64,000 nucleotides of DNA from an uncultured Nitrososphaerota archaeon (lineage in GTDB: Archaea > Asgardarchaeota > Njordarchaeia > Njordarchaeales > Njordarchaeaceae): assembly GCA_964518475.1 (NCBI GenBank), contig CAZFGR010000001.1:338641-402640 (forward strand). The letters run 5' to 3'. The notes beneath the pieces were generated by a model, which had not been told where the DNA came from, ran no database searches, and worked only from the letters and a program-made list of their open reading frames with translations. The position numbers and the translations under genes are program-made. Positions 1-64,000 of the stretch are shown one piece after another (position 1 is the first letter of the stretch; the number at the start of each line of letters is the position of its first letter).

Positions 1-147
1 TTCTTTTGATGCTCCACAATCTCTATTAACCTTCTCATATATATGAGAGAAGTCAACTAATTTATCTTGCGGTTTGATGGCTAAGAGTAGAAGAACTCTA
101 TCAATAACTCTTTTATCTTGCCCCGTTACAGACAATATATTCACCAT
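1..147 (-). CDS. Partial CDS (5' end, runs off the window), hypothetical protein
   Basis: ATG at 147, open to window edge: MVNILSVTGQDKRVIDRVLLLLAIKPQDKLVDFSHIYEKVNRDCGASKE. Confidence 0.5.
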   Translation of the reverse strand, partial: MVNILSVTGQDKRVIDRVLLLLAIKPQDKLVDFSHIYEKVNRDCGASKE

Positions 148-247
148 AACCCAAAAAGAACCTTTAATTACTTTATCTTATCATTAAGGCCTCTTTAAGA
201 AATAACAATGTATTGAAATTCTATTTTAAAATGTTAAAAATGTTAGA

Positions 248-1339
248 TTAAAGAACTATGCTAAGCTTATATCCGCAATCTGGACAAATAGGCTCTTTAA
301 CTAAAACTTCTACTGCCCAAGGCGATAATAGACTGTATCCTCGTTTAATAATAATTCTCCCACATTTGGGGCAGTAAGTATTTTCCCAAGGATGATTAGG
401 AATATTGCCAACGTATACGTATTCTAAACCCTCTTCTACTCCAATTCTTCTAGCCTTCTCAATAGTCTCTATGGGTGTAGTAGGCGGTAAGTTATACTCT
501 AACGCTCGATATTCCGCAAAGTATCTCGTAACGTGCCAAGGTGTATCGGATCCCAATTCATCACATATTCTCCTAGCAATCATGCGCAAGCAATCTTCGC
601 TATCATTAACCGAGGGGATAATTAATGTTGTTATTTCTACGTGAACTCCTTTTTCCTTAAATATTCGGGCATTCCGAAACACGATTTCTACATCCGCTCC
701 CGTCCATTTTCCTATTTTTTTACCACAGCCTTTTATGTCTATGTTAATAGCATCAAGTCCCGATTTAACAAGAAGATCAAGAGCTTCTACTGTCATATAG
801 CCGTTACTAACGTATGTGTTGAACATATTCTCTTTTTTGGCTAGAGGCATTACATCCAGGGAATATTCGAATAATGTTACTGAGGGTTCATTGAAAGAAA
901 AACTTGTACCAGCAGCGCCATATCTTTTAGCTAGTTCAATTAAGCGCCGAGGAGAAATATAGTTGCATTTAGATACCCAGAATTTTGATATCTCCCAGTT
1001 TTGGCACCAGGGACATGTAAAGTTGCAGCCCCAAGAACCGACCGTAATGGCGTATTTATCTGGATAAAAGTTGAAGAAAGGTTTTTTAGCCATAGGATTA
1101 TTACTAATCGCGCTTATATTCCCATACGTCAAAACGTATAATTCGCCTCCATGATTATAACGTGCACCACACATCCCCCTCATTCCTGGCGGAATCACAC
1201 AACGACGTTCGCAGACAAGACAACGAACTTTTTTCCCACCTAGTTCTTCCCATAACATTGCAATTCTTGCACAAGGAGTTTCTAACAATTTTTCGCTTAT
1301 CTTTCTTATCCTTTCCAAGCTATATTTTCCCATTAACAT
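248..1339 (-). CDS. amrS: AmmeMemoRadiSam system radical SAM enzyme
   Basis: N-terminal CxxCxxxC...CG motif, radical SAM motif GCNFTCPWCQNWEIS, C-terminal YVYVGNI...TYCPKCG. Confidence 0.88.
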   Translation of the reverse strand: MLMGKYSLERIRKISEKLLETPCARIAMLWEELGGKKVRCLVCERRCVIPPGMRGMCGARYNHGGELYVLTYGNISAISNNPMAKKPFFNFYPDKYAITVGSWGCNFTCPWCQNWEISKFWVSKCNYISPRRLIELAKRYGAAGTSFSFNEPSVTLFEYSLDVMPLAKKENMFNTYVSNGYMTVEALDLLVKSGLDAINIDIKGCGKKIGKWTGADVEIVFRNARIFKEKGVHVEITTLIIPSVNDSEDCLRMIARRICDELGSDTPWHVTRYFAEYRALEYNLPPTTPIETIEKARRIGVEEGLEYVYVGNIPNHPWENTYCPKCGRIIIKRGYSLLSPWAVEVLVKEPICPDCGYKLSIVL

Positions 1340-1342
1340 AAA

Positions 1343-2653
1343 TTACTCACTCAGAATTTCTTTTAGATAAGTTATGACATTCTTCATTGAAACTTCTTTT
1401 CTCGTGTTCGATTCTCTATCATAAATAGTCACGACGTTTTTTTCAACCTCTTTACTTCCCAAGAATATTAAAACCGGCACCCCTTTCTTTAAAGCATATT
1501 CTCTTTGTTTTTGCTGGGATCTCCTCATTAAATCTATTTGCACCCTGAATCCGTTCTCACGAAGATAAGATACTAGATGCCAAGCGCGCTGGTATAAATC
1601 TCTGGATAATACAACGACGTATATTTGTGTATAAGTTTTCTTTTTTGTTTCAAAGACACCAGTTAATAGACCTGCATCGATTACGCGATCAATACCAATA
1701 GAAGTTCCTGTTGCGGGATAATCGTGGCCAGAGTATAGCTTTATTAGTTCATCATAACGCCCACCACCAGCCACGGATCCTATTCCAGCATCCTCTATAA
1801 CGACCTCCCAAATTGGCCCCGTGTAGTAATCGAGCCCCCTTACAAGGCTAAAGTCAATCTTCACAAATGATTTTTTAGATCCTAATAGATCGAGTATTTC
1901 CATTATATGAGTCATTTTTTCCCGAATCTTACTGTAATCAATACTTTTCATTACTTGGAGTCTCTCGATTACTTCATCTAATCCTCCTTGTACATCAATA
2001 ATTTCAAGAATTCTCTCTATTTCTTTTTTGGATAATCCTGCTTTAGTTAACTCCTCTTTTACGCCTTCCAATCCTATCTTATCAAGCTTATCTATGATAC
2101 GATAAATTCTAATACACTCCTGCTGGGAAAAGTTTAATTCCCGCTCAAAAAGATCAGAAAGTACTCTTCTATCATTTAGTTTTAAACAAAAATTTCTGAA
2201 CCCTAATTTATGGAAAATTTCAATAGTAAGATCAATAACTTCCGCGTCCGCCTCAGGAAAGGGAGAACCTACGATATCCGCATCCGCCTGCCAGATCTCT
2301 CTATAACGACCACGCTGGGGTCTATCGTGTCGCCATACACGTCCTATATGATATCTCTTAAATGGTAGGGGATAGGAATGCATCGAGAAAAATCTAGCTA
2401 ATGGTACTGTTAAGTCATACCTTAATGCATACCATTGCTCTGACCAAGGATCCTTAAATTTATAGACAAGCATCCTCTCGGCTTCTTCTCCATACTTACC
2501 CTTAAGCGTATCCCAATACTCTAGCGCTGGGGTTTCTATTGGATCAAAACCATATTTTTGAAAATTATCTTCAATAATCTCAACAACTTTCTTTCTTAAT
2601 ATCATTATCTCCGGAGGGAAATCTCTGAAACCGCTAGGGATCTGGTATGGCAT
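1343..2653 (-). CDS. hisS: Histidine--tRNA ligase
   Basis: GFRDF, LRYDLTVPLAR, RGRYREIWQAD, LVRGLDYYTG and GGGRYD motifs; C-terminal anticodon-binding domain. Confidence 0.97.
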   Translation of the reverse strand: MPYQIPSGFRDFPPEIMILRKKVVEIIEDNFQKYGFDPIETPALEYWDTLKGKYGEEAERMLVYKFKDPWSEQWYALRYDLTVPLARFFSMHSYPLPFKRYHIGRVWRHDRPQRGRYREIWQADADIVGSPFPEADAEVIDLTIEIFHKLGFRNFCLKLNDRRVLSDLFERELNFSQQECIRIYRIIDKLDKIGLEGVKEELTKAGLSKKEIERILEIIDVQGGLDEVIERLQVMKSIDYSKIREKMTHIMEILDLLGSKKSFVKIDFSLVRGLDYYTGPIWEVVIEDAGIGSVAGGGRYDELIKLYSGHDYPATGTSIGIDRVIDAGLLTGVFETKKKTYTQIYVVVLSRDLYQRAWHLVSYLRENGFRVQIDLMRRSQQKQREYALKKGVPVLIFLGSKEVEKNVVTIYDRESNTRKEVSMKNVITYLKEILSE

Positions 2654-3861
2654 TAAGCTGCACCAGTTGGCAAGGATTTCTCCTTTTCAATTATTTTCTC
2701 ATTACCAATTCCTACAGTATTTCCTATACCCGCTATTATTACCTTTCCTTCTTTAGGAACCTCCTCTCTTATTAGCTTTTTCACTACTTCAACTGCACGA
2801 TCAGCAGCTTCAGCTATTTCCCTATTCATCGGAGTAACAGCCTCTATGTATGATTCCTTAATAACTACCGCATATAGGGGTATCTTGTACTTCGCACATA
2901 CTGTTTCGATTTTGTATTTTTCTGGCCCTGGGTCCCCAATCGCCGCTCCAACACCTACTGCTATATCTCCCGTTTTTTCACTTTCTAATCTAAGCGCAGC
3001 ATCAATTGTGATAACTGCTTGAACGTCTCCTTTAAGCTCTTCGATTACCTTCTTGATTACCTCTCCTGGTTTTCCTACTTCGCTTCCAGGGCCATGGGCT
3101 TTTAATGAGAGTATGTATCGGTCCTCAAATTCAGAGACGCTATAGATTACATCGTTGGTTTCATCTACTGTGACCTCCTCGCCGAAAAACCTTTGAGCAA
3201 CCATTGGACCTACTCCGTCACCTATTGGTATTCCTGCCCTGAAGGCTTTTAGAGCGTCATAGTACGAAATTATCATCTCCCTAAAATATGGTATCAGCAT
3301 CTTAAGCTGCATTAAGTAAATATATGATTTCGTGTTGACGCCTACTCGGTATATATGCTCGGATAGTTTGTATATTGAGTGAATAGCAGACGCCGCCTCT
3401 AACGCGCTCTCTAAGTTTTTCTTAATGTATAAGGGGGCATCTGGGATTATTCTGTTAGCGATTCCTCTTAACCGTTTTTTCCGGACATCAAGAAGATGCT
3501 CTAGTCGTTGAAGTACCCCTGAGGGATCTAAAGTTACAGGACTTATTACAAAAGAATCTAGAACTTCTTTCGTCCAGTCGAGCAGTTTATTGAATTCCGG
3601 ATCTTTTTTCAGTTGTTCGGCTTTTTCTCTTGCTGTGATTCCTGGTACTTTCTCAATTAAATCTCTGCGTGCTGAGAGTATTATTGAAACGATATACCAT
3701 CTCCCTAGTCCGTCATATACTCGAACTTCATTTAGAAAAGATCTTACGGAGTATATCAGCATGTATGCTTGGATCTCGCTTAGAAATAGTAGGAATATAA
3801 AGAAGATTATCCAGGACAACCACTCAGTTCCCGTTTGAGCTTGTTGAATAAGCATAAACAT
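2653..3861 (-). CDS. DUF1512-family archaeal membrane-anchored protein
   Basis: N-terminal TM; GDGVGPMVA, TIDAALRLESE and GIGNTVGIG motifs. Confidence 0.75.
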   Translation of the reverse strand: MFMLIQQAQTGTEWLSWIIFFIFLLFLSEIQAYMLIYSVRSFLNEVRVYDGLGRWYIVSIILSARRDLIEKVPGITAREKAEQLKKDPEFNKLLDWTKEVLDSFVISPVTLDPSGVLQRLEHLLDVRKKRLRGIANRIIPDAPLYIKKNLESALEAASAIHSIYKLSEHIYRVGVNTKSYIYLMQLKMLIPYFREMIISYYDALKAFRAGIPIGDGVGPMVAQRFFGEEVTVDETNDVIYSVSEFEDRYILSLKAHGPGSEVGKPGEVIKKVIEELKGDVQAVITIDAALRLESEKTGDIAVGVGAAIGDPGPEKYKIETVCAKYKIPLYAVVIKESYIEAVTPMNREIAEAADRAVEVVKKLIREEVPKEGKVIIAGIGNTVGIGNEKIIEKEKSLPTGAA

Positions 3862-4040
3862 GAGTTATTACCTCATACAAATCTTAGTTGACTTTATAAG
3901 AAAACTCCAGAGTCTATGAAAAATATATGTGTTTATCCATTACAGTTTATGGAAATCATTAACTACACAACCTAAGAAGCACTAAGTAGAATGAATTTCT
4001 TTGGTGAACATAGAGAATTTAAAGAATAGTGGAGATAATT

Positions 4041-6590
4041 ATGGGCAAGCAATCAAGACTTGATATGTTCTTTCGACAAGACTCTTCGGGCAAAAAAACT
4101 ACTGAGATAATGGATAAAAACACCACTATTTCATCGCTAAGCGATATGATAAAGGAATTTAAGTCTAAAATAAAATTACCAGAAATAAGGGATACTATTA
4201 GTAAAAGATATTCTATAGGAGAGATAACCTCTAAAGCCAAGAAAATTCTTGTTGTTACTGAGAAACCAAAAGTTGCTCAGGCTATAGCGAAGGCTCTAGG
4301 ATCTGGTAAAGCACGTAGTATAAAATCGCGTTCAAGATCCCTCATTGTGTATGACGTAAATTGGAATAATAAGAAAATAACAATCATACCTCTCCGGGGA
4401 CATATCATAGAGTACGCACCCATAGACAGATTCTCTGGTAAATGGGAGGAAAGCGATCCTAGACAGATTATTAATCCTTCATCATTACGAGAGATTGTTA
4501 CGGAAAAATTAATTGCTGAGGTTTTAAGTGCTGAGAGCCGAAACGCCGATCTTTTACTGTTAGCTACTGATGCTGATGAAGAAGGTGCTAATATTGGATT
4601 AGAGGCCTACGAAATTGTGAGAAAACAAAGAAAGGATATTCCAGTGTATCAGATGTGGTTCATTTCTCTCCAACCCACTGAGTTGAGAACTGCTTTTAAT
4701 AAACCTATAGAGCCTAAGTGGAATTGGGCGTATGCCGTTAAAGCTCGTAGAATTATAGATGCCATGATAGGCTTTTCCGCAACAAGAGAACTCACGGTAG
4801 CTTTTAGAGAAGTTACCAAATCATTGCGAATTAAGGCTCTTTCTATAGGACGAGTGCAGACACCGACTTTATATCTTCTCTTCTTGCGTGAAAGAGAGAT
4901 AAAAAATTTTAAACCAAAGCCATACTGGGTGCTTAGAGCACAGTTCCAGATAAACGGCTCCAGAGCCGAAGGGCAGCACATTGATTCGCCTTTTTGGGAC
5001 GAAGAAAGAGCAAAAAACGTTTTTTCTAGAATAAGAGACGCACGTAGAGCGGTCGTTAAAGAAGTACATGTGTCTAAAGAATCGAAGCTTCCACCAACTC
5101 CTTTAGATACAACAAAAGCCTTAGCGATGATAAACAATATCTTAGGTATTCCTTCGTCGAGAGCTATGAAAATTCTAGAAGATCTTTATTTAAACGGCCT
5201 AATCACGTATCCTAGAACAGATACAGATAAATATCCGGAAACCTACAATCACATTCCCAACCTCAGAGCTTTGCAAAAAATCCCTACTTTCTCATCTATT
5301 GTAAGAGATATCTTCTCGAAAGGCGCAAAACTACGTAGAAATGGAACTAGGCTAGTTGGTGATCACCTTCCCATAACACCAATAGATGCTGCAACACCGG
5401 GAGATAAAAGATTGCCTACTCAGCAACATGCAATGGTATATGATTTAATTGTTAGGAGATATCTCTCTCTATTCTTGGAGCCTGCAGAAATAATCCGCTT
5501 TAAAGCGCTCATTGCCATTAATAGTGAGCTTTTCGAGTTTTCTGGGACTAGAATCTTAAAGAGTGGCTTCTATATTGTGTATCCCTACGATAAACCGAAG
5601 GAGTCTATCTATGCAGAGATTTTTGAGGGACAGGAAATCCTTGTTGAAAAGGTTTTTCCACCCGAGAAAAGGTATACCCAACCTCCTCCTCGCTTGAAGG
5701 AAAGCGATTTAATAAAGATCATGGAAACGCTTGGACTTGGTACAAAAAGCACAAGACCCGATCATATAGAGACGTTAATATCGAGACGATATGTAGAGAG
5801 AAAAGGAAAAACTCTGAGAATAACGAGTATTGGATGGATCTTAGCTGAATTTCTAGAACAAATATGGCCCGATTTCGTTAAACCATTCTTTAGCGCTTAC
5901 GTACATGCGTGGATGAGAAAAGTAATGAATGGAGAAATCCACTGGCAGGAAATGGTTCGGGATGTCCAAGAAAAGTTCCTTAGTTTGTTCGACGAGTTAA
6001 GAAAAAACATTACTAATCTCAAAGGAAAACTTCTAAAAGTCTCGAAAGAATATGCTCAAAAGAATGAAATAATGAAGTGTCCTAGATGTAACAGCTCGGT
6101 TATCGCTATACCTAGTAAGAAAGCAAAGGTAAACATCCTAAAGTGCACACACTGCGACTTCTCAACTATAGTGCCGAAAGCTACTAAATACGTCGCTCAA
6201 GAAATTAAGTGCTCAATTTGTCATACTAATGTATTATTACTTAAGAGAAGAGGAAAAGCCGATATATATCTATGCCCTATTTGTTGGCGTACAAAAGGAA
6301 TTTGTAGTAAATGTGATCATCTAGAATACTGTGATATGAAAAAAATTCTTGAAAAAGAACGAGAAAAAACTATTGTTGGGAAATGCGACTGTGGCGGAAA
6401 ACTAATTTATCTAGTAAATTGGCGCGTGGTAAAGTGTGATAATTGTAATCAACAATACCACTTACCTAAGAGAGGATCTATTAAATTGCTGAAAAAGACA
6501 TGCCCCATTTGTCAAAAGTATAGATTACTAAGAATAAAAACAGCGAAGAGCACAACATATTACTGTATAAAGTGCGGTATTGTGAAATGA
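4041..6590 (+). CDS. topA: DNA topoisomerase type IA (TopA/Topo III-like) with N-terminal PIP box and C-terminal Zn fingers
   Basis: TEKP, ATDADEEG (TOPRIM), SIGRVQTPTL, catalytic LITYPRTD, GLGTKSTR; many C-terminal CxxC pairs. Confidence 0.93.
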   Translation: MGKQSRLDMFFRQDSSGKKTTEIMDKNTTISSLSDMIKEFKSKIKLPEIRDTISKRYSIGEITSKAKKILVVTEKPKVAQAIAKALGSGKARSIKSRSRSLIVYDVNWNNKKITIIPLRGHIIEYAPIDRFSGKWEESDPRQIINPSSLREIVTEKLIAEVLSAESRNADLLLLATDADEEGANIGLEAYEIVRKQRKDIPVYQMWFISLQPTELRTAFNKPIEPKWNWAYAVKARRIIDAMIGFSATRELTVAFREVTKSLRIKALSIGRVQTPTLYLLFLREREIKNFKPKPYWVLRAQFQINGSRAEGQHIDSPFWDEERAKNVFSRIRDARRAVVKEVHVSKESKLPPTPLDTTKALAMINNILGIPSSRAMKILEDLYLNGLITYPRTDTDKYPETYNHIPNLRALQKIPTFSSIVRDIFSKGAKLRRNGTRLVGDHLPITPIDAATPGDKRLPTQQHAMVYDLIVRRYLSLFLEPAEIIRFKALIAINSELFEFSGTRILKSGFYIVYPYDKPKESIYAEIFEGQEILVEKVFPPEKRYTQPPPRLKESDLIKIMETLGLGTKSTRPDHIETLISRRYVERKGKTLRITSIGWILAEFLEQIWPDFVKPFFSAYVHAWMRKVMNGEIHWQEMVRDVQEKFLSLFDELRKNITNLKGKLLKVSKEYAQKNEIMKCPRCNSSVIAIPSKKAKVNILKCTHCDFSTIVPKATKYVAQEIKCSICHTNVLLLKRRGKADIYLCPICWRTKGICSKCDHLEYCDMKKILEKEREKTIVGKCDCGGKLIYLVNWRVVKCDNCNQQYHLPKRGSIKLLKKTCPICQKYRLLRIKTAKSTTYYCIKCGIVK

Positions 6591-6631
6591 GATTATGAAT
6601 TTCTAACACTCGTTAGATTAGAGAAAAAATA

Positions 6632-6696
6632 GTGCTCCGAACTTAAAGGACTCATCATTAATATAATCAGAGATCACCTCCTTCTTCATCGCACAT
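6632..6696 (-). ncRNA. Box C/D guide RNA (16S 3' end plus 16S ~908-918)
   Basis: Minus strand reads GCGATGA-AGAAGGAGGTGATCT-CTGA-ttatatta-ATGATGA-GTCCTTTAAGTT-CGGA; guides are antisense to GAUCACCUCCU and AACUUAAAGGA. Confidence 0.8.
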
Positions 6697-6859
6697 CTAC
6701 TTCGACATAATAAGTATAGATTAATTTCTTTGTTGAATTTAATCCCGTATCACCTATCACTACGCTTAATCATCAATAATATAATATCAAACTTTAATAA
6801 CGGGAAATAATTGGTGAATTTAATTACACTCACATTGCGATTAGTAGGTTCTTAGCTTA

Positions 6860-7279
6860 ATGGTAAACGGATCTAAAGAGAGAAGACTTATGCACGATCT
6901 AATAGAATATGCTGAACTAGTAAGAGCTCGAATAAATCTGTTAGAGAAGAGAATAAGGGAAATACAATCAAACTTGGAGCAAATAGAAAGCGATTTCGAG
7001 GAAAGATCGGGTGTTGAGGAATTAGAGGAATTTTTCTCCAGACTTAATGATTCACAGGAAAGACTAGAAAAAATAAAAAGACTTATTGGTAGAGTCGATG
7101 AGTATATTCAGGAACTAGAAATAATTAAGGGACGTTCTGAAGTATATGATGAACTTCTTGAGAATACAAGCACATTACTAAAAATCGTAGAAAAAGATCT
7201 GGATAATATAGAAATAGAAACTGATGAGCTAATTGAAGATATAGAATCTTTAAGAGAAGAATTGGAAGAGAGTGATTAA
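6860..7279 (+). CDS. Acidic coiled-coil hypothetical protein
   Basis: 139 aa, heptad pattern throughout, very Glu/Asp rich; abuts the next gene. Confidence 0.75.
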   Translation: MVNGSKERRLMHDLIEYAELVRARINLLEKRIREIQSNLEQIESDFEERSGVEELEEFFSRLNDSQERLEKIKRLIGRVDEYIQELEIIKGRSEVYDELLENTSTLLKIVEKDLDNIEIETDELIEDIESLREELEESD

Positions 7280-7978
7280 ATGAAAGCTCTAATTCTTGCG
7301 GGTGGATTTGGTAAGCGACTAAGACCGTATACAGAAAACATCCCCAAGCCATTAGTTCGTGTTAAAGGAAAACCTATTCTTGTTCATCAGATTGAATGGC
7401 TAAAAAAATTTGGCATAAGAGATATCGTTTTAGCAGTAGGTTATTTAAAAGAAAAGGTAATTGAGGAAATTGGTAGCGGAAAAAACTTTGGTGTAAGAGT
7501 AGCTTATGTAGTAGAGGAAGAACCACTTGGTACAGCAGGAGCGATAAAAAACGCCGAAAATGTATTGCATAATGAGAAATTCTTTTTCGTATTGAACGGA
7601 GACATTATCACTGATATCGATCTCAATGTAATCATAGACAAAATCCTGAATAGCGGACACAATGTTCTTGGGGTACTTGCTTTAGTTCCTCTTCCAAGCC
7701 CCTACGGAATTATCGAAATTGATGATGAAGGAAGAATATTGCAATTTAGAGAAAAACCAGTACTAAGGAATTATTGGATCAACGCTGGTGTCTATTGCTT
7801 TAGGCCAGAGATATTTGAGTATTTACCAGAGAAGGGAGATATCGAAAGAACAGCGTTTCCAAAGTTGGCAGAAGAAGGTAAACTATTAGCCGTACCTTTT
7901 GAGAATGTCTTCTGGAAAGCCATTGATACGCATAAAGATATAGAAGAGGCAGAAAAACTTTTAGAAAGAAAAAGCTGA
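7280..7978 (+). CDS. Sugar-phosphate nucleotidyltransferase (NTP_transferase family)
   Basis: ILAGGFGKRLRP...PKPL, EPLGTAGAI, VLNGD, FREKP, INAGVY; no hexapeptide domain. Confidence 0.9.
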   Translation: MKALILAGGFGKRLRPYTENIPKPLVRVKGKPILVHQIEWLKKFGIRDIVLAVGYLKEKVIEEIGSGKNFGVRVAYVVEEEPLGTAGAIKNAENVLHNEKFFFVLNGDIITDIDLNVIIDKILNSGHNVLGVLALVPLPSPYGIIEIDDEGRILQFREKPVLRNYWINAGVYCFRPEIFEYLPEKGDIERTAFPKLAEEGKLLAVPFENVFWKAIDTHKDIEEAEKLLERKS

Positions 7979-7996
7979 TGACTTAGGACTTTTCAC

Positions 7997-8599
7997 TTAT
8001 TGTTTTATTCTTTGTTTTCGCACCATCCTTGTTTTTCTTAAATTATCTTCGCGAATTAATTGTTGCAGACCATTAAGTAGCTCATGTAACATCTCTATAT
8101 CCTTAAAATTCTTTACAAGCCCCTTCTTAAGCAATTCTTTACCGCATTCTCTAACTAGCATATTTGAGTCCAAAGGTTCATTATTCTTTTTTACTTCATC
8201 GAGTAATATCGCATAATAAGCCAAGGCAGCAAGAGTCCTAGTATTGTATTGTGATAGTATTTTAGCAAGCTTCCAAAGCTTGATTCTCTTTTCAGAACTA
8301 AGCATATGCGAAATAAGTAGTCTTCCTCTCTCTGTCAACACCAATTCTCCATTACTTTTTTCTGAGAGTTCCCCCAAAGACAACAATGCATTTACAGCAT
8401 TGTTTACGCTTGCCGCTTCCACCCCATCATTATATATCTCCAGTACTTCTAGTTTTTTTCCGAGATTACTTTCTCCTAAACAGTATTTCAGAATGATCAA
8501 CATGGCAGCTAATGCCCTTCTAGTTAATACAGAGCCCGTCCCTAAAGTTGCGTGCACAGAGACTATAATCTCAGCTATGATATTTGCTTTAGTTTTCAT
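7997..8599 (-). CDS. Hypothetical protein, possible winged-helix domain
   Basis: 200 aa ORF; VNALLSLGEL...LVLTERG resembles a wHTH wing. Confidence 0.55.
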   Translation of the reverse strand: MKTKANIIAEIIVSVHATLGTGSVLTRRALAAMLIILKYCLGESNLGKKLEVLEIYNDGVEAASVNNAVNALLSLGELSEKSNGELVLTERGRLLISHMLSSEKRIKLWKLAKILSQYNTRTLAALAYYAILLDEVKKNNEPLDSNMLVRECGKELLKKGLVKNFKDIEMLHELLNGLQQLIREDNLRKTRMVRKQRIKQ

Positions 8600-8671
8600 T
8601 TAAAAGCCCCATCTATTATTTTCCAGAAATCGATAAGTTATTTGTTTAAAAAAGAATGTGATAGAGAGCTA

Positions 8672-8729
8672 CAGATCAGCGTATTATCCTACTTGAAATT
8701 GATCACTGACTTTAGCATTAATCATCTTT
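8672..8729 (-). ncRNA. Possible box C/D RNA
   Basis: ATGATTA-ATGCTAAAGTCA-GTGA...TAGGATAATACG-CTGA with normal overall length; C' box not recognisable and no target identified. Confidence 0.3.
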
Positions 8730-8896
8730 ATTTATTCATTTAGAAGCTCGCGATCAAATTTATAAGTGATTATGACCTTGACCTAAAGAAACAAGAATCT
8801 AGGTTTAAGTAGCATTGATAGAATATGAAGAAGTTTATAACATCCGTTTGCTCAGAATAAGCACAAAACACAGAAGCAAGTATAAAAACTAGAAAT

Positions 8897-9000
8897 GCCG
8901 GGGTCGCCTAGTCCGGACCAGGGCGCCGGTTAAAGATAGGCGAAACTTGAGATCCGGTGGCGATTACGCCTCGCGGGTTCAAATCCCGCCCCCGGCACCA
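8897..9000 (+). tRNA. tRNA-Ser(TGA) with 15-nt intron at 30/31 (8930-8944)
   Basis: Cloverleaf with long variable arm; BHB helix CGCC/GGCG, bulges GG^T and AA^A; spliced arm CCGGA-CT TGA GA-TCCGG; CCA encoded. Confidence 0.9.
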
Positions 9001-9014
9001 TTACTTATTAACCC

Positions 9015-9073
9015 TTCGATGATGCGTACGGCCCCATCTGAGTTTCATGATGTAAGCTGGCATTACTGAGCTT
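9015..9073 (+). ncRNA. Box C/D guide RNA immediately downstream of tRNA-Ser
   Basis: ATGATGC-GTACGGCCCCAT-CTGA-gtttc-ATGATGT-AAGCTGGCATTA-CTGA, with 12-nt guides. Confidence 0.8.
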
Positions 9074-9643
9074 CTACGTGTACTCAACAGAGACTGTTTC
9101 CTTTCTTTTTTCACTTATGATCTCCTCTTTTTCAACTATGAGCTTATTATCCACATCAATCATTGAACTCAGAATTAGTAAAAACCAAGCCTTATCTCTA
9201 AGAGAAAATACATGTAAGCGATGCGAGAGAACTAGATAATAAATCTCAACTCCTTGTCTCCTATCTTTCTGTTCCTCTCCTTTGTAAGGCCTATGAAGAA
9301 CCTCCACATCTACTCCCAGAACCCCAGTAATATTGCCTACTATCTTAGGAATAGACTCCTGAGAATCTATTGGAATTCGTCGCGATATGTTTATTACCAA
9401 CGCCCTTTCCTTGTCATTGGGATGGGGTTGAATAGTTATAAGAATTGGTGGAAAATGGAGATATCGCGGGGGTAAAATAATGAAACGACTTGTTTCTTGT
9501 CTAATAACGTAACGTTTATAATTCTCCTTAAAGATGTCTCTGAGAATTTTTTCCAACTCATCACCAACTTCTGTTATATATGGAAACTCCTCAAGACTAA
9601 CACTCCTAAATTTATCATCTTTCTGGGGCTGCTTCGACCTCAT
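9074..9643 (-). CDS. Hypothetical protein
   Basis: 189 aa ORF filling the space between the sRNA and a divergent gene; no recognised motif. Confidence 0.65.
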   Translation of the reverse strand: MRSKQPQKDDKFRSVSLEEFPYITEVGDELEKILRDIFKENYKRYVIRQETSRFIILPPRYLHFPPILITIQPHPNDKERALVINISRRIPIDSQESIPKIVGNITGVLGVDVEVLHRPYKGEEQKDRRQGVEIYYLVLSHRLHVFSLRDKAWFLLILSSMIDVDNKLIVEKEEIISEKRKETVSVEYT

Positions 9644-9745
9644 CTAGCATGCCTCAATAAACCAATCTTGCTCCAAAATATGTATATAGTGTTAAAATTT
9701 CTTGTATAGGAAAAAACTGTTAAGAACTTATGTAAGGTGATTCTT

Positions 9746-10420
9746 ATGTCCCATGAAAAAAGAGGCCATCCATTAACTGAGGCAGAAACTAAAGCACTTC
9801 TCGAAAAATACGGAATCCCCTTCCCTAAAAGAGCTATAGCTAAGAGTAAGGAAGAGGCAGTTGAGAAAGCTAAGGAAATAGGTTTCCCAATTGTAATGAA
9901 AATCTTAAGCCCAGACATTATCCATAAAACAGATGTTGGGGGAGTTATATTAGACATAAAGAATGAAAATGAGGTCGCAACAGCATGGGACAACATGATG
10001 AACAATGTTAAGAAAAAAGCTCCATCAGCGAGAATCGAAGGTGTGTTATTAGAGGAAATGATTAAAGGCGGTTACGAAGTAATTATTGGAGGCCTGCGTG
10101 ATCCCGTATTCGGTCCTGTTGTAATGTTTGGTGGCTTGGGGGGAATTTATGTCGAACTTTTTGAAGATGTATCATTTAGACTTGCTCCAATAGACGAGAG
10201 AGAAGCTGAAGAAATGATGAAAGAAACTAAAGGTTATCAAATCCTAGCTGGTTATAGAGGAATGGAAAAAGGAGATTTAGAGGGACTCAAAAAACTTTTA
10301 GTAAAGGTTTCGCAAATAATGGCAGAACATTCAGAGATACTTGAGCTTGACTTGAACCCAGTGCGCGTCTTTCCAAATCGAGTCGTGGTTCTAGACGCTA
10401 AATGTATCGTCAGTCGGTGA
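9746..10420 (+). CDS. acdB: ADP-forming acyl-CoA synthetase beta subunit (ATP-grasp)
   Basis: MKILSPDIIHKTDVGGV (phospho-His), DPVFGPVVMFG, ELDLNPV; SD-like AAGGTGA before ATG 9746. Confidence 0.9.
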   Translation: MSHEKRGHPLTEAETKALLEKYGIPFPKRAIAKSKEEAVEKAKEIGFPIVMKILSPDIIHKTDVGGVILDIKNENEVATAWDNMMNNVKKKAPSARIEGVLLEEMIKGGYEVIIGGLRDPVFGPVVMFGGLGGIYVELFEDVSFRLAPIDEREAEEMMKETKGYQILAGYRGMEKGDLEGLKKLLVKVSQIMAEHSEILELDLNPVRVFPNRVVVLDAKCIVSR

Positions 10421-10653
10421 AGATATTGAAAAATGCTTACTTATTTCCATTCTTTTTAATATTATTCGCATGGTTATTCTTAGTCTTGATTATTCCAATT
10501 ATAGCTAAATTCTCTCTTACAATTATAATGCCTCATAGACTCCTAACAAATATTGCTAGAGTTCTAATCCCATTAATCACGTTCTTACTTTTCCTATACC
10601 TATGGTATAAGTTGGCTGAAATATATATAAACAGACTCTCAACACCTCAGTAA
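10402..10653 (+). CDS. Small two-TM membrane protein
   Basis: Two hydrophobic helices; overlaps the acdB stop; true start may be GTG 10417. Confidence 0.55.
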   Translation: MYRQSVKILKNAYLFPFFLILFAWLFLVLIIPIIAKFSLTIIMPHRLLTNIARVLIPLITFLLFLYLWYKLAEIYINRLSTPQ

Positions 10654-10758
10654 AAGAGGAAATTTTTACCTTATAGGTAAACTAGTCTGTAATAGTGTAA
10701 TTATTTTTAAGAAGAAATCTAACTCATAGCAAAATCGATTATCATTCATGAACTTTGT

Positions 10759-10815
10759 TGCAATGATGAAAAACCCCTTCTCTGATCATTGATGAGGGTT
10801 CCGAGTACTGAGCTT
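10759..10815 (+). ncRNA. Box C/D guide RNA
   Basis: ATGATGA-AAAACCCCTTCT-CTGA-tca-TTGATGA-GGGTTCCGAGTA-CTGA; all four boxes near-perfect, 12-nt guides. Confidence 0.9.
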
Positions 10816-10884
10816 TTAATTAACCATATTCTATAAATCTCAAATTAATTAGGGTTAAGAAATTGGGTCTTTTGGAGGAGATAG

Positions 10885-12060
10885 ATGAAAACCGATCTGT
10901 TCCTGATATATTTTGAGACCTCTATTATTCGGGCGTGGCCTCTAGATCAGAAAGGACTCCCCTTTTTAAGTCTTCTTGGAAAACCTCTGATAGTACATGT
11001 TCTTAATAATTATAGAGAAGCGCTAAACATAGGTGACATTTACTTACTCCATAATAAGCGATTAGATAGCAAAATAACTGAGGTTCTCTCACAGCATAGG
11101 ATAAATACTCAACAAATAAGCCTTAAAGAACTTAAAAGCGAAAGAGATATCCTAGCTAATCTATTAGAAGTAATCGCACCAGAATCCACATCCGATACTA
11201 TAACCATTGCATGGGCACATGATATAGTTGGTAGCTGGTTAGTAAAGGATTTCGCAGAGATAAATAAGGGGCACAGTTTTTTCCTATGTTCTAATAGAGG
11301 CAATCTAGGTCCCTTAGGTGGTATATGGGTACTAGATAGATCCACGATAGTAAATCTTCAAAAAAAGATTACAACAGTAGAAAAGGATCCTTGGAAGTCT
11401 ATAGTTCCATCGATTAAAGTTAATGGATATTCGATTCCCGTTTATCCATGGGAGTTTTTTCTAATATTTCATAAATTCTTGGAAAAAACAGTAAGCAACA
11501 AATATATTCATCCAGCGGCGAAAGTAAGCAAGTGGGCTTCAATAGAAGGCCCCGTATATATTGATGAAGAAGCAACAGTGCTTTCTTTCGCAAGTATTAA
11601 AGGACCAGCATATATTGGAAAAAATGTAGTAATCGGCGACCATACTCTGATAAGAAATAGTATTATTGAAGAAAACTGCGTAATAGGATGTCACATGGAA
11701 GTAGCTAGAAGCATTATACAACCAAAAACAGAAACTCATTCCGGCTTTCTAGGTGATTCCATTCTAGACGAAAAAACTCATTTAGGAGCAGGTTTTATCT
11801 CAGCAAATTTACGGCTAGACAGAAAAAATGTGCGCGTAAAAATAGGTAACAGAAAAATAGATTCTGGCCTGAAAAAACTAGGGGTGATAACGGGTTTTCA
11901 AGCAAATTTCGGTGTTTCTGTGTCAACTATGCCTGGTATCCTCGTAGGAAAACGTGCAATAATAGGTCCTGGAACCATTCTTTTTGAAAATGTACCTGAT
12001 GACACTATAGTATACAGCAAATGCGCTACCATTATCAGAAAGAAGGAATCTAAGGTTTAA
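10885..12060 (+). CDS. GlmU-like protein: degenerate nucleotidyltransferase domain plus left-handed beta-helix
   Basis: Hexapeptide repeats (IEGPVYID, IKGPAYIG), LGDSILD, GAGFISANLRLD, KKLGVI; the N-terminal GxGxR signature is absent. Confidence 0.75.
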   Translation: MKTDLFLIYFETSIIRAWPLDQKGLPFLSLLGKPLIVHVLNNYREALNIGDIYLLHNKRLDSKITEVLSQHRINTQQISLKELKSERDILANLLEVIAPESTSDTITIAWAHDIVGSWLVKDFAEINKGHSFFLCSNRGNLGPLGGIWVLDRSTIVNLQKKITTVEKDPWKSIVPSIKVNGYSIPVYPWEFFLIFHKFLEKTVSNKYIHPAAKVSKWASIEGPVYIDEEATVLSFASIKGPAYIGKNVVIGDHTLIRNSIIEENCVIGCHMEVARSIIQPKTETHSGFLGDSILDEKTHLGAGFISANLRLDRKNVRVKIGNRKIDSGLKKLGVITGFQANFGVSVSTMPGILVGKRAIIGPGTILFENVPDDTIVYSKCATIIRKKESKV

Positions 12061-12120
12061 ATTTTGCAGAGAGAAATACTCCTCTAGTTTCCTTCTTCCA
12101 GTAATAACGATGCATGATTT

Positions 12121-12336
12121 TTAAAGTTTAAGAATAAGCTCGGCTGCCTTTTTCACATCCTCTTTCATAATTGTTCTCCTTTTAGCATGTTGTGCCAATT
12201 CAACAGCTACCTTTGCGATTTTTACAACTATATCTTCAACAATTTCTCTCATAGTTTCTACGGCCTCTTTACTTACTCTCTCAGCTCCTGCTTTATATAT
12301 TAGCCTTCGAATACCCGCTAAAGACAAGTCCGCCAT
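12121..12336 (-). CDS. Archaeal histone (HMf family)
   Basis: LSLAGIRRLI, AGAERVS and HAKRRTIMKEDV histone-fold motifs; no tail. Confidence 0.95.
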   Translation of the reverse strand: MADLSLAGIRRLIYKAGAERVSKEAVETMREIVEDIVVKIAKVAVELAQHAKRRTIMKEDVKKAAELILKL

Positions 12337-12374
12337 GATGTTTCCCTCTCCAAATTATCTTGCTTTATATCATT

Positions 12375-12854
12375 TCATTTAGAAACGCATATTTTTGTAT
12401 TTCTATGCTTCGCAAAAGAAATAGCTTCATGAATAATTCTGCTTAAGAAAGACTTTGTTAATTTCTTCTCATTGGTTATCTTTTTAGCAATCGCTTCTAA
12501 AATCTTGAATAAGGCATCTATATCAGCATTAGCGGTAGCCTCTAATACAACATAGTTTATACCGATTCGTCCATCGATTTTTGATTTAAACTCCTTTAGT
12601 AGCACCCTAGTGTTATCTCTCAGAATTATCTCTTTAGCATATTTTCCAGCAATAGCTAATTCGACAGTAAACGCACTATTGCTTAATAGTTCAGTCACTA
12701 ATCTGCTTCTACGATTGTAATAATATTTAATAATCGGTCCAATGGCATCATCAAATTCTATAATAACTATTCCTCGTCCTCCTAAAGCTTTAAGAGATCT
12801 TCTCACAGAATCACTAAGTCTAAGTCGTTCTGGCTTCATTATCTTTTCTAACAT
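12375..12854 (-). CDS. Longin/uDENN-like domain protein
   Basis: IVIIEFDDAIGPIIKYYY matches the hhhxFxxxxGP beta-hairpin signature of uDENN/longin domains. Confidence 0.55.
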   Translation of the reverse strand: MLEKIMKPERLRLSDSVRRSLKALGGRGIVIIEFDDAIGPIIKYYYNRRSRLVTELLSNSAFTVELAIAGKYAKEIILRDNTRVLLKEFKSKIDGRIGINYVVLEATANADIDALFKILEAIAKKITNEKKLTKSFLSRIIHEAISFAKHRNTKICVSK

Positions 12855-13040
12855 TCTAGTTTACCCCACTCAAAATAAGGGAAAAATCACTTTTCTACCC
12901 CCTAAGATCTATCAATTTACTAAAAATATCAGATATTATCATGAAAATACTTCTACGTAACTTCAACAACATTTTTCTACAGTTTTCCGATGCATCATTA
13001 ATTTCCAGAGAAAATCAAAAAAGAAGAAGTTGGAAGGTAT

Positions 13041-13155
13041 TGGCGCCGGGGGGCGGACTCGAACCGCCGACCTCCCGGTTTCTGCCAATTTGTAGCTTAC
13101 TTATTTAGTTGTGCATGATAACAGCCGGACGCTCTACCAGCTGAGCTACCCCGGC
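13041..13155 (-). tRNA. tRNA-Asn(GTT) with 39-nt canonical 37/38 intron (13080-13118)
   Basis: Cloverleaf; BHB helix CTGT/GCAG, bulges TA^T and AA^A; CCA encoded. Confidence 0.93.
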
Positions 13156-13323
13156 AACCTTTTTCTATTACATAATACCCTCTACTAATTGGCAGAGGTT
13201 ATAAATTTAACTTTCTTTTACTCGATCTTCTCGCTTTATTTCTATTTCCTAGGTACGGATTTTTCCTATATTTAGTTTTATTTTAATCAACGGGAGAATA
13301 AGTATGTGAGAGTTTGTGAGGTT

Positions 13324-13737
13324 CTATTTCTTGGCGACGAACTTTGATGATCTTGTAGCTCCTTTTCCTGGAGCTGAGTGTTGTACTGGTTTATTCGTCG
13401 GAGCGAATTCTCCCAAATAGTGGAATATCATTGGAGGCGTTATTCTAATGGTTACAAATTCTTTTCCATTGTGTATTGCTATTTTTCTTCCAATCATTTC
13501 TGGTAAAATAATCATATCTCTGACATGAGTTCTGATTACTTTATTTGGATACTTTCTTAATTTTTCGAGCAATTTCCTTTGTTCGGGAGTTAAACCCCTC
13601 TTTAAGCTCCTTCTAATACGAGCTGGTGCTATCTCAGCTAGTTTTTCTAAGGGCATTTCTAATAATTCCTCTAACGTGTATCCACGATAAGTAAACCTTT
13701 TCCAGGAACTTGGTAATTTGCTAATATCAAGGCTCAT
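13324..13737 (-). CDS. rps19p: 30S ribosomal protein uS19
   Basis: [41 protein letters not shown]. Confidence 0.97.
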
Positions 13738-13855
13738 TGTTCATCCCAACCTTCAATAATACCTATGACTATTAAGCTTTTTCTATTCGCCAGCGTTTAT
13801 TTTAAAAGTATTCCCTTCTGATTCTTCCAAATTGAATGTTTATTCGGTGCTCCTC

Positions 13856-14332
13856 ATGTCTGAGGAATTACGAGTAAGAAAAATAAAGAATGGTACTGTA
13901 ATAGATCATATACCTAGCGGACGTTCTTTAGCAGTTTTACGAATTCTCGGAATAAAGGGTGATGAAGGACTAGTAGTTGCTATTGTAATGAATGTGGAGT
14001 CCCGTAAATTGGGAAGAAAAGATATTGTAAAGATAGAGGATCGTGAATTAAGCCAAGAAGAAGTAAATAAAATAGCTCTTATTGCTCCAACCGCTACGAT
14101 AAATATTATTAGAAATTACGAGGTTGTTAAAAAGTATAGAGTTTCTCTCCCTAACGAGATAGTTAATTTAGTAAGATGTGTGAACCCTACGTGTATTACT
14201 AATAAGCCTAACGAACCAATAAAGCCTCTTTTCACAGTTGTTTCTCGGAACCCAGTAAAACTTCAGTGCACTTATTGTGGCACATATATCAACTATAATG
14301 ATATACTGCTACAATTAGCAGGCAGAAAATAA
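13856..14332 (+). CDS. pyrI: Aspartate carbamoyltransferase regulatory chain
   Basis: [26 protein letters not shown]...CTYC zinc site. Confidence 0.96.
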
Positions 14333-14341
14333 AGTGTGACT

Positions 14342-14974
14342 TTAATAGAGGTACTGTTCAGTCTCCTCAACAACTATCCTATAAGATACCTCCTCACCCG
14401 CGGGTGTTAACTGTTTTAAAATCTCATAGGCTTTTTCTCCGAATTTTTTCCCATAACGCTTAATTAGTTCTTCTTTAGGAATTACTCTCCTCTTGATTTC
14501 TATTACATCACCTGGTTTTGCTCTAAGGATTCTTACTGCTGGATCCGTCACTAGTATCTTAGGTAATAGATCTGGGTTACCACCAGCATACCTCTCAATT
14601 ATTTCCTTAGCTTCTTCTGGAGACAACACTCGATGCTCTGGAACTAACCAGTGGTCAAAGATATAAACTAATGGGGCGCCTCTGTGTATAAATTCGACCT
14701 TGTTTTCTTTACCTATCTCCTCTGCTTGCGTAGTTACCTTATCCAAGGTGGCTATCATGATCTCATTGCATTCAAGTTCTCTTGCATCATTGATGACTCT
14801 CCTTACCAATTGAACGGATACTTGTCTATCTGTAACGTATACATAAGCTCTAGACTCTCCTTTCTTGAAAATTGCGACTTTTGCTCGCTCTTTCTCTTGA
14901 AGCTCTAGTAATTTATAACCTCTTCCTTTCTCCCAGATTTTCTTGACATTTTCCCAAAGTACGTCTATGCTCAT
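14342..14974 (-). CDS. rpoH: RNA polymerase subunit H/Rpb5, long form with N-terminal domain
   Basis: C-terminal [39 protein letters not shown]; about 105 aa extra N-terminal domain. Confidence 0.92.
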
Positions 14975-15060
14975 GCCACATCCCATATCTCACTATTCAC
15001 AATATTGTTATCAAAAAGTGATAGGAGTTATAAATAGATTTTGCGTGCGTAGATTATTCG

Positions 15061-16383
15061 ATGAGTATCAGGGTGAGAAGAATGTCCAAAAGATTACTCG
15101 GGCTCTTGTTCATATCACTATTACTACTATCGCTTAACACCACCTTATCTATAACCAGGATAAACAGTCAGAGCCAGGAACCCATAATTTTCGTCTATTA
15201 CTCAAGGGAAAACGAGCTCTCTAAGGGAGATCTAACCCTCTTCTTCCAGAAAATTAATAGTAGTGGCTTCGAATTAAAGGAAACTACTAGCCTAGAAGAT
15301 TATGGGACTCTAGAGGGAGCTGATGTCATATTAATCCTAGGCTCAAAAAATCTCAACTTTATCAAGAAGGATATATTGCTTAGATTCCTCGTTGAAGGTG
15401 GCTCGTTAATTATCGCTTTGCCAACGGAGAGTATTTCTCTCTACAACGACTTAGTACTGGAGTACTTTTCATACAAAATAGGAGGAACTATTAAGGATAA
15501 CACCTCATACTACGAGAAAATCTCAACAGTTATTGTTGATAACTCAACTATCTTATCGAATCACCCGCTCACCAAGAATTTATCAAAAATTATAGTTCCT
15601 GAAGGATTAGGACTTGTATATGAGAACAGTACGAATGTATTCCCATTACCTTACCACGCATACACCATAATCTGGGGATCGAACACTACATACATAGATA
15701 AGAATAATAATGATAAGAAAGACCCAGAAGAACCGTCTGGTAATAATGTTACATGTTGCCTTGTCATAGAGCTATATTCTGGTGGTAAGATTGTCATCTT
15801 ACCTTCTGTAAAGATGCTCTCTGATGAGCATTTATCAAATCCACGTTTCGGAAATAAATTCCTTGCTTACCGAATAATTGATTGGTTAGGAGGCCGGTAC
15901 GCGACCATCTATATAAAAGATCTAAAAGTTAGCACCACTTATATTGATCTAGACAATCCAAATTCTAGAGTAAATGTGAGCTTTGAAGTCGTGGACGAGA
16001 AAAACAGACCAGTAGAAAATCTCACTGCACTAGTATGCTTGGTAAGACTTGGTCACGTTCTCAAAAACTTCACAGCCATTCGAATTAACGAGACAAATTA
16101 CTATGTGGAGATATCATTTGAAAACCTAACAATTAGTAGAGGCATTATCTACTTAATGGTGTTGGTGTACAAGCAATTCTATGGATACTATTGGTCAGAA
16201 GCTGTAAGACTTTACTTGTATAAGAGCCCACTTCCCGTAACAGGTGCTGATCAAATATTACTCGTATTGGGATTTATAATACCTGTAATACTAGGGATAG
16301 TCCTACTTGTTGCAACATACCCAGAATATCGAAGAAATAGAGGACGATTAAAGAAAGCATACAAAAAAATCTCTAAGTCTTAG
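15061..16383 (+). CDS. Membrane-anchored protein with WBP1/OST48-GldG/IFT52-like domain and Ig-like domain
   Basis: Signal peptide, DVILILG..LLRFLVEGGSLII, HPLT, GGKIVIL..MLSD..N..LAYRIIDWL, C-terminal TM plus Lys-rich tail; many NxS/T sequons. Confidence 0.55.
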   Translation: MSIRVRRMSKRLLGLLFISLLLLSLNTTLSITRINSQSQEPIIFVYYSRENELSKGDLTLFFQKINSSGFELKETTSLEDYGTLEGADVILILGSKNLNFIKKDILLRFLVEGGSLIIALPTESISLYNDLVLEYFSYKIGGTIKDNTSYYEKISTVIVDNSTILSNHPLTKNLSKIIVPEGLGLVYENSTNVFPLPYHAYTIIWGSNTTYIDKNNNDKKDPEEPSGNNVTCCLVIELYSGGKIVILPSVKMLSDEHLSNPRFGNKFLAYRIIDWLGGRYATIYIKDLKVSTTYIDLDNPNSRVNVSFEVVDEKNRPVENLTALVCLVRLGHVLKNFTAIRINETNYYVEISFENLTISRGIIYLMVLVYKQFYGYYWSEAVRLYLYKSPLPVTGADQILLVLGFIIPVILGIVLLVATYPEYRRNRGRLKKAYKKISKS

Positions 16384-17512
16384 CCTTCTTTTCCTCTTCT
16401 TCTCTAATCTTCTTTATGATCTCGGATATTTTGACCTCTTTTTTCCTCTCTTCTCGCTTTTTGGCAACCTCTCTCTCCTTCCTAGATGCTATAGGAATAA
16501 TAGCTAATGCTGGTAACGGAAGAATGAGAAATACCACATATACAGGTCTTACTGGTAGAGTTCTCTCAACCCTCCATTTATCAATATCAAGCACCCATTG
16601 AAACAGGTTTATGAAGAATTTTGCTACATCTCCTACTTCTATCCAAGGTATACCGAGAGGAGAGGTAATATTTGTAAAAACTTGTCCAAATCCGAGCCCA
16701 ATTATTTTACCGTCATTTATCTTCTTAACGACAAGAATTGGGAACCCTTCTTGCTCCCACCTAATTTCATTATCTATATCTATGCTGCAAGCTGTTGGTA
16801 GTGTTCTTATCTTCATTAAATCTTCGGATTCCTCTATAATTTCTAGCGACGCTGTCTCTAGATATATTGGTGCAGATACGTTCTCTAAGAGCTTTTCTTT
16901 CAATTCCTCGTCGTCAAAGATTGTAGAATTTTGTAAAATTAGAAGACTACCATTCCCGTTTACATAATCGTATATTATGTCGCTTTTCTCGTTCTTAGCA
17001 TAAAAACGAAAGCCCACTGTGATATTATAAGTTTCTATATCTGAAAGAAGATCATTGATTAAAACCACACTTACGTTGTCCCTAAATGTTTCATCTATGG
17101 GAACACCAAGGAAGATGACGTTCCCACCTAATGAGACATAACTCGCTATTGCTCTAGCTTCTTCAGAGGCATACCTTACATATCCACTATTCGGTGGGAT
17201 CATAAGAATATCGACACCAGAGAGAAATGTCGCGTTGATTTGCCCTCTTAAAACTGTTACTTTAAGAGGAAGCGATAAAGAGTTATTGAGCTCCTCAAAC
17301 GCTATCATAAGTTCCTTGTAACCGAATAAAGGTGCGTGGTGCTCATCGATAGCAATCACTACAGCTTCTTTGATAAATATAGCTTCTTCCGCATGCAATT
17401 GTACGACGTTAGAAAAAGCAGTTGTTACGAGAGGAGACATTATCAATAAAAAAATGAGGAAGACTCTTGAATTGCTCGACATGATACTCGCTCTCTCCCC
17501 ATATTTTAGCAT
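16373..17512 (-). CDS. Membrane-anchored protein with GldG/IFT52/DUF4350-like (WBP1-related) domain
   Basis: Signal peptide, IAIDEHH, DILMIPP..E..AI..YVSLGGNVIFLG, GKIIGLG..FFINLFQW, C-terminal TM plus charged tail. Confidence 0.55.
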   Translation of the reverse strand: MLKYGERASIMSSNSRVFLIFLLIMSPLVTTAFSNVVQLHAEEAIFIKEAVVIAIDEHHAPLFGYKELMIAFEELNNSLSLPLKVTVLRGQINATFLSGVDILMIPPNSGYVRYASEEARAIASYVSLGGNVIFLGVPIDETFRDNVSVVLINDLLSDIETYNITVGFRFYAKNEKSDIIYDYVNGNGSLLILQNSTIFDDEELKEKLLENVSAPIYLETASLEIIEESEDLMKIRTLPTACSIDIDNEIRWEQEGFPILVVKKINDGKIIGLGFGQVFTNITSPLGIPWIEVGDVAKFFINLFQWVLDIDKWRVERTLPVRPVYVVFLILPLPALAIIPIASRKEREVAKKREERKKEVKISEIIKKIREEEEKKAKT

Positions 17513-17515
17513 CTT

Positions 17516-17725
17516 TTATTCGTAATACTTCTTCAAGATTTTTGCATAAATTTCTGCTTTTCCTCCAGTGGGTTCTGCCAGAACCTTACCACACACCAAA
17601 CATTTAACAATCGTGGATGCATGCGAGAAGATTATCTGCTTATTCGAACAGTCGGGGCACTGTACTAACAGGAAATAGGACTTTGGTTTTGGAAACAATT
17701 TTCTTAATTTGTCATCCCGCGTCAT
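17516..17725 (-). CDS. rps27e: 30S ribosomal protein eS27
   Basis: PKSYFLLVQCPDCSNKQIIFSHA..VKCLVCG..LAEPTGGKA. Confidence 0.96.
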   Translation of the reverse strand: MTRDDKLRKLFPKPKSYFLLVQCPDCSNKQIIFSHASTIVKCLVCGKVLAEPTGGKAEIYAKILKKYYE

Positions 17726-17739
17726 TCAAATCACCCATT

Positions 17740-17801
17740 GGTATCAGCTAAAGGAATTCTCTTCATTTATCTAATCGGAGGATCACCTCTTCATCATCTT
17801 A
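17740..17801 (-). ncRNA. Box C/D guide RNA (16S 3' end plus 16S ~911-921)
   Basis: Minus strand reads ATGATGA-AGAGGTGATCCT-CCGA-ttagataa-ATGAAGA-GAATTCCTTTAG-CTGA; guides are antisense to GGAUCACCUC and UAAAGGAAUU. Confidence 0.87.
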
Positions 17802-17979
17802 ACTTTCATGTGGGTCTGCTCTCGTAATAAAAATTTATCTCGTTACTTCTGAGAAAACTCGCAGGATGCATGGTTTTTTCCTAGATTCTAACATCAATCT
17901 ATATTCACAACTTATTTTTATAATGTTTTTAAGGACTTGATTAAAAATCAAGCCCGAGGACTTGGGGATGTGAATCTAT

Positions 17980-18297
17980 ATGAAAGTAGCTGTTATTGGA
18001 GATGAGATATTAGTTCATGCGCTAGAGCTAATCGGAGCGGAGGGCTTTATCATAGAAAGCGACAATCAAGTCCCAGAACTGCTCAGAAAGCTTGCGAGTA
18101 AAAATGAGTATGGGATAATAATTTTGCCCGAGAGATTCGTGTCTATGACCCGACCTTTAAGAGAAGAACTAATTCGTCGATCAGAAATCACGCCTATTTT
18201 TATCTTCGTTCCCGATTTGACGGAGATAAAGGGCGAGAGAGCAAAAGAACTTCAACGAATGATCTCACTAGCCATAGGAACCGAATATGAATTGTGA
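17980..18297 (+). CDS. atpF: A/V-type ATP synthase subunit F
   Basis: MKVAVIGD...ELIG, YGIIIL; first gene of the ATPase cluster. Confidence 0.88.
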   Translation: MKVAVIGDEILVHALELIGAEGFIIESDNQVPELLRKLASKNEYGIIILPERFVSMTRPLREELIRRSEITPIFIFVPDLTEIKGERAKELQRMISLAIGTEYEL

Positions 18298-18340
18298 GGA
18301 GTACTACGGGAAGGGAAAGAAATATTTTGAGGGGAGTTAT

Positions 18341-18643
18341 ATGTCACTAGATGTGTTGTTAGAAGCGGAACTTCTCTCGCGGAAAAAACTAGAAGAAGCA
18401 AAAGAAAAAGCTAAGGAAATATTAAAAGAAGCTCAGAAAAAAGCTCAAGAGATAACTCGACGAGAAACGCTAGAAAAGCGTTTAGAGGAACACCTAGAGA
18501 AAAAACGCATTGAATTAGAGGAAGAAGCTCGAAGGATAAGAGAAGATTTTGATAAGCGCGTCAAGAAAATTTACGAAATTCCCGACGAAATATTAGATGA
18601 AATAGCCGAAAAAATCTTGAAGGAGGTTATTGGGTTTGAGTGA
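18341..18643 (+). CDS. atpH: A/V-type ATP synthase subunit H/G (peripheral stalk)
   Basis: Charged coiled coil (LEEAKEKAKEILKEAQKKA) between F and E; SD GGGGAG before ATG 18341. Confidence 0.72.
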   Translation: MSLDVLLEAELLSRKKLEEAKEKAKEILKEAQKKAQEITRRETLEKRLEEHLEKKRIELEEEARRIREDFDKRVKKIYEIPDEILDEIAEKILKEVIGFE

Positions 18644-19268
18644 TCCCGTACAAGCAATGCTCCAAGAAATCGAAAGGAAAACTGAGGAACAGATCCAAAA
18701 AATTCTACAAGAAGCAAAAATGAAAGCAGAAGCGATTATCAAAAAAGCCCAAGAAGAATTTGAAAGAGAGTTCCAACATGAGTTACATTCTAGAATATTA
18801 TTATTGACTCGACAAATCATAGGACGAGCTGAATATGAGGGACGAGTCGAATTACTAAAAGCAAAAGATGAGATAGTTCGGAAAATTTATAGAAAGGTTT
18901 CCGAAAAGCTGCAGAGAATCATTGATGGAAAGGAGCCAGGAATAGACTATAAGGAGATCCTTTATAGACTCCTAAAAAAAGCAGTGTCGAACATCCCCGA
19001 CGACGAGATAATTATTATTACTAATAGTAGGGATAAAGGATTGTTAAGTAAACACCTAAGGGAAATTGAGACACGGCTACAAAGTGAGTTAGCGAGGAAT
19101 ATCAAACTTCTTCTGGATGAAAAAGAAATAAACTGCATGGGCGGTGTTATCGCTAGAAACAAGGATAATACGTACATTTATCTGAACACGCTCGATGGTA
19201 GACTAAAAACCGCGATAGAGAAATTAAGAACCAGACTAAATAAGGATCTATTCAAGAAATTTATTTGA
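18630..19268 (+). CDS. atpE: A/V-type ATP synthase subunit E
   Basis: N-terminal coiled coil, MGGVIA...YLNTLDGRL. Confidence 0.88.
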   Translation: MGLSDPVQAMLQEIERKTEEQIQKILQEAKMKAEAIIKKAQEEFEREFQHELHSRILLLTRQIIGRAEYEGRVELLKAKDEIVRKIYRKVSEKLQRIIDGKEPGIDYKEILYRLLKKAVSNIPDDEIIIITNSRDKGLLSKHLREIETRLQSELARNIKLLLDEKEINCMGGVIARNKDNTYIYLNTLDGRLKTAIEKLRTRLNKDLFKKFI

Positions 19269-19277
19269 AGGAGGATA

Positions 19278-21062
19278 TTGGCTATGCAAAAAGGTCGCAT
19301 TATTAGGATTAATGGCCCACTAGTAATCGCACAAGATGTTCCTAACGCAAAGATTGGAGATATTGTGTACTTGGGCGAGGAAAAACTTATCGGCGAAATC
19401 GTTAGAATATTCGGTAATAAGGTCGCATGTCAATGCTACGAAGACACAAGCGGATTGAAGCCAGGCGATCCCGCAATAAACACGGGAGAACCCCTATCTG
19501 CGGAGTTAGGTCCTGGGCTCATAGGTCAGATTTTTGATGGATTGGAATTCTCAGAGTTAGAGCTCTGGCGAGAGTACGGGCCTTTTATGCAGAGAGGAGC
19601 AAAAATAGAGAGACTGGATAAGAAGAAGAAATGGTCATTCATTCCAACAGTAAAACCAGGGGAGGAAGTCGTAGAAGGAGATATTCTGGGAACCATCCAT
19701 GAGACTTCTGCTGTAATTCACCGAATATTAATGCCCGTCGGCATTAAAAAGGCTAAAGTACTGGAAATCTACGAAGGATCATTTACTGTAGTAGAACCAA
19801 TAGCATTGATAGAAACTAGTAATGGAGAGAAAAGAGAACTCACAATGTTACAGAGATGGCCCGTCAGACTAAACCGACCCTACAAGGAAAGGCTTCCTTC
19901 TACCGAACCTCTAATAACAGGTCAAAGAGTTATCGATACTTTCTTCCCAGTTGCGAAAGGAGGAACAGCCGCGATACCAGGCGGTTTTGGCACGGGGAAA
20001 ACAGTTACATTACAGCAATTGGCGAAATGGAGCGATGCTGATATAGTAATCTACATAGGGTGTGGGGAAAGAGGAAATGAGATGGCTGATGTCATAACAC
20101 ATTTCCCAGAGATAAAGGATCCTAGAACTGGCAAGAGATTGATTGAGCGATCAATATTCATTGCTAACGTAAGTAATCTTCCCGTATATGCACGTGAAGC
20201 TAGTATTTACTTGGGAGTCACCATCGGAGAGTACTTCCGAGATCAGGGATATAGCGTTGCTTTAATGGCAGATTCCACATCACGTTGGGCCGAGGCTCTT
20301 CGAGATATTTCAGGAAGACTTGAGGAAATCCCAGCTGAGCGAGGTTTCCCGGCCTACTTGGCTGAGAGAATAGCTGAGTTCTACGAGAGAGCTGGAAGAG
20401 TTATTACCTTAGGTAAAGACAACCGTATTGGAGCGTTAACTATAATGGGCGCTGTTTCTCCACCAGGAGGAGACTTTAGCGAGCCTGTTACTTCGATAAC
20501 TCTGCGATTCGTAGGAACATTATGGGCGCTTGATAAAGAGTTAGCCTTCAGAAGACACTTCCCCGCTATTAATTGGCTACTGAGCTTCTCTAGGTACTTG
20601 GATCAACTCGCTGGTTATTGGACGAGAGTAGATCACGATTTCCCACGATTTAGAGAGGAAGCCTTGTCGCTTCTCCAAGAAGCTGCTAAGATCGAGGAAA
20701 TCGCTAGAATTGTTGGTGAAAAAGCACTGCCAGAGTCCCAAAAATTGATCCTATTGATAGCTGAGATTCTTCGGGAAGGATACTTGATACAGAACGCTTT
20801 CCACCCCGTAGACACTTACTGCCCACCAGAAAAGCAGGCAAAAATGTTGCGGATAATCATGGAGTTCTATGCACTAGCTAAGAAACTTGTCGAAAACAAC
20901 GTACCGGTAGATCGCATCCGAGAACTTTCGGGTATTATCCGGAATCTCAAGATGATGAAAGAAATGGAACGCTTAGAGGACGTTGAAGCTACAGGTAATC
21001 AAGCAAAAGAGGCCTTAGTAAAACTGGCCGAGGAATACGGTATTTCCCTTGAAGAGACCTAA
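19278..21062 (+). CDS. atpA: A/V-type ATP synthase subunit A
   Basis: [42 protein letters not shown]; no intein. Confidence 0.98.
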
Positions 21063-21085
21063 TCAATTTTTAAGGAGGAAGCTTA

Positions 21086-22504
21086 ATGAGCTTGGAGAAA
21101 TTTGATAAAACTGGTTTAATTTATCGAACTACACGAGAAATTAGAGGTCCACTTCTGGTTGTTGAAGGTGTAAAAGGCGCAAAATATAACGAGTTGGTAG
21201 AGGTTATCCTACCAGACGGCCGAGAAATGTTAGGTACTGTTCTAGACTCGCAGGAAAACCTGGCAGTAGTGCAAGTCTTTGGAAGAACCGAGGGGCTTGA
21301 GCTTGGGGCATATGTCCGCTTTACAGGAGAGGTAATCAAAATTCCCCTCTCCGATGATGTGATTGGGAGAATTTTTAGTGGTAGCTTTAAACCATTAGAT
21401 CATCTACCACCCCCTGTCGGAGAAGAAGAAAGAGAAATATTCTTCTCCGTCATAAATCCAGCAGCAAGGGAACCTCCTAGCGAGTTTATTCAGACGGGTG
21501 TCTCAGCAATAGATGGAATGAACTCTCTTGTCAGAGGTCAGAAATTACCGCTATTCTCCGAATCTGGACTGCCTCATAACGTCCTTGCCGCTCAGATAGC
21601 GAGACAAGCTACAATTCCTGGCAGAGAAGAGGATTTTGCCATCGTCTTCTGCGCGATGGGTATTAAGCACGAGGAATATGCCTACTTTAAAGAAGAATTC
21701 GAAAGAACGGGTGCTTTGAATAGATCTGTCATGATCCTTAACTTGGCCGACGACCCTGTTATAGAAAGGATCATCGCACCAAGAATAGCTCTAACAATAG
21801 CTGAGTATCTTGCCTTTGAACTCGATATGCATATTCTCGTAATCTTAACAGATATGACAAACTATGCTGAAGCACTTAGACAAATATCTATAGCTCGAGA
21901 AGAAGTTCCCGCTAGAAAAGGGTATCCAGGATATCTCTATACGGATCTAGCAACAATCTACGAAAGAGCCGGAAAAATCAAAGGAAAGAAAGGCTCCGTG
22001 ACTTTAATGCCTATCCTAACAATGCCTGGCGGAGACATGACTCACCCAGTTCCAGACTTGACTGGTTACATTACAGAGGGTCAGATTATATTGGATAGAG
22101 AACTCCATGCGCGTGGCATATACCCACCCATAAACGTGCTACCTTCCTTATCGCGGTTAATGAAGGATGGTATTGGTGCAGGAAAAACTCGTGAGGATCA
22201 TCCAAGCGTAGCTAATCAGTTGTACGCAGCATATGCTGAGGGAGAGAAAGCTAGGGGATTGGCTAGAATAGTTGGAGAGATTGGTTTAAGCGAGAGAGAA
22301 CGCAGATATCTACGATTCGCTGACGAGTTCGAACGCAGATTTGTGAATCAGGGAGTATATGAGAATAGGTCAATCGAGGAGACATTAGAAATTGCTTGGG
22401 AGTTATTGACAATACTTCCCGAAGATGAACTAACAAGAATAAGTGATAAGATCATTAAGAAATACCATCCCAAGTACAGAAAAATTTCTACGGAGGTCGA
22501 ATAG
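21086..22504 (+). CDS. atpB: A/V-type ATP synthase subunit B
   Basis: [41 protein letters not shown]. Confidence 0.98.
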
Positions 22505-22507
22505 TAG

Positions 22508-23131
22508 TTGTCTATAGGTCTCAGGATTAGACCAACAAGGGGATTCCTATTAGAGCTAAAGAGAAGAATCCAAATAACTGAGGAAGGTTATAGGATATTA
22601 TCTCACAAACGAGATGAATTAATATCCAAATTACGTGAACTACTAGAGCTACTTAGAGCTGTGAGAAAAGAAGTCTTAGAGAACTTCCAGAGATCGCTCA
22701 GGGAGTTTGTAGAAGTATATTCCTTGATAGGCTCTGATAAAATTATTTCATACGCTACAGCCTCTAGAGGTCTCCTTCGTGTACGCATCCTCCCAATAAG
22801 TGTAATGGGTGTTATTGCACCAACCGTGAAAGCTATAGAAACCATCGAAATAGCTGATAAGTACCCTCCCATATTAAGACAATTCGTTTATTCCCTCTGG
22901 GAAATCACTCAAGACCTTATAAAACTCGGGGAACTAGAAGCACGTGTAGAGGGACTTGCCCTAGATCTAGAGAGAACTAATAGAACCGTTAATGCTCTAG
23001 AAAAAATCATCATTCCCCAGCTTAAAAGCATTGCAAAATATATCCAAGATCTAATTGAGGAAGAGGATTTAGAAGAATTCACGCGAATAAAACTAGTACG
23101 GGATATAATTATTAAACGCCGAGGGGGATAA
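22508..23131 (+). CDS. atpD: A/V-type ATP synthase subunit D
   Basis: RPTR..L, GY.IL..KRDEL, TNRTVNALEKIIIP. Confidence 0.93.
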   Translation: MSIGLRIRPTRGFLLELKRRIQITEEGYRILSHKRDELISKLRELLELLRAVRKEVLENFQRSLREFVEVYSLIGSDKIISYATASRGLLRVRILPISVMGVIAPTVKAIETIEIADKYPPILRQFVYSLWEITQDLIKLGELEARVEGLALDLERTNRTVNALEKIIIPQLKSIAKYIQDLIEEEDLEEFTRIKLVRDIIIKRRGG

Positions 23132-23133
23132 CC

Positions 23134-24159
23134 ATGTACCCAATAATAAGAGCTCATGGTCTGTATACTAGATTAATACCAATTCAATTTTACTATGATC
23201 TCATCCTCTCACCAAATGTCAAGATATTCGCTGAACTACTCTCGCGTACAGATTACTCCGATGTCTTACGGCAAATTAATATGGAGCAGCCCAATCCTAT
23301 ACTGCTAAGAGAGTTAAAAAAGGCTCTGAGAGAGAAATTTCGGGCACGCATGGAGTTCCTCGTTAAGATCTCCTTAGGAAGAGGATTTGAAAACCTTATA
23401 ATTAACTATCTAAGGAAGTACGAGTTACTTGACATACTAAAGCTCGCAAGCGCTATACTATCGTCTACAGAACCGCCGATTCATCAACTTTTTGCTCTAA
23501 AGTTCTTTGACATCGATTTTCAGGATATTATTGAAAAAGTAAAGAGTTTTGAGGAGTTAGTGAGTTACTTATTGACTCACGAAATATACTCTCAGACACT
23601 TAGCAAAATCGCATCAGAGATTATTTCGAAGAAGAGTCTCTTCTTACTAGAAGCTGCACTTAAAAAAGCTTACTACGAGACCTTAATAAATACAATAAGA
23701 GAAACTCGATACCCTCGATTAGAGCAATTAGAAAAGATAACTAGACTAGAGATAGATATTGAAAATTGTTTCCTCGCAACTGCTCCTTATTTATATGGAT
23801 ATTCTCCCAAACTTTTAGAGCTCTTAGTAATTGAATACCCAATGGCGCTTTCGTTAGGTTCTATATACCAAGCATTAAGATCATCATCAAGAATAGATAT
23901 TCTCCGAAATCTGCAACCATATACTAAGATTGTTGAGAAAATACTGGATAATAAAGAGGATGAAGCACACAAAGATGCGCTTAGAATTATCAAAAAATAT
24001 ATGCTGAAATTACGAATACCGGGGGTTACCGTTGGTTATATCTTCTATTATATTAGAAGATGCGAGTGGGAGATGATGGATTTAGAAACAATATTGCACG
24101 GAATTTTCTATCGTGAGCCTCCAGAGAGAATAAAGGCTAATTTAGTAGCTTTTCTTTAA
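23134..24159 (+). CDS. atpC: A/V-type ATP synthase subunit C (d)
   Basis: 341 aa helical protein in the cluster; L..TDY, EIDIEN and E..DL..I..G motifs. Confidence 0.75.
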   Translation: MYPIIRAHGLYTRLIPIQFYYDLILSPNVKIFAELLSRTDYSDVLRQINMEQPNPILLRELKKALREKFRARMEFLVKISLGRGFENLIINYLRKYELLDILKLASAILSSTEPPIHQLFALKFFDIDFQDIIEKVKSFEELVSYLLTHEIYSQTLSKIASEIISKKSLFLLEAALKKAYYETLINTIRETRYPRLEQLEKITRLEIDIENCFLATAPYLYGYSPKLLELLVIEYPMALSLGSIYQALRSSSRIDILRNLQPYTKIVEKILDNKEDEAHKDALRIIKKYMLKLRIPGVTVGYIFYYIRRCEWEMMDLETILHGIFYREPPERIKANLVAFL

Positions 24160-24281
24160 TTCTTCATATCAACAGTTATAACCTTAATCGATATAATGAA
24201 ATGATGCTATATTTAGTTTGTAATTTGTGATAAGTTTCCAAGCTACATATTTACTTAGTTTCTTTCTAAGTTTCTTTCTAA

Positions 24282-25478
24282 TTATATCCAGTCTCCCGTT
24301 TCTAGTTTTTCTGGTAGATATTTCTCCGTAAGATACCTAAAGCCTTTACTAGCTAGGGCCTGAATCTCCGCTTTTTCTTTTTTCCTTAGCATCTCTTCTA
24401 TTTCCTCTTTATATTTTGGTCTTCTTTGGATAAATTCCTCTTGTAACAATTGTTTACCTCTCTCAATATCCTTTTTCGTCATGGGTATCCTAACAGTTTT
24501 TGGTATACCATATCGATCCAGATCACTTGGTCTAACACCAAGCCACTTGATATCTGGGATAGTGATAAAGGGTGTCTCGTAACTCATTCGCTTCGATCCA
24601 ACAGCATAAACTAGCATTATGTGTACCCCGAAGGGATCCGAGTCAACTAATGCAAAAACGGGTAGCTTGAGTTCTCTCACGAGTAGCTTCAGAAACATTC
24701 TAGTCCCAATGTCAGGTTGGCCTTTCCCAGTAACAATTATACAGGGGTATTTCTCATAAAAACGATCCTCAGCAAGTCTCAGGAATGCAGCGTCTTTCTC
24801 TACCACAAGAATGAACTCTGCATCACTCTCAATATCAAATATTCTGTCTACAAGAGGCGATATTGCCCATCCACCTGTACCTAACTTAGTACAATCTATC
24901 TCATGCACATCGTTTCCTACTCTTTCCTTGAACCTAAGCCTACCTATTACGGCACCTTTCGCGGCCGCTACGACGTGTAAGGAGTTCCTTTCGACTCCTA
25001 ACATTGCTGCAACATCTTCCAGTGCTTCATCACTTTCTCTCTGCGTTTGAAATAGTACGACATCATTATAGAAAACTTCTCTCTTTGTTGCGTGAATATC
25101 AGCTTCTAATAATTCATGCACAATACTTAGGATTCTAGCTGTGATGGTTGCTTCTCTCACAGATTTTGCCGAGAGAAAACTTCTTTTACGGAATCTCCTT
25201 CTTAAGAAAACCATATCAGTTGCCGGATCATAAATCACATTATCGGAAGATCTGTCAGGGATCAAGAAAAAGGGTTCTTCCCCGTTCAATACTTTCTCAG
25301 TAAATTCTTTGATAACTTCATGCAGTTTCTTATGCACTTCCTGCGGAGGCAAAGCTTTAACTTCGATCACATCTCGCGGCAATTTTATCTTCTTGCCATG
25401 CGTTTTAGCGATTTGCGCTCGTAATTTACGCACCTTCTCTAATACCTTATCAACGTGCCCTTTACCGCTCCTAGGCAT
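24282..25478 (-). CDS. top6A: DNA topoisomerase VI subunit A (Spo11 family)
   Basis: TKREVFY (catalytic Tyr), VVEKDA, TGKGQPD, VDSDPFG, KAEIQAL. Confidence 0.95.
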   Translation of the reverse strand: MPRSGKGHVDKVLEKVRKLRAQIAKTHGKKIKLPRDVIEVKALPPQEVHKKLHEVIKEFTEKVLNGEEPFFLIPDRSSDNVIYDPATDMVFLRRRFRKRSFLSAKSVREATITARILSIVHELLEADIHATKREVFYNDVVLFQTQRESDEALEDVAAMLGVERNSLHVVAAAKGAVIGRLRFKERVGNDVHEIDCTKLGTGGWAISPLVDRIFDIESDAEFILVVEKDAAFLRLAEDRFYEKYPCIIVTGKGQPDIGTRMFLKLLVRELKLPVFALVDSDPFGVHIMLVYAVGSKRMSYETPFITIPDIKWLGVRPSDLDRYGIPKTVRIPMTKKDIERGKQLLQEEFIQRRPKYKEEIEEMLRKKEKAEIQALASKGFRYLTEKYLPEKLETGDWI

Positions 25479-25638
25479 AATCCCGCCCCTACAAGAATTC
25501 TTCATTCAGATTAACCAATCATTCGCCATAAGATTACAGTCAGTCTTAACACATATATTCCAACACTACGTAAGTTCATTACATTTAAATCTACATCCTT
25601 TAATAGGAGAGTTAAGGCTAAACGTAGGGTAATCTTTT

Positions 25639-27657
25639 ATGCCAGTAACTCCCGTCAAAAAACTAACGATTATAACGTTTCAAGAATACGAAGACACTAT
25701 TCTAACAGCGCTCGGTAGAAAGGGCATTGTTGAGCTAAAGCCTCTTAGTGAAGAAGAATTTGGCGTTTTTAGAAAAGCTACCGTTGAAGAACTTAGAGAT
25801 ATAGAAAATCTCTTGTTTAAATTAGAGGGACTCCGCGAGAAACTAGATGTTCCTAAAGTTAAACCTCAACTACGCAAGGATATATCAAAGGATGATCTAA
25901 GAATAGCTGGAGAAAAACTAACAATTTATGAAAAAGAAATAGAGCAAATACAACACCAGATAGCTAAGACAAAAGAGGATATATTGTACTATAATCAATT
26001 ACTTGCTTTAGTAGGCTATTTAGAAAAATCGGGCATCCCTCTAGCAAGGATACGTCAACCCGAAGAAGGCAGAATTATAATAGGGCTTTTGGGGAATGAT
26101 GTTCTCCAAAGAGTATTGTCTTTCCTTGAGAAGTTTTCGCGAGTAAATTACAAAGTTTTTAAACTCGACGAAAACAGAAGTTTTCTCTTTCTTGAGGTGC
26201 GTAGTGTATTAGAAGATTATATTAAAGCGATCGTCGATTACCTAAAATTATTCGAGTTTAATCCTGTAGAAATCCCTGAAGAACTCCCTCCAGATACGGC
26301 GGAGGCTAAGAAACGGCTAGAAGATAAAATTAACAACCTAAATAATCGCTTAGCGGAACTTACCGACAAATTAAGTAAAGTAAGACAGGAATTCCTAGAA
26401 GAAGCCCCCTTCTTGAATGCAGTGATACGCTCGGCATATGCCGTGGCCAAAGCAAAGCTCAATATGCTCAGAAGTGCTACTATGAGCGTCCTCCAAGGCT
26501 GGATTCCCGAAGACATGTTACATGAAACACAAACTGTCATTAATGAACTAAAATCTAAGATAGGCAATAAGCTACTAGTTTTCTACGAAGATCCCTTACC
26601 TCACGAAGAAGTACCGACAGTTATGCGTGTACCGTCGTTGTTTAAACCATATGAGTCAATGATACGTCAGTACGGTGTGCCAGATCCTCATGAGACAGAT
26701 CCTACAATAATTTCAGGTATTTTATGGACTATAATGTTTGGTTTCATGTTCCCCGATTTTGGCCAAGGCCTAGTAATTATGCTCTTGGGAGTACTATTTA
26801 CTTATGTACTGAAGCGAAATGAGCTTATGGGACTACCCGTGAAAAAACTAGGCAAAATAATGATCGGAGCAGGGTTATCAGCGGCTTTCTTTGGATTATT
26901 AGTAGGGGATTTCTTCTTAACGGAACATGTCATTCATCCATTATGGCCGGGTCTGGCTCCTGGTTGGGTAGAGAAGTCGTCTAACGTCGTATGGTTGCTA
27001 AAAATCGCTATCTACTTCGGTATTCTGCAAATAACATTAGCATTGCTCATCGCGATCTACAACAGTATTAGGGAGGGACATTATCTAGAAGCATTACTAG
27101 GAGAAAAAGGTCTCGCTGGATTAATCACCTTCTGGTCATTCGTATTGATGGCCTTTGCATTCCTAGGAATAACCGTGATTCCTGAAATAAGAACTCCTTG
27201 GGGAACTACTATTCCACGAATAGCGTTTCCAGAGCTAAAATTAGAAGTATTCAACATCTTCGACCCATACATGCCGGTCTACAAGATCCCCACAATCACA
27301 TTCCTTGTCGGCATCATACTCATGCTCATAAAGCCAATTATGGAAAAAGAAGGCGTCGCGATGGCTTTCGGAGGCCTTCTCGAGACTGTAATCGCATTCA
27401 TGTCCAATATGCTCTCATACACACGATTAGCAGGATTTAATATAGCCCACGTAGCCCTAGCAGTTGTCATCGCGAGACTTCTAGAGGTCAATCCACTACT
27501 GGGCATAGGAATGGGATTGATCTTCCTGAATATTTTCGCTTTGACCCTAGAGTTCCTAGTAGTAATGATACAGGCTCTAAGGCTCGTATTCTATGAGTTC
27601 ATGACGAAGTTCTACAGAGGCACTGGAAGATTGTTCAAGCCTTTCAGAATTCTCTAA
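25639..27657 (+). CDS. atpI: A/V-type ATP synthase subunit I (a)
   Basis: QGWIP, YGVP...ETDPT, FGFMFPDFGQG, SNMLSYTRLAG (essential Arg), QALRLVFYEF. Confidence 0.95.
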   Translation: MPVTPVKKLTIITFQEYEDTILTALGRKGIVELKPLSEEEFGVFRKATVEELRDIENLLFKLEGLREKLDVPKVKPQLRKDISKDDLRIAGEKLTIYEKEIEQIQHQIAKTKEDILYYNQLLALVGYLEKSGIPLARIRQPEEGRIIIGLLGNDVLQRVLSFLEKFSRVNYKVFKLDENRSFLFLEVRSVLEDYIKAIVDYLKLFEFNPVEIPEELPPDTAEAKKRLEDKINNLNNRLAELTDKLSKVRQEFLEEAPFLNAVIRSAYAVAKAKLNMLRSATMSVLQGWIPEDMLHETQTVINELKSKIGNKLLVFYEDPLPHEEVPTVMRVPSLFKPYESMIRQYGVPDPHETDPTIISGILWTIMFGFMFPDFGQGLVIMLLGVLFTYVLKRNELMGLPVKKLGKIMIGAGLSAAFFGLLVGDFFLTEHVIHPLWPGLAPGWVEKSSNVVWLLKIAIYFGILQITLALLIAIYNSIREGHYLEALLGEKGLAGLITFWSFVLMAFAFLGITVIPEIRTPWGTTIPRIAFPELKLEVFNIFDPYMPVYKIPTITFLVGIILMLIKPIMEKEGVAMAFGGLLETVIAFMSNMLSYTRLAGFNIAHVALAVVIARLLEVNPLLGIGMGLIFLNIFALTLEFLVVMIQALRLVFYEFMTKFYRGTGRLFKPFRIL

Positions 27658-27767
27658 ACATATTTTTATTCGACTTTCCCCCATACCGTTAGAACTCTAT
27701 ATTTATATTTCAAATAGGTTTTCCAATACCAAAATTCACCAGAGATGTCGATTAAGTATTAGTTAGT

Positions 27768-28097
27768 GTGGTGAAATATAACATGCGCTCTAGTAGATTT
27801 CTTCAGTACCTCTTCCTAGGCCTTCTTCTCGCTCTTTCGGTATATTCAATAGGGAGTGTTCAGGCACAGGAACACGTTACAACGGGTGAAGAGGGCTTAA
27901 AATTCCTCGGCATGGCATTATCAACAGGTTTAGCGGCTATAGCTGCTGGATATGCCGTGGCTAGAACAGGAGAGGCGGCGATCGCCGCTATAACAGAAAA
28001 ACCCGAGCTTTTTGGTAGAACCATTCTTTATGTAGGTTTAGCAGAAGGTATTGCCATATACGGTATCCTGATCTCGTTCCTGATATGGATCACATAA
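27768..28097 (+). CDS. atpK: A/V-type ATP synthase proteolipid subunit K (c), single hairpin with N-terminal leader
   Basis: GLAAIAAGYAV, EKPELFG, GLAEGIAIYG (ion-binding Glu; no E-S/T sodium signature). Confidence 0.93.
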   Translation: MVKYNMRSSRFLQYLFLGLLLALSVYSIGSVQAQEHVTTGEEGLKFLGMALSTGLAAIAAGYAVARTGEAAIAAITEKPELFGRTILYVGLAEGIAIYGILISFLIWIT

Positions 28098-28193
28098 AAA
28101 CCACACCAGCCAGCCCGAGAGTTCTTATCATCACTCGCTAAATCCTCCTACTAATTTATTTTGCTCCCCACTATGTTTTCATTCTAATAATTT

Positions 28194-28466
28194 TTGGAGA
28201 TACCCGTTATGGTTCCTAACGAAACTAAAACAATAAAAGAAAGCACCGCCGTTAAGAAATATCTGTTCATGTACTTTATCTTATTAGTCACAGTTCAGCT
28301 AGTAGGTGCCCTTGCAATCGTCTTTTATGTACGGTACATACCTAGTCGGCTCGTTAAGTTTCTAGCTGGAGTGTTGATAGCTACATTCATAGGGTTTATT
28401 TGGCCGATCATATTAGCCATAATCATTCAGAAAATGTTAGCAAGCGGGAAAGCGGAAAAGGGATGA
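28194..28466 (+). CDS. Small two-TM membrane protein
   Basis: Two hydrophobic helices; start probably ATG 28209. Confidence 0.6.
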   Translation: MEIPVMVPNETKTIKESTAVKKYLFMYFILLVTVQLVGALAIVFYVRYIPSRLVKFLAGVLIATFIGFIWPIILAIIIQKMLASGKAEKG

Positions 28467-28539
28467 GAGATCCTTTCACGTCATAGATCAATAAAACTTT
28501 TAAATTGTCGAATAGAATAAACTACAAATGATCCCAGAT

Positions 28540-28614
28540 GGGGCCGTGGTCTAGTGGCAGGACGCCCGGCTTACGACCGGGAGGTCGGCGGTTCGATTCC
28601 GCCCGGCCCCACCA
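28540..28614 (+). tRNA. tRNA-Val(TAC)
   Basis: Cloverleaf, CCCGG-CT TAC GA-CCGGG, CCA encoded. Confidence 0.96.
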
Positions 28615-28705
28615 GAATTTCCTTCTCATTACTCCGAAGAATAATTTAAAAAATCCTAGTGATACTCTATACACTAAAAATAATATTATGAATAGAAGTC
28701 AAACT

Positions 28706-28779
28706 GCGCCGGTGGTCTAGCGGTAGGATGCCGGCCTCCCAAGCCGGTGGCGCGGGTTCAAATCCCGCCCGGCGCACCA
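28706..28779 (+). tRNA. tRNA-Gly(CCC)
   Basis: Cloverleaf, CCGGC-CT CCC AA-GCCGG, CCA encoded. Confidence 0.96.
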
Positions 28780-28793
28780 ATTGCTTTTTTACT

Positions 28794-29576
28794 ATGTGTT
28801 TCAGGATGTTATTCCCCGAATATCCTCTTTCACGAGACATTCTTCTTCTGAGAAATCGAGCATTATACATTCGGTCTCTCAAGGCTGTGGTCGTAGCTGA
28901 TCTTCATATTGGCATAGAATACGCGATGGCCTTGAAAGGATTGTTTATTCCAGCAATCCAGTTTAAAGAATTATCCAACACGTTGAGAATGCTGATTGAG
29001 GAATTAAGCCCTCGAAAACTCATTATAGTGGGTGATCTTAAGCACGAATTTGCGCAAAAAACATTACAGGAGCATTCGGAGACAATAAAACTACTTGAAA
29101 TGATAAAGGACGTTGGCATACATTTTATCCTTGTGAGAGGTAATCATGATAATTTTATCAAGGGTGTGTTAGAGAGATTCGATGTTGATTTTAGAGAACC
29201 GTACTATGTGGATGGACAATATCTTTTCATTCATGGGCATAAAGATCTACCCCCCGAACTTCTTGATAAGCACAACGTTAAATGGGTAATAATGGGCCAT
29301 GAACACCCAGCAATAATGTTCCGAGACGAAGTTGGTGGAAAAGAAAAAATTCCAGCATTCTTGGTGGGCCCGTTTCCAGATAATAAAGACGTCCGCTTAT
29401 TAGTTTTACCAGCGCTTTCTCCTCTCGCTACCGGCGTTGAGGTTAATGCGTCTCTTCCTGATGATTTTCTATCCCCAATACTTCAAAGAGCTGATATAGA
29501 TAACTTCACAGCCTTCGGTATTCTTTCTTCAGGAATACTAAAACTCCCAAAAATTAGGGAGATTAGAATATTTTAG
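28794..29576 (+). CDS. Metallophosphoesterase (calcineurin-like, Lhr-associated type)
   Basis: ADLHIG, GDLKH, RGNHD, HGH and GHEHP motifs; start moved downstream of tRNA-Gly. Confidence 0.88.
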   Translation: MCFRMLFPEYPLSRDILLLRNRALYIRSLKAVVVADLHIGIEYAMALKGLFIPAIQFKELSNTLRMLIEELSPRKLIIVGDLKHEFAQKTLQEHSETIKLLEMIKDVGIHFILVRGNHDNFIKGVLERFDVDFREPYYVDGQYLFIHGHKDLPPELLDKHNVKWVIMGHEHPAIMFRDEVGGKEKIPAFLVGPFPDNKDVRLLVLPALSPLATGVEVNASLPDDFLSPILQRADIDNFTAFGILSSGILKLPKIREIRIF

Positions 29577-32221
29577 CTCGCTTTCTCTTCCTTGCTCTTC
29601 TTGAGTCTCTCATACATTGCTAGAATCCATGCTTCCCTATCTTTCATCGTTAATATGTCGGCTTCTGCTGAGAGGATCAGATTATGCGCAAATGGTGACG
29701 CTAGAGTTAGGTCTCTCTTCTTCGCTTGCAAAACCCTGATTTTTCCTTCTCTAATCCATTTTAACACTTGCTCGGCATGTTCTACGTCCATGTAATCTTC
29801 CAAGATTTCCCTGAAAGTTTCTTTTATCACTGGAAAATCTTCGCCTAGATACTTGAGAAGCGTCTGTGCTTTGATTTTCCTTTTCTCCACGGAGATTACT
29901 TTTCCTTTATAGGCTCTAAGAATCATAAAACTTCTGACTGCACAGTGCCTGAACCTGTTAACAAAGAGCTCTGTTCCCTTAATAGCTTCCTTTAAAACAC
30001 TTCTCAAATCTGCTTGGAGCAACTCATCAATTATTTTCCTAGGCTCTAGTCGTATGCCTCTAGGTAACACGAGAGCGAAACCATCATCCGTGATTCCTAT
30101 ACCGACGTTGCTTCTTACAAGTTTTGACGCGATGTACGCACAAGCTCGAGAAAGCGCGTCGTTCACTCTTCTACCGTATGGTGCATGAAAGATTATGGTG
30201 TACCTTCCCAGGTCATCAATGAATTCCTCTAGAACAATCTTTCTATGCGATGGAATAATTCCAAGAAACTCCAGTTGATCCTTAAAATACCTCACTATGT
30301 TCTCGGCACAATAACGTCCTAGCTTAAAGTTCTCTCTTAACCATTTCTTAGCCGCTTCACGACCTTCTTCTTTAAGGACTTTTTCAAGTATCTCTCTAAA
30401 TTCTCCCACGCCTAGTGAGAGATCCCAGCTTCTCGGTAACATCTCACCTATCCAAGAGGGTACTGTTGGTTTCTCCTCTTTAGCCTCGGATACAAAAACG
30501 TTATTTCCTCTTATCTTGATTACTTTATATTTACGGCCGCCTAATACGAAGACGTCTCCGGGAACTAATCGTTCAACGAATGGTTCCGATAGCCGCCCAA
30601 TAAATTTCCTTCTCTTCTCCTTCGTAACTAATATAACGTCATAATCAGCTTCTTCTGGAATCGTACCTAAGTTGAGAAAATATATCATTCTGGATCCTTT
30701 CTTCCGGCCAAAAACACCCTCCTCTTCATCGTACCATAGTTTGCGATAAACCTGCCTGTACTCTAGATCCACATGATATCCTGCTAAATATTTTAGAACA
30801 GCTATGAAGTCTGCCCAGTCTAGTGAGTGAAAGTTATAGGATCTCTTAATCAGCTTATAAGCCTCATCCACGCTCCATTTCTTTTCAAGGCTCATCCCAA
30901 CGAGGTGTTGTGCGAGTACGTCGAGAGGGTTCTTAGGTATCCGCACTCTATCGATTTTTCCCTCATAGGCATACTTTACTAGGACAGTACACTCTACGAG
31001 ATCATCTTCGTCCATCGCTATGAATCGTCCTCTCGAAACCTTATGAAGTGCGTGGCCGGCCCGGCCTATTCTCTGGAGCCCTTTGGCTACGCTTTTAGGG
31101 GATCCTATTTGAACAACAAGATCGATATACCCTATGTCTATGCCCAGTTCTAGGCTTGTGCTAGTTACAACGGCTTTAAGCTCGCCCCTCTTTAGTTTTT
31201 CTTCCACCTCTAATCTAATATCCCTCCCTAATGAGCTATGATGCGTTCCTAGAAGCCTCGTGAAGCTCTCACCCAGGATTTCCGCTAGCTTATGGGCTAC
31301 GTTTTCTGCTCCCGATCTAGTGTTCGTAAAAATGAGTGTAGTACGATATCTTCGGATATAGTTTTTAAGAATCTCGTACATTTTTCTGCTCGCAGCCTCT
31401 CTATTTCGCAAATCCTTAACGGGACAGATAACCCTAAGGTCTAGCTGTTTAATTGCTGGTACCTTTATTATATCGCATTGACGCGGCTTGCCATCATCTC
31501 TAAAGCCCACTAACCATTTGGCGATCTCTTTCACAGGTGCTTGTGTTGCACTTAAGCCTATACGCGTAAATTCCTCATCGACCCAGTATTGCAACCTCTC
31601 CAGACTCAACGATAGGTGTGCTCCTCTCTTATTACTGCTTAATTCATGCACCTCGTCTACGATTACCCATCTAACATTCGATAGGTGCTTTCGGAACTTA
31701 GGCGCGTTTAAAACTATCGCGAGAGACTCGGGCGTCGTTATCAGGATATGGGGTGGTTTCTTGAGCATTTTGTTTCTCTGCGACTGTGGCGTATCACCCG
31801 TTCGCACAAATGCCCTAATGTCTGGTAATTCTACCCCCAACTCATCCGCAACCATCTTTATTCCCGCTAAGGGGACTTGCAGGTTCCGTCTTATATCATT
31901 AGAGAGGGCTCTTAGAGGAGAAACGTATACGCAGTATACTTTATCCTCTAATTCTCCTTTTTCACCAAGTTTGAACAGATCATTAATTATCGCCAAAAAC
32001 GCTGCCAAGGTTTTTCCAGAACCCGTTGGGGAGAAAACTAATACGTTTCTTCTATTCTTTATACGAGGAATAGCATATCGTTGGGGAAGAGTAAATGTTT
32101 TAAACGTCTTGCGGAACCACTCCGCAACATATGGTTGGAGCATCGAGAAAATGTCTCTGTCTGCTGGAGGTTTTTCATTAACAGTTATTATTGTATCCTC
32201 TTCCCTATCCTTTTTCATCAT
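29573..32221 (-). CDS. lhr: Lhr-family ATP-dependent helicase
   Basis: PTGSGKTLAAF, SPLRALSNDI, TTPESL, DEVH, GLSAT, HHSSL, SLELGIDIG, QRIGRAGH. Confidence 0.95.
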   Translation of the reverse strand: MMKKDREEDTIITVNEKPPADRDIFSMLQPYVAEWFRKTFKTFTLPQRYAIPRIKNRRNVLVFSPTGSGKTLAAFLAIINDLFKLGEKGELEDKVYCVYVSPLRALSNDIRRNLQVPLAGIKMVADELGVELPDIRAFVRTGDTPQSQRNKMLKKPPHILITTPESLAIVLNAPKFRKHLSNVRWVIVDEVHELSSNKRGAHLSLSLERLQYWVDEEFTRIGLSATQAPVKEIAKWLVGFRDDGKPRQCDIIKVPAIKQLDLRVICPVKDLRNREAASRKMYEILKNYIRRYRTTLIFTNTRSGAENVAHKLAEILGESFTRLLGTHHSSLGRDIRLEVEEKLKRGELKAVVTSTSLELGIDIGYIDLVVQIGSPKSVAKGLQRIGRAGHALHKVSRGRFIAMDEDDLVECTVLVKYAYEGKIDRVRIPKNPLDVLAQHLVGMSLEKKWSVDEAYKLIKRSYNFHSLDWADFIAVLKYLAGYHVDLEYRQVYRKLWYDEEEGVFGRKKGSRMIYFLNLGTIPEEADYDVILVTKEKRRKFIGRLSEPFVERLVPGDVFVLGGRKYKVIKIRGNNVFVSEAKEEKPTVPSWIGEMLPRSWDLSLGVGEFREILEKVLKEEGREAAKKWLRENFKLGRYCAENIVRYFKDQLEFLGIIPSHRKIVLEEFIDDLGRYTIIFHAPYGRRVNDALSRACAYIASKLVRSNVGIGITDDGFALVLPRGIRLEPRKIIDELLQADLRSVLKEAIKGTELFVNRFRHCAVRSFMILRAYKGKVISVEKRKIKAQTLLKYLGEDFPVIKETFREILEDYMDVEHAEQVLKWIREGKIRVLQAKKRDLTLASPFAHNLILSAEADILTMKDREAWILAMYERLKKSKEEKAS

Positions 32222-32354
32222 TTTAAATCCCGAAACCCCTGTTAAGGTAATGTGATTATCAGGATAATAGCTTTCCAGATCAGTGAGCAATATGTGAGAA
32301 TACTGTATTCAAAATGTGAAGACATCAACATACTATTAGATTATGGTGTAAAAG

Positions 32355-33662
32355 ATGAAACACAACAAAAAAATTGCGAATGTAGCCATAATCACAACGG
32401 GTTGTGCTGTTAATCAAGCGTACTCTGAAATAATGAGGGGGCTCTTAAAAGCCGCTGGATACACTATCGTACAGGATGTTAATGAAGCCGATGTAATCAT
32501 TTTGAATGCGTGTGCGATTAAAAAGCCTACTGAGGATAGGATGATTTCCCTTGCCAAAAAATTATCGATGAGCGGAAAGAAGCTAATAATAGCTGGTTGC
32601 TTAGCCGAAGTATCACATGATAGAATTCAGCGAACAATTCCTACAGCTAGTTTAGTAGGGCCCTATAACCTCTTCAAAATCCAGGACCTCATCCCCCAAG
32701 TGCTGGAAGGGAAGAGAGTAGTATTGATGGAGAAGGAAGACTTCACGCCCCTCGGTAAAACAAGAGAACTTTTCAATAAGTTCATTGCTGTCGTACCGAT
32801 AGCCAGAGGCTGCTTAGGCCATTGCGCATATTGCGTGGATAAGAGGATATGGGGGGATCTAAAGTCCTATCCAAAAGAACAGATAGTTGAGGAAGTAAAA
32901 GCTCTTGTAGAAAAAGGCGTACGTGAGATTAGATTATCCGCTCAGGATACCGGGCCTTACGGCTGGGATCTAGGTTATACGCTAGTCGATTTGCTTAAGG
33001 AAATAATAGAGATTCCTGGAGATTTCCGCATAAGGATTGGGATGATGTCCCCTGACACTGCTATGAAGATAATAGATGATCTTTTAGAGATCATGAAAAC
33101 AACATCGAAGATATACAAGTATCTCCATATTCCTGTTCAATCAGGATCAAATAGGATTCTGAGGAAAATGAATAGAAAGTATACTGTTGAGGAATTCATA
33201 GACCTTGTCGAGACCATACGGAGAAAATTAGGCCCCGACACAACAATAGCCACCGATATAATAACGGGTTTCCCAGGAGAAACAGAAGAAGATCACAGAG
33301 CCTCTATAGAACTACTCGAAACTACCAAACCAGATATTATCAATCTCTCCCGCTACGGAGATAGACCAGGTGTTCCCTCCTCAAAGCTTTATCCAAAAAT
33401 TCATAGCAAAATACTGAAGAGAAGATCAAGGGAACTTGCTGAAGTTATACGAAGAATAAGCTACGAGCGGAACCAGCCCTATGTTAACAAGGCTTATGAA
33501 GCCTTACTTTTAGAAAAAGATGGCGCTAATCTTATCGGAAGGCTCTTTAACTATAAGCTAATCGTTGTTAAAGGAAAAGGTAACGAGGACTTACTCGGGA
33601 AATTCGTTAAGGTACGGATCAATGACGCCACCTGGAAAACTCTTTATGGAGAAGTACTATAA
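32355..33662 (+). CDS. tRNA t6A37 methylthiotransferase (archaeal/eukaryotic MtaB, CDKAL1-like)
   Basis: GCAVN..SE, NACAIK, AGCL, GCLGHCAYC, HIPVQSGS, TDIITGFPGET, C-terminal TRAM domain. Confidence 0.88.
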   Translation: MKHNKKIANVAIITTGCAVNQAYSEIMRGLLKAAGYTIVQDVNEADVIILNACAIKKPTEDRMISLAKKLSMSGKKLIIAGCLAEVSHDRIQRTIPTASLVGPYNLFKIQDLIPQVLEGKRVVLMEKEDFTPLGKTRELFNKFIAVVPIARGCLGHCAYCVDKRIWGDLKSYPKEQIVEEVKALVEKGVREIRLSAQDTGPYGWDLGYTLVDLLKEIIEIPGDFRIRIGMMSPDTAMKIIDDLLEIMKTTSKIYKYLHIPVQSGSNRILRKMNRKYTVEEFIDLVETIRRKLGPDTTIATDIITGFPGETEEDHRASIELLETTKPDIINLSRYGDRPGVPSSKLYPKIHSKILKRRSRELAEVIRRISYERNQPYVNKAYEALLLEKDGANLIGRLFNYKLIVVKGKGNEDLLGKFVKVRINDATWKTLYGEVL

Positions 33663-34304
33663 TTTGTACCAACTAAATACTAGGTACTTTATCTCACCAT
33701 TAGCGAGTATAGTAGCTATAACGAATTTCTTCCTAACACTAGTTGCTAATCGGCCGGCCCTTATGATATCTATTCCTAACAACTGCGTATCTTTAGAATA
33801 CACTGTTACGAGGAAGGGCGCGTGATCAATCCCTGGCCCATATTTATAGACTGAGAAATCACTCCCGAACTTCAAACCAGGTCTCACTATAAAGCCTTTA
33901 TCCCTGAGATCTTTATACACATGGTACTTAGCATCAAAAGCACTATAGTTCCTTCTCCCTATCTCCCTAACCGCCTCGGCCTCGAGTTCCTTACCCTCAC
34001 TATCCACTACTTTAACGACCCCTGCCTCCAGTAGGTACAATACTTCATACAGGGAGAGTTCATAGGGCACATTATACTTCACACCAATTTTTGGTTTAGG
34101 GATTCCTAGTGGTTTCCCAAAAAACCCGCAATAATACAGCTTATAGCCCTTTTCAGGATCCCATATGATGGCTCTATCCCCGAAGAGTTGTACTACGATG
34201 CCCTCTCCCTTGAGATCTTCTAACCTTCTCTGCCACGGATTCTCCTCAAAGAACCTTTTGAGATTTTCTAAGGACTTCGATGATAAATCCTTCAAGTGAA
34301 TCAC
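33657..34304 (-). CDS. endA: tRNA splicing endonuclease catalytic subunit
   Basis: VYKDLRDKG, GLKFGSDFSVY, GIDHAPFLV, SVRKK (Tyr/His/Lys triad); GFFGKPLGIPKP loop. Confidence 0.95.
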   Translation of the reverse strand: MIHLKDLSSKSLENLKRFFEENPWQRRLEDLKGEGIVVQLFGDRAIIWDPEKGYKLYYCGFFGKPLGIPKPKIGVKYNVPYELSLYEVLYLLEAGVVKVVDSEGKELEAEAVREIGRRNYSAFDAKYHVYKDLRDKGFIVRPGLKFGSDFSVYKYGPGIDHAPFLVTVYSKDTQLLGIDIIRAGRLATSVRKKFVIATILANGEIKYLVFSWYKL

Positions 34305-34373
34305 CTAAGCATCAGAAAGACCTTACTGAAAACTTAAAAAGATAGTCCAAATTGTATAAAGAATGAATCACAT

Positions 34374-34473
34374 GCGGGGGTGCCCGAGAGGTCAAAGGGG
34401 CCAGTTTCCTAAGGTCATACTGAGGCTCTGGTGGCGCAGGCCTTCGCGGGTTCGAATCCCGCCCCCCGCACCA
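34374..34473 (+). tRNA. tRNA-Leu(GAG) with 14-nt intron at 30/31 (34405-34418)
   Basis: BHB helix GGCC/GGTC, bulges AG^T and AT^A; spliced arm CCAGA-CT GAG GC-TCTGG; long variable arm; CCA. Confidence 0.92.
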
Positions 34474-34553
34474 ATCTATACCTCTGAACATTTAATAACA
34501 TATTCTTCTTCTCCTTAGCATCATTCCTCGAACCATATTATGAGAGGATAACA

Positions 34554-35633
34554 TTGCGTATACTTGAGATCGATAAAAAACAAGGCCTCATCAAGATTCT
34601 AGTGGAGAACACCGATGATCTGTATGTCTTGTTCTCTTTCATAAGACCCGGCGACATAGCGGTGGCGAGAACCTCAAGACGCATAAAGATTCGAGAAGGC
34701 GTATCTGTGCGAAAACCAATGGTTCTAAAAATAGAGATCCAAGACGTGGGGTTTCACGAGTTTGCAGAAATGTTGCGATTAAAGGGAAGAATTCTTGAGG
34801 GGCCTGAACGTTTCGTCTCCATAGGATCTTACCACACAATTAATGTAAAAGCGGGCGATTCTATCACAATAATAAGGCCGGAAGGCCTCAGTGATATTGA
34901 TCTACAACCCCTCAGAGAAGCCGAGGAATTGACCAAGTTTAGCCCTATATTATTGATAGCTATTGAAGAAGAAGAAGCCACAATCGGAGTCTTAACTTCT
35001 TACGGATTAAAAGTATTAACCAGCGTCCGAGGAGTTTTCGCTGATAAATCCGATAAAGAGTATGAATCCCGCTTACGCAAATTCTTCTCCGATGTCTTAA
35101 GCGTTGTTTCAGAAGCTATAAACCAGTATGAGCCACAAGCAATAATTATTGGCGGCCCTGGATTCACAAAAGAACACTTCGCAGATTTTGTTAAGGAAAG
35201 ACTCAACAGGAAGATCCCCATTCTGATTGACTCCGTCACTAGTGGTACTGAGGCCGGCCTCTACGAATTAATTAGACGAGGCACACCTCAGAAAGTTTTG
35301 GCTGAGCAGCGAGTAGCTGAGGAGACAGCGAAAATAGAAGAATTACTCATGCATATTGGGAAAAACGATAGATTAGCGGTCTATGGATACGAAGAAGTCA
35401 AAGAAGCATTAGAGATGGGGGCCGTAGAGACCTTGATGATATCAATGTCTCTTATAAACACCACTGATTTGAATCTTAGAAAGAGGATCTTGGAACTCGT
35501 GAAATTGGCCAAAGCTACGAGGAGTAGGATATTATTCGTAAGTACGATGCATCCTGCAGGGAAGCAATTTGCGCGACTAGGTGGAATCGCGGCCATACTA
35601 AGGTACCCTATAAAAACATTAAATCATTATTAG
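34554..35633 (+). CDS. pelA: Pelota/Dom34 ribosome rescue factor
   Basis: DDLYVL, GSYHTINV, GGPGFTKE, YGYEEV..A..MGAVETL, LGGIAAILRY. Confidence 0.95.
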   Translation: MRILEIDKKQGLIKILVENTDDLYVLFSFIRPGDIAVARTSRRIKIREGVSVRKPMVLKIEIQDVGFHEFAEMLRLKGRILEGPERFVSIGSYHTINVKAGDSITIIRPEGLSDIDLQPLREAEELTKFSPILLIAIEEEEATIGVLTSYGLKVLTSVRGVFADKSDKEYESRLRKFFSDVLSVVSEAINQYEPQAIIIGGPGFTKEHFADFVKERLNRKIPILIDSVTSGTEAGLYELIRRGTPQKVLAEQRVAEETAKIEELLMHIGKNDRLAVYGYEEVKEALEMGAVETLMISMSLINTTDLNLRKRILELVKLAKATRSRILFVSTMHPAGKQFARLGGIAAILRYPIKTLNHY

Positions 35634-35672
35634 TATCATAAGTAAGGACTAGACAAGGAAGGAGGAGAATTC

Positions 35673-36335
35673 ATGCCGAGGCCTCTTCTACAAATAGCTC
35701 TGGATCTCATAGACTTGAAAAAAGCTCTCGAGTTAGCCCGAGTTTTGGTCGAAAATAATGTCGATATCGTGGAGGCCGGCACCCCCCTTCTATATGCTCA
35801 CGGCGTTCGTAACGTAATACCAAAGCTGCGGCAAATTGTTGGTGATCGATCCCTCATATCCGCTGATTTGAAGATTTCTGATGCTGGTGCTTTGTCTAGT
35901 AAAATAGCGTTCGAGCATGAGGCCGATATAGTATCGGTGATAGGGGTGGCCTCTGAAAAAACGATCTTGGATGCTCTAGATACTGCTAAAGAATACGGAG
36001 GCCAAGTAATGGTTGATTTGATCTGCTCTAAGAACCTAGTTGATGATGCTTTAAAGGCACTAAAACTTGGCGCGGATTATGTACTGGTCCATGTGGGCCT
36101 AGATCAGCAATCCTCAGGAGTAAAAGTTGTAGATAGACTAGAGAGGATAGGGGGAATAATACCTCCGAAGAAACTCGCCGTAGCGGGAGGCATAACACCA
36201 CAGAATGCTCATGTGGTACTAAAGTACAACCCAGCTATAATGATTGTAGGGGGAGCAGTCTATAGATCACCTAACCCAGCAGAAGTCCTTCGTAAACTAA
36301 AAGAGATTATTCAGTTAAGCGGTTCTGATCAATAA
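35673..36335 (+). CDS. hps: 3-hexulose-6-phosphate synthase (HPS/KGPDC family)
   Basis: LQIALD, EAGTPL, ADLKISDAG, HVGLDQQ, AVAGGI. Confidence 0.82.
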   Translation: MPRPLLQIALDLIDLKKALELARVLVENNVDIVEAGTPLLYAHGVRNVIPKLRQIVGDRSLISADLKISDAGALSSKIAFEHEADIVSVIGVASEKTILDALDTAKEYGGQVMVDLICSKNLVDDALKALKLGADYVLVHVGLDQQSSGVKVVDRLERIGGIIPPKKLAVAGGITPQNAHVVLKYNPAIMIVGGAVYRSPNPAEVLRKLKEIIQLSGSDQ

Positions 36336-36771
36336 CTGGCTCTACCTCTAACGGTTTTCTTAAACTATATTCTACGATACGCCCCTGCTTCCTCGAAATC
36401 AAGAAACCATCCTCTTCCAGCCTTCTCAGGTATGTCGAGCACGTAGATACTCTAATTTCCTCTCCAAAAAGCTCCTCATAAGCCTCTTTAGCCTCCAAGC
36501 TGTTAAACCATTGACCATACCTGAAAACCGTTGATATCGCTTGTTTGAGCCTCTCGTATATGGATATATTTGTCCTAGCTCTCGGCTTCTCACTACTCGA
36601 CTCCACAGTGTTTGCACCCGATATTATGTTCGAGATAAATTTCTGCAAGATCTTAAGCTGCTTCTCACCAAAATCACTACTGATAGATACCTCGAGCTCC
36701 AAATCACCCTTCCGCAGTTTCAATTTAAGGCCACTGTTGTCTGCCACTGGAATCTCCCGAGAAACACTCAT
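36307..36771 (-). CDS. Winged-helix DNA-binding protein adjacent to candidate origin
   Basis: C-terminal wHTH: FNSLEAKEAYEE..GEEIRVSTCSTYLRRLEEDGFL...GRIVEY. Confidence 0.78.
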   Translation of the reverse strand: MSVSREIPVADNSGLKLKLRKGDLELEVSISSDFGEKQLKILQKFISNIISGANTVESSSEKPRARTNISIYERLKQAISTVFRYGQWFNSLEAKEAYEELFGEEIRVSTCSTYLRRLEEDGFLISRKQGRIVEYSLRKPLEVEPVIDQNRLTE

Positions 36772-36889
36772 TATTTATCCCTAGTCTCGATGATTGATAC
36801 TCACCATGGACTATATAAACAGGCGAAACACATTAGAAACACAGGATCTCTAACCAAGAACATAATTTGATAAGGAAATCACTCAATGG

Positions 36890-37445
36890 AAAAGATCTTC
36901 ACTATGAAGATCCCATGCTCTCCTTGTTTCCAGTGGAAACCGAGTCTATGAATCGCTCGAATTACAGCTCTAATTAAACATTTTGATTTTTTCGAGTCAG
37001 AGACTCTAGTCTCATTTACTAAAGACTTTCTCTATACTTGATTCATGATACTAAACAATATTCCATAACTAGAATTAGCAACCTTATTATTCTCTGATAG
37101 TGTTCCCGTAGTTAGCTAATACTGCGTAATAAACATCGCCGAGAAGAGTTAGCTGGAGATCATTAGAGTGCAGGTGTGTAGACGCACTGTTAAAGGGTCT
37201 TTTCCAATAGAAATATGGGGGGATTGTTTCTTCACATTTCACAACATTGTGAATATTTTTTGAACCCCCTCATTTCCAGTGGAAACATCGAAACGAAGCA
37301 TTCCTTGTTCACAACAAGGCAATTGATACAAAATAAAATTTTCTCACTGTGATCTTTGCAAAATGAAGCGATTTTTGGCCAATCGGCGCATTTTGAATTT
37401 TTCACACTTACACTCTGTGAACACCAAATTTCCACTGGAGAATAC
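36890..37445. promoter_or_regulatory. Candidate replication origin (ORB cluster)
   Basis: About 720 bp intergenic region with GTTTCCAGTGGAAAC (36926), TTTCCAATAGAAATATGGGGGG (37201, +), GTTTCCACTGGAAATGAGGGGG (37286-37265, -) and ATTTCCACTGGAGAA (37428). Confidence 0.72.
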
Positions 37446-37493
37446 TTGATATGGTATGTCAAGAAGAACAGCTTATTATACGAGAACAAAGGT

Positions 37494-37601
37494 TGGTGCG
37501 GGGGGCGGGATTCGAACCCGCGAAGGCCTGCGCCACCGGATCTTGAGTTTGGCCCTGAGTCAATAAAGTCCGGCCCCTTTGGCCAGCTCGGGAACCCCCG
37601 C
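37494..37601 (-). tRNA. tRNA-Leu(CAA) with 21-nt intron at 30/31 (37549-37569)
   Basis: BHB helix GGCC/GGCC, bulges GG^A and AA^A; spliced arm CCGGA-CT CAA GA-TCCGG; CCA. Confidence 0.92.
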
Positions 37602-37801
37602 ATGCTGATTCTATCATCGATAAATAGTGGTTCCATTTTTTTAAAACTATTCCTGCAATTGATTAGAGAAAACAAAAAGATTTTCTAACAGCTGCAAGTA
37701 AAAAGATATATCAACGGAACCGCAATATCCCCTGTTAAAGAAATTAGATTAGATAAGAATAAATAAGGATAAAGGGAATCCCTTTTCTAGAGGTGTGAAG
37801 T

Positions 37802-38029
37802 ATGGTTAAGCTCACTCTACCTGATGGTAGAACTATAGAAGGTGAAGAAATAAAATTCGAGCCGATTAAGGAGGACTGGAATATTTATAGATTAGAGGAT
37901 GGTAGAATACTGAAAGTGAAACTTGTCTTAGTCAAAGTATATAAAACGTCGGAGAGGGATCCAATTACAGGAGAACCCATATATGTGACAGTATCAACAA
38001 ACGTCGTAACTACATCTTCCAAACAATGA
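37802..38029 (+). CDS. Small hypothetical protein (EDWNIYRLEDG type)
   Basis: 75 aa beta-rich ORF, strong SD GAGGTG. Confidence 0.75.
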   Translation: MVKLTLPDGRTIEGEEIKFEPIKEDWNIYRLEDGRILKVKLVLVKVYKTSERDPITGEPIYVTVSTNVVTTSSKQ

Positions 38030-38046
38030 TTTAAGGGAGAGAGAAT

Positions 38047-38283
38047 ATGTCTTCTCTTTCAGTTAATTTAACGGTATACGAGATCGATTACCTTCGCCAG
38101 AAAATTAGTAAAACTAGTACAATGAATCTCAGTGATACAAGAATAAGATCTCATGAGGTCGTCCTCTCGACCAGAACTGAACTTAAAGAGCTCTTAAGGA
38201 ACCTTAGGGCACGTGCCGCTATTTTTTCCGACGAAGAGATATTAGAGGAAATAAAGAAATGGAGAGAAGAGAAGAAGCACTAG
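38047..38283 (+). CDS. Putative antitoxin
   Basis: 78 aa, C-terminal SDEEILEEIKKWR, overlaps the downstream PIN gene. Confidence 0.55.
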   Translation: MSSLSVNLTVYEIDYLRQKISKTSTMNLSDTRIRSHEVVLSTRTELKELLRNLRARAAIFSDEEILEEIKKWREEKKH

Positions 38284-38726
38284 GCATTGTCATGGACACT
38301 AATGTGCTCGTCTCAGCTGTTCTCTCAACTCATGGAAAATGTGCTCGAATTCTGGAGTATGTTATCGATGGTCTTATAATAAATTTCATCTCCGTAGAGA
38401 TCTTATGTGAACTAAAATGCGTATTAAGCAGACCCAAATTTGCAAAAGTCTTGTCCCAAGAAGATATTAATAACTATGTACAACTCATAAGACAAGTCTC
38501 GAATATCGTCATTCCTCTTACTAGAATCTCTGTATGTAAAGATCCCGATGACAATAAATTTCTGGAGGTCGCATACGACTCTTGTGCTCAGATAATTGTA
38601 AGTGGAGACCCAGACCTACTTTCCTTGAGAAACGCGCATACAAGAGAGACAAAGATAATGAATAAGAGGATCAAAATACTAGGTCCTACAGAACTTCTAG
38701 CATATATTCACAAGAAGAAACCATGA
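38259..38726 (+). CDS. PIN-domain toxin (VapC-like, PIN_3)
   Basis: VMDTNVLVSA, EL..VL.RPKF, CKDPDDNKFLE, IVSGDPDLL. Confidence 0.9.
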   Translation: MERREEALGIVMDTNVLVSAVLSTHGKCARILEYVIDGLIINFISVEILCELKCVLSRPKFAKVLSQEDINNYVQLIRQVSNIVIPLTRISVCKDPDDNKFLEVAYDSCAQIIVSGDPDLLSLRNAHTRETKIMNKRIKILGPTELLAYIHKKKP

Positions 38727-39002
38727 AAACAACCAGCATATACGCTCCACCTTCACGAGAAAGAAATATCATGCTCAGTTTGAGATACTTTTAGATGCTA
38801 AAGAATTGTTCTCTAAGTTTTGATAGGTCTAGATCTTGTTTTTAGTCCTTCGAGAGCTCCTGTATTATCCATGATGCGTTAGGAATGTTGCATGAGAAAG
38901 CTACTATTTGTTTGGCTGATGGAGTGGGGTAAAACCTAGATATGATTCTTAGTATAAAATGTCTTTGAGGTTCAGATGTTGTTCTAGTAAGGGGTTGTCG
39001 GT

Positions 39003-39976
39003 TTGATAACGAGCCTAGAGATTCGGAATTTCAAGTCTATAAGACATATAAGAATAGATTGTAAAAGAATTAACGTTTTTATCGGCGAGCCTAATTCTGG
39101 GAAATCCAACATCTTAAAAGCCATAGGTTTTCTCTCGTACCTCGGCTTGGGCGGTGCCCCTGAAAAATACGTGAGAACTAGGGTTTTCAGGGAGCTATTC
39201 TACGATAAGGACATTGAGCAAGAACTTGTCATAAAAGCGAATTTTGCCGAAGTCTCCGCGAAGGTGGAAGATGCTAATATAATGTTCAGATATAGGATCG
39301 ATGGCCCGAATCATCTGAACGGAGAGAGGGAAGACGGCCTGTGCGTCCAGATTTTTTCGTGGAATCTTTAGGTGTTGATCAGTTGAAGTTTTTCCGTTTT
39401 TATCGTTTCTTGGGCACAATAGGGACTAGGTCTGAGCCGACTGATTATCTTTACCCTCCCTCAGGTGATAATCTCTTGGGCGTATTGTATAGCAATCCCA
39501 ATTTGAGGATGCTTATCGGTAGTTTGTTTGAGAAGTTCGGGTATAAGCTTATCATTAAGCCGGATGAGAAACGGATCGAGATTTTGAAGATTATGGATGG
39601 TGTTGGCATCTCTCTTCCTCCGTATCTTGTCTCTGAGACATTGTTGAGAATGGTGTTCAATTTTACCGTTATCGAATCTAATAAGGGAGCGGTAATAGCG
39701 CTTGAGGAACCGGAGAGCCATGCTTTCCCTTTTTATGTGAAAATGCTGGCGGAATCTATTGCCGACGATAAGGAAAATCAATATTTCATATCCACTCATA
39801 ATCCCTACTTCCTCATACCTCTAGTTCAGAAAACCCCAATAAAGGATATTAACGTGGTTGTCACCAAATTCTCAAATTATGAAACAAAGGTTTACGTCGT
39901 ATCTAAGGAGAAACTTTCAGAGCTCTTAGATCTTGATGTTGACGTCTTCTTTAACCTAGAGCGCCTAATAAGGTGA
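39003..39976 (+). pseudogene. Frameshifted ABC-type (AAA_15/AAA_21-like) ATPase
   Basis: ORF 39003-39371 has IRNFKSI and Walker A GEPNSGKSN; ORF 39341-39976 has Walker B LEEPESH and STHNPY; they overlap in the -1 frame. Confidence 0.8.
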
Positions 39977-39980
39977 GGAG

Positions 39981-40484
39981 ATGAAAGAGATAATCGTAGA
40001 ATGTGAACCAGACAAAAAACTTATCGAAACTATAGTCGAAGTTGAGAAATTGAAAACAAGAGTTGATATCGATATAATTCATGCTGGAGATAAGCCGAGA
40101 GTGCTAAAACGTACTCTCAAAATTGCAGGGTCAGTAGGAGTTATTGATGAGGATCTATGGAGCGCTCAACCATCTGCTCTTAAGAAGTTCAAAGAGATGA
40201 GCGAGGATAACGATTTGATGATAAGGATATACAAGGGACCCAATGGTTCCACTCTCGTTGAATTAAGGCCTCGTCTTGAGGAATGGTTGTTGAGATTATG
40301 TAAGCTCTTTGGGATAAACCCTAATGAATATAGCTGTCCTCCAGATTTATTCAAGAAAATAGTTAATCAAAAACTAGATAACCTTGGGAAACTTTTAGAC
40401 GAGTTGCATCGCAAATCTCAGCACCTTAAGAGGTTCCATCAACTTATGGTTGATCTCATTAGTCAAGTTTCTCCGTCAGAATAA
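39981..40484 (+). CDS. TOPRIM-like partner of the ATPase
   Basis: IIVECEPD...GVIDED...LEEWL acidic motifs; starts 5 bp after the ATPase stop. Confidence 0.6.
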   Translation: MKEIIVECEPDKKLIETIVEVEKLKTRVDIDIIHAGDKPRVLKRTLKIAGSVGVIDEDLWSAQPSALKKFKEMSEDNDLMIRIYKGPNGSTLVELRPRLEEWLLRLCKLFGINPNEYSCPPDLFKKIVNQKLDNLGKLLDELHRKSQHLKRFHQLMVDLISQVSPSE

Positions 40485-41001
40485 AAGGGGGCACTTCTCA
40501 AAATAGTTGAGATGTTTTGGATTATTTAGGCAAATATTATCTCTTTCCGCAACCCGGTTCTAGCCAGTTAATGCCTTTCGCGACTTTGTGGTAAAGTGCC
40601 TTTATGGGTACTCTATCCATATTTATCTGTGACCACACAGGGGAGAGATGCCTCGATGAGAGTATACCAGCTCGGTAAGCTTATAGCTATGACGTTAAGA
40701 AAAAGCTACCAATCCATTATGAACCGAATTGAGAGCAAAGTGATAGTGTAAGTGTCTAAGTTTGTCTCTAGTTATGGGGTCATAAAATTCCCTGTAATGG
40801 GTTTGTCCCAGAGGGTGTTCATCTGCAGATTGAGGCCTGATGAGCTGTGTGCCCAAGCGGCGTCTCTCGCTGATAGGTGCCCATTGAAGGGGATGATATG
40901 CGGAATGAGAGTGAGTATTTCTCAACTAAATTAAATATAACTAAATTTTGGGAATACTTATTGGGAGTGAAAAACGTAGTGTAACATAGTAGGTGGTCTC
41001 T

Positions 41002-41205
41002 ATGCCCATAGTGCATGTTTACATGTGGAGTGGTGTTTCAAAGGAAGCCAAGATCAAGATAATAAAGGGGATCACGAAGACTTTCGAAGAACTCGGAATA
41101 CCAGCACACGCGGTTGAGGTAGTGATACACGAGATACCTAAGGAAAACTGGGGCGTAGGAGGAGAACAGGCAAGCGAGAAATTCAAGGAGACAAAACCTC
41201 CATAG
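41002..41205 (+). CDS. 4-oxalocrotonate tautomerase family protein
   Basis: M-P(1)-IVHV...VEVVIHEIPKENWGVGG; SD AGGTGG. Confidence 0.9.
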   Translation: MPIVHVYMWSGVSKEAKIKIIKGITKTFEELGIPAHAVEVVIHEIPKENWGVGGEQASEKFKETKPP

Positions 41206-41446
41206 TTTCAGGTAGCTTTCACTCCTGAATACGATGGTTGTGAGTCCTATGTTTCGACAAAATTAATCTCCACTTGTTCACAGTTCCGCGTACACCGCAA
41301 TTAAAGGGCATAAAACTTTACATTTAATTTCCTCTTATATTTGGGAAAAGTCAAGTTTGGGTCTATCAGGTTGAGTGAAAAGAACTCGTTTACAATTATG
41401 AAACCTTTTGGAATTATGTGAACTATTAATGTTTAAGTGTTAAAGA

Positions 41447-42249
41447 ATGAGGAGTCAAAGACAAACAGCATCGAGGAGAGCCACTCAACCGAAATCTTAT
41501 TATTTTGCGATGCAGGCTTCTTGGGGTCTGACCAAGCATATGGGTGGGTTGAAAGCTACTAAAGAGCTGATTGAATTATGTCGCGTTAATAAAGACTCGT
41601 GGGTTCTGGAGGTTGGTTGCGGCGTCGGAATAACCGTTTGCTACATAGCAAAAGAGTATGGCTGCGAAGTGGTGGCGGTAGACATTTCCGAAGAGATGAT
41701 TGAGAGGGCCAAAAAAGAGCTAAGAGAAATGGTGTTAAGGATAAAATCGAGTTTATAGTTGCGGATGCGCAAAACTGCCCTTCAAGGACAGCCTCTTCGA
41801 CGCTGTTATCTGCGAGTTTCGTAATTGTCTTCATAGAGGATAAACAAGAAGCAATAAAGGAATTCAAACGAGTGGTAAAGCCTGGAGGCTACGTTGGGTT
41901 TAATGAAGTAACATGGATAGAAAACCCATTTTCAGAGCTAGTTGAGTATTTGTCCCGTGCCTTAGGCGAGGCGGAATTTCTGACCCCTGAAGGCTAGAAA
42001 AGCTTACTGAAAAAAGCCGGTTTCTCCAACATAATAGCCAGGATTTATAAAACTACGGCATGGGGTCAGTGGATTAGCGAAATTAGAGCAATAGACATCA
42101 GAGATGTCTTGGGTGCGTGGGCCAGATTCCTAACACTACTTTTCAAGAGCCGAGAAGTGAGAGAATATGCAAGGGAAATAAGTAGGCCGCCTAAAAGTGT
42201 TTTCAGGATTTTTGACTACTTTAGCTATGGGATATACGTTAGTAAATAA
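41447..42249 (+). pseudogene. Disrupted class I SAM-dependent methyltransferase
   Basis: TKHMGG, VLEVGCGVG; continuing motifs VADAQ, LPFKDSLFDAVI and RVVKPGGYVGFNE lie in shifting frames; TAG near 41995. Confidence 0.82.
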
Positions 42250-42479
42250 GACAGTGATCCTTCATCCAGCGTGGGCACATTTTATACACCTTAGCTTGCG
42301 ATTATAACCTTCGAGAAAAATCAAGGTTGCGTGGATAGTATCTGACACATATGGACTTGTTTAGATTCGAGATTGAAAGTCGGCCAGAAAATAGAGCAAT
42401 AATAGTTGACAAAAAGTCAAAATTAATAGAGCAATAATAAACAACAAACAATCAAGTACTTACTATTGGGTAAGGATCT

Positions 42480-43202
42480 ATGCGAGTTGTTGTGAAAATA
42501 GGTGGCTCTGTTCTCTGGCCCGAGAGAACTTTGGATAAGGATCGATTTATCTCGTGGGCTAAAGTCATTTGTTCTCTGGCTCAGAAAGTGGACAAATTAC
42601 TTGTTGTTACTGGCGGAGGCTATATCGCGAGGGAATATATAAGGGTTTTGAGAGAGGCTGGTGGCTCCTCGTTTGAAGGGGATCTGCTGGGGATTCACGT
42701 ATCTAGGGTAAACGCGTTTTTGCTCCTGAGTATTTGTAAGAACTTGTGTAAGATAAATGCATATCCTGAGGTAATATTATCTGTCAATGATGTTCTCCGA
42801 TTGATTGATTTTTATCAAGTGTTTTTCTCGGGCGGGTTCTTTCCGGGCCAATCAACAGCTGGTGTGGCTGCGGAGATAGCTGAGGCTGCGAGAGCAGATA
42901 TTATCCTATTAGCTACTAACGTTGATGGTATCTATACGAGTGATCCTTTCAAGGATCCGAACGCGAAGAAGATCCCTATAATAAGTACTCAGGAATTGCT
43001 AGAGATAATTAAGAATTACGAAGCAGAGGCCGGGACGTATAGATTAATAGATCTAAACGCGCTTAAGATTATTCAGAGAGCGAGGATCCCTGTTGTAGTA
43101 TTTAATGGGAATAAACCGCAGGAAGCTGTTCAGATTATAGATCTTGTTAAGAGGAACGACTTAAAGGCTGTGACTAAGTATGGGTCATTGATTACTCCTT
43201 AG
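42480..43202 (+). CDS. pyrH: UMP kinase
   Basis: VVKIGGS, VTGGGYIAREYI, PGQST, ATNVDGIYTSDP. Confidence 0.93.
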   Translation: MRVVVKIGGSVLWPERTLDKDRFISWAKVICSLAQKVDKLLVVTGGGYIAREYIRVLREAGGSSFEGDLLGIHVSRVNAFLLLSICKNLCKINAYPEVILSVNDVLRLIDFYQVFFSGGFFPGQSTAGVAAEIAEAARADIILLATNVDGIYTSDPFKDPNAKKIPIISTQELLEIIKNYEAEAGTYRLIDLNALKIIQRARIPVVVFNGNKPQEAVQIIDLVKRNDLKAVTKYGSLITP

Positions 43203-43488
43203 AGGTCTCTCCTATTTTTTCTAGTTTCTTAACAAGCTCTAGTAATGCCTTAACAATTGGGCTATCAGTGTTTAGTTTGAATATTTTTGCTTTCTCGCTG
43301 GATCCTACGAATCTTATTATTCCCAGTTCCCCTAATTTCTCGACTCTTGAAGATACGGCGCTGGGTGACGCGTTGATTAGCTTAGCCATCTTACTAACAG
43401 TGAAGTACTCGTTGGGGTTCTTTAGTAATTCCTCAATAATTCGTACTTGTGTAGGGGTTCTGAAAATTTGATATAGCGATATAACCAA
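43192..43488 (-). CDS. Small winged-helix transcriptional regulator
   Basis: RIIEELL...TVSKMAKLINASPSAVSSRVEKLGELGII HTH pattern. Confidence 0.8.
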   Translation of the reverse strand: MVISLYQIFRTPTQVRIIEELLKNPNEYFTVSKMAKLINASPSAVSSRVEKLGELGIIRFVGSSEKAKIFKLNTDSPIVKALLELVKKLEKIGETSKE

Positions 43489-43534
43489 TGTTCATCACCG
43501 TGGATATGGTATAGGTTAAAGAGGTGTTCATTTT

Positions 43535-44116
43535 TTGCAAATTAAAAACTACGAGTTACGGCTCGATAATATTGTATTCAGGAATTGCGAATTTGAGGAT
43601 ATCCCGCAAGTTATGTTTGTGAATAGGGCGACGCTTCCAGAGAATTATTCGAGATACACGTTTTTATCAATATGGAGATTGTATAGAGATATGTTTTTCG
43701 TTGCTATAGATTCTAAAGAGGATAGGGTTGTTGGTTATATAATGAATAAGCTTGATGATGGTCCTTCTTTTTTCGATAAATCAAGAATAGTTACTAAGGG
43801 TCATGTATTTTCGATAGGTGTGCTTAAAGAGTATAGACGTAGAGGCATCGCCACTTGCCTAATGGCTCTGGCTTTCAAAGCAATGGGTAAGAGAAACGTT
43901 CATGAGGTATTTTTAGAGGTTCGTGTAAGTAACGTGCCGGCCATAAGACTGTATGAGAAACTCGGTATGAAAATTGTTGCTCGAATAAGTAAATATTATG
44001 CTGATGGAGAAGATGCTTATGTAATGGCTGTATTGTTTAAAGACGTTAAAACTTTCGCTGAAGAGCTAGTAGATTATCTAATCAAAAACAAAAAGGTGAT
44101 CCTCGATGGCGAGTAA
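43535..44116 (+). CDS. ard1: N-terminal acetyltransferase (Ard1/RimI, GNAT)
   Basis: TLPENY, GHVFSIGV..YRRRGIA, LEVRVSN, YYADGEDAY. Confidence 0.9.
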   Translation: MQIKNYELRLDNIVFRNCEFEDIPQVMFVNRATLPENYSRYTFLSIWRLYRDMFFVAIDSKEDRVVGYIMNKLDDGPSFFDKSRIVTKGHVFSIGVLKEYRRRGIATCLMALAFKAMGKRNVHEVFLEVRVSNVPAIRLYEKLGMKIVARISKYYADGEDAYVMAVLFKDVKTFAEELVDYLIKNKKVILDGE

Positions 44117-45926
44117 AGAGCCAAAGAGAATAGCTATCATAGATACGGAACGCTGTAGACCAGATAAAACAAATTACACCTGTATGCGTGTTTGTCCCCC
44201 TCAGAGAGCGGGAACCAAGGTATTCGAGATAGATGAGGAAACAAAGTTTCCGAGAATAAATGAAGATCTATGTATTGGCTGTGGAATATGTGCTAAATAT
44301 TGCGTCTTTAAGGCAATAATTATTGTGAACCTGCCGTATCCCGTTGAAAAAGAAATCATTCACAGGTATGGCCCCAACATGTTCGCATTATATAGACTGC
44401 CTATCCCTATCAGGGGGAATGTTACGGGATTGATAGGCCAGAACGCTATCGGAAAATCCACTAGTCTCAAAATTTTAGCAGGATTATTGAAGCCTAATCT
44501 GGGCAATTACGAGAATCCACCTGATTGGGACGAGATTATAGAACGTTTCAAGGGATCTCTTCTCCAGCAATACTTCTCCAAGCTCGCTAATAAGGAATTA
44601 CGAGTTGTTTACAAGCCTCAATACGTTGACATGATTCCCAAAATAATCAAGGGAACTGTGAGGAACGTATTAAAGGAGCGCGATGAAAGAGGAATAAGCG
44701 ACGTTCTAATCGATGAACTAAGGCTAAGAAGCGTTCTTGATCGACCAATAAGCAAGCTTAGCGGGGGAGAACTTCAGAAACTGGCCATAGCAGTCGCCAT
44801 GGAAAAAGACGCTGACGTCTACCTATTTGATGAGCCTTCATCATATCTAGATGTGCTTGAAAGGATGCGGGTGGCGAAGGCTATAAGAGAGTTAGCGGAG
44901 AAGAACCAGAAATATGTTCTAGTTGCTGAACATGATTTAGCAATTCTCGACTACATAAGCGACTATGTTTGTATATACTACGGAGAACCAAATGCTTATG
45001 GGATAGTATCCAAGCCTCGAAGCGTAAGGGACGGCATCAATATCTTCTTGGAGGGGTACATTCCTGACGAGAATGTGAGATTCAGGGCTTCACCGATAAG
45101 ATTCACGGTATGGGCTCCAGTTGATGAATCTGTCAAGAAAGAAGTACTGCTAACCTATCCAAAACTCAGGAAATCCTTTAACGGTTTCGTACTAGAAGTG
45201 AATCCAGGAGAACTAAGAAAAGGTGAAGTGATAGGTATTCTAGGGCCTAATGGGATCGGGAAAACAACGTTTGTAAAACTGATTGCAGGTATTTTGCGAC
45301 CAGATGAAGGATATGATTGGGAATTGCCTTCGCAATTGGAGATATCCTATAAGCCGCAATACTTAAGCGAATTCGTGGGGGATGATGAGTGGTTAACCGT
45401 GCGGGAAAAAATCGAGAAGGCGAGAAAAGGGGTTATCGAAGATAAATGGTTCCGAACATACGTAATCCACCCCCTAAGGTTAGAGAGGATCCTTGACATG
45501 GAGCTAGGGGATTTAAGTGGAGGCGAGCTGCAAAAAGTGGCGATAGCCCATGCTCTAGCTAAGAAAGCGGATCTCTACCTCCTAGACGAGCCTAGCGCCT
45601 ACATATCAGCCGAGGATAGGTTCTGGGTAGCTAAAACAATCAAGAATTTGGCGGAATCCAGTAATGCCACAATCATTGTCGTGGAACATGATCTCCTCGT
45701 TGTAGATTACGTAGCCAGTAGATTAATCGTCTTCGAGGGCGAACCTGGAAAACACGGAATTGCTACAGGCCCATATAGCATGCTAGACGGAATGAACAAG
45801 TTCCTAAAAATGTTGGGGATAACCTTCAGAAGAGATAGAACCACGAAAAGGCCTCGAATTAACAAACCAGGCAGTAAGCTTGATCTGCAACAAAAATCTC
45901 TTGGGCAGTACTACTATGTCGGCTAA
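44106..45926 (+). CDS. Ribosome recycling ATPase ABCE1/RLI
   Basis: N-terminal Fe-S Cys motifs, two ABC domains (LSGGELQ twice), TFRRD...RPRINK. Confidence 0.97.
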   Translation: MASKEPKRIAIIDTERCRPDKTNYTCMRVCPPQRAGTKVFEIDEETKFPRINEDLCIGCGICAKYCVFKAIIIVNLPYPVEKEIIHRYGPNMFALYRLPIPIRGNVTGLIGQNAIGKSTSLKILAGLLKPNLGNYENPPDWDEIIERFKGSLLQQYFSKLANKELRVVYKPQYVDMIPKIIKGTVRNVLKERDERGISDVLIDELRLRSVLDRPISKLSGGELQKLAIAVAMEKDADVYLFDEPSSYLDVLERMRVAKAIRELAEKNQKYVLVAEHDLAILDYISDYVCIYYGEPNAYGIVSKPRSVRDGINIFLEGYIPDENVRFRASPIRFTVWAPVDESVKKEVLLTYPKLRKSFNGFVLEVNPGELRKGEVIGILGPNGIGKTTFVKLIAGILRPDEGYDWELPSQLEISYKPQYLSEFVGDDEWLTVREKIEKARKGVIEDKWFRTYVIHPLRLERILDMELGDLSGGELQKVAIAHALAKKADLYLLDEPSAYISAEDRFWVAKTIKNLAESSNATIIVVEHDLLVVDYVASRLIVFEGEPGKHGIATGPYSMLDGMNKFLKMLGITFRRDRTTKRPRINKPGSKLDLQQKSLGQYYYVG

Positions 45927-45982
45927 CGAATCATTATTGAAATTTTCGCAAATGCTTATTCATTCACTTACTTTATTGAGCA

Positions 45983-46855
45983 CTATTTAGTTTCTGCTAA
46001 ATCGATGCCTAAAACGTCCCATACAGTTGGGGCATCATCAATATAGAATTCCTGAATATCCTTGATTATAGTGACTATTCTTCCTGTTGCATTGTGCACG
46101 GAACCAGGCACTCGTAATAATCTCACGTGATCCATGGTGACTTTCTTATCTATCCTGGGGATACTTTTACGTACTTCCTTCCATAGTTTCTGGATATCTC
46201 GTTTTCTCAAATTAGTAAGTAAGATATTGTTTCTCATAGCATACATCTTAAGTAAGCGCATTTGGTATCTATAAGCTAATGGCTCATCAGGAGAATCTGG
46301 ACTTACATAGACAGCTACAGCTTCGCGGGCTTCTTCAGAGAGTTCCTTTGCTTCTTTATCTAGTACCCACGCATGAACACCGCGTCTCCCTGAGTATACC
46401 CACACGATTTTTGAGAAGCCAAAATCTTCTCTGAGAGTCTCATCGATTATTAATGCAGCATCTACAACGAATTTCCAACAAACAGGACAAACATGATCCT
46501 TTCCTTTTCCACAAGTTCTCAAATCATCATAATCTGTTAAATCTATATCAAAGACAAGTTCTCTTCCCAACCATCTTAATTGAGTTATTGAGGTTTCAGG
46601 AGTAGGTGGAGGGTCGAAGAGAGCTCCAACATAAGCTGCTAAAACGCCTCTCTCGCTCATAAATTTTTTTAATTCGAAAGGAGTTTTGAACGAGAGATTC
46701 CTGATAAAACGTTCTTGCTCTTCTTCCGAAATTACTAAAAAGCCAAACTCTCTGTGGTCAAAATTCTCTACACTTACTACTTTTAATAGGGGTGCGACTG
46801 AAAACTTTCGTCTATAATACTCAGAAAGGATCTCTGGTGTTAATTTTGTGGGCAA
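45983..46855 (-). CDS. priS: DNA primase small subunit
   Basis: REFGF, ELVFDID, YSGRRGVH, IDKKVT, RLLRVPGSVH. Confidence 0.95.
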   Translation of the reverse strand: MPTKLTPEILSEYYRRKFSVAPLLKVVSVENFDHREFGFLVISEEEQERFIRNLSFKTPFELKKFMSERGVLAAYVGALFDPPPTPETSITQLRWLGRELVFDIDLTDYDDLRTCGKGKDHVCPVCWKFVVDAALIIDETLREDFGFSKIVWVYSGRRGVHAWVLDKEAKELSEEAREAVAVYVSPDSPDEPLAYRYQMRLLKMYAMRNNILLTNLRKRDIQKLWKEVRKSIPRIDKKVTMDHVRLLRVPGSVHNATGRIVTIIKDIQEFYIDDAPTVWDVLGIDLAETK

Positions 46856-46860
46856 TTCTT

Positions 46861-47049
46861 CTAGACCCCATATACAATCTTTCGTGTACGCGGTCTCAAC
46901 TTAATAGCCGTTGGCCAGCCACATCGAGGACACATTATCAGGTTTATTTCACTGAAAAGCTCCATGGAGATTTCAAATACATGTCCACACCTTAGGCACA
47001 TGTATTTAGAGCGGGCGCTTAGTGGTATTCCATCAGTTTCCTTTACCAT
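46861..47049 (-). CDS. rpoP: RNA polymerase subunit P (Rpb12)
   Basis: YMCLRCG...CPRCG...KLRP zinc ribbon. Confidence 0.82.
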   Translation of the reverse strand: MVKETDGIPLSARSKYMCLRCGHVFEISMELFSEINLIMCPRCGWPTAIKLRPRTRKIVYGV

Positions 47050-47150
47050 TAGCTATTTCCTCCTTGTTTAATGCATAATACCCTACTATCTAAAGAAGAT
47101 AATAAGAAGAAGTTATTAATTCTTTCCTCCGCGTACCTTTTTGTTTTAGT

Positions 47151-47228
47151 TGGTGCCCCGGGCGGGATTTGAACCCGCGTCGCCGGCTTGAAAGGCCGGC
47201 ATGCTTGACCGGGCTACACCACCGGGGC
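47151..47228 (-). tRNA. tRNA-Glu(TTC)
   Basis: Cloverleaf, CCGGC-CT TTC AA-GCCGG, CCA. Confidence 0.96.
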
Positions 47229-47392
47229 AATCGACCTAGAGCTGTATTCGCTATATATGTTTCATCGACATCTATTTAGTGATTAAGTGTAGATTCCCGA
47301 ACGGGTTTAAAAATCTTACTTTCCGATAAGCAAGCTTGCCAAATGAGGAGCATGAGTAATACTAAACAACGGGTTGGCCATTAAGGAGGAGG

Positions 47393-47469
47393 TGGTGGGG
47401 CCGGCGGGATTCGAACCCGCGACCACCGGCGCCCAAGGCCGGCATCCTTCCTGGCTAGACTACGGCCCC
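47393..47469 (-). tRNA. tRNA-Pro(TGG)
   Basis: Cloverleaf, CCGGC-CT TGG GC-GCCGG, CCA. Confidence 0.96.
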
Positions 47470-47597
47470 TAACCGTTTTCTCTATGTTGTAGCTAATCAA
47501 GTTTTTTAAAGTATTCGGTTAAGCTAGAGGTTAGGAAGCTTATGAGGATTATTTTTATGATAACTTTTTAGCTTTCTTCATTACAAATTTAGATGAT

Positions 47598-48266
47598 TTG
47601 GAATTAATAACGTTTTTAAAGAGACGGGTGGCGGTGGTAACTGTGAATAAAGAATTGGAGAGGAAAGAAAGAATTGGTGTGCACGAGATCATTCGTGTTC
47701 TGGGAGAGGAAGAGCTAAGATACCTAGATAGCATGAAGACAAGACGCCAGATAATAGGTGGTATTCTAATGGCGGCAGGATTAGTGAGCTGGGGGATAAT
47801 GCTCTACATGGCTATTCAGAACCCAGCCCAGAATTATGTCTGGCTCTTGGCTGGCTTGATCATCAGTCCCTTGTTGATGAGAGAAGGATCGGTAGCTATT
47901 AATGAGGCTAGGAGTATTTCCATTCCTGGAGGGGGGAGGTATCAGGTATTTTCAAAAATTGGTTGCATGAAATGCGAATATACTGAAATTAGACCTTGGC
48001 GGGAAGGAGAATATGTGGGGTTGCAGTTAGCTGAAAAATGCCCAAAATGTGACGGAGTAATGGTTGTTAAAGCGATATTTGGCGAGCCTGAGAAGAAAAT
48101 TAAACCAATAGGGCTTCCTATACTACAGTCACTTGGAGGGCAGACAAAAGTTGGTTTTTGGGATCTCTTGAAGTATTACCTCCTCGATATATTTACACCT
48201 TTCAGATTAGCTTTTAGAATGGTGACGAAAAAATTGAGAAATAAGGAGAAAGGTGGCAGAATTTGA
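47598..48266 (+). CDS. Two-TM membrane protein with zinc ribbon
   Basis: Two TM helices followed by CMKC...CPKC; overlaps the rgy start. Confidence 0.7.
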   Translation: MELITFLKRRVAVVTVNKELERKERIGVHEIIRVLGEEELRYLDSMKTRRQIIGGILMAAGLVSWGIMLYMAIQNPAQNYVWLLAGLIISPLLMREGSVAINEARSISIPGGGRYQVFSKIGCMKCEYTEIRPWREGEYVGLQLAEKCPKCDGVMVVKAIFGEPEKKIKPIGLPILQSLGGQTKVGFWDLLKYYLLDIFTPFRLAFRMVTKKLRNKEKGGRI

Positions 48267-51200
48267 GTTCGGGAAGAAAAGTTGAGATAGTAGGCAAGGA
48301 TCCAGCAATTAATGAGATCATTAATGAAACACTTGATGTAATTAGGGAAAAGAAAGTTGTATGTATTTTTGAGAGATTGTGTCCGAACTGTGGATGGAAA
48401 GTACCTAGCTTCCGTCTAGAGTCTGATCTTGCTTGTTTAGTTTGTATTCCAGAAAATATTGCTAAGAAATACTACTCAACTGAAACTGAAAATCCGCAAC
48501 TAAAACTTGGTTCTCTTTTAGAAGAAAGAAAAGCTCTTAGAAAATTTAGACGTGCATATCGCATTGAAAAAGAGCTACAGGACTATATCGACTTCTTCAA
48601 AAAACTTGTGGGAGCTCCTCCATGGAGTGCCCAGAGAGTGTGGGCTCGAAGAATTTTAACTGGTGAAAGTTTCGCAATAATAGCACCTACGGGTGTAGGA
48701 AAGACAGTTTTTGGCTTAGTTACTGCTTTATACTTAGCACACAAGAAAGGCTTAAGAACTTACATAATTCTCCCGACGAAGACATTATTGAGGCAGGTTC
48801 TTGATAAAATAAGACTTTGGGAGGAGAAACTAAACACTAGATATGTGATTGCTTATCACTCTGAAATGAGTGCTAAAGAGAAGAAAGAATTCACTGAAAG
48901 ATTTCAATCTGGAGACTTTAAGATATTGATAACAACCTCTCAATTCCTGATACGGAATCTTCAAGACATAATCCAAGCTTTCAGTAGAGCTGGTGAGAAT
49001 AGATATTCTGGACGCTTTGTTGATTTCATGTTCGTTGATGATGTGGATAGTTTTCTGCGAAATGTTAAAAATCTAGATAGGGCTATGGTGCTCCTAGGAT
49101 ATACTTTTAGCAGGAAAATGCGAGCGATAATAGAAAAGATTAAGAGGTATGGAACGGGGTCTGATGAGCAATCCTCTCAACTAACGGAGGACGAATGGTC
49201 TGAAATATTAAGGACGAGGGAAAGAGCTGGTATATTAGTTGTTTCCTCAGCCACGGGGCGAGTAAGAGGGGTCTTAATTAGGCGTCTCTTCTCGATAATT
49301 TTTGGTTTTTCTATAGGCTCTTCTAAAGAAGGAATTAGGAATGTTCTCGATACTTATGATGATCAGATACTAAAGGAGGGTGTGGTTACAAGAGATAAAT
49401 TGATTAAACGAGCGGTTGAGTTGATAGAAAAACTAGGTAGTGGCGGCTTAGTTTTCGTGGCTCGTGGTGCGGACAGTGACGAAATAATAAGTGAACTCGT
49501 TAAGGAACTATCTGGTAAAGGGATACGGGCCTTAGGAGTAACAGCGGAGGAAGGATCAGAGGTAGCAGAAGCGATAGAAAAATTCGCAAAAAGAGAAGTT
49601 GATATCTTGGTCGGCAAGGCATCTCCTTACGGTTTACTCGTCAGGGGATTAGATCTACCTGAAATAGTCAGATACGCCATTTTTATTAAAGTTCCCCACT
49701 TTAGCGTGAAACTAGAGCCTCGGCCGAACCCTGTTTACTTATCCTTTGTAATGCGAAAAATGGTTAGTGCATTCGAGGATAAGAGTAGGATACTAGAAGA
49801 TATTAGGAATCTAGCATCGCAGCTTGTTTGGTTATCTGCTACGGAAATTAGGTCGTTAGAGGATGAAATCAGTAATTTGATGGAGAAAAAGAGGATAAAC
49901 GAGATTATCTCAGAATATGAGTCAAAGAACTTTGATGAGCTTTCCCCGAAGGATAAAGCAATATACTATACGGTGAAGCTCTATAAAATACTCATAGATT
50001 TTCTACGAGAAGGCAATGTGGAAAGGAAGTTAGCTGAAGCAGAAGTTCCTTTTGAAGTACATGAAGAAGGGGGCTCTCGGGTTATTAGCTTGCTAACCGC
50101 TGATATAAAGACATATATTCAAGCTTCTGGTAGAACTTCAAGACTATTTGCGGGAGGAATCACCAAGGGTCTCTCTATTATACTACCGTCTAATAGACAC
50201 TTGCTAAACGAGCTTGATCGCAAACTTTCATGGACGGTCGAAACAACACTTTCACCGCTTTCCGATATAAACCTAGAAGAAGTTATGAAAGAAATCGATA
50301 ACGATAGAGAACGTGTTAGAATAGCTAGACTGGGTAAAATGCCTGCTAAGGAGCATTTGCAGACATGTTTGTTTATTGTAGAATCTCCAACGAAAGCACG
50401 TACAATAGCAAGCTTCTTTGGAAGACCAACTCGGAGAGTTTTCCCGGGATTAGTAGCTTATGAGATCATTATAGGGAAATACCTGGCAACGATAGTAGCT
50501 ACTATCGGTCATGTAACGGATTTAATAACGCATAGATTTATTCCAGAGTTCACTGCAGTACGAAAGAATGGACGAATAGAGCCCGTTATTAAGGCTTATA
50601 CGATACGGGAATTAGCTTGGCCTTATGGAATAACGGTTCTCAACATAGACTCTGACATGCGATTTATACCTATCTTTGGGCCCAAGGTTACGTGTGGGCA
50701 ATGTGGATATGTATTCGTTCCTTATCTCACAGTCAATGATAAATTAGATGAGAATATTCAGAAGCGCAAGTGTGAAAAAATAAAGAGGTATATGCATAAT
50801 CTCTCCCTAGAGGAGCAGTTATGGAGAATGTATATTGATAAGAAACGAACTGAGTTACCCCTTAAGTGTCCAAGGTGCGGCGAAACAGAGAATTTATATG
50901 ATAAGACTATAACAATTGAAGCTCTCAGACGACTAGCACTTGAAAGCGAAGTAGTTCTATTAGGTACTGATCCAGACATAGAGGGTGAAAAAATAGCATG
51001 GGATGTCGCTATTCTCCTTAAACCGTATGCTAAGAAAATCATGAGAGTAGAGTTCCACGAGGTAACGAGGAGTGCCATAGAAAGAGCATTAGCAGAGCCA
51101 CGTGATATTAACTTTGAACTGGTAATGGGTCAGTTATTGAGGAGAATTGAGGATCGATGGATAGGATTTTATCTCTCAGAGGAGCTTAAAGAAATTCTAA

Positions 51201-52438
51201 ATGAGCGGAATTTGTCAGCGGGTCGAGTGCAATCACCAGTCCTCTCATGGATAGTCCAACGCTATAATTTATGGAAAGAAAAGGAGAAGTGGACAATAAT
51301 AAGTCTCGGAAAAGACGCTGAAGTTCGAATCAAAGGAGAAGTAAAAATACGAAGCATTGAGATTAAGGATGTTAAGACAGAGGAAAGGAAACTAATACCC
51401 CCACCACCACTGATCACGGATACCATGCTTACTTATGCGTCTATTCTCTACGGCATGAGTGCTGATCGTACTATGCGACTAGCTCAAACTCTGTTCGAAG
51501 TGGGTTTGGTGACATATATACGAACAGATTCTACTAGGGTGTCTGATGTTGGTTTAGGCGTGGCAAAGAGGCTGATAAGTGAGAACTTTGGTGCGGAGGA
51601 ATTCGTGCCGAGGAGGTGGAGCAGAGGTGAGGAAGGAGCTCATGAATGTATAAGGCCAACAAGGCCACTCATGTTAGATGATTTGAGAGAAGCATTAGAG
51701 AGAGGAGAGATCGTTCTCCAAGAAGAATTACCAGCAGATGCTTACCAGTTGTATGATATGATAGTTCGAATATTCATGGCATCGCAAATGAGGGAAGGTA
51801 TGGGATTATTCGCTACTGTTAAAGTTAAGATAGAATACGAAGATGAGAAAGGTGAATTAAAGAGCGTGGAAGAAGAGGTCTCAGGTCTAGTTGAGATTAA
51901 GGAGAAAGGATTTCTTAAAGCATTAACACCCAGAATGGCCAAGTTATTCACACCAAGAAGGATTCCATACTTCAAAGAGGGGGTTAGGTTATCTCTAGAC
52001 GAAGTAAAAATAGAGATAAAGGAAATTCCCAAAGCTTGGCCACTTAGGGAGGGAGAGATTGTACGTCTTATGCGTGAAAGAGGAATTGGAAGACCATCTA
52101 CTTACGCCACTATAATCGAGAAACTATTCGAAAGAAGATACGTTAAAAGAATTCAAGGGGGCTTTGTAGTCCCAAGAGAACGGGGAATTATAGTTAATAA
52201 AATAGTTTATGCAATTCATCCAGAAATGGTTTCAGAGGAAAGAACAAGAATAATCTTCGATTTAATTGACAAAGTAGCAAGTGGAAAGGAGGACTTTCTC
52301 GAGTTATTAAAGGAGATATATAGTGAGATCCTTAAAGCTAAGGAAGAGGCAAAACAAAAAGTCCTACCACCCGAGATAATAGCAGAGATTGAAAAATACC
52401 GAAGAAATGTTGAGAGACGTATGAATCAATATCAATGA
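48263..52438 (+). CDS. rgy: Reverse gyrase
   Basis: N-terminal CPNC zinc finger, APTGVGKT, DDVD, RGLDLPE, QASGRTSR, VESPTKA, TDPDIEGE, SAGRVQ, TYIRTD. Confidence 0.97.
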   Translation: MSSGRKVEIVGKDPAINEIINETLDVIREKKVVCIFERLCPNCGWKVPSFRLESDLACLVCIPENIAKKYYSTETENPQLKLGSLLEERKALRKFRRAYRIEKELQDYIDFFKKLVGAPPWSAQRVWARRILTGESFAIIAPTGVGKTVFGLVTALYLAHKKGLRTYIILPTKTLLRQVLDKIRLWEEKLNTRYVIAYHSEMSAKEKKEFTERFQSGDFKILITTSQFLIRNLQDIIQAFSRAGENRYSGRFVDFMFVDDVDSFLRNVKNLDRAMVLLGYTFSRKMRAIIEKIKRYGTGSDEQSSQLTEDEWSEILRTRERAGILVVSSATGRVRGVLIRRLFSIIFGFSIGSSKEGIRNVLDTYDDQILKEGVVTRDKLIKRAVELIEKLGSGGLVFVARGADSDEIISELVKELSGKGIRALGVTAEEGSEVAEAIEKFAKREVDILVGKASPYGLLVRGLDLPEIVRYAIFIKVPHFSVKLEPRPNPVYLSFVMRKMVSAFEDKSRILEDIRNLASQLVWLSATEIRSLEDEISNLMEKKRINEIISEYESKNFDELSPKDKAIYYTVKLYKILIDFLREGNVERKLAEAEVPFEVHEEGGSRVISLLTADIKTYIQASGRTSRLFAGGITKGLSIILPSNRHLLNELDRKLSWTVETTLSPLSDINLEEVMKEIDNDRERVRIARLGKMPAKEHLQTCLFIVESPTKARTIASFFGRPTRRVFPGLVAYEIIIGKYLATIVATIGHVTDLITHRFIPEFTAVRKNGRIEPVIKAYTIRELAWPYGITVLNIDSDMRFIPIFGPKVTCGQCGYVFVPYLTVNDKLDENIQKRKCEKIKRYMHNLSLEEQLWRMYIDKKRTELPLKCPRCGETENLYDKTITIEALRRLALESEVVLLGTDPDIEGEKIAWDVAILLKPYAKKIMRVEFHEVTRSAIERALAEPRDINFELVMGQLLRRIEDRWIGFYLSEELKEILNERNLSAGRVQSPVLSWIVQRYNLWKEKEKWTIISLGKDAEVRIKGEVKIRSIEIKDVKTEERKLIPPPPLITDTMLTYASILYGMSADRTMRLAQTLFEVGLVTYIRTDSTRVSDVGLGVAKRLISENFGAEEFVPRRWSRGEEGAHECIRPTRPLMLDDLREALERGEIVLQEELPADAYQLYDMIVRIFMASQMREGMGLFATVKVKIEYEDEKGELKSVEEEVSGLVEIKEKGFLKALTPRMAKLFTPRRIPYFKEGVRLSLDEVKIEIKEIPKAWPLREGEIVRLMRERGIGRPSTYATIIEKLFERRYVKRIQGGFVVPRERGIIVNKIVYAIHPEMVSEERTRIIFDLIDKVASGKEDFLELLKEIYSEILKAKEEAKQKVLPPEIIAEIEKYRRNVERRMNQYQ

Positions 52439-52474
52439 AAAATCTTTTTTAGTGACTAGCGAAGAATCAAAAGG

Positions 52475-52533
52475 AAGCTCAGCGCTCCAGAACATCTTCA
52501 TCTCTCCGATTAATATTTTTTCTCATCATCGCT
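52475..52533 (-). ncRNA. Box C/D guide RNA targeting pre-tRNA-Trp C34
   Basis: ATGATGA-GAAAAAATATTAAT-CGGA-gag-ATGAAGA-TGTTCTGGAGCG-CTGA; D guide complementary to 56274-56284. Confidence 0.87.
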
Positions 52534-52572
52534 TAACTAAGCTTAAAGTTGTTTTTGGAATATTATCGTTTT

Positions 52573-55314
52573 CTACTGAAGGAATCTAGAAAGATCAACT
52601 ACACCTTTCGCTTTTGATTCTATCTCGCTAAAAGACATTCCAAGAGCGTCCAAAAGCTGTTCAAATACACTTCTTGTGTACTCGATGTACTTTGCCCAAT
52701 CAATATCACTTTTTCGTGGTCGTAGTTCTATGGGGGTCACACTATCCTTTGTTTTTACATAAGCGATAATCTCTCCAGGGAGAACCTCTCTTTTTAGCTT
52801 TCTGGCAGCCTGTACATGTTGAGGAGTGGTTTTGGTATATTCGCTCAGGGATTTAGTTAATTGGACGCGGAAGGCTAAATCTTCTAGTGAGTATTCTCCT
52901 CGTCTTATTTTGTGAATGATATCGATGATTATTTCCTCAATCTTCTTCTTTGCAGCTTCTAGTTCATCAGGGTTAGTAACAGCACTTAATACGTCTAGAA
53001 CTCTTCTAAACTCCTTTTTTAAGAATTCAGGAGTATTTCTTTTCTTTGCCATTAGTCCCTTTATATCCACGGATCCATCCTGTAAGACACCAAAATAGTT
53101 CTTTTTACGGGCAGATAATGCAAGATATCGGTAAATCTTGTCTACCTCCAAGTCTACATTAAGGACTTTTTCCCCATATTCTATCAGCGCTTGTACCTTG
53201 TCTGCGGGTGGATTATGAATAAAGATGCTATCTGTGTCTCCATATAATACATCTAGACCTATTTCCTGAGCCTTCTTAACTACAGCTTTTATTTTTTGTC
53301 TACCTATCGCTGTTATTGTTTCAGCTACTGATAATGCGTACAGCGGAAAATGCTCGGCTCCGAAGACTCCGTAACTAGCATTAATTAGAACTTTCAAGGC
53401 TCCTTGAATGATATTGTAGAATAATTTCTGATCTCCTTGGGCTTTTTTGGCCATTTTCTTGAAATAGCGTACCCTCAAGTCTCGGATAAATCCTACTAGT
53501 TCAGAAGCTAGCCCCCTTCTTTTAGTACAGATCCAGTGAGGTAGCTCTTCTACACGATTTTTCATGCATTCTTCGTGTGGACAATCAACGGTTTCATAGC
53601 TTATATTGTGAACTTTAATGATCGTGGGATATATGCTAGCGAAGTCTAATACCCATACGTTAAACCACACACCTGGTTTAGGTTCTAATACTATAGCTCC
53701 TCTATACTTCTTCCCAGATATTATGGGAGGCGGTCTTGGGCCAAGCCTAGAGATTCTATTTTCCTTATTCTCAAGTTGTTGTCTATTAGGAATTAGGTAG
53801 TTTCTGTCTCTATGTTCGGCGTAGAACCAATTCTCAATCCAAGCAGAAACGCCTCTTCTAGAGAGTTCCCTAATAGGGTATCGTGTTATTCTGGAAAGCA
53901 TTATCATTAATTTTAGCGGTAGTTGCTTCTGGAAATCAAAAAGCTGTGCTGTGAGATAGGAATCCCACCAACAATATCTAGCGAGATCATATAAACTTAA
54001 TTTTTCAACTTCTTCGTACTCTGGGAATATTTTGCCTACTCCTAGTAATGCTTGTGAAACATCCTCTAAGCTGACTGTTTCGTATCTATTTGCGAATGCG
54101 TATGTTTTTATTGCAGCATTTCCATAGAATTTGTAAAGATCGATGTGAACACCAATGTGCATGTGTGCTTCTTTAATTTCTCCTTTGCTCACGATTTTGA
54201 ACGGGATAACTTCTCTCGGGATGCCAAGGTGTTCGCAGCGTTTAAAGATGTATCTTAGGTCAAATGTATCACCGTTGAACGTTACTACTATTGGGGCCTC
54301 CCAGATTTTTTCAAATAGGTCTAATAGCATTAGTTTTTCATCGTCATATATTCTAACTATGATTTCTTTACCATTGACATTCAGTTTTCCTAGAGTGTAA
54401 TATTTCTCCTTACCGATGATCTCTATACCTTCTAGGTTTTGATTTCTAGCTCCTCGATACTTTCTTAGAACAAAAACTTCTCTTGTTTCTAATCTATTGG
54501 GGCCTTCATAAGATATCTGAGTTAGACCTATTGCGATTATTGGATCATAAGGTCTACTCATTTGTGGTATTCGGCCTCCTCCTGCTACCTCTATATCAAC
54601 CGAAACAAAGTCTATATTTGGTATTTCTGCGGAGAATATTGGTAGGTATTTCTGGGCTAACTTTTGTAGTGCTTTATCTTCTTGGAATATGCTCAGCAAC
54701 TCATTTTCAATGGGTGAAGAACGTCTCTTAAGTACGGGTTTTTTATCAACTATATCATATATCATAGAGGGCCAGAGTTTTGCATCATATATGTAGTTTA
54801 AATGATATTGGATCCAAGCTTCCCAGCAACGGTCCTCGCCTAGGATGTTTCTGACACCGTCTTTTCCACCTATGGCTAGTGGGTCAGAAACGATTACTTT
54901 AAGCAATTTTATGTTTTTATCCTCGATGGGGTCATATTTTTCAACTTCTTCAATACCTTCTAATGTTCCCCGCATTTTTTTGGCTGCTTGTAAGATTTCC
55001 TCGCGGGATGCGGAGGTTAGACAATATGGTTTGTGGCCCATTCGATCATAAAGAAAAAGGATTTTCTTATTTTTAGGGTCATAAAATTTCATTAAGGCCT
55101 TATTATGGTCAGCATCATACTCAACAGATAATAGGAGAACATCATTAGCATTACTTACTTCCCTATCTTTTTTAGCGACATTTAACAAGGCTCTTATTTT
55201 TTCGTCTGCTATTTTTAAGACACTAGGTCGCTCTTCCTTTTCTTTAGGTAATTCTTCTTCCTTCTTAATTTGTTGTTGCATTAAAAATGTATCAAGCGTT
55301 GTTTTCTTGACCAT
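52573..55314 (-). CDS. polB1: Family B DNA polymerase (PolB1 type)
   Basis: GHKPY, DIEV, FNGDTFD, DFASIYP, KVLINASYG, YGDTDS, KKNY; PIP-like TTLDTF (N-terminus) and DLSRFL (C-terminus); no intein. Confidence 0.93.
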   Translation of the reverse strand: MVKKTTLDTFLMQQQIKKEEELPKEKEERPSVLKIADEKIRALLNVAKKDREVSNANDVLLLSVEYDADHNKALMKFYDPKNKKILFLYDRMGHKPYCLTSASREEILQAAKKMRGTLEGIEEVEKYDPIEDKNIKLLKVIVSDPLAIGGKDGVRNILGEDRCWEAWIQYHLNYIYDAKLWPSMIYDIVDKKPVLKRRSSPIENELLSIFQEDKALQKLAQKYLPIFSAEIPNIDFVSVDIEVAGGGRIPQMSRPYDPIIAIGLTQISYEGPNRLETREVFVLRKYRGARNQNLEGIEIIGKEKYYTLGKLNVNGKEIIVRIYDDEKLMLLDLFEKIWEAPIVVTFNGDTFDLRYIFKRCEHLGIPREVIPFKIVSKGEIKEAHMHIGVHIDLYKFYGNAAIKTYAFANRYETVSLEDVSQALLGVGKIFPEYEEVEKLSLYDLARYCWWDSYLTAQLFDFQKQLPLKLMIMLSRITRYPIRELSRRGVSAWIENWFYAEHRDRNYLIPNRQQLENKENRISRLGPRPPPIISGKKYRGAIVLEPKPGVWFNVWVLDFASIYPTIIKVHNISYETVDCPHEECMKNRVEELPHWICTKRRGLASELVGFIRDLRVRYFKKMAKKAQGDQKLFYNIIQGALKVLINASYGVFGAEHFPLYALSVAETITAIGRQKIKAVVKKAQEIGLDVLYGDTDSIFIHNPPADKVQALIEYGEKVLNVDLEVDKIYRYLALSARKKNYFGVLQDGSVDIKGLMAKKRNTPEFLKKEFRRVLDVLSAVTNPDELEAAKKKIEEIIIDIIHKIRRGEYSLEDLAFRVQLTKSLSEYTKTTPQHVQAARKLKREVLPGEIIAYVKTKDSVTPIELRPRKSDIDWAKYIEYTRSVFEQLLDALGMSFSEIESKAKGVVDLSRFLQ

Positions 55315-55394
55315 AACAATAGCCCCAGAAACCTTCTTATTTTTCATTTTGGGAAAATCAAGATATAGTATTTTGAGGGTATAGCAATTTATCT

Positions 55395-55769
55395 CTATCT
55401 ATGTTTTATAGGAATTCTCTTTATGCTTCCACATAACAAACAAGTAATAGTGATATGGGGTTCACGTCTTTGTCTAAGTCTTATTCGCATAGTTTTGCCA
55501 GGGATTAGGAAGTTTTTGCATTTCTTGCAATAAAAGTACTTAAAACGTTTTGGAATTTTTACACCTACGGACTTTGCTAAGCGACGTGCATGGAATCCTA
55601 GTGATAAACTTCTTTCTAACCGGCATTTGTATCCTTCCAAAAAAGCATACTGAAGCATAGTAGTGATATTCTCAAGTGCTAATCTTGTTCTTAGGCGTAT
55701 GCGGCTTTTTCTGCTGCGTTTAGTATTCAATGTGCGACCCTCATAATATCCAACAATATATATGATCAA
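55395..55769 (-). CDS. rnp4: RNase P protein Rpp21/Rnp4
   Basis: YCKKC..FLIPG..RIRL...ITCLLCG..KRIP; start uncertain. Confidence 0.85.
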   Translation of the reverse strand: MIIYIVGYYEGRTLNTKRSRKSRIRLRTRLALENITTMLQYAFLEGYKCRLERSLSLGFHARRLAKSVGVKIPKRFKYFYCKKCKNFLIPGKTMRIRLRQRREPHITITCLLCGSIKRIPIKHR

Positions 55770-55853
55770 TAGTAATTAGGCATGAGTTCTGGTGAATTAG
55801 TAGCTAAGTAACTCGTTAAAAATGACTACTAATCGATAGCTTAGGTCTTTAGT

Positions 55854-56129
55854 ATGATAGTTACTTGTTCTAGATGCAATTTATCATTTGAAGTACGTAC
55901 AATTAAAGACTTACAGAATGGTTGCCCACGATGCGGAGCTAAAATATATGGTTTTAAGGATGAAGAATTAAAGCCTCTTGTGAGTGTGAAAATGATTAAG
56001 AGGGGCGTTTTTAGTATTGATTTTGGAGAACCAAGTAACAGAATAGCAGTAATTCAAGCTAAAAATAGCTACGCAATTATTTACTTGGAAAGTATCAATA
56101 AAATGAAAATGAAGAAAAAAAGAGAGTAA
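55854..56129 (+). CDS. Zn-ribbon protein (DUF2072/OapC-like)
   Basis: CSRC...F...GCPRCG, G.F.ID motif. Confidence 0.6.
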   Translation: MIVTCSRCNLSFEVRTIKDLQNGCPRCGAKIYGFKDEELKPLVSVKMIKRGVFSIDFGEPSNRIAVIQAKNSYAIIYLESINKMKMKKKRE

Positions 56130-56241
56130 GATAATTATCTAGAGAGAAATAAAGCTATTAGCTTAGTTTTCAGAATTGTAATATTTAAAAATCTCCGATA
56201 ACATTAAGTAAGGAATGGATTTCAATTACGCGACTTAAACT

Positions 56242-56342
56242 GGGGGCGTGGCCTAGCCAGGTTATGGCGGCCGGCTCCAGAACACTCTTCTTTAGGCGAA
56301 GAAACCGGTGTGTCCGGGGTTCAAATCCCCGCGCCCCCACCA
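56242..56342 (+). tRNA. tRNA-Trp(CCA) with 23-nt 37/38 intron (56281-56303)
   Basis: Cloverleaf; GCCGG-CT CCA G^A-CCGGT; relaxed BHB helix CTCC/GAAG; CCA encoded. Confidence 0.92.
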
Positions 56343-56426
56343 CCCTAAACTCTCTATTCTTCATTCGTCGAAAAATCATCACTTTATCGATATTCTTTAA
56401 TTAGTTTAGCAGTCTTTCACGTATAT

Positions 56427-56507
56427 GTGGCCTCCCTCACAGTACCCGTCTAATCAGACCCGTAATGGGGCTGAGATGAGGACGGGGCTCCGAGGGAGGC
56501 CACAATT
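56427..56507 (+). ncRNA. Single-hairpin H/ACA pseudouridylation guide RNA
   Basis: Basal stem GGCCTCCCTC/GAGGGAGGCC, pocket ACAGTA/GCTCC, upper stem CCCGTC/GACGGG, K-turn-like TAA/GATGAG, ACA at 56502 (15 nt from pocket top). Confidence 0.85.
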
Positions 56508-56529
56508 ATTGTTTGCTACGGTGATAGTA

Positions 56530-57390
56530 ATGGAGGAGAAGGCATTACAATATCCGTTCCACGAGTACTACAAACGTTTAACTGGGAAAGATCATCCAGA
56601 GGTAGATGAACTTGTTATAGGTAGGGTAACAAGGATAGAGGGTCATGGTATCTATGTTTATCTTGACGAGTACGATGTAGAGGCGTATATTCCATTAAAG
56701 GAGATATCTACTAAGTTCATCAAGCATCCTAGAGAAGTTGTAAAGTTGAATCAGCGAATAGTAGCAAAGATATATTCTGTGAGGAGAGGTGGTCTCATCA
56801 TAAACGCCTCTCTTAAGAGAGTCTTGCCAGCTGAGCGCCAACGAAAATTACAGGAATGGCGTAAGATGAGAAGAGCTCTCATCTTAATGCTTCAGATGGC
56901 TAATGAGTTAGGTGTGACTCCGGAAGAGGTCATAGAGAAAGTGGGCGCGAAACTTATGGAGTATTATGATACACCTTATGACGGTTTTGAAGCAGCAGTA
57001 CGATGGGGTGAAGAGGTTCTAAAAGAGGTAGGAGTGCCCGAGGATTGGATCCCGACGATTTATGGGATTATAAAGGAGAACATAAAATTAAGAGAAGTTG
57101 TTCTCAAGCGACATATTCTAATTTCGAGTCTCGCTCCAGATGCTGTGGAGAGAATAAAAAGAGCTTTTCTTGAAGCCAAAAAAATAGATCCAGACAATAT
57201 ACAAGTGGAATACATCTCCTCTCCAAGATATCTTGTTAAAGTAAAAGGATATGATTGGAAGGAAGCGCAGCGACTATTCAGGAAATTTATGGAAAAAGTA
57301 AGGGCTATAATACTAGAAAATAATAAATGGTTAACGACAGTCGAAGTGGAAGAAGAGGAAGAGAAGAAGCCTAGGAAGCGAAGAGGATAA
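56530..57390 (+). CDS. eif2a: Translation initiation factor 2 alpha
   Basis: S1 domain (PEVDELVIG..YVYLDEY..SLKRV), YISSPRY; upstream of nop10; start moved downstream of the H/ACA RNA. Confidence 0.93.
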   Translation: MEEKALQYPFHEYYKRLTGKDHPEVDELVIGRVTRIEGHGIYVYLDEYDVEAYIPLKEISTKFIKHPREVVKLNQRIVAKIYSVRRGGLIINASLKRVLPAERQRKLQEWRKMRRALILMLQMANELGVTPEEVIEKVGAKLMEYYDTPYDGFEAAVRWGEEVLKEVGVPEDWIPTIYGIIKENIKLREVVLKRHILISSLAPDAVERIKRAFLEAKKIDPDNIQVEYISSPRYLVKVKGYDWKEAQRLFRKFMEKVRAIILENNKWLTTVEVEEEEEKKPRKRRG

Positions 57391-57405
57391 AGTTGGCGAT
57401 TTAAC

Positions 57406-57612
57406 ATGGGTAAACGGATCTACAGATGCCTAAAGTGTGGCCGATACACGTTAAGGACGGATACCTGTCCAGTATGTGGAGGGTTCGTAGCTATAGCTCA
57501 TCCTCCTAGGTTTAGTCTAGTAGATAAATACGGAAAATATAGACGATTACTCAAGAAAGCCCTAGGGCTGATTCCTACAAAAAATGATGAGGGGCATCAA
57601 GATGCTGTTTGA
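57406..57612 (+). CDS. nop10: H/ACA RNP protein Nop10
   Basis: CLKCGRYTL..CPVCG...AHPPRFS..DKYGKYR. Confidence 0.95.
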   Translation: MGKRIYRCLKCGRYTLRTDTCPVCGGFVAIAHPPRFSLVDKYGKYRRLLKKALGLIPTKNDEGHQDAV

Positions 57613-58618
57613 CTATCTTCGTAAAAAGCGATGGATTATGGTTTCTGGTAAAGGCGGGACTGGGAAAACAACAACAGCAGCGGCTATAGGTATTAAACTG
57701 GCAGAGGAAGGTTACAAAACAATAATTATTAGTCTAGATCCAGCGCATTCTCTTAGTGATTCACTGATGATAAAAATTGGTCCTGAAATTAGGAAAATAG
57801 AGGGATTCGATAGTAATCTGTACGCGCTAGAGTTTAATCCTACGGTTTTGTTCATGGAAGAGAAAGAGAAACTAGAGGCTATTCTTCAGACACCAGATCT
57901 TGGAGAAATGCAGATTCCGCCAGAAATTTTGGAGTTAGTGATAGGAGGAGAGCTATTACCCATAGAGTTCGCAGAGGGTATTGGTTTTATTAAATTGTTC
58001 GAAATAATGAAAGATTCCGATTATGATAAGATTATTTTTGATACAGCACCTACGGGGCATACACTTAAACTTTTGGAGCTTCCTGATTATTTAGATACAT
58101 TCTTGGGAAAAATGATAAAGGTTCAGCTTAGATTATCTAGCCTTTTCCATACTATCAAAATGTTTCTTGGACTAACTAAGGAACCGGATACAGCAAAACA
58201 AGCGCTAGAGCTTCTTGAAATGCTTAAAAATATAGTGAGAGATTTGAAAGCAACAATAAGGAACAGAGAGAAAAGCGAGTTCATTGTAGTTACTATTCCA
58301 ACAATGATGAGTATTTACGAAAGTCTTCGTCTTGTTGGAGAGTTAGATGCTTATGAAATACCGAATGAGTTCATTATTGTAAATATGGTTAGAATATATA
58401 GTGGTGAATGTAATTTTTCAACTTCTCTGGCTAGAATGCATCGAAAGAGTCTAGAAGAAATTTCTCGTGAATTCTCGGATAAGAAAATATTAGTTGTGCC
58501 TTTTTTCGCTAGAGAGATAAGAGGAATAGAACAGCTTAAAAAAGTAGCGAATTACTTAGAATGGTTCACTATTGAGGAAGCTTTTAAGGCGTACGAGAAA
58601 GGGGTGAGTATAGATTGA
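57602..58618 (+). CDS. ArsA/GET3 (TRC40)-family ATPase
   Basis: GKGGTGKTT, SLDPAHSLSD, FDTAPTGHTLKLL; single domain. Confidence 0.9.
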   Translation: MLFDYLRKKRWIMVSGKGGTGKTTTAAAIGIKLAEEGYKTIIISLDPAHSLSDSLMIKIGPEIRKIEGFDSNLYALEFNPTVLFMEEKEKLEAILQTPDLGEMQIPPEILELVIGGELLPIEFAEGIGFIKLFEIMKDSDYDKIIFDTAPTGHTLKLLELPDYLDTFLGKMIKVQLRLSSLFHTIKMFLGLTKEPDTAKQALELLEMLKNIVRDLKATIRNREKSEFIVVTIPTMMSIYESLRLVGELDAYEIPNEFIIVNMVRIYSGECNFSTSLARMHRKSLEEISREFSDKKILVVPFFAREIRGIEQLKKVANYLEWFTIEEAFKAYEKGVSID

Positions 58619-60153
58619 GTAAAAATGAGAATTTATTGGAGAAAATATTTGAAATAGCTACTCGACGTGGCTTCTTTATACCAACAGCGGAGATCTATGG
58701 TGGTCTAGCGGGGGCTTTTGACTACGGACCTATAGGCACTTTGATGAAGCGTAAAATAGAAAGACTTTGGCGAGAGATTTTCATCGTTGATGAAGATAAT
58801 GTATGGGAAATTGATGGGAACGTTATTCTTCCGGAGAGAGTACTTATTGCGAGTGGACATGTGGATAATTTCGTAGAACCAGTAACGCAGTGTAAGAAGT
58901 GTAGTACGGTTTACAGGGCTGATAAACTCGTCGAAGAATTGTTAAATATTTCTGGGGAGGGTCGATCGCCGGAAGAACTTCAGAGAATTCTAGCAGAAAA
59001 CAATATTAAGTGTCCAGCTTGTGGAGGAGAATTAGGCGAAGTGAGAGTATTTAATGTAATGTTTTCTTTGTTTATAGGCCCAACAGGTAGGGTTAAGGGG
59101 TATCTTCGTCCCGAAACGGCACAAAACATCTTCATTAACTTCAACAGAATATGGCTAGCGGTACGAGCGAAGTTACCATTTGCTATAGCTCAGATAGGGA
59201 AATCATTTAGGAATGAGATCTCCCCTCGGCAATTTCTTTATAGGTTGCGAGAATTCACACAGATGGAGATTGAGCAATTCGGTACGCCAGAGATATTTGA
59301 GAAGCATCCAAGATTTCATGAGGTTGCAGATATAGAAATAAATTTTGTACCCGCTAAAGGCGAGAATGCTGGTAAAACTATTAGGCTTAAAATCGGTGAG
59401 GGCGTAAAGAAAGGAATCTTTCCTAACGAGTATTTCGCCTACTATATTGGTAAAACATACTTATTTTTCAGAAGGATTGGAATTCCGGACGAAGATATAA
59501 GATTTAGGGAGATTCCCGATAATGAGCGACCGTTTTATTCTAGGATGAATGTCGATGTGGAGATCAAATTAAGCATAGGATGGAAAGAGGTTGAAGGGAC
59601 AGCGTATCGTACAGATTATGATTTAACTAGACATTCTCAGATGTCTGGTACTAAACTTGCCATTCAACACAATGGAAAAATGGTTATTCCTGAAGTTGTT
59701 GAAGCATCTTTTGGTATAGAACGAACGATACTCGCTATTCTAGAAAAATGTTACAGACCTGAAAACTATGATCGTCCCTGGGCATGGTTCGCATTCCCTC
59801 CTCACATCGCTCCTGTTTCCGTAGCAATATATCCCTTGCTTGAGAGAGAGGAAATGGTTAAAAAAGCTAAGGAGCTTTACCGAATGATGCGTAAGCGAGG
59901 TTTTGATGTTATTTTTGATGCTAAAGGATCTATCGGTAAACGTTATGCTAGAGCTGATGAGATAGGAGTACCTTTCTGTGTTACAATTGATCATGAGACA
60001 TTAGAGAATGGTACTGTGACTATTAGGGATAGGGATACTAAGGAGCAAGTTAGAGTTCCGTTGGAGGAGTTAATGGATGTTTTGGATAGACTTATATCGT
60101 CTCAGACAACATTTGAAGAGTTGAAGAAGAAATACATGGTGGTGAAAAAATGA
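58615..60153 (+). CDS. glyS: Glycine--tRNA ligase (alpha2 type)
   Basis: RRGF, DYGPIG, LRPETAQNIF, FRNEISPR, REFTQMEIE, SIGKRYARADEIG. Confidence 0.97.
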   Translation: MSKNENLLEKIFEIATRRGFFIPTAEIYGGLAGAFDYGPIGTLMKRKIERLWREIFIVDEDNVWEIDGNVILPERVLIASGHVDNFVEPVTQCKKCSTVYRADKLVEELLNISGEGRSPEELQRILAENNIKCPACGGELGEVRVFNVMFSLFIGPTGRVKGYLRPETAQNIFINFNRIWLAVRAKLPFAIAQIGKSFRNEISPRQFLYRLREFTQMEIEQFGTPEIFEKHPRFHEVADIEINFVPAKGENAGKTIRLKIGEGVKKGIFPNEYFAYYIGKTYLFFRRIGIPDEDIRFREIPDNERPFYSRMNVDVEIKLSIGWKEVEGTAYRTDYDLTRHSQMSGTKLAIQHNGKMVIPEVVEASFGIERTILAILEKCYRPENYDRPWAWFAFPPHIAPVSVAIYPLLEREEMVKKAKELYRMMRKRGFDVIFDAKGSIGKRYARADEIGVPFCVTIDHETLENGTVTIRDRDTKEQVRVPLEELMDVLDRLISSQTTFEELKKKYMVVKK

Positions 60154-60593
60154 TGGGTGTTGAGAAAGACTCTCCTAAGGTCTTGGGAATGAGTTATGAA
60201 GAGATGCTTGATAGGGCTCTAAAAAGTTTACCTAATGAGATAAAAACGCCGAGTGGAGTAGAGATTCCTAAGGCAGAGATTTTCCATGAAGCAGGGAGAA
60301 CAATAATTACGAACTGGAGAGAAATTCTGACAAAGCTAAACAGAGAGGAAAGAATCGTTCTAAGGTACTTAGAGCATAGGTTAGGAACTGTGGGGTGGGT
60401 TATAAAGGGAAGAGCAGTTTTACAGGGGTTGTATAAGAGAAGCAGAATAAATAAATTATTGGAGCTATTTGCTAAGGAATACGTAATTTGTGATGTTTGT
60501 GGAAGACCACATACTGTGCTATATAAAGAGAAAGGTCAATTAATCAAGAAATGTGAGGCTTGTGGGGCTTGGAGAGTCGTTGAGAGAATCTAA
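60150..60593 (+). CDS. eif2b: Translation initiation factor 2 beta
   Basis: YEEMLDRA, TIITNW, YVICDVCGRPHT...CEACGA. Confidence 0.92.
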   Translation: MMGVEKDSPKVLGMSYEEMLDRALKSLPNEIKTPSGVEIPKAEIFHEAGRTIITNWREILTKLNREERIVLRYLEHRLGTVGWVIKGRAVLQGLYKRSRINKLLELFAKEYVICDVCGRPHTVLYKEKGQLIKKCEACGAWRVVERI

Positions 60594-61321
60594 ACTTCTA
60601 GTGTTACCTTTTTTATAATCACTTGTTTCTTCAGAGTTGCGTCAAATCTTCTTTCGGAGTATTCATGAACTTCAGCCATAAGTCGATTCCTTAATTGTTG
60701 AGTTATTAAGCGTCCGATTCTGCGATCACTAACTCTGATATCTAGTCCTTTAGATACTTTTCTAACATCGATGAAAACGGATGGATCCGCGTGACTTAGA
60801 GCAATGTTAAGTACTTTATTTATCTCATTAATATAGTCTCTCATCTTGCTTCCAGAAAATCTGACATGAATAACATATTCAAAGTAACTACCCATTTTCT
60901 TCTTCATGCATAATGGGCAAATCGCTTTAGCAAAATTGACTGTGACTTGTGTCTCTTTTATCACCATATTATTCAATAATAGTTGAAAAGGGATAACAAT
61001 TTCTCCTTCCTCGAAGGCCTCTCTTAGGAGTTCCCTAGAAATCTCTGCGAAATGGAAGTCATATTTCCTATCTTTGTAAGGTTTCATTTTTTTAAGAGAA
61101 GACCTAACAACGGTCTTTAGGTTTTCTTGGGTAGGTTTTATCCAGGAATTCCCAAATTTTATTCTCTGGCAGAGGTTACAAATAGTGACTGTTACCTTAG
61201 GTTCCTCTCTTATCCTTGTACCATGAATCTTTGCATAACAGTCCTCGCATAGACCATGAAGTTCTGTCCTATACTGAGTTTTTTTGCCACATAGTGGGCA
61301 ACGATAACTCATTCTAGACAC
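60590..61321 (-). CDS. NMD3-family protein (short form)
   Basis: CPLCG..LCEDC..CNLC..W, ICPLC...YFEYVIHVR, GLDI. Confidence 0.8.
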   Translation of the reverse strand: MSRMSYRCPLCGKKTQYRTELHGLCEDCYAKIHGTRIREEPKVTVTICNLCQRIKFGNSWIKPTQENLKTVVRSSLKKMKPYKDRKYDFHFAEISRELLREAFEEGEIVIPFQLLLNNMVIKETQVTVNFAKAICPLCMKKKMGSYFEYVIHVRFSGSKMRDYINEINKVLNIALSHADPSVFIDVRKVSKGLDIRVSDRRIGRLITQQLRNRLMAEVHEYSERRFDATLKKQVIIKKVTLEV

Positions 61322-61408
61322 CGTGAGTGTAGTAAGAATATGTACATTTGTTAAAATACTTTTTGCTCATTAGGGATATTTTTAGAGGGCATTCGTGGTG
61401 GAGATACA

Positions 61409-62569
61409 TTGAGTGGAGAATTAGCAGCGTTTATAGATGCTTACGAGCTCTTAGTGAGTATCGGGGAGATCCACAAAAATAGGATAATTAGGAATCAGAG
61501 AAAAGAATTAATGGAAGCGTTAGAGCTATTGAAGAGTACAAAAGAAAACAATCGAACAATACACATCGCGGGCATGGGGAGATCCAGAATAGCAGGAACT
61601 ATAATTGGAGAGATGTTAAAGAACTTAGGCTATCGAGTATCAGTAATGGGCGAAACATTGGCGAAACCAGTAAAAAAAGATGATGTCGTGCTTGCAGTAT
61701 CCGCGAGTGGATGGACAACAACAACGTGTATAATGGTAGAGGGGGCAATAAGATTAGGAGCAAGAATAATAGCATTAACAGCAACGCCGAAATCAAAACT
61801 CGACAGATTAGCAGACATTACACTATACCTCCCCGGGAGAGGAATTCCTGAAGACATGCCATACGAAGTAAGACAAATAATGGGAAGACACAAGACGCCC
61901 CTAACACCCATGGGAACAGTGCCTGAGACAACCTCTATTCTAATAGGTATAGGACTGGCACAAGCATTAACAAGCACAGACCCTGTGAAAGAATTTGATA
62001 AAGCAATAACAAAGACACTTGATAACGCGAGAAAAAGCCTTAAAGAGATACTAAAGACACGAGACAACCTAGTAAAAATAATTAACACATTATCCAGCGG
62101 TGTAAAGAAACAAGATCCACAAGTATTCCTGGTAGGCGCTGGAATATGCAAACTCGTCGGATTAATGACAGCCATAAGATTCCAACATTTAGCACTAAAC
62201 GTACTTGGACTAGATGACTGGAAATTTAGGAAAAAAGAGGACATATTAATAGCAATATCGGGATCTGGAGAAAGCGTAATCCCACTGGTCTATGCCAAGG
62301 AAGCAAAAGAAACAGGAGTAAAAATATACGCAATAACAGCGAACAAAGAATCAAAACTGGCTCAAATGGCAGAAACAGCAATTATACTCCTCGACACAGC
62401 AGCGAGAGAAGAATACCTTAAACTAAAAATAAGAGACGAAAAACCAACATTCATACCAGCATTCGAATATACAGCACTAATAACACTAGAAAGTACAGTA
62501 GCCCAAATAGCGGAGAATCACGGAATACCGGAAGAAGAAATGCGATCTCTCCACGCAAATGTAGAGTAA
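61409..62569 (+). CDS. Tandem-duplicated SIS-domain protein, 6-phospho-3-hexuloisomerase-like
   Basis: Two repeats: GMGRS/SASGWT/TPMGT and GAGIC/ISGSGES/FE, ending HANVE. Confidence 0.8.
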   Translation: MSGELAAFIDAYELLVSIGEIHKNRIIRNQRKELMEALELLKSTKENNRTIHIAGMGRSRIAGTIIGEMLKNLGYRVSVMGETLAKPVKKDDVVLAVSASGWTTTTCIMVEGAIRLGARIIALTATPKSKLDRLADITLYLPGRGIPEDMPYEVRQIMGRHKTPLTPMGTVPETTSILIGIGLAQALTSTDPVKEFDKAITKTLDNARKSLKEILKTRDNLVKIINTLSSGVKKQDPQVFLVGAGICKLVGLMTAIRFQHLALNVLGLDDWKFRKKEDILIAISGSGESVIPLVYAKEAKETGVKIYAITANKESKLAQMAETAIILLDTAAREEYLKLKIRDEKPTFIPAFEYTALITLESTVAQIAENHGIPEEEMRSLHANVE

Positions 62570-63024
62570 TGCATGTTCCCTTATAGAACACGTAGTCATC
62601 ATGGAGAGTAAATGACCAATCATTATTTTTGCTAGTGGTACGAGTTTAAGGCTTAACTAGTTTTCTCAACAATCTCGAGGGTCAATACTTATCACTTCTT
62701 CTCCTCTGAGATCTTATTATGTATTCCTGTATTTATGTGAAAACTTACCATAAATTCTAATGGCAAAGTCAAATGACTATGGATACAAAACGCTTCATAG
62801 AGCTTTTTAAATTCTTCAACAGTCCCTATACAATTTCATGTTTTTTTTTTAAAAAAAAATCGAGAGAGAATGAACTATATTCGGAGTATCCGAACAATTT
62901 TTTCTTTTTATTACAATTTTCCTAAATAATTAATTGAGAACTTCATTTCAAAATCTTGGTTGAACAATCCTAGCGTAACTGTATTCGAGAATTACATAGA
63001 AATTACTGGCTATTATACAAGTCC

Positions 63025-63115
63025 AGACTCAGTCACAACCCGCATCATCATGAGAATTAACTACGACGGAATACCGCTGGCAGTAATCAGCGAAAACGTT
63101 AGAATAATCACTCTT
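63025..63115 (-). ncRNA. Probable box C/D RNA with long D'-C' spacer
   Basis: GTGATTA-TTCTAACGTTTTCG-CTGA-(35 nt)-ATGATGA-TGCGGGTTGTGA-CTGA. Confidence 0.55.
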
Positions 63116-63375
63116 AAGCAGTAAGCATTACAGAATTATCTACTCCCACCTATTTCTTTCTTTTTAAAAGACAACCATACCCAATCTCTAGAATCCACAA
63201 TTATAACACTCCCCTTACACAAAAACATTTCACTGAAAAGAAAAACAGATAAAACCACTAACCACGTGGAATAGAACTACAACAAAACGGTAAACATTAA
63301 TAAAACCCTCAACAATGAATAAACTTTAAAAGATCTCAGAATAGACAGAAAAATAATACTATTAGAAAACCACGC

Positions 63376-63451
63376 AGGGCCGTGGTGTAGTGGCCAAGCA
63401 TGCCCGCCTTTGGAGCGGGCGACCGGGGTTCGAATCCCCGCGGCCCTACCA
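63376..63451 (+). tRNA. tRNA-Gln(TTG)
   Basis: Cloverleaf, A1-U72, CCCGC-CT TTG GA-GCGGG, CCA. Confidence 0.96.
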
Positions 63452-63487
63452 CTAAACTTCCCTTAACACAGTAAAAAACAAGAAAAT

Positions 63488-63563
63488 AGGGCCGTGGTGT
63501 AGTGGCCAAGCATGCCCGGCTCTGGACCGGGCGACCGGGGTTCGAATCCCCGCGGCCCTACCA
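63488..63563 (+). tRNA. tRNA-Gln(CTG)
   Basis: Cloverleaf, identical to the TTG copy outside the anticodon arm; CCCGG-CT CTG GA-CCGGG, CCA. Confidence 0.96.
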
Positions 63564-63810
63564 TCAAAAAACAACTCATTCTCTTCATTTCTCACAAAAT
63601 CCTTACAGCTTCTTTTGAAACTGGAATTATGCATTGGAAGCATAGAGATCCTGCTTCTTTTGTATACAGAAATGGGATAGAAAAAACGCATCAATACTGC
63701 GAAAGAAATTACTTGCCTCAAAATCTTATGCGAAAAAACATAAATAAGGGTAAGGGAATACAACATAGAATCTAACAGAGACCAAAAAGTATGAAAAAAG
63801 TAATCAAGCA

Positions 63811-63824
63811 TAAAACTTATAAAT
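63811..63824 (+). promoter_or_regulatory. BRE/TATA promoter for the downstream GC-rich RNA
   Basis: AAAAC-TTATAAAT about 30 nt before the abrupt GC-rich start at 63851. Confidence 0.6.
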
Positions 63825-63850
63825 TCTGGGGAATATGGTAATAGAGATAC

Positions 63851-64000
63851 GGAGCGACCCGCCCGTCAACGCCCAGACAGGGGCGAGCAGCCCCGGAATG
63901 AAGGGCGGAAATCCACGGGTCGCAACAAAGAAAACCATAACTTAGGGACATGGGGCACCCACCAGTCGGACAACCCCGCAGAAGGCAATCGGGCCTACTC
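63851..64000 (+). ncRNA. GC-rich structured RNA, probably the pre-16S rRNA leader (5' ETS)
   Basis: Stems GCGACCCG/CGGGTCGC, CGCCC/GGGCG and GGGGC/GCCCC with a K-turn-like AGA/ATGA; window ends in ACTC, compatible with a 16S start A(C/T)TCCGGTTGATCC. Confidence 0.55.

Follow-up and report, generated by a model that had tools for sequence, protein, structure and literature searches.

Two double-guide box C/D sRNAs predicted to direct methylation of the 16S 3' tail and the 912/915 region in an Asgard archaeon

Two minus-strand loci in the window (the whole 64,000-nucleotide stretch of DNA that was analysed), sRNA1 and sRNA2, are very likely canonical archaeal box C/D sRNAs that would direct 2'-O-methylation of 16S rRNA. 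Each carries one guide complementary to the 16S 3' tail and one complementary to the 912/915 region, and both appear to belong among 50 or more guides of this kind encoded by a putatively thermophilic Asgard archaeon related to Candidatus Njordarchaeota MAGs.

Anatomy and class of the two RNAs

The first-pass annotation had called minus-strand C/D RNAs at 6632-6696 and 17740-17801, and both loci proved to be complete four-box sRNAs.

6632..6696, minus strand: sRNA1, complete box C/D sRNA with four boxes and a 4-bp terminal stem
GTGC 6694-6691 / GCAC 6635-6632, minus strand: sRNA1 terminal stem, 4 bp
6683..6689, minus strand: sRNA1 box C, ATGAAGA (variant)
6671..6682, minus strand: sRNA1 D' guide AGGAGGTGATCT, 12 nt, pairs with 16S G1529-U1540, predicted Cm1533
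6667..6670, minus strand: sRNA1 box D', CTGA
6652..6658, minus strand: sRNA1 box C', ATGATGA
6640..6651, minus strand: sRNA1 D guide GTCCTTTAAGTT, 12 nt, pairs with 16S A908-A918, predicted Um912
6636..6639, minus strand: sRNA1 box D, CGGA (variant)
17744..17797, minus strand: sRNA2, box C to box D (first-pass span 17740-17801)
17791..17797, minus strand: sRNA2 box C, ATGATGA
17779..17790, minus strand: sRNA2 D' guide AGAGGTGATCCT, 12 nt, pairs with 16S G1529-C1538, predicted Um1532
17775..17778, minus strand: sRNA2 box D', CCGA
17760..17766, minus strand: sRNA2 box C', ATGAAGA
17748..17759, minus strand: sRNA2 D guide GAATTCCTTTAG, 12 nt, pairs with 16S U911-U921, predicted Am915
17744..17747, minus strand: sRNA2 box D, CTGA
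17516..17725, minus strand: eS27 (S27e) gene, Pfam PF01667, 91 bits

The terminal boxes of both RNAs are able to form a k-turn (AUGAAGA/CGGA in sRNA1, AUGAUGA/CUGA in sRNA2), internal C' and D' boxes flank a short spacer (CTGA - 8 nt - ATGATGA and CCGA - 8 nt - ATGAAGA, respectively), and each RNA has two 12-nt guides forming 10-12 bp with a Watson-Crick pair at N+5. Conservation of boxes and guide cores amid variable flanks also fits the C/D guide class, as do the partner proteins, with fibrillarin (322 bits), Nop5 (229 bits) and L7Ae (95 bits) all encoded in the genome. sRNA1 is intergenic, between a topoisomerase IA-like gene ending at 6590 and an ORF starting at 6860, and a T6 run follows its 3' stem. 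A bacterial-type promoter and terminator scan, a scan type unsuited to archaea, returned nothing above shuffled sequence.

The variant D (CGGA) and C (ATGAAGA) boxes of sRNA1 count against a plain guide, though they covary: the variant positions oppose each other (3b.3n), and box C position 5 and box D position 2 read A/G in G000 and G002, U/A in G005 and U/U in the others.

At gathering thresholds, Rfam matched tRNAs only. The best scores were 22.6 bits for sR14 (threshold 38) and 17.7 bits for sR20 (threshold 44), and the sub-threshold matches were exclusively to C/D families and spanned the full length of both loci. Such scores are expected, because guides define the families and the guides of sRNA1 and sRNA2 are absent from Rfam. 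A strict four-box scan found 50 loci in the genome, and G+C content is 62-65% in rRNA versus 38% in the genome; high rRNA G+C together with 50 sRNA candidates is a pattern that points to a thermophile.

Pairing with 16S rRNA and predicted methylation sites

Neither a 16S nor a 23S gene was found in the assembly of the window's MAG, and pairing was therefore scored on 16S sequences from two relatives, one of the same genus (G005, L009) and one of the same order (G010, L004). We also sought the organism's own 16S 3' region by comparing contigs of two metagenome runs with the same-genus 16S; this yielded only short pieces from a mixture of organisms, with nothing attributable to the genome. Target calls required runs of at least 10 bp, since 29% of shuffled guides gained a "target" at 9-bp runs.

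Against the same-genus 16S, the two target regions that the first-pass annotation had named, the 16S tail and ~907-921, were confirmed as duplexes of 10-12 bp, and its four N+5 sites (C1533/U912 and U1532/A915) were all reproduced. The D' guide of sRNA1 pairs with GGAUCACCUCCU over 12 bp (11 Watson-Crick, one G-U; N+5 at C1533) and that of sRNA2 with the tail through 10 Watson-Crick pairs (N+5 at U1532), while the D guide of sRNA1 forms 11 Watson-Crick pairs on A908-A918 (N+5 at U912) and that of sRNA2 forms 10 plus one G-U on U911-U921 (N+5 at A915). The N+5 pair is Watson-Crick in all four duplexes (G-C, A-U, A-U and U-A), indicating methylation-competent guides. In 4000 trials, shuffled guides gave a run at least as long as the one observed 0, 25, 123 and 15 times for the respective guides. 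C1533 lies within the 16S region that pairs with GGUGAUC-type Shine-Dalgarno (SD) sequences, and A915 falls in the stretch linking h27 to the h2 strand of the central pseudoknot.

For the first guide of sRNA1, the annotation had given the right target but a 15-mer that is too long: the guide is 12 nt, and the leading AGA is the end of box C. The UCU extension past the mature 3' end, which had suggested a precursor-specific guide, does not hold up, as these letters are box C, guide position 12 varies, and the same-genus 16S 3' flank is AAAGAA rather than UCU.

If expressed, sRNA1 and sRNA2 would assemble with L7Ae, Nop5 and fibrillarin to methylate 16S rRNA at 2'-O positions, sRNA1 producing Cm1533 in the tail and Um912, and sRNA2 producing Um1532 and Am915. 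At high temperature these ribose methyls may stiffen and protect the single-stranded tail and may lend stability to the SD:anti-SD helix as well as to the central core, and pairing two guides on one RNA would add binding avidity. Both D' guides span the tail and both D guides span G916-A918, and each RNA while bound would, as had been proposed, cover the anti-SD tail and the 916-918 pseudoknot strand; keeping two 16S segments together and single-stranded would be a by-product common to many double-guide sRNAs.

Conservation within the order and a third tail guide

Each RNA belongs to a family of 13 homologues distributed over four families of the order, with no change in the boxes or at guide positions 2-11 but with variation at position 1, at position 12, in the spacer and in the flanks, exactly as expected of a guide RNP. 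In the D' guide of sRNA1, positions 2-11 are fixed in all 13 homologues and positions 1 and 12 vary (position 12 being A, G or U), and in that of sRNA2, positions 2-12 are invariant order-wide; box D' of sRNA2 is degenerate in three homologues. No flanking proteins are shared between species for sRNA1 (G000/G005), sRNA2 (G000/G003) or a third tail-directed RNA (G000/G003), so orthology was judged from RNA sequence by itself.

The first-pass annotation had suggested looking for the guide pair in relatives; both RNAs are conserved in the order, but the coupling of tail and 912 guides is confined to the genus. The sRNA1 D core CCTTTAAGT keeps its register in the six genus genomes with sRNA1 (G000, G001, G002, G004, G005, G006), and sister families join the tail guide to a different guide or an orphan. 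The A915 D guide of sRNA2 occurs in G000 and G002 only, and the D guide is an A/T-rich orphan in the other 11 of 13 homologues.

The third tail guide of the order is predicted to specify Cm1535, so that three RNAs tile the 16S tail. In G003 this third RNA couples C1535 with A915, while in the window's own genome its D guide could not be placed, the candidate matches being in h40 (9 bp) and at U891 of h27 (7+2 bp). Within the order the A915 guide was found in tail-guide RNAs only, and tail guides are repeatedly coupled with h27/h2 guides in separate RNAs. The third guide, this recurrent coupling and the place of sRNA2 in the eS27 leader are what is new here, and the advance is modest. Neither the recurrent coupling nor the target separation of sRNA1 and sRNA2 (613-617 nt, the largest among double guides of the genome) is required by plain methylation.

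A relaxed pattern (TGAWGA, 0-6 nt, GGTGATC, 0-6 nt, CNGA) run on 400 Asgard genomes was rejected as too permissive without context. A metagenome-wide pattern (GAGGTGATC, 12-30 nt, TCCTTTA) showed no C/D context among the 119 matches listed; these matches are chance and therefore uninformative on the distribution of the tail + 912/915 guide pair.

Comparison with known systems and alternative explanations

U3 snoRNA, a member of the box C/D class, blocks premature formation of the central pseudoknot by base-pairing to its 3' strand. The long 5' domain of U3 (boxes A'/A and hinges) pairs both to the 5' ETS and to the 5' end of 18S rRNA, its B/C boxes go with U3-specific proteins, and it is non-methylating and needed for cleavage. 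The two RNAs had been likened to U3, but we found no U3 features in them: the 5' domain, the B/C boxes and other U3-specific features are absent. At 54-65 nt they lack an extended 5' domain (leader/5' ETS plus SSU 5' end) and contain nothing beyond the boxes and two 12-nt guides, the second of which targets the 3' tail, not the 5' end. Non-methylating geometry and precursor-specific complementarity were likewise not found, as N+5 is intact and the same-genus 16S flank is unmatched. Archaea have no known U3-like RNP or activity according to the review literature (PMC8339473).

Tail methylation itself has precedents. Mass spectrometry and RiboMeth-seq have been used to measure Um1528, Gm1530 and Am1534 in Nanoarchaeum equitans and Cm1533 in Ignicoccus hospitalis (PMC5389701); the N. 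equitans methyls were attributed to C/D sRNAs and Cm1533 was measured without a known guide (PMC5389701), for which sRNA1 would be a concrete example of guide design. N. equitans sR13, sR20 and sR25 are likewise C/D guides to the 16S 3' tail/anti-SD region, and sR13 (A1408+A1534) likewise ties the tail to a remote core site. The partner site is 912/915 (h27/h2) here versus A1408 or 23S C1920 in N. equitans, and the tail sites are U1532, C1533 and C1535 versus 1528, 1530 and 1534. Seistrup et al. 2017 put forward an sRNA checkpoint for rRNA maturation (PMC5389701); unlike their system, the host here is an Asgard archaeon with KsgA/Dim1.

Counterparts of the 912/915 guides are already catalogued for Sulfolobus acidocaldarius and Methanopyrus kandleri, in the supplement of Dennis et al. 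2015 listing sRNAs identified by RNA-Seq (PMC4644070), though with different partner guides rather than the same target pair. The U912-register guides GTCCTTTAAGTA and ATCCTTTAAGTG (Sac-sR101 and MKAsR114) are essentially identical to the sRNA1 D guide, and the MKAsR70 D' guide is GAATTCCTTTAG, in the A915 register of the sRNA2 D guide (PMC4644070). By our own reading of the listed sequences (PMC4644070), the partner guides of Sac-sR101 and MKAsR70 are complementary to CUGGGGAGU(A/U)C in the 885 region of 16S, about 25 nt away, making these local double guides, whereas sRNA1 and sRNA2 are long-range. Long-range double guides have been proposed as rRNA chaperones, including Neq sR17 (A915+U1370), Neq sR15, Pca sR56 and others (Dennis 2015 Table 3, PMC4644070; Lui 2018). 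They share with our RNAs one sRNA bridging 16S sites hundreds of nucleotides apart and conservation mostly to genus level; Lui et al. report that such guides are seldom conserved past the genus (PMC6009581). In the published pairs, the two sites lie on the two strands of a single helix yet to form (h28, h30); the tail and the 912-915 region, by contrast, are mutually unpaired in the mature subunit.

The first-pass annotation had further proposed a folding chaperone or checkpoint, which is an already published hypothesis for analogous archaeal sRNAs (PMC5389701, PMC4644070); for sRNA1 and sRNA2 a selected checkpoint role would likewise be a hypothesis. In this reading, selection would favour double guides that keep the 16S tail together with the pseudoknot 3' strand in one RNP, delaying pseudoknot closure and anti-SD exposure to late 30S maturation, with methylation secondary or serving as a release signal. 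We consider this improbable. The shared spans of both guide types over the tail and G916-A918, the longest range among the genome's double guides and the confinement of the order's A915 guides to tail-guide RNAs are consistent with it, as are the equivalent proposals for Neq sR13 and for long-range guides generally, and the coupling recurs as C1533+U912 in six genus genomes, U1532+A915 in G000 and G002, and C1535+A915 in G003. However, this recurrence is explicable by 3'-half swapping among paralogues with a common GAGGTGA core, and the coupling is lost outside the genus, where long-range double guides are rarely kept anyway (PMC6009581), with the sRNA2 D guide an orphan in most homologues. 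The Sulfolobus and Methanopyrus guides couple 912/915 to the local 885 region, N+5 pairs are intact without extended complementarity, and KsgA/Dim1 is present, leaving no missing checkpoint to be replaced. A special role beyond methylation guiding is thus unsupported. Less probable still is that three tail-tiling C/D sRNPs coupled to h27/h2-strand guides form a true late-assembly clamp, in which a single RNP would keep hold of both the anti-SD tail and the 3' strand of the pseudoknot up to their release by methylation; if true, the closest prokaryotic relatives of eukaryotes would have a functional forerunner, coupled to modification, of U3-type control of the central pseudoknot.

A mainly cis-acting role for sRNA2 in the eS27 mRNA leader, with guiding secondary, is very unlikely; under this reading a k-turn bound by L7Ae or a Shine-Dalgarno mimic would tune translation of this small-subunit protein to the supply of ribosomes. 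sRNA2 does occupy the leader position, with eS27 starting 19 nt 3' of its box D and having its own Shine-Dalgarno (GGGTGA). An ORF start is similarly placed in 11 of 13 homologues, and the same-genus copies resemble one another at the N-terminus, eS27 identity being established for the window's ORF only. In sequence the sRNA2 D' guide matches an extended SD perfectly, box D adjoins the GGTG Shine-Dalgarno of the following ORF in the sister family, and L7Ae is reported to bind k-turns in archaeal 5' leaders (PMC5539422). Yet the C, D', C', D layout and the register of guide to D' are conserved although a simple SD mimic needs neither, homologues in G003 and G008 lie away from the gene and retain boxes and guide, and archaeal sRNAs are often co-transcribed with neighbours without a regulatory role (PMC6009581). 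That the loci are chance, SD-like GAGGTGATC strings beside box-like words producing no RNA, is barely credible: outside the order, this word beside ATGAWGA is usually an SD plus start codon rather than a C/D RNA, but the tail-guide pattern occurs in 14/14 genomes of the order versus 9/386 elsewhere, the full box set and guides are conserved where flanks are not, the reversed genome gives 0 four-box loci, and the second guide of each RNA matches 16S independently.

As methylation guides, sRNA1 and sRNA2 would join the few archaeal guides on record for methylation of the anti-Shine-Dalgarno tail, and they document candidate C/D sRNAs in an Asgard order, our literature search having found no Asgard C/D sRNA catalogue. 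Because the chaperone idea is still a hypothesis, their practical value lies in correct annotation and a defined experiment; if the coupling reflects selection, these RNAs would offer a testable case for the long-standing, unproven idea that double guides chaperone 30S folding.

Box C/D anatomy of the two RNAs

We found that two minus-strand loci of the window are textbook archaeal box C/D sRNAs. Each carries the four boxes C, D', C' and D together with two guides of 12 nt, the antisense segments upstream of boxes D' and D.

6696-6632 (-): sRNA1, reading GTGC, G, ATGAAGA, AGGAGGTGATCT, CTGA, 8 nt, ATGATGA, GTCCTTTAAGTT, CGGA, GCAC
17797-17744 (-): sRNA2, reading ATGATGA, AGAGGTGATCCT, CCGA, 8 nt, ATGAAGA, GAATTCCTTTAG, CTGA
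6683-6689 (box C) and 6636-6639 (box D): segments of sRNA1 holding the covarying positions, compared with homologues

An Rfam search of both loci returned no family above threshold, and the sub-threshold matches covering a whole locus were all to C/D families for sRNA1 and sRNA2 alike. Scanned with a strict four-box pattern, the whole genome yielded 50 C/D sRNA candidates including both RNAs, compared to 0 in the reversed genome. The same scan marked two further four-box C/D sRNAs in the window, at 10763-10811 (+) and 52479-52529 (-), and most double guides with good targets in this genome have sites less than 350 nt apart. Position 5 of box C and position 2 of box D in sRNA1, which are opposed in the k-turn (the 3b.3n position), covary, being A/G in this genome and one other of the order (G002), U/A in a same-genus genome (G005), and U/U elsewhere.

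The genome encodes fibrillarin and Nop5 as neighbouring genes, together with L7Ae and KsgA/Dim1. For one protein of the window, the closest relatives (68% identity) come from MAGs labelled Candidatus Njordarchaeota, and DNA of the window is found in sediment and hydrothermal-vent metagenomes. The G+C content of rRNA is 62-65% versus 38% for the genome, a gap that is a thermophile signature and fits a large sRNA set. Of the window's ten tRNA genes, four (8897-8997, 13044-13155, 34374-34470 and 56242-56339) are 97-112 nt long and therefore presumably contain introns.

Pairing with the 16S tail and the pseudoknot strand

Because the assembly (121 contigs, 91% complete) contains neither its own 16S nor its own 23S, we tested guide pairing on the 16S of two relatives, G005 from the same genus and G010 from the same order. 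This order does not keep the two rRNA genes in a single operon: they are convergent in G010 (contig C11, 390761-396110) and lie on separate contigs in G005 (C57 and C138), where the first 1.5 kb downstream of the 16S contains no 23S. On the relatives' 16S, the D' guide of sRNA1 forms 12 bp (one G-U) with GGAUCACCUCCU, placing the fifth guide nucleotide upstream of the box (N+5), which predicts the methylated position in E. coli numbering, at C1533, and the D' guide of sRNA2 forms 10 Watson-Crick bp with N+5 at U1532. The D guide of sRNA1 forms 11 bp with A908-A918 (N+5 at U912) and that of sRNA2 forms 11 bp, one of them G-U, with U911-U921 (N+5 at A915). Shuffled guides matched the observed run lengths in 0, 25, 123 and 15 of 4000 trials for the four guides. 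Box anatomy and these duplexes bear out the first-pass annotation in its claim that two C/D RNAs target the 16S tail, which carries the anti-SD, and the h27/h2 strand beside the central pseudoknot, and all four of its predicted sites (C1533/U912 and U1532/A915) were reproduced.

It had also given the first D' guide 15 nt and suggested that this guide may extend past the mature 3' end (UCU), which would make it precursor-specific. The real length is 12 nt and the extra three bases are the end of box C; the same bases in relatives read ATGATGA, followed by A, G or U as guide position 12. The 16S flanks of the relatives differ, with AAAGAA after CCUCCU in the same-genus genome and GGUGGA in the same-order genome, neither of which is UCU.

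The same guides are already on record in other archaea: Sac-sR101 of S. acidocaldarius has the D guide GTCCTTTAAGTA, MKAsR114 has ATCCTTTAAGTG, and GAATTCCTTTAG is the D' guide of MKAsR70 (Dennis et al., 2015, supplement; PMC4644070). Read from the listed sequences, the partner guide in Sac-sR101 and MKAsR70 could base-pair with the nearby 885 region, and the D' guide of NeqsR20 is perfectly complementary to GCUGGAUCACCU (same supplement, PMC4644070). Methylation of the tail has been measured as Um1528, Gm1530 and Am1534 in N. equitans and as Cm1533, guide unknown, in I. hospitalis (Seistrup et al., 2017; PMC5389701). Our literature search turned up no publication on C/D sRNAs of Asgard archaea.

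Conservation and a third tail guide

The word 'ATGAWGA, 1-3 nt, GAGGTGATC' is present in 14/14 genomes of the order, mostly in two copies. Elsewhere in the phylum it occurs in 9 of 386 genomes, and there the occurrences inspected were a Shine-Dalgarno and start codon with no sRNA. We aligned 13 homologues of each RNA by their boxes. No variation is seen in the boxes or in guide positions 2-11, whereas guide positions 1 and 12, the spacer and the flanks differ, which is the pattern predicted for a guide bound in the RNP. The sRNA loci show no synteny between species.

All six members of the genus in which sRNA1 was found retain its U912 guide in the same register, and in the three sister families the sRNA1 tail guide is linked to different D guides. 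One such type, A(A/G)CCCGGCTTT, forms 10 Watson-Crick pairs near the h24 base in the sister family's 16S; others are orphans. In the targeted segment the sister-family 16S (L004, from G010, compared with L009, from G005) has GAAACUGAAAGGUUUAGG in place of the near-universal GAAACUUAAAGGAAUUGG; the U912 guide could not function on it. At its 5' end GAACC replaces GAUCC, and the central-pseudoknot pair U17-A918 has become A17-U918, a compensatory change. The sRNA2 tail guide is invariant throughout the order; in 11 of the 13 homologues its D guide is a variable, A/T-rich orphan, and the A915 guide is confined among them to this genome and its closest relative. These limits agree with observations that long-range double guides are seldom kept beyond the genus and that gene-abutting sRNAs tend to lose one guide (Lui et al., PMC6009581).

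A third RNA with a tail guide lies elsewhere in the genome.

Contig C7, ~24200-24275 (-): box C/D RNA (locus L138), D' guide (C)CTAGAGGAGGTGAA, N+5 at C1535

This guide pairs with UCACCUCCU, predicting Cm1535; the RNA has degenerate C (GATGACC) and D (GAGA) boxes, a 5-bp stem (GGGGC/GCCCC) and a D guide of ambiguous target. U1532, C1533 and C1535 are therefore tiled by three RNAs. An RNA of G003, another genome of the order, joins the same tail guide to the D guide GAATTCCTTTAT, whose target is again A915, and the A915 guide turned up within the order only in tail-guide RNAs. Of all the features seen, this recurrence alone would not be expected from plain methylation. Avidity or a role in assembly might account for it; just as well, paralogues with a common GAGGTGA core might have swapped their 3' halves, module shuffling of a kind described previously (Dennis et al., PMC4644070).

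Methylation, assembly and the eS27 leader

The observation is genuine and conserved, and the first-pass annotation describes it well. Its further idea of a U3-like folding chaperone or checkpoint restates a published hypothesis, and precursor-specific pairing, one of its supports, is wrong. An RNA-chaperone role has been proposed for guides to distant sites (Dennis et al., 2015; PMC4644070). An sRNP bound through its D guide would leave G916-A918 unable to form the pseudoknot, and one bound through its D' guide would keep the tail from pairing with mRNA. Such blocking is common to every archaeal sRNA with such guides, and we saw no sign here of a rate-limiting or selected role. We consider it unlikely that one RNP holds the tail and the pseudoknot strand during assembly as a checkpoint or tether. 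Neq sR13 (A1408 and A1534) was proposed as an RNA-guided checkpoint that stands in for RsmA/Dim1, which N. equitans lacks (Seistrup et al., 2017; PMC5389701). KsgA/Dim1 is present in this genome. According to a 2021 review (PMC8339473), archaea are not known to have U3 or any snoRNP whose action on folding does not depend on modification.

sRNA2 also occupies the leader of a gene.

17516-17797 (-): sRNA2 in the leader of eS27, a small-subunit protein gene (Pfam S27e, 91 bits)

The end of its box D lies 19 nt from the eS27 start codon, an ORF starts after box D in 11/13 homologues across the order, and in the sister family box D directly adjoins the GGTG Shine-Dalgarno of the downstream ORF. 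A cis-regulatory element in the eS27 leader is a highly improbable reading of sRNA2; an SSU-rRNA guide carried by an SSU protein gene recalls the snoRNAs hosted by ribosomal-protein genes.

Most likely, sRNA1 and sRNA2 form standard sRNPs and methylate the four 16S riboses. A 2'-O-methyl group favours the C3'-endo sugar pucker, and from this chemistry the predicted methyls would make the SD:anti-SD helix and the core junction more stable and shield the exposed tail at high temperature.
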